The translations under genes were made by a program, and so were the position numbers. A stretch of DNA of 31,256 nucleotides, from assembly GCA_964546095.1 (NCBI GenBank), contig CAZJIR010000001.1:1-31256 (forward strand), given 5' to 3'. How positions within the stretch are numbered: the stretch's first letter is position 1; the number at the start of each line of letters is the position of its first letter. The notes under the pieces were generated by a model. That model did no database searches. It was not told the origin of the DNA and saw only the letters and a list, made by a program, of their open reading frames with translations. This document shows, in pieces, positions 1 to 31,256 of the stretch. This DNA comes from an uncultured Pirellulales bacterium (lineage in GTDB: Bacteria; Planctomycetota; Phycisphaerae; Sedimentisphaerales; Anaerobacaceae).

Positions 1-136
1 GTTTTGCTGAGGGAGTTGCCGTCCGTAACGCCTTCTGTCGTAATATCCTCGCTTGTTTGTTAGCAGAATTAGCCTGTATTAAAGCAACAATGACGGATGC
101 AATAGCAGTAATCACCGCCGTAATGATGGATTCCAT
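1..136 (-). CDS. Hypothetical membrane-anchored protein, 5' part only (runs off the window edge); not in the ORF track
   Basis: Minus-strand ATG at 136 with AAAAGGAG Shine-Dalgarno 5 nt upstream; reads MESIITAVITAIASVIVALIQANSANKQARILRQKALRTATPSAK with no stop to the window edge; hydrophobic N-terminus. Confidence 0.7.
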   Translation of the reverse strand, partial: MESIITAVITAIASVIVALIQANSANKQARILRQKALRTATPSAK

Positions 137-222
137 TGCTACTCCTTTTATTAACTAGCAGGTTGATTAATCATTATCCAATACATCTTTTATGAAGGTA
201 GATTATATTTCTTTATGGAAAC

Positions 223-351
223 CTAACTATGTATATATGGTTTCCATATAAGGATATTATCAGCATGGGCTAAAACCCATCCTGCCTTCAAAATTAACGT
301 CCGCGCGATGAGATAATATTACGGTGGAAGAAGGGAGAAGGCAAGGGAAAA
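223..351 (-). other. Promoter + hairpin + attI-like element, copy 1
   Basis: TTGCCT (344-339)-N17-TAATAT (321-316); ends in GGAAACCATATATACATAGTTAGGT, containing a perfect GTTRRRY; about 98 of 124 aligned positions identical to 5256-5389. Confidence 0.6.
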
Positions 352-352
352 T

Positions 353-379
353 TTAGTTGATTAGTGAATTAGAGATTAG
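353..379. repeat. Short tandem 7-8-mer array (TTAGTTGA/TTAGTGAA/TTAGAGA/TTAG)
   Basis: Read directly from the sequence. Confidence 0.7.
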
Positions 380-633
380 GCCCCGGTGAGATAAGCATTG
401 CTATCTCACGGGGTAAACTGTGGCTTGCGGATAGTTAAACGACCCCGCGCTTACACTTGGGGCTCTGTTCGTGAAAAATTCAACGACGCAAACTCTTTGT
501 GGAATTTTCGCGCAGCTTTGTTCCGTCGGAGCCGGATAAACTCCGCAGTAAATAACCCCTTAATAAATGAAGGCACAGTCAAAAAATCCCGCAGTAAAAT
601 GGGTGGCTAAATATTTTTTAGTGTTTTATGGGA

Positions 634-1032
634 TTAATACAGGTATTCAGATGCAAGGCGTGTCAAATTGAACCAATAGAGAACGAGTACGGTCAGCGAA
701 ACAGCTATGCCGCCTGCGGCCAAGATTATGCCCCATAGTCTGCTGTGGCTTCGGAGCATTCTTATAAGGGCCACGATACCGGCCGCAAGTGAACCTGTCG
801 GCAGGATGATACAAAGGCTGTGCACGAGTCTATACATTGGTGTCTCGGCTATGAGGCAAACAGGTAGGCTTTGTATGGTCTCGATTCTGTGGATTGACAG
901 TATTACAGCGAGAATTGCCAAAAGGCTTAAAATAAATGATGCTATCGCCAAGGCGCTTGTTTGCGGCTTTTGGCGTTGTTTATTGTTATCTGTATTGTTC
1001 ACACTTTCATCAACCGCATATCTGGCTTTCAT
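634..1032 (-). CDS. Small membrane protein, DUF4190-like
   Basis: 132 aa, three hydrophobic segments; TSALAIASFILSLL and GIVALIRM...LWGIILAAGGIAVS resemble the DUF4190 pattern; own promoter upstream. Confidence 0.7.
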   Translation of the reverse strand: MKARYAVDESVNNTDNNKQRQKPQTSALAIASFILSLLAILAVILSIHRIETIQSLPVCLIAETPMYRLVHSLCIILPTGSLAAGIVALIRMLRSHSRLWGIILAAGGIAVSLTVLVLYWFNLTRLASEYLY

Positions 1033-1060
1033 TTGACTGGTATAGTAATTACTACTGTTA

Positions 1061-1089
1061 AATCTACTTGATGTTCAGGATGAAGGCAA
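1061..1089 (-). promoter_or_regulatory. sigma70-type promoter for the 634-1032 gene
   Basis: TTGCCT-N17-TAGATT on the minus strand, about 30 nt upstream of the ATG. Confidence 0.55.
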
Positions 1090-1130
1090 GAATTGAGTGA
1101 CAGTGAGATAAATATAATTGTCTCGTGGGA

Positions 1131-1238
1131 TGAAAATGAAGAATTGAGAATGAAGAATTGAGAATTTGAGATTGTCAGGACGGAAAATTTAGGCACACAA
1201 AATCTCCATGGGATGTTTCGTGAATCGTGATTCGTGAG
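1131..1238. repeat. Heptamer tandem arrays (GAATTGA/GAATGAA units at 1131-1174; TCGTGAA/TCGTGAT units at 1218-1238)
   Basis: Read directly from the sequence. Confidence 0.75.
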
Positions 1239-1326
1239 TTAATGATAACTAATATTCAATTGTAAGCGGTGTTATACCATAAAATTCGGGATTTTTCAAG
1301 AGAATTTTTGGCAGGCAAGTGGGGCA

Positions 1327-1355
1327 TTGACGAAAACAGGCTGGGCTGATACAAT
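1327..1355 (+). promoter_or_regulatory. sigma70 promoter for tRNA-His and the downstream genes
   Basis: TTGACG-N17-TACAAT with a TGn extended -10. Confidence 0.7.
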
Positions 1356-1389
1356 TGGCTCTTCGGTCAGGCTGTGCCTGGACAGTTAT

Positions 1390-1464
1390 GGTGAAAGTAG
1401 CTCAGTTGGTTAGAGCACTGGATTGTGGATCCAGGGGTCGGGGGTTCGAGTCCCCTCTTTCACC
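1390..1464 (+). tRNA. tRNA-His (GTG)
   Basis: Acceptor stem GTGAAAG/CTTTCAC with G-1 opposite C73; anticodon stem CTGGA/TCCAG with loop TTGTGGA; GGTTCGAGTCC T-arm; CCA not encoded. Confidence 0.97.
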
Positions 1465-1539
1465 CTTTTTGATAACCCGCGTTATCGTCCTTTTGTCGTG
1501 TGCCTTTCTGTATGGCTGTCTGAAAAGGAGGAAGCGAAA

Positions 1540-2874
1540 ATGAAGAAACTCACAAACGGCTCGAAACACTTTGTAATTATTGCTTCTGTAGTTGTTATCG
1601 TTTGTGCGGGGTATGCGCAGGGTGCGATGGATGTATCGAATCAGCCGCCAGCCCGCCGCGTCGCGTCGAGGCCAGAGGGATTTGTGTCGCTGTTTAACGG
1701 CAGGGACCTTACCGGCTGGAAGGGATTGGTGGGCGACCCGAAGAGTCGGGATAAGATGAGCCGGGAAGAATTAGCCAAAGCGCAGGCGAAAGCGGATGAG
1801 GACATGCGGGCGCACTGGAAGGTGGCCGATGGCGTGCTTTGCTTCGACGGCAAAGGGTTTCAAAGCCTGTGCACGGCGCAAGACTATGGCGATTTCGAGA
1901 TGTTAGTGGACTGGAAGATTGAAGAAGGCGGGGACAGCGGGATTTATCTGCGGGGCTCGCCGCAGGTGCAGATTTGGGATTCGCAGGATAGAGAAATCGG
2001 CTCGGGCGGATTGTTTAATAATAAGAAAGGGCCGGACAAGCCGTCGAAGGTTGCCGACAGGCCGGTCGGGCAGTGGAACACGTTCAGGATTGTTATGATA
2101 GGCGAGCTGGTGACGGTGTATCTTAACGATGTGCCGGTGGTCGATAATGTTGTGTTAGAGAATTACTGGGAGCGTGATAAGCCGATATATCCGACCGGCC
2201 AGATAGAGCTTCAGGCACATAACAGCCCGCTGTATTTCAGGAATATATTTATTCGTGAGATAACCAACAGGCTTACGGAGCAGGAAAAGGCCGGGGGCTT
2301 CAAACTACTGTTTAACGGTAAGGACCTGGCGGGATGGACGGGCAGTACGAAAGGTTACATGGTCGAGGATGGCAGGATTATTTTAAAGCCCGAACACGAG
2401 GGTGGTAACCTGTTCACAGCGGACGAATACGGCGATTTTATTTTTCGCTTCGAGTTCAAACTTACGCCGGGCGCTAATAACGGCCTTGCGATTCGTTCCC
2501 CTCTTTCCGGTGACCCAGCGTATATGGGGATGGAAATTCAAATCTTAGACAACACCTCGGAAAAATATGGAAATCTTAAGCCCTATCAGTTTCACGGTTC
2601 TATTTACGGCGTTGTGCCGGCCAATCGCGGTTATCTTAAACCTGTGGGGCAGTGGAATTTTGAAGAGGTTATCGCCAAAGGCAATCGTATTACGGTTAAG
2701 CTTAACGGTACGACTATCGTTGATGCGGACATAGAAAAGGCAAGCACGCCCAAGACAATTGATGGAAGAGAGCATCCGGGGCTGAAGCGGAGCAAAGGGC
2801 ATATCGGCTTTTGCGGGCATAGTGACAGTGACTATATAGAGTTTCGGAGCATAAGAATCAAGGCTCTTGATTAG
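1540..2874 (+). CDS. Secreted tandem DUF1080 protein (3-keto-disaccharide hydrolase / 3-ketoglycal hydratase family)
   Basis: Signal peptide; two domains each starting GF.xLFNG(R/K)DLxGW, with NSG-like SGIYLR/NNGLAIR and GQWN motifs. Start moved to ATG 1540 (AAGGAGG upstream) because the track start at 1423 lies inside the tRNA. Confidence 0.88.
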   Translation: MKKLTNGSKHFVIIASVVVIVCAGYAQGAMDVSNQPPARRVASRPEGFVSLFNGRDLTGWKGLVGDPKSRDKMSREELAKAQAKADEDMRAHWKVADGVLCFDGKGFQSLCTAQDYGDFEMLVDWKIEEGGDSGIYLRGSPQVQIWDSQDREIGSGGLFNNKKGPDKPSKVADRPVGQWNTFRIVMIGELVTVYLNDVPVVDNVVLENYWERDKPIYPTGQIELQAHNSPLYFRNIFIREITNRLTEQEKAGGFKLLFNGKDLAGWTGSTKGYMVEDGRIILKPEHEGGNLFTADEYGDFIFRFEFKLTPGANNGLAIRSPLSGDPAYMGMEIQILDNTSEKYGNLKPYQFHGSIYGVVPANRGYLKPVGQWNFEEVIAKGNRITVKLNGTTIVDADIEKASTPKTIDGREHPGLKRSKGHIGFCGHSDSDYIEFRSIRIKALD

Positions 2875-2908
2875 GTAACAATGACTGATAAAAAATAAAA
2901 AGGGAAAA

Positions 2909-4189
2909 ATGATGAAGTGCAGAAAAGGTAAAGTGACTCGACGACAGTTTTTGAAAGGCTCGGCGGCGGCCGCGGGGGCAGTGATAGCCTGGCCGACAAT
3001 CGTTCCTTCTTCGGTGTTCGGTGCAGGTGCGCCCAGTAATCGTATTACGATGGGCTGCATCGGTACAGGGAACCAGGGCATGGGAAATATGAAAGGATTT
3101 AATGCCAAGTCCGACTGTGAGGTGGTGGCGATATGCGAGGTCGATGCTGGCTACATGGAGAAAGCCCGCGAGGCAATCGGCCTTGGTAGAAATTCCTGCT
3201 ATGGTGACTTTCGCGAGCTGCTGGCGCGTGGTGATATCGATGCTGTAACAATTACCGCGCCCGACCATTGGCACGTGTCGATGTCGGTCGCGGCGGTTCG
3301 GGCGGGCAAGGACGTGTATTGCGAAAAGCCGCTTACGCTGACTATAGGCGGGGGACGTGTACTTGCCGATGAGGTGAAGCGGTATGGGCGGGTTTTTCAG
3401 ACCGGCTCTCAGCAGCGTTCGAGCAGCGAGTTTCGGCAGGCGTGCGAGCTGGTTCGCAACGGCCGAATCGGGGAGCTGCGTACTATAAGAGTTGGAATTC
3501 ATGGTAATAACCGTACGTGCCCGCCGACGTGGAGTCCTGAGCCGGTGCCGGAAGGGTTTGATTATGATATGTGGCTGGGGCCTGCGCCGTGGGAGCCTTA
3601 TACGACACAGCGATGTCACTACCAGTTTCGTTTCATTCTGGATTATTCCGGCGGTCAGATGACCAACTGGGGCGCTCATTTTCTCGATATCGCGCAGTGG
3701 GGTAAAGGGGCCGATGATACGGGGCCGGTTGAAATTGTCGGGCGGGGTGATTTCCCGAAGACCGGATTGTTTACAACCGCCCAGAACGAAAATATCGAGT
3801 ACACATACGCGGACGGCGTGAAATTATTCCTTAAAAGCAGTAGTGGGCATACACGTTTCGAGGGAAGCGAGGGATGGGTCGATGTGTCACGTGCTAAAAT
3901 CGATGCAGAGCCGAAGTCGCTTTTGACGGCGAAAATCAAGCCGGATGAAATGCACCTGTATAACAGCAATGACCATAAGCAGAACTTTCTGGATTGTATT
4001 AAGAGCCGGAAGGACACAATTTGTACGGCGGAGATTGGGCATCGTTCGGCAAGCGTTTGTCATCTGGGTAATATTGCGATGCTGCTGGGCCGGAAATTAA
4101 AGTGGGACCCGAAGAAAGAACGCTTTATCAACGACTCGGCGGCCAATAATATGCTTACTCGCAGCCTGCGTGCGCCGTGGAGACTTTGA
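2909..4189 (+). CDS. Tat-exported Gfo/Idh/MocA family oxidoreductase
   Basis: TRRQFLKG twin-arginine signal; IGTGNQG nucleotide-binding motif; TAPDHWH, YCEKP, QTGSQQRS and NWGAH motifs. Confidence 0.92.
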   Translation: MMKCRKGKVTRRQFLKGSAAAAGAVIAWPTIVPSSVFGAGAPSNRITMGCIGTGNQGMGNMKGFNAKSDCEVVAICEVDAGYMEKAREAIGLGRNSCYGDFRELLARGDIDAVTITAPDHWHVSMSVAAVRAGKDVYCEKPLTLTIGGGRVLADEVKRYGRVFQTGSQQRSSSEFRQACELVRNGRIGELRTIRVGIHGNNRTCPPTWSPEPVPEGFDYDMWLGPAPWEPYTTQRCHYQFRFILDYSGGQMTNWGAHFLDIAQWGKGADDTGPVEIVGRGDFPKTGLFTTAQNENIEYTYADGVKLFLKSSSGHTRFEGSEGWVDVSRAKIDAEPKSLLTAKIKPDEMHLYNSNDHKQNFLDCIKSRKDTICTAEIGHRSASVCHLGNIAMLLGRKLKWDPKKERFINDSAANNMLTRSLRAPWRL

Positions 4190-4203
4190 AAAATAAAAAG
4201 TTC

Positions 4204-4239
4204 AAATGTAAAATGCAAAATTGAGGAATCGCTGCGCGA
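4204..4239 (+). repeat. 36-bp dispersed repeat, copy 1 (AAATGTAAAATGCAAAATTGAGGAATCGCTGCGCGA)
   Basis: 35/36 identical to 6414-6449. Confidence 0.85.
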
Positions 4240-4252
4240 AAGCTTTTTAAAC

Positions 4253-4670
4253 AGATTTCTCGACAAGCTCGAAATGACATTTTCGTATATCCCTTCGACT
4301 ACGCTCCCGCCTTCGCTAAAGCTTCCACCTTCGCTTACGCTTCCGCCTTCGCTTACGCTACGGCGAGACGAGACGGCGAGATAAAACGGTGAGACAGGCA
4401 GGGCAGGCTAAGGAAGCGCATCTGGCACAGAAGCCAGATTTCTCCACTGCGTTCGCTTCCCCTTCGACTGCGCTCAGGGCTAAAGGCTATTTACGGTCCG
4501 CCTTGGGCGTGCTTAAGGCAGAAATGACGATGAGGAGAGATTGCCACATCGCGATGATGGATAGGATTTAGAATCGGTGGGGGCCGGCTTCGCTATAGCT
4601 TCCGCCGAGCCAAGCAAGCCGCCACCCTACTAAAGTTAGATGATTTTTTCCATTCGCTTCGCTCATTCAG
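4253..4670. repeat. Mosaic of REP-like palindromic repeats, including 3 x 18-bp tandem units at 4307-4360
   Basis: AGATTTCTC...GAAATGAC twice; CCCTTCGACT(A/G)CGCTC twice; CC(G/A)CCTTCGCT(A/T)A(A/C)GCT three times; GTGGGGGCCGGCTT...AAGCCGCCACCCTAC inverted pair. Confidence 0.75.
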
Positions 4671-4714
4671 TGGCTGCCATCCCTCGTAGTCTTCTGGGGG
4701 GGTAATTATGAAAC

Positions 4715-4740
4715 TTCTAACATAAAGCGAGTTGTTAGAA
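4715..4740 (-). other. Short attC-like inverted repeat (TTCTAAC-N12-GTTAGAA)
   Basis: Perfect 7-bp inverted repeat starting 2 nt after the stop codon of the 4743-5231 gene; R''/R'-like but without L boxes. Confidence 0.45.
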
Positions 4741-4742
4741 AA

Positions 4743-5231
4743 TTACGTTAAGATTTTATCTTTTTTTAATTTCCAAACATATACGCATACTGCAATGCTA
4801 ATCGCATAACCGATGCATGCCCCAATTAGTGCCCCGATTATACTAGCCACCTGGATTATTAAATTCCCTTCGATTGGTCCGCCCACTCCCATGGCCTGAA
4901 GCCAACCTTTTGTTGAAATACGCCAGATTGTGTATAATGTACCTATTGTTAGTCCGCCAGCGAATAAATATAAAGCTGTTTTTCGTAACAGGAATAGTGA
5001 TATTGCTCCGGCTAAATTAATTCCCATTAAAAGAACAGTATAACCATAGTCAAAAGTTGTAAGATTATTGAAATATGCTTCTTGTCCTGCAGTTAGAGGA
5101 AAGATGTTACGGAAAATAAAAAAAAGGCCAAATGAAAGGATAGTTAAGGGAAATGAAATTAAATAAAATATTGATATAACCCAAACTAAAACAGGCCGGT
5201 TTTTCTTCGCGCTTAAATTGTTCGTCTCCAT
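4743..5231 (-). CDS. Hypothetical integral membrane protein, AT-rich and cassette-like
   Basis: 162 aa, about 4 hydrophobic helices; AAGGAAG upstream of the ATG; visibly lower GC than neighbouring genes. Confidence 0.85.
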   Translation of the reverse strand: METNNLSAKKNRPVLVWVISIFYLISFPLTILSFGLFFIFRNIFPLTAGQEAYFNNLTTFDYGYTVLLMGINLAGAISLFLLRKTALYLFAGGLTIGTLYTIWRISTKGWLQAMGVGGPIEGNLIIQVASIIGALIGACIGYAISIAVCVYVWKLKKDKILT

Positions 5232-5253
5232 TGATCTTCCTTTATTTTTTCAC

Positions 5254-5389
5254 CTCTAACTATGTTTATATGGTTTCCGGATAAAACTATTGTCAACATG
5301 AGCGGCAGAGTTGCCCATACTACCTTAAAAATAAACGTCCGCACGACAATGAAATATTACGGTGTAAAAGTGGGAAATGCAAGGGAAAA
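5254..5389 (-). other. Promoter + hairpin + attI-like element, copy 2
   Basis: TTGCAT (5382-5377)-N17-TAATAT (5359-5354); ends in GGAAACCATATAAACATAGTTAGAG; homologous to 223-351. Confidence 0.6.
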
Positions 5390-5392
5390 AAG

Positions 5393-5436
5393 TAAGACAC
5401 AAGACTTTAGACGCAAGACCATAGACAAAAGACAAT
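5393..5436. repeat. Heptamer tandem array (xxAGACx units)
   Basis: TAAGACA CAAGACT TTAGACG CAAGACC ATAGACA AAAGACA read directly. Confidence 0.8.
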
Positions 5437-5598
5437 AATCTTCATAGGAAAAAATGCGGAGGGAAATTAGGCAAGTTGTGCTAAATAGCACACCATACAT
5501 GGCTTGAAATCCAGTTTCGGCACTTTTATTGTTTGATTTTAGCGGTAGTTATAGATTAAATTGCTCTATCTATGGCAAGCAATTTAAGGAGCTGAAAA

Positions 5599-6399
5599 AT
5601 GAAGGCTAAACTTGTAGTTGTCGGTGCGGCCGGTCGCATGGGCAGGCGCATCGTTGCATTGGCGGTCGAATCGGGCGAATTCGATATCATCGGGGCGGTG
5701 GAAAAACAAGGTCATCCTGATATCGGTAAAGATGCCGGCCTTATCGCGGGAGTGGGAGCTATCAATATTGAATTGGCTGATGTTTTCACTGCCGGTGGCG
5801 ATGTAGCGATTGATTTTTCGCTGCCTGAATCGATTGATAAAACTGTTGATTATTGTCTTGAGAACAAGGCCGCTCTGGTATCGGGCACTACAGGTTTAAA
5901 TGAGAAGCAGCGCGAAAAGATAGAAGCGGCATCGGAGAAAACTCCCATTATATACGGCACCAATATGAGCGTTGGGATGAATGTTCTGTTTAACCTCGTC
6001 GGGAAAGTCACGACGATGCTCGGCGATGAGTATGATATAGAGATAATCGAACAGCATCATCGCTTCAAAAAAGATGCACCCAGCGGGAGCGCTCTTACGT
6101 TAGCTGAGAATATTTGTGAGGCAACCGGCAGGGAGATAAATGAATCTCTTACTCACGGCAGGAGCGGCAGAGATACGCTGCGGCAAAAAGGCGCTATCGG
6201 CATGCACGCGGTTCGGGCCGGTGATATTGTCGGCGTTCATTCGGTTATCTTCGGAACGCTCGGCGAGACGGTGACACTTAATCATACCGCAAACAGCAGG
6301 GACACATTCGTCAGAGGGGCGTTAAGGGCGGCGAAGTGGCTCGTCGGCAAAGAGCCAGGCCTGTATTCAATGACCGATGTGATGGGAATTGAAAAATAG
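5599..6399 (+). CDS. dapB: 4-hydroxy-tetrahydrodipicolinate reductase
   Basis: GAAGRMG, DFS, VSGTTG, NMSVG, EQHHRFKKDAPSGSA and HAVRAGDIVGVH motifs. Confidence 0.97.
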   Translation: MKAKLVVVGAAGRMGRRIVALAVESGEFDIIGAVEKQGHPDIGKDAGLIAGVGAINIELADVFTAGGDVAIDFSLPESIDKTVDYCLENKAALVSGTTGLNEKQREKIEAASEKTPIIYGTNMSVGMNVLFNLVGKVTTMLGDEYDIEIIEQHHRFKKDAPSGSALTLAENICEATGREINESLTHGRSGRDTLRQKGAIGMHAVRAGDIVGVHSVIFGTLGETVTLNHTANSRDTFVRGALRAAKWLVGKEPGLYSMTDVMGIEK

Positions 6400-6413
6400 C
6401 GAAATAAAAATAA

Positions 6414-6487
6414 AAATGTAAAATGCAAAATTGTGGAATCGCTGCGCGATTTTATTTCGTATCTCGTAATTCGTGAAGCGTATCTCG
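6414..6487 (+). repeat. 36-bp dispersed repeat, copy 2 (6414-6449), followed by a TCGT-heptamer array
   Basis: 35/36 identical to 4204-4239, then TCGTATC TCGTAAT TCGTGAA GCGTATC TCG. Confidence 0.8.
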
Positions 6488-6719
6488 GCTGTTGAATGTT
6501 GTTCGTTTCTGGTGCTGCCGGAGGCCAGCATGAGGAACATACAGCTGCCTTATAGGCAGGTAAATATTCGCAGTCCTGTAAGAAACGCAGTAAATAAAAA
6601 TAGTACCGAACCGCAGGCAGCACAATGGGATACTCTCCACAGGACGCCCAATGGCGGATTCTGGATTCTCGATGCGCGAACTTAGTCTGTTGTGCGTTTT
6701 ATTTTCCATCAGTGTCTGC

Positions 6720-6744
6720 GTGTGCAACAAGTTGCACACCCTAC
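6720..6744 (-). repeat. GTAG-type REP-like palindrome
   Basis: Minus strand GTAGG-GTGTGCAAC-TT-GTTGCACAC, a perfect 9-bp inverted repeat after a GTAG tetranucleotide. Confidence 0.6.
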
Positions 6745-6812
6745 GCGCTGATGTTTTTAGCAGAACATGTTGACTAATGCCACAGTCGGGATAACAGTAA
6801 CAGACATTTTTC

Positions 6813-8318
6813 TTAAAGTCCCTTAGCGAGCATATAGTATATCTCGTTCCAGCGAGCTTCTTTTTTGAACTGGCTTAGGCTTGTATCGGCACCAATCAGC
6901 AGATATTCCATGCCGGCCATATCGGCAAAATCTTCCATATGCTCCGAATTGATGACCATGCTGAATCCCGTATGGTGAGCACCACCTGCAAGAATCCAGG
7001 CAGCGGCACCGACCTTGAGATTAGGTTTAGGAACCCAGACTACCCTGGCAACCGGAAGTTTCGGCAAGGGGGCGTCCGGCGGAACTACATCGACCTCATT
7101 GACTATCATACGGAAGCGATTGCCCATGTCTATAACAGAGGCGTTCAGGCCGGGACCTTGCAGTACATCGAAGACCAAGCGCACCGGGTCGGCCTTGCCG
7201 CCTATGCCCAGTGGGTGAACTTCCAGTTTCGCTGTGCCCTCTGCGATGGACGGGCAAACCTCGAGCATATGAGCGCCCAGGACCTTTTCCCCCGCCGGGT
7301 CGAGGTGATAAGTGTAGTCTTCCATAAAGCTCGTGCCGCCTTTAAGCCCTAAAGCCATCACTTTCATGGCACGAACTAAAGCTGCTGTTTTCCAGTCACC
7401 TTCTGCACCGAAGCCATAACCGTCGGCCATCAGTCGCTGAACGGCCAAGCCAGGAAGCTGTTTGAGGCCATGCAGGTCCTCGAAAGTTGTGGTGAATCCT
7501 TTGAAGTCACCATCTTCCAAAAATGCCCTCATACCAAGCTCGATACGGGCGGCTTCGCGCACGGACTTGCGTTTATTACCGCCCTGTTTGCCAGCTTTGG
7601 CCACTTCGTACATGGCATCATACTCTTTCGCGAGTTTGCTGATATCCTTATCGCTAACCTTGTCGATATAGGCCACAAGGTCGCCGATGCCGTATCCGTT
7701 AACCGCATAACAAAGCTGCTTCTGTGCTTCAACTTTATCACCTTCGGTAACGGCCACTTCACGCATGTTGTCTCCGAATCGTGCTATCTTTGCCCCCTGA
7801 GCATCGTGCCAGGCGCAGGCCGCCCGAGCCCAGGTGCCAAGCCTGGCCCGGACCTGATTGTCCTGCCAGTGACCAACCACCACCTTGCGGTTCTTTCTCA
7901 TGCGAGTGCAGATAAAGCCAAACTCACGGCCGCCGTGTGCCGACTGGTTGAGGTTCATAAAGTCCATATCAATCGAATCCCAGGGGATATCACGATTGTA
8001 CTGTGTGTGAAGGTGCACAAAAGGCTTTTGGAGCACCTTTAAACCAGCAATCCACATCTTAGCGGGGCTGAAGGTATGCATCCAGGTTATCAGGCCGATA
8101 CAGTTCGGAGCTACGTTCGCCTTCGTGCAGAGTTCATAGATGGAATCCGGCGTAGTCAGTGTGGGTTTGAAGACGACCTTAACGGGAATCTGTTCGGAGC
8201 GCGACAGAGCCTGGGCAATTTTTTGTGAGTCTTCGGCCACCCGCTTTAGGGTTTTTGGCCCATATAGATGTTGGCTTCCTGTTACAAACCATGCTTCGAG
8301 TTTCTTCAATTCTTTCAT
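6813..8318 (-). CDS. araA: L-arabinose isomerase
   Basis: [52 protein letters not shown] and AGGAHH motifs; 501 aa. Confidence 0.97.
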
Positions 8319-8362
8319 TATTCAATTCTCCATTCACAATAGAAGTTTATTCAGAACTTACG

Positions 8363-8391
8363 TTTATACGAAAAAAAAATGAACATTGCAA
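8363..8391 (-). promoter_or_regulatory. sigma70 promoter for araA
   Basis: TTGCAA-N17-TATAAA on the minus strand. Confidence 0.6.
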
Positions 8392-8402
8392 GTAAGTTTT
8401 TG

Positions 8403-9113
8403 CTATGGGCCGTAATCAATGCCTTTTATGCCTTTTATTGTCAGGTTTGCGTCCGGGAAACCATCACGAGCGGGTCGAATTTGTTCGGCTTTGAGAAAAC
8501 AGACCTGGCCGTCAACGAACAGAAAATTCCTGCAGCCCTGCCAGCACCACCATCCATTATCATCATCAATGGGTGAATGATTGCTGAGCCATTCGCCGAT
8601 AAGAATCTTTCCGGAGGGGTGAGCCACGTTCAGGCTTTGTTGCGGAATAGAGAGCTGAGGATTCTGGTAGGTGTCCGTCGGGCTGTTCATATCTTCAATC
8701 TGCTCCGGGCTGTGGTAAAAGGCCATCGAATAGGAGTAACTTGTGGATTCGTATTTTTCTTTGGAGACGCGGTCTTCCGGACAGAACAGAACCGAAGGAT
8801 TGTTTGCATCGATATTACCACCAAGATAAGGCTCTACATGCAATCGCCAGCCACGTCCCATCCACAGCCAGTAACCCGCCGGCAGAGGGTCCTGGGCGCA
8901 AGGATACGTGTTACCGTTTTCGTTAAGGTACATGTGTACAGCTAAATCGATTTGCTTTAGGTTGTGGGCACACTTCAGACGCTTCGTTAATATTCTTACC
9001 TTTCTGAGCGCCGGCATAAGAATAGAAAGCAAGAGAGCGATGATTGCTATGACAACCAGCAACTCGATGAGAGTGAAACCCGAACGGGGTGAATTTCGAC
9101 TTGTGAATTTCAT
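8403..9113 (-). CDS. Prepilin-type N-terminal cleavage/methylation protein, DUF1559-like
   Basis: [31 protein letters not shown], and C-terminal NFLFVDGQV (degenerate H-X9-DG motif). Confidence 0.9.
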
Positions 9114-9131
9114 CCTTCGATTCTCCGCGAA

Positions 9132-10997
9132 TCACTCGACCGTAACGCTTTTTGCAAGGTTTCGAGGTTTATCAACATCATGCCCGCGCAGTAAGGCAGC
9201 GTGATAGGCTAATAATTGCAGCGGTACAACGGTCAGCATTGGCTGTAGCAGTTCCGGTGCTTCTGGAATGGTGATTAAATGGTCGGCGTGTCGTTTGATA
9301 TTTTCATCACCGGCGGTAGCGACAACGATGGTTTTACCGCCGCGTGCCCTGACCTCAGCGATATTGCCCATAATCTTATCATATTGCGGCCCGGCGGTGG
9401 CGATGAAAACCGCAGGCATGCCATCCGCAATCAAAGCAATCGGGCCGTGCTTCATCTCCGCAGCCGGCAGGCCTTCGGCGTGAATATAACTTATTTCTTT
9501 GAGTTTCAGGGCCCCTTCGAGCGCAACAGGATAATTGAAGCCTCTGCCAAGGAAAAGCCAGTTGTTCTGGTCAATGTTCGCCGAGGCGATTTGTTTAATG
9601 TGGTCGGAATCTTCGAGTATTGTGCTTATCTTATCAGGAATTTCGGACAATTCATTAATATACATATTTGCCTGGTCGCTGCTGATGTGTTTTCTTCTGC
9701 CTAATTCAATGGCCAGCATTGTCAGGACCGCCACCTGCGCTGTAAAGGCCTTTGTACTGGCGACGCCAATTTCGGGGCCTGCGTGTAAATATATTCCTGC
9801 ATCGGTGGCTCTGGCAATGGAAGAGCCGACGACATTTACAAGTCCGAGTACCGTTGCGCCACGCTCTTTGGCTTCCTCCACCGCCGCAAGGGTATCGAGA
9901 GTCTCTCCCGATTGACTTATTGATATAACGACTGTGCCATCTTCGATGATAGGATTACGATATCGAAATTCGCTGGCATATTCGGTTTCGGCCGGGATAC
10001 GCGCAAGCTGCTCAAATAAAAATTCGCCGACCAGACTGGCGTGGAACGCTGTTCCGCAGGCGGTCAGGATGAGCCGTCTGGTACGCGTCAGGTCGCGCAG
10101 GTATGAGGCTATACCACCGAGTCTAATCCTTTTATTCTGGCGGTCTATTCGTCCACCCATGCAGGTGCTCAAAGCTTTGGGCTGCTCAAAAATCTCTTTT
10201 AGCATGTGGTGCGAGAAATCGCCCAACTCTATCTGTTCCAGTGAAAATTCAATCCGGCTCAGCTCTTTGCTGATGGTGACATTGTCGATTGTTTTTGTGT
10301 TGAAACCCTCGGGACCGATAGTGACCATCTCGTTGTCGGCAAGATATACCGCCTGAGTCGTATGCTCTACAATTGCAGCAGCATCTGAGGCCAAGATATA
10401 TTCATTTTCTCCCAGACCTAAAATCAAGGGGCTGCCCCTTTTGGCGCCGATTAGGATATCTGGGAAATCCGAGCATATAATCGCCAGGCCGAAAGTACCA
10501 TGCAGTTTTTGAAGGGTCTGCTGAACCGCCCATTCGAATTTATTCTGTCCCTCGGACTTTTGCCCCTTGCCATTGTCGTCTTTGGTATAAAAATAACCGA
10601 TTAAGTTTGCTATGACCTCAGTATCGGTTTCAGTGGTGAATGGAACTCCTTCGTTTTGCAGCCAGGTTTTCAACGTTTCGTAATTTTCGATGATGCCGTT
10701 ATGGACTATTGCTATCTTGCCTGTGTAGTCCAGATGAGGATGTGCGTTGGTGGTGCTGGGCTGCCCGTGTGTGGCCCAGCGTGTGTGGCCGATACCAAAA
10801 GTCTCGGTTTTATCAGGCTCATCTAAAATTTCTTCCAGAGCGCTGATTCTGCCGCTGGTTTTTTTAATTCTTAGAGCGCCGCTGCCCAACAGGGCGAGAC
10901 CGGCAGAATCGTAACCACGATATTCCAGTCTTTTTAGCCCTTCGATTAGAATGGGCTGAGCGAGTTTTTTACCCAGGTAAGCTACTATACCACACAT
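9132..10997 (-). CDS. glmS: Glutamine--fructose-6-phosphate aminotransferase (isomerizing)
   Basis: MCGIV N-terminus; RLEYRGYDSAG, GHTRWATHG, SQSGET and PRNLAKSVTVE motifs. Confidence 0.98.
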   Translation of the reverse strand: MCGIVAYLGKKLAQPILIEGLKRLEYRGYDSAGLALLGSGALRIKKTSGRISALEEILDEPDKTETFGIGHTRWATHGQPSTTNAHPHLDYTGKIAIVHNGIIENYETLKTWLQNEGVPFTTETDTEVIANLIGYFYTKDDNGKGQKSEGQNKFEWAVQQTLQKLHGTFGLAIICSDFPDILIGAKRGSPLILGLGENEYILASDAAAIVEHTTQAVYLADNEMVTIGPEGFNTKTIDNVTISKELSRIEFSLEQIELGDFSHHMLKEIFEQPKALSTCMGGRIDRQNKRIRLGGIASYLRDLTRTRRLILTACGTAFHASLVGEFLFEQLARIPAETEYASEFRYRNPIIEDGTVVISISQSGETLDTLAAVEEAKERGATVLGLVNVVGSSIARATDAGIYLHAGPEIGVASTKAFTAQVAVLTMLAIELGRRKHISSDQANMYINELSEIPDKISTILEDSDHIKQIASANIDQNNWLFLGRGFNYPVALEGALKLKEISYIHAEGLPAAEMKHGPIALIADGMPAVFIATAGPQYDKIMGNIAEVRARGGKTIVVATAGDENIKRHADHLITIPEAPELLQPMLTVVPLQLLAYHAALLRGHDVDKPRNLAKSVTVE

Positions 10998-11101
10998 TTG
11001 TTATTTACTATTTCCCGTTTAAAATTTAGAATAATTGTTCCGTGCCTTCACAGGCCGTTCCAAATAGTAAATTGTCAGTAGTAAATAGTCAATGGCAAAT
11101 T

Positions 11102-11719
11102 ATGATAGTCGTTATCGATTACAATGTGGGTAATGTCAAGAGTGTATGTAACGCATTTCGGTATATCGGCTGCGAGGTAAAGCTTAGCTGCGCGCCTGAA
11201 GTGGTTGAGAATGCGACGGGAATCGTTTTGCCCGGTGTTGCGGCGTTCGGCTATGCCGTAAGCGCCTTAGGCCCTCTTGCTGCTTTAATAAAAGAGGTCG
11301 CCTTGGGTGGAAAGCCCCTTTTGGGTATTTGTGTGGGGTATCAGATGCTTTTCGAGCAAAGCAGCGAGTACGGCCGGCACAACGGTCTTGGATTGTTGAG
11401 CGGCAATGTTGTTCCGATTCCAGCGGGGCGGGTGATTCCGCATATGGGATGGAATTTAGTGAAGCTGAACGAAGAGATGGATTTGTTCGCGGGGCTTGGG
11501 AGCGAAAAACATTTTTATTTCGCGCATTCTTTCTACGCGGATGTCACGGACAGCCAAGCCAAAGTGGCATTTACAGATTACGGATTTGAGCTGCCTGCCT
11601 CGGTGCAGAAGGGAAATATATACGGGATGCAGTTTCACCCGGAAAAGAGCAGCAAGGCCGGGTTGAAGGTTTTACAGAATTTCTATGATACTTGTAAACG
11701 GAAATCTTTAGAATGCTGA
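11102..11719 (+). CDS. hisH: Imidazole glycerol phosphate synthase, glutaminase subunit
   Basis: [30 protein letters not shown] and QFHPEKS motifs; start reassigned to ATG 11102. Confidence 0.93.
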
Positions 11720-12477
11720 CAAGAAGAATTATTCCCTGTCTCGATGTCAAAGACAACAGGGTGGTCAAGGGCATCAATTTTCTGAATCTTCGTGATGCGG
11801 GCGACCCCGTGGAGTTAGGAGCAAGATACAGTGACACCGGCGCCGATGAGCTGGTGTTCCTCGATATTACCGCAACCATTCGCTCGCGCAAGACAATCGT
11901 CGAACTCGTTGAAAAGGTTGCCGAGAATGTATTTATCCCGTTTACGGTAGGAGGCGGCATACAAACAGTCGAGCAAATGGATGAGCTTCTGCGAAGCGGT
12001 GCTGAAAAGGTATCTGTGAATACCGCAGCGGTTCAAAATCCGAATCTGCTTACCGAGGCCGCTCAGCGTTTTGGGAATCAGTGTGTTGTTCTTGCCATTG
12101 ATGCACGGCGGTCGAAGGAGCGGGCGGGCAAATGGCAGGTGTGCGTAAAGGCCGGCTCGGAACCGACCGATATTGATGTGGTTGAATGGGCTGTTAAGAG
12201 CGAAAAATTAGGGGCGGGTGAGATTTTGCTTACGAGCATGGACGCCGACGGTACCAAGGCGGGTTATGATAATGAGCTTAATAGAGCCGTTACCGATGCG
12301 GTCAATATCCCTGTGATTGCATCCGGCGGAGCAGGAACACTCGAACATCTCTACGATGCCATCGTCAACGGAGGCGCTGATGCGGTGCTTATGGCTTCAA
12401 TCACACACTTCGAAAATTACACAATAAAGCAAATTAAAGAATACCTCAGGGACAAAGGTGTTCCTGTAAATTTATAA
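11713..12477 (+). CDS. hisF: Imidazole glycerol phosphate synthase, cyclase subunit
   Basis: [40 protein letters not shown] and IASGGAG motifs. Confidence 0.97.
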
Positions 12478-12508
12478 AATATCGCATGCAACAAGTGGCT
12501 CGACAGGC

Positions 12509-12537
12509 TTGACTACAAAAAGCAGTTGTGCTATAGA
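12509..12537 (+). promoter_or_regulatory. sigma70 promoter for the toxin-antitoxin operon
   Basis: TTGACT-N17-TATAGA with a TGn extension. Confidence 0.6.
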
Positions 12538-12576
12538 GAAACAAAGCAGAAACTAAATATAATCAGGAGAATAATA

Positions 12577-12882
12577 GTGAAGTTTCGTAGAATTAACCTG
12601 CCGGAAGAGAAGATAGCAGATTTTTGTCGGCAGTGGAAAATAACCGAATTAGCTCTGTTTGGTTCTGTGCTGCGGGACGATTTTCGCCCAGACAGTGACA
12701 TTGATATATTAGTAACCTTCGCCGACAATTGTGGATACAGTCTGTTCGATTTAGCACAGATACAGGAACAGTTAAAAGCCATTCTTGCTCACAAAGTGGA
12801 TATAGTGGAAAAAGCCGGTTTGCGAAATCCCTTCCGCAAACGTAATATCCTAAAGAATATGGAGGTTATCTATGCAGCCTGA
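12577..12882 (+). CDS. mntA: Minimal nucleotidyltransferase (MntA-type antitoxin)
   Basis: LFGSVLRDDFRPDSDIDILV (GS-X10-DXD); GTG start at 12577 behind AGGAG. Confidence 0.88.
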   Translation: MKFRRINLPEEKIADFCRQWKITELALFGSVLRDDFRPDSDIDILVTFADNCGYSLFDLAQIQEQLKAILAHKVDIVEKAGLRNPFRKRNILKNMEVIYAA

Positions 12883-13222
12883 AGAACGAGATGTTGCTTT
12901 GCTTTGGGATATGAGAGAAGCGGCTTGCGAAATAGCTCAATTCGTAAAAGGCATAAACTACGAAGAATTTCGATCTAACAAAGTCCTTCGCTATGCTATC
13001 GAAAGGCAGATGCTGGTAATTGGAGAAGCTGCCGGACATGTTTCTTCGACCTTCAGAGACGCCCATTCGGAAATACCGTGGCATTCAATTATTGCCCAGC
13101 GTAACATCCTCGCTCACGAATACGGCGAGATTCTTGTGGAACGAATATGGCGCGTAGCATCGGAACGTATTCCGGAACTTATTAAATTACTCGACCCTCT
13201 GATACCCCAACCTCCTGAATAG
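12872..13222 (+). CDS. hepT: DUF86 / HEPN RNase (HepT-type toxin)
   Basis: IGEAA, EIPW and RNILAHEY (R-X4-H-X-Y) motifs; overlaps mntA. Confidence 0.88.
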   Translation: MQPEERDVALLWDMREAACEIAQFVKGINYEEFRSNKVLRYAIERQMLVIGEAAGHVSSTFRDAHSEIPWHSIIAQRNILAHEYGEILVERIWRVASERIPELIKLLDPLIPQPPE

Positions 13223-13339
13223 AATTTCTAATCACACTCTGAAAAAATTTACAGTGCCTGAACGGCTTATCATGCCCTGCGGCACTGCTTACACCGGCCC
13301 TGGATTAAAACTGCAAGACAAATCTTATATTTCCCCACA

Positions 13340-13957
13340 CTACCTCCTTAACTGTTCATAATCTTTCTTCAAAATTCCGTGTATTTCGACATCCTGGAAC
13401 ATGCCCCATTTCTTCACATGCTGTCTTCGACAACCTTCATAGGACATGCCGATTTTTTGCATGACCCGTCCTGAGGCAGGATTTGTTTTGAAATGGTGGC
13501 CGTAGATGCGATTAAGCTTTAAGTTTTCGAAGCCATACCTCAAGACGGCCTCAGCCGCCTCTGTGCAATATCCACAGCCCCAGTATGGTTTGCCAAGCCA
13601 ATAGCTTAGCTCTGCTCTTTCAAAAACCCTATGTATATTCAATCCAATTGCACCCATCAAACAGTCATTATTGCGGTGAACAATTGCAAAGCAGACAGCT
13701 AAGCCAAGCTTAAAGTCTTTGTTTTGCCTGATTATCCATTTCGTGGCCATACCATCTTCGTACGGATGTGGCATCGTAAGCATCATCGATGCAACAGACC
13801 TGTTAGAAGCCAAGCGTCGAATCTGCGGCGCATCTGTAAGCTTAAATGTCCTCAGGGCCAAGCGGGCAGTCCGGATTAAGGGCTGCTTTGGACTTATGTC
13901 GCATAGCACCTTTGTCTTTATTCTCTCGTTTACAGTTTTGCCGGATAACATTTCCAT
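13340..13957 (-). CDS. RimJ/RimL-type GNAT N-acetyltransferase
   Basis: TARLALR, AELSYWLGKPYWGCGYCTEA and NPASGRVMQKIGM motifs. Confidence 0.92.
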   Translation of the reverse strand: MEMLSGKTVNERIKTKVLCDISPKQPLIRTARLALRTFKLTDAPQIRRLASNRSVASMMLTMPHPYEDGMATKWIIRQNKDFKLGLAVCFAIVHRNNDCLMGAIGLNIHRVFERAELSYWLGKPYWGCGYCTEAAEAVLRYGFENLKLNRIYGHHFKTNPASGRVMQKIGMSYEGCRRQHVKKWGMFQDVEIHGILKKDYEQLRR

Positions 13958-14010
13958 TCAACCAATCTGACTCGAAAGCCTTTGTTTCTTGATATCCAAT
14001 TGCCGAAGCC

Positions 14011-14053
14011 AAATAAAAAAGCCTTCCGGAGTTTTGAACCCCGGAAGGCTTTT
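14011..14053 (-). terminator. Intrinsic terminator about 60 nt upstream of the GNAT start codon (attenuator-like)
   Basis: AAAAGCCTTCCGGGGTT-CAA-AACTCCGGAAGGCTTTT followed by TTATTT; stem extension needs a G-U pair, which favours the minus strand. Confidence 0.8.
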
Positions 14054-14082
14054 GTTCTTTTCTGAAAGTATTTAAGTTTCTC

Positions 14083-14202
14083 TTAGGGCTCAGTCTCCTT
14101 AATCAACAAAATTCCGGTAAAGCTAAAAAACATCGCAACTGTTCCGACAAACGAGCCTGCCGAGCACATCGCTGTCGAAAGGTTTGTTGAACGTTTTTTC
14201 AT
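14083..14202 (-). CDS. Putative 39-aa leader peptide MKKRSTNLSTAMCSAGSFVGTVAMFFSFTGILLIKETEP
   Basis: Short ORF between a consensus promoter and the terminator; translated by hand, below the track cut-off. Confidence 0.4.
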   Translation of the reverse strand: MKKRSTNLSTAMCSAGSFVGTVAMFFSFTGILLIKETEP

Positions 14203-14245
14203 GTAATTTCGAGCCATCTACAAAGAACTCCAAAATCTTATAACG

Positions 14246-14274
14246 ACTATACCTATATAATCGGCCTTTTTCAA
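14246..14274 (-). promoter_or_regulatory. sigma70 promoter for the leader-GNAT unit
   Basis: TTGAAA-N17-TATAGT. Confidence 0.6.
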
Positions 14275-14309
14275 AGGTAAATTTTAAAATTCCGGGATTC
14301 TTTTTTTCC

Positions 14310-16889
14310 TTATATCTTTTCGAATGTGAATTTGTGCCGGTCGGCGTTGATTTTTATCGCGTCGCCATCGGAGAATTTTCCAGCTAAAAGCTCAGAAGCC
14401 AAGGGATTTTCCAGCCGCTGCTGAATTGTCCTCTTCAAAGGGCGGGCGCCAAAGGCAGGGTCGTAGCCCTCATCCATAATCAGGTCACGGGCGCCGTTGG
14501 TAAATTCGAGCTTTATATCGCGATTGTTCAGACGTTCAGCTAAGTAATTCAGTTGAATATCGACAATCTGGCGGAGGTGCTCTTTGTCGAGCACGTGAAA
14601 GACGATTATCTCATCAACACGATTCAAAAACTCCGGCTTAAAAACCTGTTTCAAAGCATCTTTAACGTGAGCCTCGATTTCCCAGTCGGCACCGGACTCC
14701 TCGCTCAACTGCTGAATACGCTGGCTAGCAATATTGCTTGTCATAATGATAACGGTATTCTTGAAATCGACAGTCTTGCCTTTTCCGTCGGTCAACCGGC
14801 CGTCGTCGAAAACCTGCAGCAGCACATTGAATACATCGGGATGGGCCTTTTCAATCTCATCCAGTAAAATCACCGAATAGGGTTTACGCCGGACGGCTTC
14901 GGTTAATCGTCCGCCTTCTTCGTAGCCGACATAGCCCGGCGGCGAGCCGATAAGGCGGGAAACGGAGTGCGGCTCCATAAACTCGCTCATATCGATACGC
15001 ACCATAGCGTGCGGGTCGTTAAAAAGAAAATCTGCAAGGGCTTTGGAAAGTTCGGTCTTACCCACGCCGGTCGGCCCGAGGAACAGCAATGTCCCTATCG
15101 GCCGATTCGGGTCTCCTAATCCCGAACGACTTCTGCGAACCGCATTGCATAGTGCCGCGACCGCTTCGTCCTGCCCGACTACGCGCCGGCGAATCGCCTC
15201 TTCCATCTTCATTAATCTTTCACGTTCCCCGCTCAATAACTTTGCTACAGGAATTCCCGTCCATTTGGAGACAACACCGGCGATATGCTCTTCGGTCACT
15301 TCGTTTCTGATTATTGTTCTGTCGGATTTGGAAAGCTGGGCCTCTTTTTCTTCAAGCTCTTTTTGCAAATTCGTAATGGTCTCGTACTTCAGGCGTGCGG
15401 CCGTCTCCAAATCGCCTTTGCGCTGTGCATCTTCAAACTGGTTTTGAGCATTTTCAAGTTTCTCTTTCAGAGCTTTTATCTGGTCGATGTCACCTTTTTC
15501 ACCTTCCCACTGTTCCGTGAGTTTTTGGTCCTGCTTTTGTAATTGTATCAATTGTTTTTCGGTATTTTTCAATCTTTCTTTACTGGCATCATCGCTTTCT
15601 TTTCTCAGCGCTTCGCGCTCAATCTGAAGCTGAATAATCTTTCTGCGAATACCATCCAGCCCGGCCGGCAGCGAATCATTTTCAATCCTTAGTTTCGAAG
15701 CCGACTCGTCAATTAAATCTATTGCTTTATCCGGCAGCCACCGGTCCATTATGTATCGATTCGATAAAGTCGCAGCGGCGACAAGGGCCGAGTCTGTAAT
15801 CCGAACACCGTGATGAGTATCATACCGGCCTTTCAAGCCCCGAAGGATAGCTATGGTTTCTTCGACGCTCGGCGGGTCAATCAGAATCGGTTGAAAACGC
15901 CTTTCAAGTGCCGCATCTTTTTCCACATACTTTCGATATTCATCGATGGTAGTCGCGCCAATACAACGTAAATCACCACGTGCAAGTGACGGCTTTAACA
16001 GATTGCCCGCATCGACAGAACCTTCGGCCTTGCCCGCGCCTACGACGGTATGCAATTCATCGATGAATAATATTATTTCCCCTCCCGCAGCGATGACTTC
16101 TTTGAGGACAGCCTTTAGCCTGTCCTCGAATTCGCCTCTGAATTTTGTTCCTGCTATTAACGCTCCCATATCCAGAGCAACGACTCTTTTATTCTTCAAG
16201 CCTGTAGGGACATCACCTGTCACTATCCGTTGAGCAAGACCTTCGACAATCGCGGTTTTACCTACGCCCGGCTCGCCGATTAAAACGGGATTATTCTTCG
16301 TCCGGCGGTTCAGAACCTGCATACATCGCCGAATTTCCTCGTCTCTTCCGATGACCGGGTCAAGCTTTCCCTTACGAGCCATTTCCAAAAGGTCGATTCC
16401 GTAACGCTCCAGCACTTTGTATTTGTCCTCCGGATTCTGGTCTGTTATCTTTTCCGGCCCGCGAATCTCCTTTAAGGCGCTTTCAATCTGTTCGGGTTCG
16501 ATGGAGTTTAGTCGCAGAATTTCTCTGGCATCGCTTTGCACCGAGGCCAATGAAATAAACAGATGTTCCACACTCAAATATTCATCGCCCATTTTGTCCG
16601 CGCGATTTTGCGCATCGAGGACAACCTGGCTGAAGGCAGGGTCCGGCATAAGCTGATTACTACTTTTGCCCTGAGGCAATTTATCGAGTTCGCTCTCGGT
16701 CATCTGTTTAATTCGTGAGACATTAGCACCTATCTTTTTCAAAATCTCGACCGCAATGCCAGCCTCGTCGCTGCAAACAGCACTCAACAAATGCAATGGC
16801 GACATAACAGTATGCGATTTGGCCATCACAATCTGCTGAGCAGTTGCCAGAGCTTCCTGGGCTTTTAGTGTAAATTTGTCGAATTTCAT
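14310..16889 (-). CDS. clpB: ATP-dependent disaggregase ClpB
   Basis: Two AAA+ modules (GEPGVGKT and GPTGVGKT), a coiled-coil middle domain, and GARPLKR; start at MKFDKFT behind AAAGGA. Confidence 0.97.
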
Positions 16890-16948
16890 ATCTAATCCTT
16901 TTTCGCGCAAACGAAATTTCAATTACAGATACTCTAATACTCAATCCG

Positions 16949-16964
16949 TGCAAACAGCGTGCCC
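16949..16964 (-). promoter_or_regulatory. sigma54 (-24/-12) promoter for clpB
   Basis: Minus strand GGGCACGCTGTTTGCA matches TGGCACGNNNNTTGCW with one mismatch and exact GG-N10-GC spacing. Confidence 0.65.
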
Positions 16965-17123
16965 AAACAGGCTAAAACTGTAATTACAGCTATAAAAGAC
17001 AGTTACGTTTTGCTAAATTTTGTCTGCGTGCCAATTTGGCAGGTGATTAAATATGCTCCAGCCCGGGTGTCTTTCTAAGGACTGGTATTTGAAGGCACGG
17101 TATAAGAAGCGGTCGTTGTTTTT

Positions 17124-17180
17124 GAGATTGCTTCGGCCCCCTGCTTTCTTACGAAAGCAAGATGGGAGCCTCGCAATGAT
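17124..17180. repeat. GAGATTGCTTCG...CTCGCAATGA palindromic repeat with an internal hairpin
   Basis: Same repeat type as GAGATTGCCACATCGCGATGA near 4537; internal TGCTTTC/GAAAGCA stem. Confidence 0.6.
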
Positions 17181-17335
17181 GAGCCCCGGCCTGATGTCTT
17201 CAATAGAGCATCACTACGTATAAATACTTGTGGTCAGGGATTTGTTTACAGAGGTTCCACAAAGCTGGATGGAAATGTTTACTGGACGCCTTTTAGCCAA
17301 AGTGCTACACTTAACTGTCACATTACATCAAAAAG

Positions 17336-17713
17336 TTAATTTTCCCGAGGTACCCAACCTGTGTTCATATTGTAAATGAAGTTACCAAAACGGGAACTGA
17401 TGTACACAGAATCTTCTTTGATTGCAAAAACGGCTCGCAATCCCCTCCTTGTCCTGATTTGAGCTGCTCCTGACTGGGACAGTGCATCGTGCAGGTCTGT
17501 TCCATATTCCAGAATCTGCCCATTCGAAAAGCCCGCTCTCCGCATCACTCTTACAACATCGTCGGAGCTTAATATAAGCACGTTCTGATTTCTAATGGGT
17601 ACGACCTGCAGACTTCTACTTACGCAACTAACCACGCCAAAAGCCAAAAAGGCCAGTAAAAATAATGCAATAATCACGCCAATATTTCTTGATTCACTAC
17701 TCATCGGCTTCAC
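17336..17713 (-). CDS. Small putative lipoprotein (candidate pilotin)
   Basis: 125 aa; hydrophobic signal ending VVSC; 30 nt downstream of the secretin stop. Confidence 0.7.
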   Translation of the reverse strand: MKPMSSESRNIGVIIALFLLAFLAFGVVSCVSRSLQVVPIRNQNVLILSSDDVVRVMRRAGFSNGQILEYGTDLHDALSQSGAAQIRTRRGLRAVFAIKEDSVYISSRFGNFIYNMNTGWVPREN

Positions 17714-17742
17714 TGCTCTTTTCTCTCCTTTTCATACGTTCT

Positions 17743-20700
17743 TTATCTGATTGGCCGTGATAAACTCTCCCGAAGTCTCATTTTAAAATCTCTTTCAATC
17801 GGTCGTCCGGTTGGAGTCATTCTGCCGCCAGGAGCTATTCTGCTGCCCGGAACCATTCCACCTGGAGCCATTTCCATTTCGCCCCGAATCATCGGAGCCT
17901 GAGCTGTGGATGGTTGAGCGAATTCGACGGGTCGGCCTATTATATGTGCCGTAATGAAGACAGCAACTTCCCGGTCAGACTTGGTGTCGTTTTTATTACG
18001 GAATAGCGAGCCTATTATTGGAATACTACTAAAGCCAGGAACCCGTTGTTCGGATAAACGTGTTCGGTTCTCCGTCAGGCCAGCCACAGCAACCGTCCCG
18101 CCGTTTTTAATACTAACGGTGTTAGTAGCCGTTCGCCGTGTAACCACCGGAAGGTCGTTTCCTCTGCCGCGCGGTATGCTGTCACTGACTTCGATAGCCA
18201 AGTCCAGAGTAATATCATTATTGTCCCCTATATGGGGCGTGATACTCAGCTTGGTACCGGACTCAATTTTTTCCATTTCAGTTCGAGTATAGTAGATGGC
18301 ACCTATATCCGGTGAAGTCAGCATATAGTACTCTTCGGTCAAGACATTGATTTCGGCTCTCTTGCCGTCCTGGGCCATGACCTGGGGCTTTGCCAGTATT
18401 GTCGCCTCGTCATTCTCAGAGAGCAAGTTCAGCGCCATATTCAGCGAATCGGTGAATGTTGCATCAGGCGTATATCCGATTGTGATAGCCCCTGCTATCT
18501 TGCCACCTAAGTCGAGCAAATCCCCACCGCGTCCTTTCAGATCGTTACTAAAGCCTCCGGCACTGATAGTAGGCATACCCCACTCGACACCCATATTCAG
18601 CAGGTCGCCGCTTTCCATTACCACACTGCGCGCATCAAGCAAAACATGAGACGGCAGGTGGTCGATTTCCTTTAAGTCCGCTACGATACGCTCCATTAAA
18701 GCCGGCGGGGCAGTTATAACCACCGTGTAAGTATCGGCTCCAGGCCGTCCAACTTCGGCCTGAACGTAATCCGTGAAGGCAGAAGACAAAAGTCCCACCG
18801 CCGCTCTTGCACTAATGTAGCTCATTTTTACCCGGCGCGTTTCGCTCACTTTCGTGAACATTGTGCTTTTGACATCTCCGGAGCAAACCAGGTAATAATA
18901 GGGCGTCTCCTTCACAATATACGGAGTGCCGGCCAAGACAATATCAAGCGCTGTGTCTAACGGCATATCTTTAAGCTGACAGGTTACAGACCCGACGACC
19001 GTTTCGTCTGGAATAATGGTAATGTCCGCTGTCGTAGCGATGGCCTGGAGTGCATCAATTATATCCTCATCAACAAAGATATTACTAATAAGCGGTACTT
19101 CCGCAACGATTTCGCCTGATTCTACTACAGCGGCTGACTTCGGCTTACTCAAAAGTTCTTCCAGTCTTTTCAGTAGTTTATCCGTTTCAGACAATTCTTC
19201 TTCCGGCTCCGTGGTAGTTGGCCCAGTGGGAAATTCCCCGGGGAACGTAGAGTCTTCAACCGGCGGCAAAGTATCTATCGTAGGTTCAGCAGCCGGAGGT
19301 GTTGGCGATGGCCTATGCATAGAGCGATAATCCTCTTCCGTCATATCTTCCATCATATTTTGAGTAACGTTAGTATATGACTTATCCGGAAACTGAAAAC
19401 CTTCCATTGCCAGTGAAATCTCACCGCTCCAGTTGTAAGGCACTTCAACACTGAATTTACCCGAAGCGTCGGTGACGGTGGTACCTCCACCATTATTTGC
19501 GCGGACCTGTACACCTTTGATGCCGGTTCCACCAACCCGCACAACATCGGTTATAGTAAACATCTGTATTTTTGCAACAAAGTTCTGGTTTACAAGGTCT
19601 TTGGTAACAGGCGCAGCTTGTCGTTTATTAGTTGGCCTATAGTTATGGCCCACTTTTGTAGGTGTTATCGTACCGCGCCAACCGTAATCCACGGTCAGTT
19701 CATACCTGCCGTTAGTGTCGGTGTCGCTGGAACCTCCACCTGCATCTGCCACGATGAATACACCCTCGACAGGCTCGCCCTTTTCAGAACGTATAGTACC
19801 TGAAATGGTACGTTTTTCCAAAGCCGCAAAATAGTCCTGACTAACCTCAGGGCCTAAAAGCTCAGAGTACGTAATCTCAGGGGGGTTGAAGGTGTAACCG
19901 GCCTTTATCGGTTTCACTGTGCCGCTCCAGCCGTAAGGAATCTCTGCGGTATAAATACCATCGGCATTACTTATAACAGGTCTGCCCGGCAGGCCTCTCA
20001 ACGCTACACTAGCCATTCCAACAGAACCGCTAATTGTAAATGTAACCTGTTTTGCAGTGAATCTTTGATTCTTCTGGTCGGTAGTAATATTTGTGTACGG
20101 TTTAGAAGACGGTGTAAATTCATAACCGTCAATCATAGGCATGACTGTGCCAGTCCAGCCCCAGGGAACATTGACACTGAACATGCCGCCTGCACTGGTA
20201 ACCGGATTATCCGGCAAGCCATCTATTGTTACGCCTTCCATACCGACAGAGCCGGCAATGGTCAATATAATCGGTGTCGAAGTGTAATCCTGCTCGGTCT
20301 TGTCGCTTATCACTTTAGTGTAATTTATTGTAGCGGGGTCTTCGAATTTGTAACCCGGCTTTTCCGGTTTAACGGTTCCGCTCCAGCCCCAAGGGACATT
20401 AGCACTGTAATAGCCGTCCATATCGGTAAAAACAACATCTTCCGGAAAACCCTTCATTTCCACGTTGTCCAACCCAGCCGAGCCTGATATCATGAAAGTA
20501 ATTTCATTAGCAAAGTAATCCTGACTAGCATAAGCATTCATGACTTCAGAATATGGTGTTTCGGCTGGCTCAAAAGTGTAACCCTCTTTCACCGGCTTAA
20601 CCGTGCCGCTCCAGTTGTATTTAACAGCGGCACTGTAATTGCCATTCCTGTCTGTGGTCGGATTGTTCGGCAGGCCGTTCATTACCACCCCTTCTACGCC

Positions 20701-21300
20701 AACAGAACCGGATATTTCATAAGTAATTACGGCACCACTATAGTTCTGATTCGCCGTATCCCTTGTAACGGAAGTGTATGATATAGTGTTTGGTGTGAAC
20801 ATGTAACCCTCCTTTGACGGTATAACCGACCCAGCCCAATCGTAAGGTACATCGGCTTTGTAAGTACCGTTGCTACCTGTAATCGGGGCATCCGGCAGGC
20901 CTTCCATCATCACGCCTTCCATCGGCGCACCATCCATCCGTACCACACCTGAAACAGTAAATTGTCTTATCGTAGCAACGTAATCCTGATTAAGCTGGTT
21001 GCTTGTAACTTTTGGGTAATCTTTGTTAGGCGGATCGAAGGTATAACCCGGCATTTCAGGTGTAACTTTACCTCTCCAACCATAATCAACGGTAACGCTA
21101 TAAAAACCGCTCCCATCAGTAACAGGATTTTCCGGCAGACCTTTCATCGTCACGCCACCCAGTCCTGTAGAACCGGATATGGTGAAAGTTACTTTTGTCC
21201 CTTCGATTGCCTGCACGCTGACATTCATCGCGCATAACAAAACGACGCAGAGGACAATGATGCCGTCCGATAAAATTCTGCCGATATTTTTACTTGCCAT
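17743..21300 (-). CDS. Secretin (PilQ/GspD superfamily) with eight N-terminal Ig/carboxypeptidase-regulatory-like repeats
   Basis: C-terminal VLLDARSVV...MGVEWG, ILAKPQVMAQDGKRAEI, SGTKLSITPHI, VPGFSSIPIIGSLFR and EVAVFITAHII motifs; STN/N0 and N3-like domains; eight ~75-84-aa repeats. Confidence 0.9.
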   Translation of the reverse strand: MASKNIGRILSDGIIVLCVVLLCAMNVSVQAIEGTKVTFTISGSTGLGGVTMKGLPENPVTDGSGFYSVTVDYGWRGKVTPEMPGYTFDPPNKDYPKVTSNQLNQDYVATIRQFTVSGVVRMDGAPMEGVMMEGLPDAPITGSNGTYKADVPYDWAGSVIPSKEGYMFTPNTISYTSVTRDTANQNYSGAVITYEISGSVGVEGVVMNGLPNNPTTDRNGNYSAAVKYNWSGTVKPVKEGYTFEPAETPYSEVMNAYASQDYFANEITFMISGSAGLDNVEMKGFPEDVVFTDMDGYYSANVPWGWSGTVKPEKPGYKFEDPATINYTKVISDKTEQDYTSTPIILTIAGSVGMEGVTIDGLPDNPVTSAGGMFSVNVPWGWTGTVMPMIDGYEFTPSSKPYTNITTDQKNQRFTAKQVTFTISGSVGMASVALRGLPGRPVISNADGIYTAEIPYGWSGTVKPIKAGYTFNPPEITYSELLGPEVSQDYFAALEKRTISGTIRSEKGEPVEGVFIVADAGGGSSDTDTNGRYELTVDYGWRGTITPTKVGHNYRPTNKRQAAPVTKDLVNQNFVAKIQMFTITDVVRVGGTGIKGVQVRANNGGGTTVTDASGKFSVEVPYNWSGEISLAMEGFQFPDKSYTNVTQNMMEDMTEEDYRSMHRPSPTPPAAEPTIDTLPPVEDSTFPGEFPTGPTTTEPEEELSETDKLLKRLEELLSKPKSAAVVESGEIVAEVPLISNIFVDEDIIDALQAIATTADITIIPDETVVGSVTCQLKDMPLDTALDIVLAGTPYIVKETPYYYLVCSGDVKSTMFTKVSETRRVKMSYISARAAVGLLSSAFTDYVQAEVGRPGADTYTVVITAPPALMERIVADLKEIDHLPSHVLLDARSVVMESGDLLNMGVEWGMPTISAGGFSNDLKGRGGDLLDLGGKIAGAITIGYTPDATFTDSLNMALNLLSENDEATILAKPQVMAQDGKRAEINVLTEEYYMLTSPDIGAIYYTRTEMEKIESGTKLSITPHIGDNNDITLDLAIEVSDSIPRGRGNDLPVVTRRTATNTVSIKNGGTVAVAGLTENRTRLSEQRVPGFSSIPIIGSLFRNKNDTKSDREVAVFITAHIIGRPVEFAQPSTAQAPMIRGEMEMAPGGMVPGSRIAPGGRMTPTGRPIERDFKMRLRESLSRPIR

Positions 21301-21411
21301 AAGTCAATGTCCCTTTCTGTAGCCATTAACCGGCAATTTTACAGCTCTTCTGCCTTGTATCGGCAATCCAGCTTCTTTCTTTAGCAAAAACTCTTGCCGG
21401 CGCACTACCAA

Positions 21412-23073
21412 TTAATACCAATTAATAGGTATAGGTTCTTCACCCCCTCCAATAACCTCAATTTCCCTCCGTTCTCCTCCCTGAACCCGGACCCGTATAG
21501 CTAACTGTTTCATCGCCTCCTGATCAGGAGCATATTCCAAAACCGCCGCAAGACGGTATATACCTTCAGGCAAATTAGAAAAATCGATAACTTCCGAGAA
21601 ATCCCTCGTTGTCAAAGGCAGCATCAGACCAGTCTTTCTGCTGTTTAGCGATACCCTCTTCCTGATAGCGAGTGTTGTATCAACCACGGCGGCTCTGCAT
21701 CTTACGGGAGTAAAATGTATATTTCCGAAATTGCCGAACCTTGCAACAACATAATATTCGGACCCCTCTTTATAGGCAACGCTAAGCCTCATAGCGGAAG
21801 CAAATGGTTCAATACTGATATCCTCATTCAAAACGCAAATATTTCCGATCGTTATGCCAGCCGACTGACCGTCCGGATAAGTGCCGGCCAAACCGATAAG
21901 CGAATAATAACAGGGATGCACATCAATATTTCCCGGCATCGTCGCAACAATGCGTATGCTCCTCTGTGCATTACTGGCAAGTGTGAATCTATCCGGCTCC
22001 ACCCTCAGCCATGTGGAGCAGTCTAAATCATTCCCCTTCAAATCGCCAAAAGCAATGCCCTTTAGACGAGGTGGCAATGCCAAAGCCGTCTGGACATTTA
22101 CCGTCTCATCCGAAGCATTATAGACCCTTATCGCGTCCGTCCGTACAGCACCCGGCCGACCGCTTATCATAAGATCGCTTGGGTACAGATCAAGAGTCGC
22201 ATCGCTAGCCACCTTCGTAACACTCGGGTCACTTGCAAATGTTATCTCCTGCGTAGCTCTCTTAGCACGCCTGCCATCAACATAGAGTACTCCGGATATT
22301 CTGTACTTGCCCGCCGGCAAAGGCCGACTAATGTTACTTTTCAACTTTAATTTGGCTCCTGGAATGATTCCAGTACCTCCAAATTCTGCGGTAGTAATTG
22401 CCCGCCAGTGCCCATCCAAGAAACCTTTAACTACCGCAAAGCTCTTAAGGCGGGAACGGGTCCCCCCATTATTATCAATTTGCATTGTGACATTCGTTGT
22501 CGCGGGATTTCCCTGCATGGGTCGAACAAACTCCAGTCCCATATCGCCAAGTTCCACTTTATGGCGCATTGGCCGACCCTGTACCTCAATGAGCACAGGA
22601 ATTAAAAAACGCACGATAACAAAAACATTTCCTGTAACGTCCGGTCTTGGTCTGACAGTGGCAACAATCGTAGCACTGTAAAATCCACGTGTACGGCGCG
22701 GCACTCTTATATTCACCGCCACTCTATCCATCCCAAAAGGAACTACATCAATACTTTCACGTCCGAGGCTTATCCAGTCTTTGCATGAAGAAAGCTTCGA
22801 CCTATCAATAACATCGTTGGGCTCAATAATTCGCCATTGGCCGTCTTCCTCCTGGGACAGCTCGGTCACCCTCAAATCTACCGTCAGGACCTCGTTCGGG
22901 TCGATACTTTGAAGGTCCAAGACGGTCTTTATCGTCCGGCCCGGCAGGGACGTAAGATCCATCCTCATCGGCTGTATTATAAACTGGCCAAACGCCGGCC
23001 TTCCATTAATAAAAAAGCTCGACACAATTACAGCAATGAAAACCAAATGATTCGTTATATTGCGCTTTCTCAC
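21412..23073 (-). CDS. Periplasmic pilus-assembly chaperone-like protein, two tandem modules (PapD/EcpB/DUF916-like)
   Basis: Signal peptide; internal duplication: IQPMRMDL..G / LYPSDLMI..G, CKDWISL / CSTWLRV, GFYSATI / CYYSLI, DNNGGTR / GNFGNIH. Confidence 0.65.
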   Translation of the reverse strand: MRKRNITNHLVFIAVIVSSFFINGRPAFGQFIIQPMRMDLTSLPGRTIKTVLDLQSIDPNEVLTVDLRVTELSQEEDGQWRIIEPNDVIDRSKLSSCKDWISLGRESIDVVPFGMDRVAVNIRVPRRTRGFYSATIVATVRPRPDVTGNVFVIVRFLIPVLIEVQGRPMRHKVELGDMGLEFVRPMQGNPATTNVTMQIDNNGGTRSRLKSFAVVKGFLDGHWRAITTAEFGGTGIIPGAKLKLKSNISRPLPAGKYRISGVLYVDGRRAKRATQEITFASDPSVTKVASDATLDLYPSDLMISGRPGAVRTDAIRVYNASDETVNVQTALALPPRLKGIAFGDLKGNDLDCSTWLRVEPDRFTLASNAQRSIRIVATMPGNIDVHPCYYSLIGLAGTYPDGQSAGITIGNICVLNEDISIEPFASAMRLSVAYKEGSEYYVVARFGNFGNIHFTPVRCRAAVVDTTLAIRKRVSLNSRKTGLMLPLTTRDFSEVIDFSNLPEGIYRLAAVLEYAPDQEAMKQLAIRVRVQGGERREIEVIGGGEEPIPINWY

Positions 23074-23368
23074 TTTTTTAATCTCCCAAAAACTCGCATG
23101 AACCGCTTACTCATCATTAATAAGCCGGATACATCTTAAAGATAACCCTAAAGTACATTTTTGAGTCTATTATTGCGTCTCCGTGATAAATTACCGTGAT
23201 TTCCATCCAATAATATTGAGGCTCTTACTTTTTCGGCCATTTAACTCCCTTACTTTTTATAATTCCTTGTGAAATCCCCATAACGACGCTATTCAGCAAT
23301 TCAATCCATGAAAAGCGGCTTTCCACTTCCTCACTATATAGACTTGTGTCTATAATAAATCATTACCA

Positions 23369-23397
23369 AGTTTATCATTTTTTTTCTCAAATGTCAA
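23369..23397 (-). promoter_or_regulatory. Strong sigma70 promoter for the chaperone-secretin-lipoprotein operon
   Basis: TTGACA-N17-TAAACT with a TGn extension. Confidence 0.7.
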
Positions 23398-23437
23398 GTC
23401 TAAATTGCCTAATCCACCCATTTTCACGAAAATGTTT

Positions 23438-23480
23438 ATAAAAAATAAGGAGGGCGGATTCAATATCCGTCCCTCCTTAT
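23438..23480 (-). terminator. Intrinsic terminator after the 173-aa pilin-like gene
   Basis: 15-bp stem with one bulge (ATAAGGAGGGACGGAT / ATCCGCCCTCCTTAT) followed by a T-run on the minus strand. Confidence 0.85.
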
Positions 23481-23598
23481 AAACATCCTTTTTTCACCAG
23501 CCTCCAGTAGAAGATTTCCGGACGTTTGTATAACCAATCGTCCTTTTTTAAGAGAGTGATTAAGCTACGCTCCTTTACTACTAAGGCCGACTCGCGAC

Positions 23599-24120
23599 TT
23601 ACTCAGTATCCGGTGGCTTCACAGTAATCGTGAGCACGCCGACTTTAATCTCGTCGCCGGGTGAACCGGAGTTCCAAAGCTCTGTATTCCAGGCATCAAT
23701 GCAAATTTCCAGCTCATGGTAAGCACCATCGCCGGGGATGGTAGATTCGCCGACCCAGTACACTTTCGTGTCTTTCAGAACTGAAACATCGCCAGCACCT
23801 TTGTCTAAATTGGCGCCAATAATTGCCGCGAAGTTTGCTCTTACTTCAAACTTTACACAGCCTGTGTAGCACGGGAAACCCGATTGTTCGATTTCTACGC
23901 AGTCAACCTGTTTGAGCACAATTTTCTTATCTCCGCAATCTTTCAACTCTACATAATGGCCCACGTCCATAAACACAGGTATATCGCATAAATCGAGTGC
24001 TTTGTAGGTCCAGGGCCAATCGCCATCGTGCTTTATTGGATTAATGGCGCCTGCCTGTACCGTGACCGCCAGCAGAGCTACAACTGCAATTGCAATAACA
24101 CATTTTTTTAACATTTTCAT
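23599..24120 (-). CDS. Secreted beta-rich protein, candidate major pilin
   Basis: Sec signal (VQA/GA); alternating-hydrophobic N-terminal strand DIPVFMDVGHYVEL; C-terminal strand VGVLTITVKP; 6 Cys in the mature part. Confidence 0.6.
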   Translation of the reverse strand: MKMLKKCVIAIAVVALLAVTVQAGAINPIKHDGDWPWTYKALDLCDIPVFMDVGHYVELKDCGDKKIVLKQVDCVEIEQSGFPCYTGCVKFEVRANFAAIIGANLDKGAGDVSVLKDTKVYWVGESTIPGDGAYHELEICIDAWNTELWNSGSPGDEIKVGVLTITVKPPDTE

Positions 24121-24566
24121 TTCCCTTTCTTAACCCTCGCTCCTTTAAGGGCCAATATTGGCCTGTGGAGCTAATCAATACATTTTTTCACTCAGACCCA
24201 ATAGATATCTGAGCTAAACGATCCGCGGGCTAAAAACCTCTTTGTCCGACTCTGGCGACTATGCCCGCATTACTGTCTTCCTGAGTCGGGGCCCAAAAGC
24301 ATAACGATTCTCAATCTGGAATCTTCATCCCAAGCTATTTAATCGTCTTTCCGCCTCAAGACCGAGCCTGCTTCTTCAGGCGGCCCGCAAAGCATCCTTT
24401 AGCTTGCGAGTCATTACACTTTTAACTACCTCACACCTCCTTTCTCCCTACCCTTATTAAGGAAGGGGTCGTCTATTTTGAACAACATATTTCCACAAAC
24501 CCTGGGCATTTATAATCTTTCATTATTGCGTTGTAGAAACTTTTTATTTTCTCTCTAAATCTCCAA

Positions 24567-25052
24567 TCAAAAAGATGACGGTATTATCGTAAATGTAATA
24601 GTTCCTGAAAATTTTCCCGCCGGGTCACGTAAGAAACGCTCCACCCGAAAATCTAAATTAATGTCATGCGATCCGTTTTCAGGATTAGATATAATCACCG
24701 GCTTTGTCATCGGGACAAATCCTTGTGTAGTCGGAGCCTTGATGGATATACGCTCAAGCGGTATTGTTTTGTTACTTCTTGTGTGCTTCAATTCCGACAT
24801 AGATGCCACTATCGGTCCGTGCAGACAATTAGAATCCACCTTCAGAGTTAATGACGCTGATGCCGAGTATAATATACTCGGTAATAAAGCTTTTCCCGAC
24901 ATAATTGAACCTTTTGGGAATTTAGCCCTTTCAAATTCGAGTCTATTCGCCACAGGTATAATCTTGACAAAAGGTTCATCGTCGGCCTTGGCAATTCCAG
25001 CCGCCCCTAACAATATCAATGCTACTAAATAAGTCGTTACTAATTTCATCAT
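24567..25052 (-). CDS. Secreted protein, candidate minor pilin (spore-coat-U/CFA-like)
   Basis: Sec signal (AKA); LKVDSN motif; C-terminal PAGKFSGTITFTI strand typical of fimbrial subunits. Confidence 0.65.
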   Translation of the reverse strand: MMKLVTTYLVALILLGAAGIAKADDEPFVKIIPVANRLEFERAKFPKGSIMSGKALLPSILYSASASLTLKVDSNCLHGPIVASMSELKHTRSNKTIPLERISIKAPTTQGFVPMTKPVIISNPENGSHDINLDFRVERFLRDPAGKFSGTITFTIIPSSF

Positions 25053-25410
25053 TGTTCTCTCCCCCGAAAACTATCAGATTACAACACTCTATCGCTAACG
25101 ACTAACAGCGAACTAAATATGTTACCAGTCCATTGGATTTCAAACGCTTCACTTTATTCCTAATTATCACGGCATCAATCAATGCCGTTGCCAGTGATAA
25201 GCAACACAGCTTATCTCTGTTACTCAGCTAAGCTATTCCAGACTGGCCGAAAGTGCGATTATAAGAAGGGATTCAAATAATGTTTTTCATCTCTCCTCAC
25301 CATCACTCTCCTCATCTCCTGACCAGCACGAAAAAAACAGTACCGGACAAGCAAAGCATTCGATATAAATAAGTTGAATATTCTCAACTTAATGCCTTGC
25401 TACTTTCCAG

Positions 25411-25527
25411 AATTTACCAGTTTTTTTTCTTCTTGTCAATAGCTAAATTTTAAAATTCACCTTCTTAACTTTTTTTAACGCCCACGGTAACTTTCATTAT
25501 TTTACCCAATCACCCATGCGATGTCAA
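25411..25527 (-). promoter_or_regulatory. Tandem sigma70 promoters upstream of the 161-aa gene
   Basis: TTGACA-N17-TAAAAT (25527-25499) and TTGACA-N17-TAAATT with TGn (25439-25411). Confidence 0.7.
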
Positions 25528-26131
25528 TGGTAATTTTATCTATTTTCTCTGGCTTTACTATATTCTCTGTTTTTTCGGACTCTATTTTTATCAAATCAAG
25601 CCTTATTAAGTAAAACACCCAACCCATAAATTCATGTAACGCCTTATATTACAACAAGATACAGGCCAAAATGGCGAATATAGAAATTTTTTCGGACAAT
25701 GAAATAACTTGCAAAGTTTCACAATATCTATAAACAAACAACAAAAAAAATTTGTTCATTTATCTCTATTTTTTGCAGATTTTGAAGCACTTTTCGATAA
25801 ATCTTTAGTGTTTCCCGACCCAAGATTTATCTCTGTGTGACATTATTTTTTAACGAATTTTTTACATGTTTTTCATCCACTCCGAATAACTTGCCGTATA
25901 TCTTTTGCTTCAATAAAACATCAACAAAGGTTTTGAGCTGTCTAAGTGCATCCGTGAGCAAATTGACTTTATTCTTTTTCTACGCCAATATAATTTTCCC
26001 GAGGAAAGATAAAATCACTATAAAGCTTTAATTTTTACTCTCAAACTAATCAGCTTGTAATTCGCAAGAAGGAAACATGATACATATCGAGATATAAAAA
26101 CAAGTGCTTTCTATGACCATAGTATCACATC

Positions 26132-26250
26132 GTCCCAATGCCGTCGTATTGGGCCAATCGTCTGCGGATACACAGTGTGTGCAAACCGGCTCTCCGGCTG
26201 CACGGGGAAACAATGAGAATGGCCGATACGACACGCCACAGGGCACAGGT
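26132..26250 (-). ncRNA. Structured ncRNA candidate, 6S-like rod with a central bubble
   Basis: Closing stem GUCGUAU/AUACGAC plus GGCCA/UGGCC plus CCC/GGG; terminal stem GUGCAGCCGG-AGAG-CCGGUUUGCAC; 5' CCCUGUGG and 3' CGGCA resemble 6S ends; only ~120 nt. Confidence 0.35.
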
Positions 26251-26307
26251 TTTATTGCTATTTTTATATACATAATCCACGCTTAGCGAAGCCTGGCTTT
26301 AATCTTC

Positions 26308-26336
26308 TTGCAATATTAGCGATTTGTGTGTAGAGT
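26308..26336 (+). promoter_or_regulatory. sigma70 promoter for tRNA-Arg-guaA
   Basis: TTGCAA-N17-TAGAGT with a TGn extension. Confidence 0.5.
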
Positions 26337-26392
26337 GCGTGGTTATATTTTATAAGGTGTTTTGATATTACTGGGTCCTAAAAAAAGACCTT

Positions 26393-26466
26393 GCGCCCGT
26401 AGCTCAGTTGGACAGAGCAACGGATTTCTAATCCGTAGGTCGCAGGTTCGAGTCCTGCCGGGCGTG
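26393..26466 (+). tRNA. tRNA-Arg (TCT)
   Basis: Acceptor stem GCGCCCG/CGGGCGT; anticodon stem ACGGA/TCCGT with loop TTTCTAA; GGTTCGAGTCC T-arm; CCA not encoded. Confidence 0.97.
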
Positions 26467-26470
26467 GTAT

Positions 26471-28012
26471 ATGAGTCGGGAAATTATCGCCATACTGGAT
26501 TTTGGCAGTCAGTACGGTCAACTGATAGCGAGGAGGATTCGAGAACAAAACGTATACTCCCAAATTTTTCCTGCGCATACCACGGCAGAAGAACTGTCAA
26601 GATTGGGCATTAAGGGATTGATACTGTCCGGCGGGCCTGCAAGCGTCTATGACAAAAACGCACCAAAATGTGATAAGGAAATCTTCGAACTGGATGTGCC
26701 GATTCTGGGCATTTGCTATGGGATGCAGTTAGGCTGTCAGGTTTTGGGGGCAAAGATTGCAGCCGCTCAAAGACATGAATATGGACGAACAACTCTGGCT
26801 ATCCTTGAAAAATACGATTTGTTTGCAAATATGTCGGATTCAATCACGGCCTGGGCCAGCCATGGCGACCAAATCGATAAGCTCAGCAGCGATTTTGTTA
26901 AATTAGCAACCACCGATACATGTCCTTATGCGGCGGTAAGGCACAAGAAAAAGAAGTTTTTCGGTGTCCAGTTTCACCCTGAAGTTTCACATACACCTCA
27001 AGGCTCAATGATTTTAAAGAACTTCCTGTACGATATCTGCGGCTGTAGCGGCGACTGGAAAATGAGCGATTTCGTTAGTGAAACTGTAGAAATAGTCCGT
27101 CAACAAGCCGGTAACGCCAAGGTAATATGCGGGCTGAGCGGCGGAGTTGATTCGTCGGTTGTCGCGTCGCTGGTTCATAAGGCGATAGGCGACCAGCTTG
27201 TTTGTATTTTTGTCGATAACGGCCTGCTGCGAAATAACGAATGTGAAAATGTCGTGTCAACCTTCCGTAATCATTTTCATATGGATTTGCATGTTGTCGA
27301 TTGGTCCAGGCAGTTCCTTGAGGGCCTGGCCGGAGTAACCGACCCTCAGCAAAAACGCAAAATAATCGGCTCTGAATTCATTAATGCTTTTGAATCGGAA
27401 GCGAAAAAAAATCCGAACGCCAGGTTTCTTGCTCAGGGAACGCTGTATCCCGATGTTATCGAATCAGGCTCAAAAGACGGCAACCCCGCAGCGAATATCA
27501 AGCTGCATCACAACGTAGGGGGGCTGCCAGCCGAGATGGGATTCGAGCTGATTGAGCCTTTGCGGGATTTGTTTAAGGATGAGGTGAGGGTAGTCGGCGA
27601 GTATCTTGGATTGCCTGAGGATATCGTCTGGCGGCATCCTTTCCCGGGGCCGGGCCTTGCAGTTAGGATAATTGGAGAGGTTACACCGCAAAGACTGGAA
27701 ATTCTCCGGGCCTCTGATGAAATCTTAATAGATGAAATAAAATCGGCAGGTCTATATAGGAAGATATCGCAGGCGCTGACGGTGCTTATGCCTGTCTTGA
27801 CAGTCGGTGTGATGGGCGATGAACGAAGCTACGAAAATGTTATTGCCGTTCGGTCAGTTGATACTGTCGATTTTATGACTGCTGATTTTTCGCGAATCCC
27901 ATACGAGGTGCTTGGCATCATATCCAACCGGATTATAAACGAGGTCAGAGGCGTTAACCGGGTCGTTTATGATATATCCAGCAAACCCCCGGCGACAATC
28001 GAATGGGAATAG
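26471..28012 (+). CDS. guaA: GMP synthase (glutamine-hydrolysing)
   Basis: [51 protein letters not shown] and KPPATIEWE motifs. Confidence 0.98.
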
Positions 28013-28030
28013 CAGCAGATGTCGTCGGCG

Positions 28031-29083
28031 CTATTGTTCGCCTTGCTCGAATAGCTCTGGCTGGTCGGAGGGGTGTTTCTTTTGATGGACTTTTAGGCCT
28101 AAATGCTCGCAGGCTTGTTTGGTAACTTCTCTGCCGCGTTTTGTTCGGCGCAGAAAACCAATCTGTAAAAGATACGGCTCGACGACGTCCTCCAGTGTAT
28201 CTCTTTCTTCGCCGAGTGTGGCTGCAATGGCCTCGATGCCGGCGGGGCCGCCATCATAAACATTTGCCAGCGCTCTCAGAACCGCCCTATCCAATTCATC
28301 CAGACCCAGTGCATCAATTTGCTCCATCTTCAGCGCGCTTTCGACAATCCCGGCACTGAGGACTCCTGAGCCTTTTACCTGTGCGTAGTCACGGACGCGT
28401 TTTAACAATCGATTTGCAACTCTCGGCGTCCCACGGGAGCGGTTCGCAATCAGTTCAAGCGTTCCATCTTCGCATTGCAGACCCAATAGCTCAGCGGACC
28501 TGTCCAGAATATCCGTCAGCTCGGCGCTGCTGTAAAAATCCAGATGATACAGCATACCAAATCGACTGCGGAGAGGAGCGCTTAACAGCCCGGCTCGTGT
28601 AGTGGCACCAATCAACGTAAAACGCTTCAGCGGGAAATTTATCGTCTTTGCGTGCAAACCGCTATCCACGGTGAAATCGACTTTGAAATCCTCCATGGCC
28701 GGGTAGATAAATTCTTCAACAAGGGTGCTTAGTCTGTGGACTTCATCGATGAATAGCACGTCGCCGGTGCTAATATTGCTTAAGAGGCCCATCACATCGC
28801 CTACTTTTGCAAGGGCCGGGCCCGATGAGCAGCGAATTCTCGCATCCATCTCATTCGCCACGACATGAGCCAGCGTAGTTTTGCCGAGTCCCGGCGGGCC
28901 GTAAAACAAGATATGCTCCAAAGGCTCAGACCTTTGTTTAGCCGCTTCTATGGCAATCGCAAGTTTTTCTCTGACATTGCATTGGCCTACACATTCGGCC
29001 AGATATTTGGGCCTGAGGGATATGTTAAAGCTCTCTTCCTGCTCACTCAAAGACCGCCCGCTTATGATTCTGCCTATTGCCAT
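28031..29083 (-). CDS. ruvB: Holliday junction branch migration helicase RuvB
   Basis: LRPKYL, GPPGLGKTTLA, FIDEVHRL, SRGTPRVANRLL and EPYLLQ motifs. Confidence 0.97.
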   Translation of the reverse strand: MAIGRIISGRSLSEQEESFNISLRPKYLAECVGQCNVREKLAIAIEAAKQRSEPLEHILFYGPPGLGKTTLAHVVANEMDARIRCSSGPALAKVGDVMGLLSNISTGDVLFIDEVHRLSTLVEEFIYPAMEDFKVDFTVDSGLHAKTINFPLKRFTLIGATTRAGLLSAPLRSRFGMLYHLDFYSSAELTDILDRSAELLGLQCEDGTLELIANRSRGTPRVANRLLKRVRDYAQVKGSGVLSAGIVESALKMEQIDALGLDELDRAVLRALANVYDGGPAGIEAIAATLGEERDTLEDVVEPYLLQIGFLRRTKRGREVTKQACEHLGLKVHQKKHPSDQPELFEQGEQ

Positions 29084-29133
29084 TTTCGATTGACTATTTT
29101 TTAGTTTCTTTATCTATATACACTGCTTTTTAA

Positions 29134-29763
29134 TCAGACCTCTACTCCCTGCTTTAGTCTGTATATTAAAGGCACAAGCGCCTCGGCTGAGTTTATATTG
29201 GGGTGCTTGCGACACGCCAACTCAACCAGCTCCATTGCTTCGGCTCGTCTTTCACCCCAAGCGATAAGAATCTCCAGCGCCTCAATCTGGAACGGTTTGA
29301 ATCCGGCCTCTGTCCGCTTAGCTGGTTCGGCCCCGGCGGCAAAAGACTGCAACTTGCCGCGTAATTCTGCAATAATTTGCTGAGCCATCCTTTTGCCTAT
29401 CGAAGGCAGCGACATCAATGTCTTGTCGTCAGCACTCTCAATAGCTGCCGCAATTGTGGCTATCGGGATGCTTAAGGACCGCAATCCCTTTTTTATGCCC
29501 ATACCTTTGACACTGATATACTTGGTAAAAAAATCTCTCTCGCCCACATTTAAGAAGCCGACCATTCTTGGGATGAGATTTCCGCCGCCAAGCGTGCCCT
29601 CATAATACTCCATAGTACAAAGAGAAACGTCCGAGCCGATTCGGTCAGATAACAAATTCACACAATAGCTCGGTAACATAACCTCATAACCGACTGCTCC
29701 GACCTGCACCAGGCAGCAGTCGCTATCAAGCTTTACAAGTTTTCCTTCAATGCCGGCTATCAT
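29134..29763 (-). CDS. ruvA: Holliday junction branch migration protein RuvA
   Basis: N-terminal OB fold (VGAVGYEV), helix-hairpin-helix motifs VKGMGIK and LPSIGKRMAQ; located between ruvC and ruvB. Confidence 0.93.
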   Translation of the reverse strand: MIAGIEGKLVKLDSDCCLVQVGAVGYEVMLPSYCVNLLSDRIGSDVSLCTMEYYEGTLGGGNLIPRMVGFLNVGERDFFTKYISVKGMGIKKGLRSLSIPIATIAAAIESADDKTLMSLPSIGKRMAQQIIAELRGKLQSFAAGAEPAKRTEAGFKPFQIEALEILIAWGERRAEAMELVELACRKHPNINSAEALVPLIYRLKQGVEV

Positions 29764-29806
29764 ATCGATTTATTATTGATTATTTTCTATTTATTATTTC
29801 AATGGC

Positions 29807-30292
29807 TCAGATAAAAACACTATTTATCGAATTCGCACAGCACAGTGCCGTTGCTATGGCATCAGCTACATCATTCGGCTCAGGTATTTGAGGCAGGGAT
29901 AAAATGGTTTGAATAGTCTTTTGCACCTGCTCCTTCGAGGCCCTGCCGTTGCCGGTAATCGATTTTTTTATACGTGTTGCGCTGAAGCTCCTGACTTCAA
30001 CCGCCGCCTGAACGCACCTCTGCAGTATAACACCTCTTGCGTGTCCCATCAATATCGCCGTCTTCGGATGAGCATAATGCGAGTACAACTCCTCCACCGC
30101 CACAACATCCGGTCCGAAACTTTCCAGAAGCGATTGAGTATCTTCGGCAATTCTATTGAGTTTTTGCTCTATCGCTGAGCCGGTATCTGTGCGAATAACA
30201 CCTGCTTCAATCAACGTCTCTCTATCCTGGCCTGTTTCCAAGCAAGCATATCCGCAGACTTGTAAACCCGGGTCGATACCGAGTATCCTCAT
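29807..30292 (-). CDS. ruvC: Crossover junction endodeoxyribonuclease RuvC
   Basis: ILGIDPG, VAVEE, GHARGV, GNGRASKEQV and DVADAIATA motifs. Confidence 0.96.
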   Translation of the reverse strand: MRILGIDPGLQVCGYACLETGQDRETLIEAGVIRTDTGSAIEQKLNRIAEDTQSLLESFGPDVVAVEELYSHYAHPKTAILMGHARGVILQRCVQAAVEVRSFSATRIKKSITGNGRASKEQVQKTIQTILSLPQIPEPNDVADAIATALCCANSINSVFI

Positions 30293-31256
30293 TTCATTCT
30301 CCAGGTTGTCTGGTCCGATTTGTCTTCCAGGACAATGCCGATTCCATCCAGTTTGTTACGAAGCTCATCCGCTTTGTTAAAGTCCCTGTTTCTGCGTGCT
30401 TCATTTCGCTGCTCAATTAAAACATCGACCAGCTTTTCCGTCAGCTCATTATCTGCGCCGGCGGTCTTTGGAAACTCCTGTGTCACAATACCGAGACAAT
30501 CACCACCCATCCGGTCGAACAGAACATCAATAAGATTAAGCGTTGCCTGGGTTGTACGGCTATTCTCAAGCAGTTTCTGCGCCAAACGAACAAGTTCAAA
30601 CATAACCGACAGCGCAATCGAAGTATTCAAGTCATCATTCATTGCAGCTTCGAATTTTTCTCTCATCTGTTTTAGCTGCGCCACTACTGCCTCGTCGATG
30701 GGGCTTTCCTTTGCTATTCTCATTCTTCTTCTTACTGCTTTAACCGTCTCGGTAATTTTTTGGTAACCACTTTGTGCGGCGAACAGGGCCGCATCCGAGA
30801 AATCCAAGGGGCTTCGGTAATGGCTGTTCAAAATTAACTGCCTTATTGCCAACGGGTCATAGTATCTTGTCAGCCTCTCATGCGTGCCTGAAAAAGCCTG
30901 TTTCAATGTAATAAAATTGTTCAGGCTCCTGCTCATTTTTTGCCCGTCAACGGTAACCATGTTATTATGCAGCCAGTATCGCACAAACGGCGCATCGTTG
31001 GCGGCTTCCGACTGGGCGATTTCGCATTCGTGATGTGGAAATTTATTGTCCAGTCCGCCGCCATGAATATCGATTGTTTTACCGAGATATTTCATACTCA
31101 TTACCGAGCATTCCAGATGCCAGCCGGGATAACCCATCCCCCACGCGCTGGGCCATTGCATAATATGGTTCGGCTCAGCTTTCTTCCAGAGCGCAAAATC
31201 AACAGGATTCCTTTTATCAGGCGAAACCTCCACGCGAGCACCGGCCAACATCTCCT
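30289..31256 (-). CDS. cysS: Cysteine--tRNA ligase, C-terminal part (5' end outside the window)
   Basis: [44 protein letters not shown] and ADELRNKL motifs; 4-nt overlap with ruvC. Confidence 0.96.

Follow-up and report, generated by a model that had tools for sequence, protein, structure and literature searches.

What is the origin of a module of about 130 bp that occurs twice within a planctomycete genome fragment, the two units lying 5 kb apart amid housekeeping genes and each preceding a small, low-GC gene for a membrane protein? In the 31,256-nt stretch of DNA analyzed here (hereafter, the window), the module copies occupy positions 223–351 (copy 1, 129 nt) and 5256–5389 (copy 2, 134 nt) of the minus strand, and the original prediction interpreted them as attI-like landing pads for gene cassettes. 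A search of the window for repeats detected the duplication as two pairs, 276–351/5314–5389 (78 % identity) and 208–270/5241–5303 (75 % identity), in agreement with the global alignment of the minus strands, which yielded 106 identical positions (~80 %) and placed the length difference in a hairpin loop, so the duplication itself is not in doubt. Both copies contain, in the same order, a weak sigma-70-like promoter, a leader hairpin and a core, GGAAACCATATA(T/A)ACATAGTT, at positions 245–225 and 5278–5258, respectively. With up to 3 mismatches allowed, the core 23-mer produced 2 matches in the window compared with 0 in 100 shuffles, and scanning of the entire window with this 23-mer revealed no third copy. 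As originally proposed, the homology between the copies ends after GTTAG, and unrelated open reading frames (ORFs) follow, namely 136–1, which extends beyond the window edge, and 5231–4743 (162 aa).

The putative promoters were read from the sequence and consist of the −35 hexamers TTGCCT (339–344, copy 1) and TTGCAT (5377–5382, copy 2) and, across a 17-nt spacer, the −10 hexamer TAATAT (316–321 and 5354–5359). The hexamers and their spacing thus are where they had been predicted and are conserved between the two copies, but agreement with the consensus is limited to 8/12 and 7/12 positions, too low for the consensus scan, which flagged neither promoter; the modules may nevertheless possess promoter activity. 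The candidate leader hairpin (CAGGATGGG / CCCATGCTG, 261–284, minus strand) is matched in copy 2 (5294–5322, minus strand), where the stem is preserved via G-U-type changes, a comparison that involves two sequences only. Local BLAST and scans of genome collections detected no match to this leader class in any other genome.

Thirty-nine planctomycete (Sedimentisphaerales/Phycisphaerae) assemblies carry the exact core, at 58 loci, as do at least 119 metagenome contigs, and altogether 231 unique copies were counted in 0.98 Mb; a single MAG carries up to 15 copies, on separate large contigs, and none was found in viral contigs. The core is always located 5′ of a gene and in the gene orientation, 10–90 nt ahead of the start codon. 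In the alignment of the core loci, conservation is ~96 % over positions −12 to +20 and falls to 46 % directly past GTT. Furthermore, the same cassette can be found behind different modules, as in L028, where the identity is 99 % and homology begins at the core, and in L027 and L034, which belong to one MAG; MAG contigs may be chimeric at repeats, so some of the observed module-cassette combinations could be artefacts. The sites lie scattered in Sedimentisphaerales genomes, and the gene cassette captured behind them differs from site to site. The notion of stand-alone landing pads holds for the single copies in the chromosome, but in relatives the modules also alternate with cassettes inside arrays.

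The attC sites of integron cassettes are imperfect palindromes with R″/R′ and L″/L′ boxes and extrahelical bases, in which the structure rather than the sequence is conserved. We searched for the reverse complement of the 4 nt past GTT, followed by AAC, within −28 to +29 nt of the stop codon of the downstream ORF. In the first set, 26 of the 71 copies were positive (permutation mean, 3.4), and in a larger set, 69 of the 185 (permutation mean, 6.05; at most 16 in any of 1000 permutations). The 4 nt behind GTT in these 69 copies form an exact complement to the R″ box of the attC that ends the downstream ORF, and therefore the cassette boundary coincides with G|TT of the core. The partner attCs are bulged hairpins of 57–87 nt, with compensatory changes in 12 of the 13 pairs. 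An attC covariance model (R1) produced 49 matches, exclusively on the core strand, over 380 kb of core loci, compared with 4 matches in 801 kb of control loci; behind about half of the cores of L001–L058, no attC was detectable with this model. The 10/15 match of copy 2 to attI1, to which the original prediction pointed, is, taken alone, weak evidence for an attI, whereas the proposed joining of unrelated genes at G/TT is borne out by the R″/R′ complementarity, which falls exactly at the GTT of the core.

In five loci (L047, L262, L256, L299 and L229), the core is preceded by a C-terminal remnant of intI that has the same orientation; TIGR02249 (integron integrase) is the top-scoring match of the integrase remnants (E = 3.7e-27). 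In L047 and L262, 25–26 nt separate the remnant end from the functional core; in the other three loci, the remnant ends 26 nt ahead of an upstream partial core copy and ~150 nt from the functional core. The last 24–63 codons are all that remains of intI where the gene is not absent altogether, and no intact intI was found near any core copy within 178 core loci. A locus search with the remnant for an intact cognate intI led to other phyla, and protein searches with the remnants gave only short fragments among the matches listed. Full-length IntI queries did recover full-length integrases; among the matches listed, none was tied to a core-bearing genome. Given that neither the core loci nor any core-bearing genome could be connected with an intact intI, activity in trans remains a presumption. 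P0200, P0203 and P0330, whose contexts are those of related integrons without this core, were set aside in this search.

The geometry of the site could be compared with that of two complete integrons (L340 and L341), in which a full-length intI is followed by GGGGTG(T/C)TA..C, 18 nt and G|TT. In each of these loci, the predicted R″ occurs once, at the start of a significant attC, which validates the crossover position. The arrangement of a direct-repeat (DR) box, 18 nt and G|TT is common to the core and these same-orientation integrons and, together with the 96 % conservation over −12 to +20, amounts to a sequence-conserved attI with repeat boxes and a simple site. The predicted attI-like nature of the module is hence upheld by covarying attCs enriched downstream on the same strand, intI 3′ remnants just upstream and complete integrons of equal geometry, and the core sites descend from a Treponema-type platform with intI reading toward attI. 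Projection of the conservation profile and of the geometry of the complete integrons onto copy 1 delineates an attI block at 225–257 (minus strand) that includes a degenerate DR box (257–246), 18 nt and GTT, with a putative crossover between G227 and T226. The block of copy 2, delineated by the core scan and the conservation profile (5258–5290, minus strand), comprises the DR-like AGTTTTATCC, then GGAAACCATATAAACATA and GTT, and its predicted crossover is between G5260 and T5259. The DR boxes of both window copies are degenerate, lacking the GG that is otherwise 88 % conserved.

Taken together, these observations make it highly probable that the modules are promoter-equipped attI sites from a same-orientation platform (intI, attI, cassettes) whose integrase gene was lost. 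The conserved block GG(G/A)(G/T)T.TTATAC GGAAACCATATATACATA G|TT would then comprise three parts: the DR box, a predicted direct repeat for IntI binding; an 18-nt segment with the left half of the simple site; and the triplet at which the crossover takes place. With this block and the folded attC of a circular cassette as substrates, an integron integrase would insert the cassette at G|TT, and the captured ORF would land 10–40 nt behind the site (90 nt in copy 1), to be transcribed from the upstream promoter of the module.

Both genes behind the window modules probably arrived as cassettes. The gene downstream of copy 1 (1–136, minus strand) has a low GC content (0.37), is preceded by a Shine-Dalgarno sequence, AAGGAG (147–142), encodes an N-terminal transmembrane helix and runs off the window; it is not accompanied by a significant attC, the best match of the R1 model being at 23–65 (E = 0.53). 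The presumed cassette gene behind copy 2 (4743–5231, minus strand) encodes a membrane-like protein of 162 aa that belongs to no Pfam family; its GC content is 0.32–0.41, as opposed to 0.47–0.59 in the neighboring genes, and the copy-2 unit with this ORF is missing at the equivalent position, upstream of dapB, in relatives. Just past its stop codon, a 26-nt stub, TTCTAAC-N12-GTTAGAA (4715–4740, minus strand; 8-bp stem, z = −5.2), might be a vestigial attC reduced to the R″/R′ boxes; it scores 10.8 bits with R1, which is not significant (E = 1.4), and 3 of the 4 bases are complementary to the start of the copy-2 cassette, TTAGAG. No significant attC was detected in the window with R1 and, in accord with the claim that no integrase is nearby, no recombinase of any kind, tyrosine recombinases included, was found in the 31 kb. 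The window thus does not contain a complete integron, for which a functional intI, an attI and one or more attCs have to share a locus, nor is it a CALIN, that is, a locus with at least two attC sites but without a neighboring integrase; related loci such as L028, L037 and L030 are CALINs. Because there is no intact intI near the copies, and the window combines degenerate DR boxes with the lack of a recombinase and of a significant attC, loading in trans, as envisaged originally, can only be inferred, any present-day recombination would involve an integrase supplied in trans, and the two window units may be inactive relics.

Tentatively, and as a possibility rather than an expectation, we propose a distributed integron, in which tens of promoter-equipped attI docking sites per Sedimentisphaerales genome, some among cassettes and some alone among core genes, would be served by an integrase whose gene is located elsewhere in the genome or in the community, each cassette would have its own promoter, and the modules would be mobile like cassettes, with a crossover point on either side. 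Should this be the case, every captured cassette would be expressed, not just the first few of an array. A competing scenario, which we regard as possible though less likely than not, retains the integron origin but makes the window units inert, fossil fragments that now serve as the promoter and 5′UTR of fixed genes. The lack of a recombinase in 31 kb, the degenerate DR boxes, the absence of any attC better than the 26-nt stub and the match at 23–65, and the lack of a detectable attC behind about half of the cores elsewhere all argue for inertness. Conversely, the 21-nt core is intact in both window copies (0 and 1 differences from the consensus) despite ~20 % divergence of the rest of the module, and in other loci, where partial core copies exist upstream, nested or in tandem, these upstream copies decay, which suggests maintenance of the gene-proximal core.

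It is also conceivable, if very improbable, that the module is an ORF-less promoter cassette, with the core being not an attI but the R′/L′ end of an attC that is unusual in its sequence conservation. This possibility is brought up by the class-1 and class-2 modules in arrays, which start exactly at an attC G|TT (TTAGGGAACGAATATG... and TTACGCACGG..., respectively) and end at the core G|TT; these modules therefore have two bounding crossover points and are cassette-like. Yet, the class-1 module shows no end-to-end fold (z = −0.5 and −0.1, compared with −2 to −5 for attCs), which also led us to reject it as a giant attC; the module contains no R″ complementary to its own start; and the core, conserved in sequence rather than in structure, follows intI remnants and fits the attI geometry of complete integrons.

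The invariable 5′ position of the core, at a short distance from the start codon and in the gene orientation, along with the hairpin in the leader, could also be expected of a cis-regulatory element of a regulon (an operator, RNA-protein site, riboswitch-like leader or special promoter) unrelated to recombination, an interpretation that we find hardly credible. A search of the window and 18 loci against Rfam yielded only tRNAs at the gathering score and nothing credible at E up to 10, and a regulatory site explains neither the intI remnants upstream of the core nor the covariation of the bases just past it with the attC at the opposite end of the gene. Inspection by eye of the class-2 leader (CUGAAUGAUGAG...GAAAC) spoke against a riboswitch or hammerhead, with neither core residues nor stems matching, and a leader peptide ending in the core was dismissed because all three codon positions show equal conservation and the stop codon is not preserved. 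A dif/Xer-like site, a Hin-type site, a T7-like promoter, an ECF or sigma-54 promoter and an IS200/605 right end show only partial likeness and were superseded by the attC complementarity. The remaining alternative, a transposase-driven miniature element (MITE, Correia-like or IS200/605-type end) with an outward promoter, accounts for the multiple copies with a sharp end, the nested and tandem partial copies and a short hairpin (TATACGG-AAA-CCATATA) ~10 nt from the end, but is extremely improbable given that neither terminal inverted repeats nor target duplications were observed, the repeat search revealed no inverted core copy, there is no associated transposase and the junction follows the integron R″/R′ logic.

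Promoter-equipped attI sites descending from an integron platform would thus be the best description of the modules. The prevailing theory assigns a single attI and a single Pc to each integron platform; cassettes are expressed less the farther they are from Pc, and most stay silent. In the same-orientation (Treponema-type) chromosomal integrons, intI is transcribed toward attI and the cassettes, with a single attI per integron (PMC3607928). The Treponema-type attI resembles the sites described here in the G|TT crossover and the direct-repeat boxes upstream of the simple site but differs in that here there are many sites per genome, intI is absent or truncated, and different promoter modules are joined upstream. 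Here, attI with its putative promoter occurs in multiple, scattered copies. Such a lineage, with attI-promoter units both interleaved with cassettes and dispersed, would alter the views of cassette expression, order and array cost and would offer a concrete route from a captured cassette to a resident chromosomal gene. For an uncultured phylum of marine sediments, it would also define an attI family by sequence, as a basis for the extension of IntegronFinder-type tools, and the R″-complement test would be a simple computational test for crossover sites.

Cassettes or attCs away from an integron integrase, as observed here, are also characteristic of CALIN/SALIN loci and attG insertions, which may be serviced in trans (PMC4889954; bioRxiv 10.1101/2022.09.11.507474). 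The attG sites share only a GWT consensus and rely on chance proximity to resident promoters, whereas the landing site here is a conserved ~33-bp block with its own putative promoter that recurs before individual cassettes. In the Delta-attI-type cassettes of clinical mobile integrons, attI-derived sites inside arrays are recombined by IntI1 (PMC12901181). These are rare truncated attI1/attI2 copies that take the place of the 3′ attC in a resistance cassette, unlike the full cores with putative promoters that precede cassettes here, a common arrangement that also occurs singly in the chromosome. As in class 1 integrons, with Pc upstream of attI1, a promoter upstream of the docking site would express captured promoterless genes. 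The Pc of class 1 integrons lies inside intI1, divergent from the cassettes, and is present in a single copy. There is no sequence homology between Pc-attI1 and the modules beyond short boxes, among which the A-variant of the core, ATAAAC-ATA-GTT, parallels AAAAC-AAA-GTT of attI1.

The segments at 223-351 and 5256-5389 of the window, both read on the minus strand, form a genuine repeat, as the original prediction proposed: the repeat search paired 276-351 with 5314-5389 at 78 % and 208-270 with 5241-5303 at 75 %, and global alignment of the two copies (129 and 134 nt) gave 106 identities. Each copy comprises a putative promoter recognized by reading the sequence (TTGC(C/A)T, 17 nt, TAATAT), the sequence CG(C/T)GCGGACGTT, a leader hairpin and, after the hairpin, a conserved attI-like core, GGAAACCATATA(T/A)ACATAGTTAG, that ends at a crossover triplet, G|TT. 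The promoter hexamers are modest (8 of 12 and 7 of 12 consensus matches in the two copies) and were not flagged in a consensus promoter scan of the window. The minus-strand ORFs behind the copies, one at 136-1, which runs off the window edge, and the other at 5231-4743, which encodes 162 aa and belongs to no Pfam family, are unrelated to each other, again as predicted. The core 23-mer is beyond chance expectation (0 in 100 shuffles) and occurs twice in the window. The leader class of these modules did not occur elsewhere in the genomes searched. Immediately upstream of copy 1, at 373-405, there is a hairpin, ccccggtgagataagcattgctatctcacgggg, that recurs with about 86 % identity in three other loci (L279, L257 and L222).

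The exact core 23-mer was found in 58 loci of 39 assemblies that carry a Sedimentisphaerales, Phycisphaerae or Planctomycetota label, and the exact 21-mer in at least 119 metagenome contigs; none of the viral contigs searched contained a match. With up to 3 mismatches allowed, there are 231 unique core copies across 178 loci (0.98 Mb), with up to 15 copies in one MAG; in NJBM01, the copies are spread over four large contigs, and many loci contain same-strand arrays (8 copies in 8 kb of L028, 5 copies in 5.4 kb of L037). Within 10-40 nt downstream of each copy, there are a Shine-Dalgarno sequence and an ORF, with a median ORF length of 189 aa. The most highly conserved block spans -12 to +20 (GG..T.TTATAC GGAAACCATATATACATAGTT), and conservation collapses directly past the GTT. 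Upstream of the core, there are several unrelated module classes, each with its own promoter-like hexamers. Class-1 cores in seven loci (L021, L022, L026, L031, L034, L041 and L058) are additionally preceded, from about 330 to 110 nt upstream, by a non-coding element, about 200-330 nt long (GGAATTAAAGGGGTACGGTACATTTTTCGATGAGTTGTGCTTGATAATGATAGG...CTGAATTACTGCGGAGCTTTGGGACGCAGA...), that is conserved between genomes and has no Rfam match. Two contigs with the core and cassettes, L030 (JAEOTM010000022.1) and L041 (JAIVYN010000008.1), are binned as a Hodarchaeota archaeon and Aegiribacteria, respectively, probably due to contamination by planctomycete DNA, with horizontal transfer a conceivable alternative.

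An integron cassette begins with bases (TTRRRY) that pair with the R'' box (RYYYAAC) in its own attC. Because of this pairing, we searched for the reverse complement of the 4 nt after the core GTT, followed by AAC, around the stop of the ORF that follows the core. This R'' complement was found in 26 of the 71 copies of a first set (permutation mean 3.4, maximum 9) and in 69 of the 185 copies of a larger set (mean 6.05, maximum 16 in 1000 permutations), nearly always from -28 to +29 nt relative to the stop, with the TAA stop often inside CTAAC. Bulged, GTT-terminated hairpins of 57-87 nt begin at these R'' boxes and, when 30 of them were aligned, compensatory double changes were present in 12 of the 13 predicted pairs. 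A covariance model built from these 30 hairpins (R1; hits at E<0.01) detected 49 attC sites in 380 kb of the core loci L001-L058, all 49 on the strand of the core, compared with 4 sites in 801 kb of control loci around dapB from the same taxa, one of which lies downstream of the sole core in that set. The excess of R'' complements and the covarying attC sites therefore identify the genes behind the core as integron cassettes, with their 5' boundary at the core G|TT, the recombination point that had been postulated.

Several observations support the original reading of the core as an attI site. In L047, an ORF in the same orientation ends 25 nt before the core, and its best match is the integron integrase family TIGR02249 (positions 261-315 of 315, E 3.7e-27); shorter intI remnants ending in DSL* are located before the core in L262, L256, L299 and L229. 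The common leader, ...CTCCCTTTGAACGA(C/T)GAGAGGCTTGGGATGTTATAC, is made up of the final codons of intI and a further 26 nt. Unlike attCs (z -2 to -5), the class-1 module showed no end-to-end folding (z -0.5 and -0.1), which argues against an attC. In two complete integrons (L340 and L341), the full-length intI reads toward the cassettes, and its stop is followed by GGGGTG(T/C)TA..C boxes, exactly 18 nt and the G|TT (within 1261-1440 of L340 and 1420-1520 of L341); this arrangement recurs in the Sedimentisphaerales core (GGGRTGTTATRC, 18 nt, G|TT). In each of the two integrons, the R'' predicted from the 4 nt behind this GTT is found a single time, at the position of a significant attC (E 4e-10 and 1e-8), so that the R''-complement test, which pinpointed these crossovers, appears to be a general means of locating unknown attI sites. 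The same-orientation intI layout, which L340 and L341 share with Treponema-type integrons, is atypical and has been described for Treponema (PMC3607928). Both complete integrons belong to lineages other than those of the core.

Denoting the core I and attC C, the loci follow the patterns I-C, I-C-I-C and I-C-C(-C), and no attC was detected for about half of the cores. One 192-aa cassette of L028 (99 % identity) is found behind both a class-2 and a class-1 module, with homology starting at the core, and, within a single MAG, one cassette is located behind two different modules on separate contigs (L027 and L034). In arrays, class-1 and class-2 modules start exactly at an attC G|TT (TTAGGGAACGAATATG... 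and TTACGCACGG..., respectively) and extend to the core G|TT; formally, they are therefore cassette-like units carrying attI, their closest published counterpart being the Delta-attI-type cassettes of clinical integrons (PMC12901181). In tandem core pairs, the upstream copy is truncated (GGAAACCATATAAGAC...) and has accumulated changes, and the gene-proximal copy is intact; the tandem form may represent the native attI region, from which short forms would have arisen via deletion between repeats.

The elements attI, attC, cassettes and CALIN/SALIN are known (PMC4889954; bioRxiv 10.1101/2022.09.11.507474). The literature searched contained no paper on integrons in Phycisphaerae. Compared with the descriptions that we found, the new features are the amplification of a sequence-defined attI to tens of copies in a genome, the fusion of a putative promoter module to each copy, and the erosion of the integrase gene at every copy. 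The arrangement of the copies is also new and bears out the predicted stand-alone, dispersed landing pads in part: some copies are indeed alone among core genes, but others are interleaved with single cassettes in arrays.

The window itself is ordinary chromosome (GlmS, HisF, ClpB, secretin, RuvABC, GuaA, CysS and two tRNAs). The two genes behind the modules have a GC content of 0.32-0.41 vs 0.47-0.59 in their neighbours; relatives with the same oxidoreductase and dapB genes have different intervening sequence, and the core is present in just 1 of 80 dapB loci. In the window, the R1 scan gave no significant attC hit; 23-65 (E 0.53) scored best, followed by 4715-4740 (E 1.4). The latter (TTCTAAC-N12-GTTAGAA) lies directly 3' of the stop of the 162-aa ORF, has an 8-bp stem and retains 3 of the 4 bases of the expected R''; it may be a collapsed attC. 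The DR boxes of the window copies (putative IntI-binding direct repeats 18 nt before G|TT), ATCCTTATAT and AGTTTTATCC, do not have the GG that is usual in this box. The two units might thus be viewed as fossils retained solely as a promoter and 5'UTR, an explanation that we consider less likely. Under the preferred reading of the cores as attI sites, cassettes would be captured by an integrase supplied in trans, the module promoters would be active, and both window sites could be functional today. In agreement with the noted lack of a nearby integrase, there is no tyrosine recombinase in the 31-kb window, no intact intI within any core locus searched and none that we could link to a core-bearing genome.

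Several other repeats were detected in the window. A REP-like hairpin element (GGTGGGGGCCGG...GCCGCCACCCTAC) is located at 4576-4630 on the plus strand, and a similar one (AATGGTGGGGCAAGCCCCACCCTAC) is inserted in or beside the attI modules of six loci (L006, L007, L009, L026, L027 and L057). The non-coding stretch downstream of the 162-aa ORF contains, at 4292-4359, an 18-nt unit (CCTTCGCTTACGCTTCCG) repeated 3-4 times in tandem. A 44-nt repeat (91 % identity) directly follows the stops of both the oxidoreductase gene and dapB, at 4196-4239 and 6406-6449; it may represent a terminator common to the two genes or a small dispersed repeat. Finally, the ORF at 17743-21300, which encodes a 1185-aa protein with a secretin domain (Pfam), contains 6-7 repeats with a period of 225-249 nt at 19424-21087 on the minus strand.

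What the first reader, a model, noticed from the sequence alone, without database searches (positions are those of the whole stretch)
4700..5260. The 162-aa membrane gene has integron-cassette boundaries and a miniature attC
Seen on the minus strand: GTTAGAG 23 nt before the ATG, the stop codon, then 2 nt, then TTCTAAC (6/7 complementary to the upstream GTTAGAG), 12 nt, and GTTAGAA. The sequence after that (GTTAGAAGTTTCATAA) resembles what directly follows the site in copy 1 (GTTAGGTTTCCATAA), as expected if the gene was inserted at the G/TT point and displaced the original right half. Known: cassettes begin with TTRRRY and carry the complementary RYYYAAC right after the stop; functional attC sites are roughly 55-140 bp, and truncated ones are known. 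Inference: either a frozen cassette with a deleted attC, or a cassette type using 26-bp sites.
Basis: partly seen in the sequence, partly recalled or inferred. Interest (0 to 1): 0.7.

Follow-up and report, generated by a model that had tools for sequence, protein, structure and literature searches.

The report
Frozen integron cassette at orphan attI-like site
The 162-aa membrane gene is a real integron gene cassette whose own recombination site has been cut down to a 26-base stub, and it sits at a conserved, promoter-bearing landing site that heads cassette arrays in more than a hundred sediment metagenome contigs with no integrase gene beside it.

Summary
The cassette reading is supported by comparative evidence.

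- **Homology limits.** Similarity to the nearest homologue (83% DNA identity) starts at GTTAGAG and stops at YTCTAAC.
- **Homologue contexts.** Five of eight homologue clusters lie in integron contexts. One is the first cassette of a complete integron with a bona fide IntI.
- **Upstream junction.** It is the end of a conserved motif, GGAAACCATATAWACATWG|TT. The motif occurs twice in the window and in at least 119 metagenome contigs.
  - Diverse genes follow it. In 32 of 111 cases their attC R'' box is exactly complementary to the 4 nt after the GTT, against 2 expected.
  - All 75 model-detected attC sites lie on the motif's strand, and 67 lie downstream of it.
  - No integrase is adjacent, so the motif behaves as an orphan attI-like site with its own promoter-like module.
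- **The 26-nt "mini attC".** It keeps only the R'' and R' boxes. The L boxes and central loop are missing. Canonical attCs of this lineage are 48–137 nt and none is close to 26 nt. It is best read as an internally deleted, probably immobile attC, not a new site type.
- **Not shown.** No integrase was found in the window, no excision was seen, and promoter activity is untested.

The parts
5254..5389 (-). Module copy 2: a ~136-nt non-coding unit (75-78% identical to copy 1) that ends in the conserved cassette-insertion site.
   Evidence: Direct repeats D3/D5 and the alignment. Similarity to copy 1 ends at CATAGTTAG.
5354..5382 (-). Sigma-70-like promoter in module copy 2: TTGCAT (5382-5377), 17 nt, TAATAT (5359-5354). 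Inferred, not shown.
   Evidence: Read from the sequence. The same layout is in copy 1 (TTGCCT 344-339, TAATAT 321-316). It sits where class-2 metagenome modules carry TTGCTC-N17-TATAAT. It falls below the threshold of the consensus scan.
5258..5278 (-). Conserved attI-like core GGAAACCATATAAACATAG|TT. The inferred crossover lies between G5260 and T5259.
   Evidence: The motif was found in at least 119 metagenome contigs. Bases after the GTT follow the integron core consensus A-G-G-C. They co-vary with the downstream R'' box.
4721..5259 (-). The inserted cassette in linear form, TTAGAG...G (539 nt, 35% GC against 47% for the window).
   Evidence: Homology to L001 is limited to this unit. GC content. 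The gene is absent from all 80 relatives' dapB loci.
4743..5231 (-). 162-aa small membrane protein gene with about 4 hydrophobic helices; ribosome-binding site AAGGAAG at 5242-5236.
   Evidence: No Pfam or NCBIfam family matched. Eight homologue clusters were found.
4734..4740 (-). R'' box TTCTAAC, 2 nt after the stop codon.
   Evidence: It is conserved as CTCTAAC in L001 and aligns to R'' of the attC model.
4715..4740 (-). 26-nt attC remnant: R'' + AA + 10 nt + R' (GTTAGAA, 4721-4715). The L'' and L' boxes and the central loop are missing.
   Evidence: It is the best attC-model hit in the window, but only 12.7 bits (E = 0.46), with 45 of 61 model positions deleted. DNA hairpin energy is -4.4 kcal/mol.
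4706..4714 (-). GTTTCATAA, the displaced right half of the target site (compare GGTTTCCATAA in copy 1).
   Evidence: about p = 2e-4.
213..351 (-). Module copy 1. Core GGAAACCATATATACATAGTT at 245-225 and GTTAGGT at 227-221. A perfect 10-bp hairpin (TATGGAAACC 248-239 with GGTTTCCATA 223-214) has the crossover point in its 15-nt loop. This may be the unoccupied state of the site.
   Evidence: I17; -8.4 kcal/mol.
1..136 (-). 5' part of the small membrane gene downstream of copy 1. Whether it is a cassette is unknown.
   Evidence: No homologue was found for the 45-aa fragment.

Best explanation
**What it is.** The 162-aa gene is an integron-type gene cassette, acquired horizontally from a low-GC donor.

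**How it got there (inferred).** An integron integrase encoded outside this window recombined the cassette's attC with a dedicated double-stranded site, GGAAACCATATAWACATWG|TT, in module copy 2. This placed the cassette directly behind the module's promoter-like sequence. The original right half of the site (GTTTCATAA...) was pushed to the far side.

**What the site is.** In this Phycisphaerae lineage it acts as an attI-like landing site that heads cassette arrays but is not next to an intI gene.

**What happened afterwards (inferred).** The cassette's attC lost its L boxes and central loop by internal deletion. Only R''-12 nt-R' (26 nt) remains, which probably cannot bind the second integrase pair, so the cassette is fixed in place.

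**Shown:** the boundaries, the cassette-borne family, the conserved junction with R'' covariation, and the absence of a full attC.
**Inferred:** the integrase acting in trans, promoter activity, the deletion event, and immobility.
For: - **Boundaries.** Window-L001 identity is about 83% inside GTTAGAG...YTCTAAC and 30-45% outside it.
- **Cassette-borne family.**
  - L211: an IntI (TIGR02249, 468 bits against a cut-off of 265) sits beside the P0003 gene. G|TTAGGT lies 5 nt before the ATG. The attC at 2461-2550 has R'' ACCTAAC, which is exactly complementary.
  - L088, L212, L213 and L001/L002: attCs flank or precede the homologues.
- **Conserved junction.**
  - The motif is in at least 119 contigs, with consensus AGGC after the GTT.
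  - The 4 nt after the GTT are exactly complementary to an nnnnAAC within 120 nt of the first ORF's stop in 32 of 111 cases. Permutation gives a mean of 2.0 and a maximum of 7.
  - All 75 attC hits lie on the motif's strand, 67 of them downstream. Of 89 instances with enough downstream sequence, 52 have an attC within 3 kb. Only 4 of 104 have an attC just upstream.
- **attC model.** The L-box stem has compensatory changes at 7 of 9 pairs.
- **Window scan.** There is no canonical attC. The 26-mer matches through its R boxes only.
- **Accessory status.** The gene is absent from 80 relatives. The GFO-dapB gap ranges from 59 bp to about 8 kb. GC is 36% against 47%, the 3.7th percentile.
- **Displaced half-site.**
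Against: - No integron integrase lies in the window. None lies next to any of the 57 motif instances that have at least 1.5 kb of upstream sequence. The recombinase is therefore assumed.
- No excised circle or empty-site read was seen, although depth was only about 4x and only assembled contigs were available.
- The 26-mer scores E = 0.46 on its own.
- R'' starts with T rather than a purine, and it matches the cassette's 5' end at only 6 of 7 positions.
- The closest homologue (L001) also lacks a complete attC, so no intact attC of this particular cassette was recovered.
- The window's modules share only the last ~28 nt and the promoter layout with the metagenome module classes.
Confidence: 0.8

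Rival explanations
1. The 26-nt R''-N12-R' sequence is a working miniature attC, or a double-stranded simple site, so the cassette is still mobile.
For: R'' and R' are perfectly complementary. The AAC-N12-GTT spacing equals that of the conserved site itself, GGAAAC-N12-GTTAGG.
Against: The 75 model-detected attC sites beside the same motif are 51-102 nt (median 62), and the hand-defined and training sites run from 48 to 137 nt. The well-defined sites carry L boxes. The covariance model has to delete 45 of 61 positions to fit the 26-mer. By established integron biology (my own knowledge), an attC needs both an R box and an L box to bind two integrase monomers. No excision joints were seen (low power).
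Confidence: 0.07
2. Module and gene moved together as one unit by some other mechanism, for example a promoter-bearing MITE-like or IS-derived element. On this view the GTT junction is not an integrase crossover in this instance.
For: The module occurs at two unrelated housekeeping positions in the window and is absent from the same positions in relatives. High-copy REP-like repeats fill the neighbouring spacer, and a RAYT-like gene lies beside the motif-bearing cassette in relative L021.
Against: Similarity between the two module copies, and to L021 and 126 metagenome instances, stops exactly at the GTT while the downstream genes differ. The right half of the site reappears after the cassette. 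Homology to L001 starts at the GTT, not at the module.
Confidence: 0.08
3. An ordinary native gene: the conserved upstream element is only a shared promoter or leader, and the GTTAG/CTAAC motifs are coincidence.
For: The modules have promoter-like hexamers. The 7-nt inverted repeat alone is within chance.
Against: The R'' covariation (32 of 111 against 2 expected), the strand-locked attC arrays downstream of the motif, the integron-borne homologues, the low GC, absence from 80 relatives, and the joint-motif test (1 of 144 ORFs).
Confidence: 0.03

Closest known systems
attI plus Pc platform of a complete integron (for example class 1 attI1 with DR1 GTTACGC, DR2 GTTATGG and core GTTAGGC; described in PMC3146285 and PMC4889954)
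   Same: Cassettes are inserted at G|TT of a conserved double-stranded site. Core-like GTTATAC direct repeats lie upstream of the crossover. A promoter upstream reads into the cassettes, and attC arrays follow on the same strand.
   Different: No intI is adjacent (0 of 57 instances with at least 1.5 kb upstream). The site is multi-copy: two in this 31-kb window and two per contig in several metagenome loci. It sits among housekeeping genes. The sequence is unrelated to known attI sites, with 12 nt between the AAC and GTT elements.
CALIN and SALIN (clusters of attC sites, or single attC sites, lacking an integron integrase; PMC4889954; 10.1101/2022.09.11.507474)
   Same: Cassettes with attC sites and no nearby integrase. 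The metagenome loci would be called CALINs, and the window locus is a lone cassette.
   Different: As described, CALINs have no defined head site or promoter. PMC4889954 notes that Pc cannot drive the cassettes of a CALIN split off from an integron, and that expression of CALIN genes is unknown. Here the arrays start at a conserved site with a promoter-like module. The window's site is too degenerate to be detected as an attC (E = 0.46).
attG insertion of cassettes into genomes (Loot et al., 10.1101/2022.09.11.507474)
   Same: A cassette is inserted outside a complete integron, can be expressed from a nearby promoter, and the recombination is attC with a double-stranded site.
   Different: [quoted passage not shown] Here one site of at least 21 nt is reused in more than 119 contigs.
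Cassettes with truncated, lost or replaced attC (fused cassettes in resistance integrons, from my own knowledge; delta-attI-type cassettes, PMC12901181)
   Same: The 3' recombination site departs from the canonical attC, which changes cassette mobility.
   Different: In delta-attI cassettes the 3' site is an attI remnant and is still functional. Here both R boxes remain and the interior is missing. Function was not tested.

Membership tests
Integron gene cassette | The 5' end lies at a G|TTRRRY core junction. | tested here: met
   GTTAGAG at 5260-5254 lies exactly where similarity to copy 1, L021 and 126 metagenome instances ends. The consensus after the GTT is A-G-G-C.
Integron gene cassette | An R'' box (RYYYAAC) follows the ORF and is complementary to the cassette's own 5' TTRRRY. 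| tested here: met
   TTCTAAC lies 2 nt after the stop, 6/7 complementary to GTTAGAG; its first base is T rather than a purine. L001 has a perfect pair, CTCTAAC with GTTAGAG. The same rule holds in 32 of 111 cassettes at this site, against 2 expected.
Integron gene cassette | A complete attC hairpin (R''-L''...L'-R' with extrahelical bases, roughly 55-140 nt). | tested here: not met
   The covariance model R1 aligns the R boxes only and deletes 45 of 61 positions; 12.7 bits, E = 0.46. The site is 26 nt, against 48-137 nt for the lineage's attC sites.
Integron gene cassette | A single, usually promoterless ORF with a short 5' leader, in array orientation. | tested here: met
   The leader is 22 nt with an AAGGAAG ribosome-binding site. 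The median distance from GTT to the start codon in the family of sites is 24 nt.
Integron gene cassette | Relatives of the gene are found as cassettes in integrons. | tested here: met
   Five of eight homologue clusters: L211 (a complete integron with IntI), L088, L212, L213 and L001/L002. P0006, P0007 and P0009 are not cassette-borne.
Integron gene cassette | Excision and integration by an IntI. | tested here: inconclusive
   No joint links position 5260 to 4721 in the salt-marsh run X1. However, depth is about 4x and only assembled contigs are available.
Complete integron | An intI gene (a tyrosine recombinase with the IntI-specific domain) lies next to attI. | tested here: not met
   Family scans of the window's main ORFs and a six-frame tyrosine-recombinase motif scan of the whole window found none. 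The same motif scan found none beside the motif in the metagenome loci; it does recover the L211 IntI as a control.
attI site | A conserved double-stranded site at the head of the array, where attC-bearing cassettes are inserted at G|TT. | tested here: met
   By position and junction logic only. RNAalifold found no conserved hairpin in the class-0 modules, which is consistent with a double-stranded site. Binding by an integrase was not tested.
CALIN | At least two attC sites without a nearby intI. | tested here: not met
   The window has no significant attC. Many of the metagenome loci do qualify, for example L098 with 4 attCs and L158 with 6 model hits.
attG-type secondary-site insertion | The target is an arbitrary genomic site with minimal consensus (described in the preprint's abstract as a very large landscape of sites unlike classical att sites). 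| tested here: not met
   The target is a conserved motif of at least 21 nt that is reused in more than 119 contigs.

The most novel reading that the evidence does not exclude
Phycisphaerae-type bacteria carry a dispersed family of integrase-less landing pads. Each is a short module with its own promoter and a conserved attI-like site, present in several copies per genome. A single integron integrase acting in trans could then install and express cassettes at many chromosomal positions. That would give CALIN-type arrays a defined head and an expression signal.
Probability: 0.45. Interest if true: 0.8.

Novelty: new variant of a known kind. Interest (0 to 1): 0.62.

Why it matters
- **Head site for integrase-less arrays.** Integron biology assumes one attI and one Pc next to intI. 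Arrays without an integrase (CALINs) are common, but no defined head site or promoter has been described for them, and whether their genes are expressed is unknown (PMC4889954). A conserved, multi-copy, promoter-linked insertion site would explain how such arrays are built and read in at least one lineage.
- **A testable substrate.** It also provides an experimentally tractable site for the integrases of environmental integrons.
- **How a cassette becomes a resident gene.** The 162-aa gene shows one route: capture at such a site, followed by loss of the inner attC.

Tried and rejected
- **140-nt repeats as long attC-like hairpins.** Folding gave only weak, inconsistent structures. RNAalifold on 47 class-0 modules found no consensus structure.
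- **Home-made attC scanner.** It hit the window no more often than shuffles (3 hits against 2-4) and missed known sites, so I replaced it with a covariance model.
- **Rfam.** Only two tRNAs in the window, and nothing in 8 related loci.
- **Search for intI upstream of the motif.** Divergent upstream ORFs were unrelated proteins. The only tyrosine recombinase in the motif-scan loci (L120) is Xer-like, 3.5 kb away, and far below the IntI cut-off.
- **Exact-protein lookup of the window's own contig.** Not on record.
- **Homologue search with the 45-aa fragment of the 1-136 gene.**
- **RNA runs.** None available.
- **DNA run X1.** Low depth and no informative joints; several joints come from high-copy REP-like repeats.
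- **Aligning the window's modules to class-2 modules.** Only the terminal ~28 nt and the promoter layout are shared.

Full report
**1. Observation.**
All the motifs are present on the minus strand:
- GTTAGAG at 5260-5254.
- ATG at 5231 and stop TAA at 4745-4743, followed by TT.
- TTCTAAC at 4740-4734, then 12 nt, then GTTAGAA at 4721-4715, then GTTTCATAA.

"Copy 1" refers to a ~140-nt repeat. Copy 1 is at 213-351 and copy 2 at 5254-5389; they are 75-78% identical. On the minus strand both end at CATAGTTAG, and different small membrane genes follow them.

The perfect 7-nt inverted repeat is not remarkable on its own. The window holds two such AAC...GTT pairs against about 0.66 expected. The combination is remarkable: of 144 ORFs of at least 50 aa, only this one has GTTAG upstream and CTAAC at its stop, against about 0.02 expected.

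**2. Context.**
The window is a housekeeping stretch of a Phycisphaerae/Sedimentisphaerales (Planctomycetota) genome. It carries tRNA-His, a DUF1080 hydrolase, a Gfo/Idh/MocA oxidoreductase, dapB, araA, glmS, hisH/F, clpB, guaA, ruvABC and cysS. The best dapB relative is 88% identical. I found no tyrosine recombinase in the window.

Relatives keep the gene order DUF1080-GFO-[gap]-dapB-...-glmS. The gap between GFO and dapB, however, runs from 59 bp (L081) to about 8 kb. None of the 80 relatives has the 162-aa gene. The gene has 36% GC against 47% for the window, the 3.7th percentile. It is therefore an accessory insertion in a variable spot.

**3. The gene family is carried by integrons.**
Only eight homologue clusters exist in 5.8 billion proteins. 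All are proteins of about 140-180 aa with about four hydrophobic helices and no known domain. Their contexts are:
- **P0003 (L211).** It is the first cassette of a complete integron.
  - A divergent 341-aa protein scores 468 bits on the integron-integrase model TIGR02249, against a cut-off of 265.
  - The gene is preceded by G|TTAGGT.
  - It is followed by an attC whose R'' is ACCTAAC, the exact complement.
- **P0008 (L088).** It sits in an array of small same-strand genes, between an attC ending GTTAGGT and an ACCTAAC after its stop.
- **P0004 and P0005.** Each has an attC directly upstream.
- **P0002 (L001/L002; 64% amino-acid, 83% DNA identity).** It follows five attC sites.
- **P0006, P0007 and P0009.** None shows attC sites.

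Between the window and L001, identity is about 83% from GTTAGAG to YTCTAAC. It falls to 30-45% immediately outside on both sides. L001 has the perfectly complementary pair GTTAGAG with CTCTAAC.

**4. The upstream junction is a conserved cassette-insertion site.**
- **Occurrence among the relatives.** The last 23 nt of the window repeat occur twice in the window and once in relative L021. There they precede an unrelated gene that has a clear attC.
- **Occurrence in metagenomes.** The sequences downstream of the GTT differ; there are 111 non-redundant cases.
- **Consensus after the GTT.** The next four positions decay through the consensus A-G-G-C, which gives the classical integron core GTTAGGC.
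- **R'' covariation.** In 32 of 111 cases those four bases are exactly complementary to an nnnnAAC within 120 nt of the stop of the first ORF. Permutation gives a mean of 2.0 and a maximum of 7 in 1000. This is the signature of a cassette whose own R'' matches its own 5' end.
- **attC model.** I built a covariance model from 26 of these sites. Its L-box stem shows compensatory changes at 7 of 9 pairs.
- **attC placement in the motif loci.** In 100 motif loci the model finds 75 attC sites at E <= 1e-3.
  - All 75 lie on the motif's strand, and 67 lie downstream of it.
  - Of 89 instances with enough downstream sequence, 52 have an attC within 3 kb.
  - Several are followed by 3-6 attC sites in a row.
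  - Only 4 of 104 instances have an attC just upstream.
- **Background rate.** In 1.15 Mb around dapB in relatives, the model finds only 5 sites.
- **No integrase adjacent.** None of the 57 instances with at least 1.5 kb of upstream sequence has a tyrosine recombinase next to it. The same motif scan does recover the L211 IntI.

The sequence upstream of the motif falls into a few conserved classes of about 115 to more than 260 nt.
- **Promoter-like hexamers.**
  - Classes 1 and 2 carry clear sigma-70-like hexamers; class 2 has TTGCTC-N17-TATAAT. Class 0 has only a possible extended -10 (TGTTATACT), read by eye.
  - The window copies carry TTGCAT or TTGCCT, 17 nt, then TAATAT at their 5' ends.
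- **Core-like repeats.** One or two GTTATAC repeats precede the site. This recalls DR1 and DR2 of attI1 as described in PMC3146285.
- **No known or conserved structure.** There is no conserved secondary structure in class 0 and no Rfam match.

By position and junction logic the motif behaves as an attI with a Pc-like promoter. Unlike a normal attI it is orphan and multi-copy.

**5. The 26-nt site.**
The attC model's best hit in the whole window is 4715-4740 on the minus strand. It scores only 12.7 bits (E = 0.46). It aligns through R'' plus AA and R', with 45 of 61 model positions deleted. No canonical attC exists in the window.

The 75 attC sites detected beside the same motif are 51-102 nt, median 62. 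Sites used elsewhere in this work range from 48 to 137 nt. None is close to 26 nt.

The bases after R'' (AACTCGCT) resemble the usual start of L'', for example AATTCGCTCC in L115. The bases before R' (TTAT) resemble the usual end of the site. This fits an internal deletion of roughly 35-50 nt.

L001's copy keeps R'' and an L''-like segment but lacks L' and R'. Both known copies of this cassette are therefore defective, in different ways. I conclude that the site is a remnant, and that the cassette is probably fixed in place.

**6. The displaced half-site.**
In copy 1, the crossover point lies in the 15-nt loop of a perfect 10-bp hairpin (TATGGAAACC...GGTTTCCATA, -8.4 kcal/mol).

In copy 2 the left arm is upstream of the cassette. 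A one-edit copy of the right arm (GTTTCATAA) follows the cassette's GTTAGAA directly. Only two unrelated one-edit matches exist in the window, giving about p = 2e-4.

Whether copy 1 is empty or holds the 1-136 gene as a cassette cannot be decided. The sequence beyond the window is unavailable, and the 45-aa fragment has no detectable homologue.

**7. What is not shown.**
- The integrase is not identified.
- Promoter activity is inferred from hexamers alone.
- Excision was not seen. The only runs holding this organism are salt-marsh metagenomes, with about 4x depth in the better one and only assembled contigs. No RNA run is available.

**8. Comparison with known systems.**
- **The cassette.** It meets the boundary, R'', orientation and family criteria of an integron cassette, but fails the complete-attC criterion.
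- **The locus.**
  - It is not a complete integron, because there is no intI.
  - It is not a CALIN, because it has fewer than two attC sites (definition in PMC4889954).
  - It is not an attG insertion, because the target is a dedicated conserved site rather than one of a very broad range of genomic sites (10.1101/2022.09.11.507474).
- **Non-canonical 3' sites.** They are known in mobile integrons (PMC12901181), but those are attI remnants.
- **Possible novelty.** I found no description of the conserved orphan attI-like platform in the searched literature.

**Verdict.**
- The lone degenerate cassette is ordinary.
- The conserved integrase-less landing site that it exposes is the interesting part.

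Noticed in passing
window 4196-4239 and 6406-6449; 4213-4680; 6319-6552; 4292-4359: A 44-nt direct repeat (91%) lies 6 nt after the stops of the GFO gene and of dapB. These spacers reach 50-120x word depth in run X1, against about 4x for the rest of the genome, so they are high-copy REP/MITE-like repeats. The region also holds an 18-nt tandem repeat and a GTAGGGTGG...CCCCACC palindrome. That palindrome resembles the REPs that flank a RAYT-like transposase in L021 (ORF about 1857-2405).
   Followed up: partly
L092, L100, L108, L109, L116, L123, L139, L146, L154; L107 (motif at 9578-9598, minus strand): The sequence GTTACGCGCGGTTCAACGGAATTCAATAGAATGCACGAAGTTCCCTGCTGATTAGGGGAA recurs directly after the attC of the first cassette behind the motif. 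In L107 the conserved site is fused directly to ...G|TTCAACGGAATTC. That may be an unoccupied or recombined site, or an array-terminal element.
   Followed up: partly
L021 1717-1745, L129 375-400 and 1780-1810, L095, L147, L157, L166, L201: A second recurrent right flank follows attC sites: G|TTAGGGAACGAATATGATATCATATGA, which contains a 14-nt palindrome. In L129 it runs on into the next module, so modules can also sit inside arrays (4 of 104 cases).
   Followed up: partly
L001 1917, 4756, 8617, 9344, 11096, 12391: The low-GC contig that carries the closest homologue has its own ~120-nt intergenic repeat. The repeat holds GGGACGTCCC palindromes and a promoter-like TTGGGT-N17-TAAATA, and it often lies just after an attC R' box. 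It may be an analogous expression module in another lineage.
   Followed up: no
window 4743-5231 (protein residues about 118-133): The window's protein has a 16-aa insertion (PIEGNLIIQVASIIGA) in the last hydrophobic region. It is absent from all eight homologues.
   Followed up: no
window 12526-13222 (+): A nucleotidyltransferase (MNT-like) and HepT-like RNase pair, a type VII toxin-antitoxin-like module, lies between hisF and a GNAT acetyltransferase gene.
   Followed up: no
window 6813-8318 (-): The L-arabinose isomerase gene lies between dapB and the N-methyl/DUF1559 gene only in the window, L008 and L047. Most relatives lack it there, so this is a second variable spot.
   Followed up: no
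window 17743-21300 (-): A 1185-aa ORF contains seven ~228-nt (76-aa) tandem repeats at 61-78% identity. No Pfam scan was run on it.
   Followed up: no
window 1423-2874 (+): The mechanical ORF start (TTG at 1423) overlaps tRNA-His (1391-1465). The real start of the DUF1080 protein is probably the internal MKKLTNG... about 115 nt further on.
   Followed up: no

Follow-up and report, generated by a model that had tools for sequence, protein, structure and literature searches.

A secretin with a fixed array of eight CnaB/transthyretin-type domains ahead of its N0 domain, encoded in a conserved planctomycete gene cassette

We analysed a 31,256-nucleotide stretch of DNA from an uncultured Pirellulales bacterium (contig CAZJIR010000001.1, positions 1 to 31,256 of the forward strand), hereafter the window. 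Its reverse strand encodes a secretin as part of a cassette that comprises one to three small secreted proteins (sA and sB in the window), a four-domain PapD/ASH/WxLIP-like protein (C553), the secretin itself and a small lipoprotein (Table 1).

Table 1. Features of the secretin and its cassette (positions in the window)
Feature	Position	Strand	Basis or remark
Secretin gene, 1185 aa	17743..21300	-	ORF list; Pfam Secretin, E 1.9e-38
Signal peptide, aa 1-31 (MASKNIGRILSDGIIVLCVVLLCAMNVSVQA)	21208..21300	-	read from sequence
R1, aa 35-109	20974..21198	-	distal tip of mature protein; best-conserved repeat
R2, aa 110-189	20734..20973	-	long form with extra A-B loop; least conserved repeat
R3, aa 190-265	20506..20733	-	
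R4, aa 266-341	20278..20505	-	
R5, aa 342-416	20053..20277	-	
R6, aa 417-492	19825..20052	-	
R7, aa 493-576	19573..19824	-	long form; sub-threshold CarboxypepD_reg / SusC N-terminal-extension-like match
R8, aa 577-652	19345..19572	-	most divergent repeat; adjoins linker
Pro/Glu/Thr-rich linker and short amphipathic helix, aa 653-735	19096..19344	-	poorly conserved; length varies
N0 / STN domain, aa 736-812	18865..19095	-	Pfam STN; 4ar0; HofQ collinearity
Single N3-like (Secretin_N) domain, aa 813-890	18631..18864	-	weak Pfam match; PF03958 in orthologues
Secretin channel domain, aa 891-1125	17926..18630	-	PF00263; GspD and PilQ structures
Variable Pro/Gly tail, aa 1126-1168, then conserved 17-aa C-terminal peptide RDFKMRLRESLSRPIR	17746..17925	-	
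Lipoprotein, 125 aa	17336..17713	-	29 nt downstream of secretin; candidate pilotin
C553, 553-aa secreted protein, four beta-sandwich domains	21412..23073	-	always directly upstream of secretin
sB, 173-aa secreted Cys-rich small protein	23599..24120	-	candidate cargo or subunit
Conserved structured RNA between sA and sB	24121..24566	-	part of cassette transcript
sA, 161-aa secreted small protein	24567..25052	-	C-terminal motif AG.Y.GTl.FTI.P; candidate cargo or subunit

From its N-terminus, the secretin consists of a signal peptide, eight repeats, a Pro/Glu/Thr linker, an N0/STN domain, one N3-like domain, the secretin domain and a C-terminal peptide. The signal peptide is probably cleaved after VQA, and its n-region (MARKxIGRILSGG) is unusually conserved among orthologues. 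R1 begins directly after it, with no terminal 'head' domain on the array. Prolines, glutamates and threonines make up 11, 10 and 9 of the 53 residues at aa 653-705 of the linker, which is about 23% identical and 67 to 114 residues long among 52 orthologues. Pfam STN matches aa 762-798 (E 2e-4; 21.5 bits, below the curated cut-off of 28.4) and also matches secretin orthologues, and the PilQ N0 structure 4ar0 is found for this region in a PDB search (E 0.0017). The Secretin_N match of the window protein is weak (aa 821-880, E 0.17); PF03958 is clear in the orthologue of locus L085 and is also listed for P0075, P0078 and P0108. The channel carries PF00263 at aa 960-1121 (132.2 bits against a cut-off of 27.5). 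Altogether 23 PDB secretin chains match the protein, the GspD and PilQ structures covering aa 855-1123 in the PDB sequence search. Moreover, aa 737-1121 are collinear with positions 27-417 of the 419-position HofQ model, and aa 739-1124 with the PilQ model. Composition, Pfam and collinearity thus agree with the linker, STN/N0, single N3-like domain and barrel listed in the first-pass annotation. Past the channel, the Pro/Gly tail is 18% identical and 15-60 residues long in orthologues, and the last 17 residues are 65% identical, making them a candidate S-domain-like pilotin-binding peptide.

Eight tandem units, starting at aa 35, 110, 190, 266, 342, 417, 493 and 577 and ending at aa 652, precede the linker. 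They measure 75-84 residues, share 27-53% pairwise identity and follow the consensus xxxTFTISGSVGxEGVxMxGLPxxPVTDxxGxYSAxVPYGWSGTVxPxKxGYxFxPxxKxYTxVTxDxxNQDYxA, in which a tryptophan is invariant and several tyrosines are conserved. The same motif and unit lengths had been read from the sequence in the first pass; our profile-derived units extend the array slightly, from nt 19345-21190 to nt 19345-21198. Its reading of an old duplication also stands: in their DNA the copies are too diverged for Tandem Repeats Finder to detect an array of 225-250-nt period.

To count repeats in relatives, we used an HMM built from the eight units of the window only. Exactly eight units were found in 118 of the 120 homologues listed, 114 of which have a complete N-terminus; the two that have seven are fragments cut short at the N-terminus, and one further match to the HMM is a non-secretin with 19 units. 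The same count holds for all 76 full-length genes in species-representative genomes, at 38-72% identity, and for all 16 complete secretins among 50%-cluster representatives. These three sets (114, 76 and 16) overlap, and every complete relative in them has eight. Each repeat of the window scores best against its positional counterpart in relatives. Repeat and core identities run in parallel, at 56/66, 47/55 and 42/46% in the close, middle and far orthologue sets, and in the most distant set R1 (49%) exceeds N0 (43%) and N3 (41%). In conservation the repeats come close to the channel core, with R1 the best conserved among them. The array is a fixed set of eight individually conserved CnaB/transthyretin-type domains. 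The invariant copy number, the positional orthology and the near-core conservation argue for an ordered, specific role over a floppy spacer.

An AlphaFold2 model of aa 32-655 (mean pLDDT 84) shows about seven strands per unit, and its low pTM of 0.37 means that the relative arrangement of the repeats is not fixed by the model. The best Foldseek matches in the PDB are B. anthracis TIE, SdrD B domains, Gram-positive pilin CnaB, NOMO and the teneurin TTR domain. These CnaB-/TTR-type top matches reach probabilities of 0.99-1.0 at sequence identities of only 8-14%, and the low TM scores reflect a model made of eight domains in a string. The repeats are thus predicted to be seven-stranded prealbumin/CnaB-like beta-sandwiches, for which the earlier label 'Ig-like' is loose. 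When repeats are searched singly against Pfam, CarboxypepD_reg is the sole family to appear, in R7 and R8 only (best E 1.7e-6), and R1-R6 have no match at E<=10. In the whole protein the R7 match (PF13620, aa 498-560) scores 30.5 bits against a cut-off of 32.3, and TIGR04056, the SusC N-terminal extension, matches aa 497-538. The best PDB sequence matches to the repeat profile, 6ytc and 9hfj, lie below significance (E 0.35-1.1). As the first pass had supposed, such repeats normally occur in other, large secreted proteins: 102 of the best 150 cluster representatives with the repeat are non-secretins with 4-34 copies each, some carrying a T9SS sorting domain.

In its layout the protein resembles PilQ, with N-terminal accessory domains, a disordered linker, a probable N0 (STN), one N3-like domain and the secretin domain, and the M. 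xanthus and V. cholerae PilQ structures align with aa 711-1124. In PilQ, AMIN domains are separated from N0 by a disordered linker, and proteobacterial PilQ proteins have between 0 and 3 of them (PMC7545093). The repeats occupy the AMIN place, in line with the first-pass comparison with PilQ; unlike PilQ, however, the window secretin has eight sandwiches in strictly fixed number, no AMIN match by Pfam in either the whole protein or the repeats, a TIGR02515 score of 135.9 against a cut-off of 284.35, and neither a pilMNOP nor a pilin context, whether in the window or at the eight loci that have Pfam gene tables. The match to HofQ, a secretin of the HofQ/ComE DNA-uptake type, takes in almost the full model (N0, N1/N3 and secretin) but scores 101, where the cut-off is 554; HofQ lacks the N-terminal array, and its gene context differs. 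Orthologues are annotated as GspD in databases. The GspD model TIGR02517 reaches 136.8 bits through the secretin domain, below its cut-off of 351.35, and GspD has N1-N2-N3 where the window protein has one N3-like domain; no gsp genes lie nearby in the window or the loci with Pfam gene tables. The small downstream lipoprotein and the conserved C-terminal peptide may recall the pilotin/S-domain pair of GspD (for pilotin-secretin biology, see PMC3276575).

Outside the secretins, tandem CnaB stalks (TIE, SdrD B, Gram-positive pilins) likewise place sandwiches head to tail with almost no inter-domain linker, but they are Gram-positive surface proteins with variable repeat numbers. SusC/FecA-type TonB-dependent transporters carry a CarboxypepD_reg-like sandwich N-terminal to STN on the periplasmic side of an outer-membrane protein; there one domain precedes the plug and 22-strand barrel, whereas here eight precede a secretin. 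Chaperone-usher systems (FimD/PapC/CooC) share with the cassette small secreted proteins, a PapD/ASH-like periplasmic protein, a pore with extra beta-sandwiches and the lack of an ATPase. FimD chains are among the Foldseek matches to the repeats, and Pfam gives faint CooC_C and TcfC signals. By contrast, the pore here is a secretin and not an usher barrel, C553 has four domains and not two, its likeness to PapD-like chaperones is at the level of the predicted fold only, and no Usher (PF00577) or PapD (PF00345/PF02753) Pfam match occurs in any cassette protein. The CooC_C match itself (aa 583-621, in R8) is far higher in unrelated multi-repeat proteins, where it is a summed signal and no single stretch passes; it is a generic property of the repeat family. 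The proposed link to the chaperone-docking domains of ushers, which rests on that faint match, is conjectural.

The order C553-secretin-lipoprotein is kept across about 80 loci, and one to three small secreted-protein genes lie upstream in most loci with an upstream flank. The cassette stays together while its surroundings change (six different genomic contexts among the eight loci with Pfam gene tables), and two complete cassettes occur in one MAG, which is what a self-contained module would lead one to expect. Within 10 kb of the secretin in these eight loci, the Pfam tables contain no T2SS, T4P or T3SS ATPase, platform or pilin gene. Cys30 of the lipoprotein is invariant and stands in a sequence resembling a lipobox (VVSC here, VGC in the consensus), and the protein adjoins the secretin in nearly all loci whose contig runs past the secretin 3' end. 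It has no Pfam, PDB or NCBIfam match; the invariant cysteine, the constant adjacency and the conserved 17-mer of the secretin make it a candidate pilotin. C553 is modelled as all-beta (AlphaFold2 pLDDT 77), with Foldseek matches to ASH/PapD-like domains and E. faecium WxLIP (TM 0.60-0.63), and WxLIP_PGBD is weakly matched in 44 of 58 homologues. A published proposal has WxLIP stabilising a small partner protein through beta-strand insertion (PMC10599100). On the modelled fold, C553 is a candidate periplasmic partner or chaperone. Homologues of sB, which has five invariant cysteines in its mature part, lie upstream of C553 in most loci and are sometimes duplicated. Evolution has been faster in the small proteins than in the machinery; their genes occur in tandem duplicates, and a C-terminal strand of alternating hydrophobic residues is common to them. 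Sequence and profile searches give no pilin, cargo or other family match for sA or sB, which we treat as candidate cargo or subunits.

We tentatively favour, at a probability of roughly 40%, a reading in which the array serves as a periplasmic arm of fixed length and docks the partners encoded in its own cassette, the small proteins being exported through the secretin. The secretin would be exported by Sec, piloted to the outer membrane by the downstream lipoprotein through the C-terminal peptide, and assembled as the usual 12-15-mer. The eight-domain arms, each about 30 nm long as estimated from typical domain dimensions, would hang in the periplasm below the N0 ring as an ordered crown of fixed length that substitutes for the missing inner-membrane platform. 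This crown would dock C553 loaded with the small beta-rich proteins, most likely at the distal repeat R1, and passage of the small proteins through the secretin would draw on folding or strand exchange, with no ATPase as the motor. A rigid structure continuous with the channel, such as the conduit first proposed, is hard to reconcile with the flexible, unconserved linker between R8 and N0. The first pass also put forward a periplasmic cage and the spanning of a wide periplasm; both are hypotheses. A bolder and rather doubtful form is a motor-less 'chaperone-secretin' pathway, in which C553 would hold the small proteins by strand complementation and the arms would act as usher docking domains, so that fibres or proteins might be assembled or released through the pore without type-IV-filament or T3SS machinery. 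As far as we know, the secretins described to date all operate together with an inner-membrane machine, and one without a motor would have no precedent. The cassette may be part of a system for export or fibre assembly that has yet to be described.

The repeats might instead be an envelope anchor or ruler analogous to the AMIN domains of PilQ, binding peptidoglycan, a wall polymer or the inner membrane and setting only the position and height of the secretin, with no handling of substrate. This is somewhat unlikely, though it accounts for several observations: the array sits N-terminally, with a disordered linker before N0, where AMIN sits; an invariant copy number fits a ruler; the conserved aromatics would be compatible with glycan binding; and classifications often place the CarboxypepD_reg class among carbohydrate-binding-like folds. 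Yet AMIN domains vary in number while this array is strictly fixed and each repeat individualised, Pfam searches match the repeats to no known peptidoglycan-binding domain, and a pure spacer does not need near-core conservation. We think it unlikely that the protein is a conventional secretin of the T2SS or T4P type, served by inner-membrane partners from other parts of the genome, with the repeats a lineage-specific decoration that, for example, reaches across a wide periplasm and the neighbouring genes only syntenic or accessory. Its core is indeed collinear with PilQ and HofQ, its GspD and PilQ model scores are similar, its orthologues bear the GspD name and it keeps a probable N0, a domain that normally contacts an inner-membrane partner. 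Against this, it falls far short of the equivalog cut-offs for GspD, PilQ and HofQ, C553, secretin and lipoprotein (and the small genes in most loci) remain together in wholly changed surroundings, and the two cassettes of one MAG are both complete.

Display of the array at the surface, threaded out through the channel or otherwise exposed as an adhesin-like stalk, is very improbable. Elsewhere the repeat family is characteristic of very large proteins that are secreted or lie at the surface, including giant T9SS-sorted ones, and the linker is in principle long enough to cross the channel; but the N-terminal domains are, to our knowledge, periplasmic in all solved secretins, adhesin stalks vary in copy number where this array never does, and the array lacks a head. 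That mis-assembly joined a repeat-protein gene to a secretin gene, which the first pass had named as a possible refutation, can be dismissed with near certainty. The window does come from a low-coverage metagenome (contig word depth 1-6 in the salt-marsh run), but the full-length architecture recurs identically in more than 190 independent assemblies, including the MAG whole-chromosome records CP070675.1 (L042) and CP070782.1 (L062), and the contigs show no joints or loose ends.

The region between sA and sB is 66-86% identical at the DNA level in 50 loci and has no Rfam match. Its RNA model contains 59 pairs with 96.7% of cells paired, and compensatory changes are observed at 15 pairs, against 6.2 +/- 1.7 in shuffles. 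Farther away, and counting against the reading favoured above, about 8 kb from the secretin in the window lies a DUF1559 protein with a prepilin-type N-methylation motif (8403-9113), and locus L086 has a weak N_methyl match about 9 kb upstream; genes of this DUF1559/N-methylation-motif type are very numerous in Planctomycetota.

The 1185-residue product belongs to the secretin superfamily. Pfam matches it strongly to Secretin over aa 960-1121 (E 1.9e-38) and, ahead of that, weakly to STN (aa 762-798) and Secretin_N (aa 821-880), and a PDB sequence search with the protein retrieved GspD and PilQ channels together with the PilQ N0 domain. The NCBIfam models of GspD, PilQ and HofQ are equidistant from its C-terminal 450 residues at 101-137 bits, far below their equivalog cut-offs of 284-554; the HofQ model is collinear, over nearly its entire length, with aa 737-1121. 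By every criterion tested, the secretin and the cassette of secreted proteins encoded with it fall outside PilQ, GspD, HofQ and the chaperone-usher system. Databases name its orthologues 'hypothetical' or 'GspD', and our literature search found no description of the secretin architecture or the cassette.

Ahead of the N0, N3-like and channel domains (the core) lie eight repeats, from R1 next to the signal peptide to R8 next to the linker, which start at aa 35, 110, 190, 266, 342, 417, 493 and 577 and end at aa 652. This array, nt 19345-21198, is essentially the one delimited in the first-pass annotation, which had also described its copies as diverged in DNA; indeed, Tandem Repeats Finder detects no tandem array there. 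The units are 75-84 aa long and share 27-53% identity, with V, G, W, G and G invariant in five columns. Divergence is greatest in R7 and R8, and in R2, R7 and R8 the loop after the first strand is 5-7 residues longer. Searched singly against Pfam, R7 and R8 alone matched CarboxypepD_reg or CarbopepD_reg_2 (best E 1.7e-6, below the gathering score) and R1-R6 returned nothing at E<=10; in the full protein, CarboxypepD_reg matches near aa 498-560 are sub-threshold. Against PDB sequences, the repeat profile gave insignificant matches only (E >= 0.35). An AlphaFold2 model of aa 32-655, built from 64 homologues, is helix-free with about seven strands per unit. Because its mean pLDDT is 84 but its pTM only 0.37, the unit folds are confident and the mutual arrangement of the units is not. 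The leading Foldseek matches in the PDB were the B. anthracis TIE protein, SdrD B domains and CnaB domains of Gram-positive pilins, along with the NOMO/BOS sandwich, the teneurin TTR domain and FimD usher chains. Of the earlier description of the repeats as Ig-like, the beta-sandwich stands; the predicted fold belongs to a different specific class, the CnaB/prealbumin (transthyretin-like) class in the clan of CarboxypepD_reg.

More than 1000 database proteins are related to the full secretin at E <= 1e-5. Among the best 120 (44-72% identity), the named relatives are metagenome-assembled genomes (MAGs) labelled Planctomycetes/Planctomycetota, Phycisphaerae, Phycisphaerales or Sedimentisphaerales, and an HMM built from the window repeats counted exactly 8 units in each of the 114 homologues whose N-terminus is complete; two seven-unit homologues are truncated, as their starts fall inside a repeat. 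A scan of one genome per species with an alignment-based query (a single-protein query, with its over-specific peptide patterns, gave no relatives) found 116 species-level genomes with a relative. Every one is a MAG labelled Planctomycetota, and most belong to Phycisphaerae or Sedimentisphaerales. From the 80 loci retrieved, 76 of 76 full-length genes (38-72% identity) encode 8 units over an array span of 603-630 aa, as do 16 of 16 complete repeat-bearing secretins among 50%-identity cluster representatives. The repeat-number survey suggested by the first-pass annotation thus returns eight for every complete secretin of all three sets. The recurrence of this architecture in three overlapping sets of 114, 76 and 16 complete relatives excludes the mis-assembled fusion against which that annotation had cautioned, and leaves an assembly artefact with negligible probability.

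Repeats of this type had been said to occur normally in large secreted proteins, and this holds: among the cluster representatives, 102 non-secretin proteins of up to 4339 aa carry 4-34 copies, some with a T9SS sorting domain. No specific per-repeat match in the repeat family passes a Pfam cut-off; CarboxypepD_reg stays below, and the CooC_C and NOMO1-like models pass only when scores are summed, no individual stretch being sufficient. Judged by these profiles, the ~78-aa repeat is effectively an undescribed repeat family. The non-secretin matches bearing it lie among P0061 and P0241-P0389. Four relatives (P0274, P0279, P0286 and P0377) hold a closely related N0-N3-secretin module (40-47% identity) inside proteins of 1700-2800 aa; their N-termini (MSLLENLF..ERLGWMLVHFLWQ) presumably resemble those of BlaR1/M56-type sensor-peptidases. 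Short secretins of the same clade (480-600 aa) have a coiled-coil-like N-terminus instead.

Every window repeat scores best against the orthologue repeat at the same position, the diagonal being highest in every row, so the eight-fold duplication is older than the split between these lineages. In the 76 orthologues, the repeats lose identity in step with the core (repeat/core 56/66% in the close set, 47/55% in the middle set and 42/46% in the far set). R1 is the best conserved repeat in every set (49% in the far set, vs 43% for N0 and 41% for N3), and R2 is the least conserved. Adhesin-type spacers vary in number and have homogenised copies. The secretin array is their opposite, which argues for position-specific contacts; from its pattern of conservation, it very probably makes them. 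The linker between R8 and N0 is unconserved, which disfavors the conduit of the first-pass annotation if that conduit were rigid.

To the eye, the first 31 residues have the appearance of a Sec signal peptide with VQA at its end. This region (21208-21300, aa 1-31) shows 65% identity, on par with the channel core, and its n-region, MARKxIGRILSGG, is long and conserved even among 40%-identical orthologues, which is unusual for a cleaved signal peptide. A special targeting route may account for such conservation, as may an anchor that is not cleaved. Of these, we considered the uncleaved membrane anchor because the N-terminus is so unusually conserved, and regard it as less likely, given a hydrophobic stretch of only ~13 residues followed by a VQA-type cleavage motif.

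Features of the window, with the identity of secretin segments to the window protein
Feature	Position	Strand	Identity to window	Remarks
Secretin ORF	17743..21300	-		1185 aa; repeats wholly inside
Repeats R1-R8			51-63%	
Linker + helix	aa 653-735		23-24%	length 67-114 aa
N0, N3, channel			65-66%	
Pro/Gly tail			18%	
Last 17 residues			65%	
Lipoprotein	17336-17713			125 aa; 29 nt downstream of secretin; invariant Cys, lipobox-like context
C553	21412-23073	same as secretin		553-aa secreted protein; upstream
sB	23599-24120	same as secretin		173-aa secreted protein; upstream
Conserved structured RNA	24121-24566	-		446-nt sA-sB spacer; RNA ~430 nt
sA	24567-25052	same as secretin		161-aa secreted protein; upstream
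clpB	14310-16922			
guaA	26471-28012			
ruvB, ruvA, ruvC	28031-30292			
tRNA gene	1391-1464	+		Rfam RF00005 (70-74 bits for both tRNAs)
tRNA gene	26393-26466	+		Rfam RF00005; directly upstream of guaA, far end of AT-rich region

Unlike characterized secretins, which work in large machines, this family travels with a compact set of uncharacterized secreted proteins. C553, secretin and lipoprotein are present in the loci whose contigs cover those positions, and one to three small signal-peptide proteins precede C553 in most loci with upstream flank. Where BLAST detects no sA or sB, most loci have small signal-peptide ORFs at the same position (loci L036 and L062 lack a convincing one); these replacements are often tandem duplicates and have a similar C-terminal alternating-hydrophobic strand. 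Small genes stand in two or three tandem copies in L040 (x3), L049 (x2) and L072 (x3). Two cassettes, both complete and paralogous to each other, occur in one Sedimentisphaerales MAG (L001/L088 region; P0059 JW837_05855 and P0095 JW837_03670). Tandem copies and paralogous cassettes are the pattern of diversifying surface subunits. The flanks differ wholly between loci (clpB and guaA, GGDEF and kinase genes, heparinase, glycine-cleavage genes, DNA ligase), and no T2SS, T4P, Tad or T3SS genes lie within 10 kb in the eight loci, from six contexts, that have Pfam gene tables. In closer relatives the cassette always has guaA/ruvABC on one side and clpB on the other; in those further away it is intact and the clpB adjacency is gone. 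The gene at 8403-9113 (-), ~8 kb from the cassette, encodes a DUF1559 protein whose N-terminus bears a prepilin-type methylation motif; among the same eight loci, a weak N_methyl match ~9 kb upstream in L086 is the sole such case.

C553 is predicted to form four beta-sandwiches (pLDDT 77) that resemble ASH/PapD-like domains and the E. faecium WxL-interacting protein (TM 0.60-0.63 on target), and 44 of 58 C553 homologues weakly match the WxLIP_PGBD model. WxLIP is proposed to stabilize a small partner protein by insertion of a beta-hairpin (PMC10599100). Profiles of C553, sA, sB and the lipoprotein gave nothing meaningful against PDB sequences; sA, sB and the lipoprotein match neither a family (Pfam on all alignment members; NCBIfam) nor a solved structure. 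We did not count as evidence an isolated DUF4402 match (E 0.0078, 1 of 30 alignment members). Profile-profile comparisons of sA with sB, sA with C553 and repeat with C553 detected no relationship (best probability 8.9%).

To our knowledge, every characterized secretin serves as the outer-membrane terminus of a machine that also comprises an ATPase and a platform in the inner membrane (T2SS, T4P, Tad, T3SS, filamentous-phage export), and the N-terminal domains of all solved secretins are periplasmic. Because they lie there, we would place the array in the periplasm as well; its display on the surface seems very improbable. From typical sandwich dimensions, an arm of eight units would be ~30 nm long. 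In a 12-15-mer, the arms would hang as a crown on flexible linkers below the N0 ring, and this crown would substitute for the missing inner-membrane platform by docking C553 loaded with the small proteins, R1 being the likeliest contact. The lipoprotein and the conserved C-terminal peptide would form a pilotin/S-domain pair. We assign this joint reading a probability of about 0.4. Were the array to replace the platform, it would represent a new way of using a secretin and a handle on the surface structures of abundant, mostly uncultured sediment bacteria. We consider it unlikely that the cassette amounts to a genuinely new secretin pathway without a motor.

The array might instead serve purely as an anchor or ruler, in the manner of AMIN domains, whose number varies from 0 to 3 in proteobacterial PilQ (PMC7545093), a variation that speaks against this somewhat unlikely alternative. 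On such a conservative reading, the array would still be the clearest fixed-length 'ruler-like' N-terminal secretin extension that we know of. It is unlikely that the protein is a conventional secretin with partner genes located elsewhere. Usher-like docking by the repeats, put forward in the first-pass annotation, is possible. We dropped the similarity to CooC_C (an usher C-terminal domain) as support for it, because this similarity is generic to the repeat family: it scores 73 bits for an unrelated repeat protein of 1590 aa in which no individual stretch matches.

The cassette spacers are more conserved in DNA than the small genes between them. Across 50 loci the sA-sB spacer retains 66-86% DNA identity, above that of the flanking small genes, and aligns as an RNA of ten helices in which 96.7% of cells are paired, vs 34-52% in slid controls. 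Compensatory changes occur in 15 pairs, vs 6.2 +/- 1.7 in shuffles, and 0 of 500 shuffles reach the observed 15. Some stretches are invariant, such as GGAGAAAGGAGGTGTGAGGTAGT, and Rfam gives no match even at E <= 1. This RNA may be a stabilizing or processing leader of the sB mRNA, as would be expected if sB were a structural subunit made in abundance. A promoter and terminator scan performed no better than its own shuffles; we found no RNA-seq run containing the locus and one DNA run that does, a salt-marsh metagenome too shallow to be informative. DNA-level conservation extends to two other non-coding stretches, both distinct from the sA-sB spacer: the one between sB and C553 (23074-23598; 43 loci), which is repeated after each sB copy in two-copy loci such as L013 and L014, and a stretch upstream of sA (about 25227-25660; 26 loci). 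The whole 1.3 kb preceding sA, AT-rich at GC 0.34, contains no long ORF.
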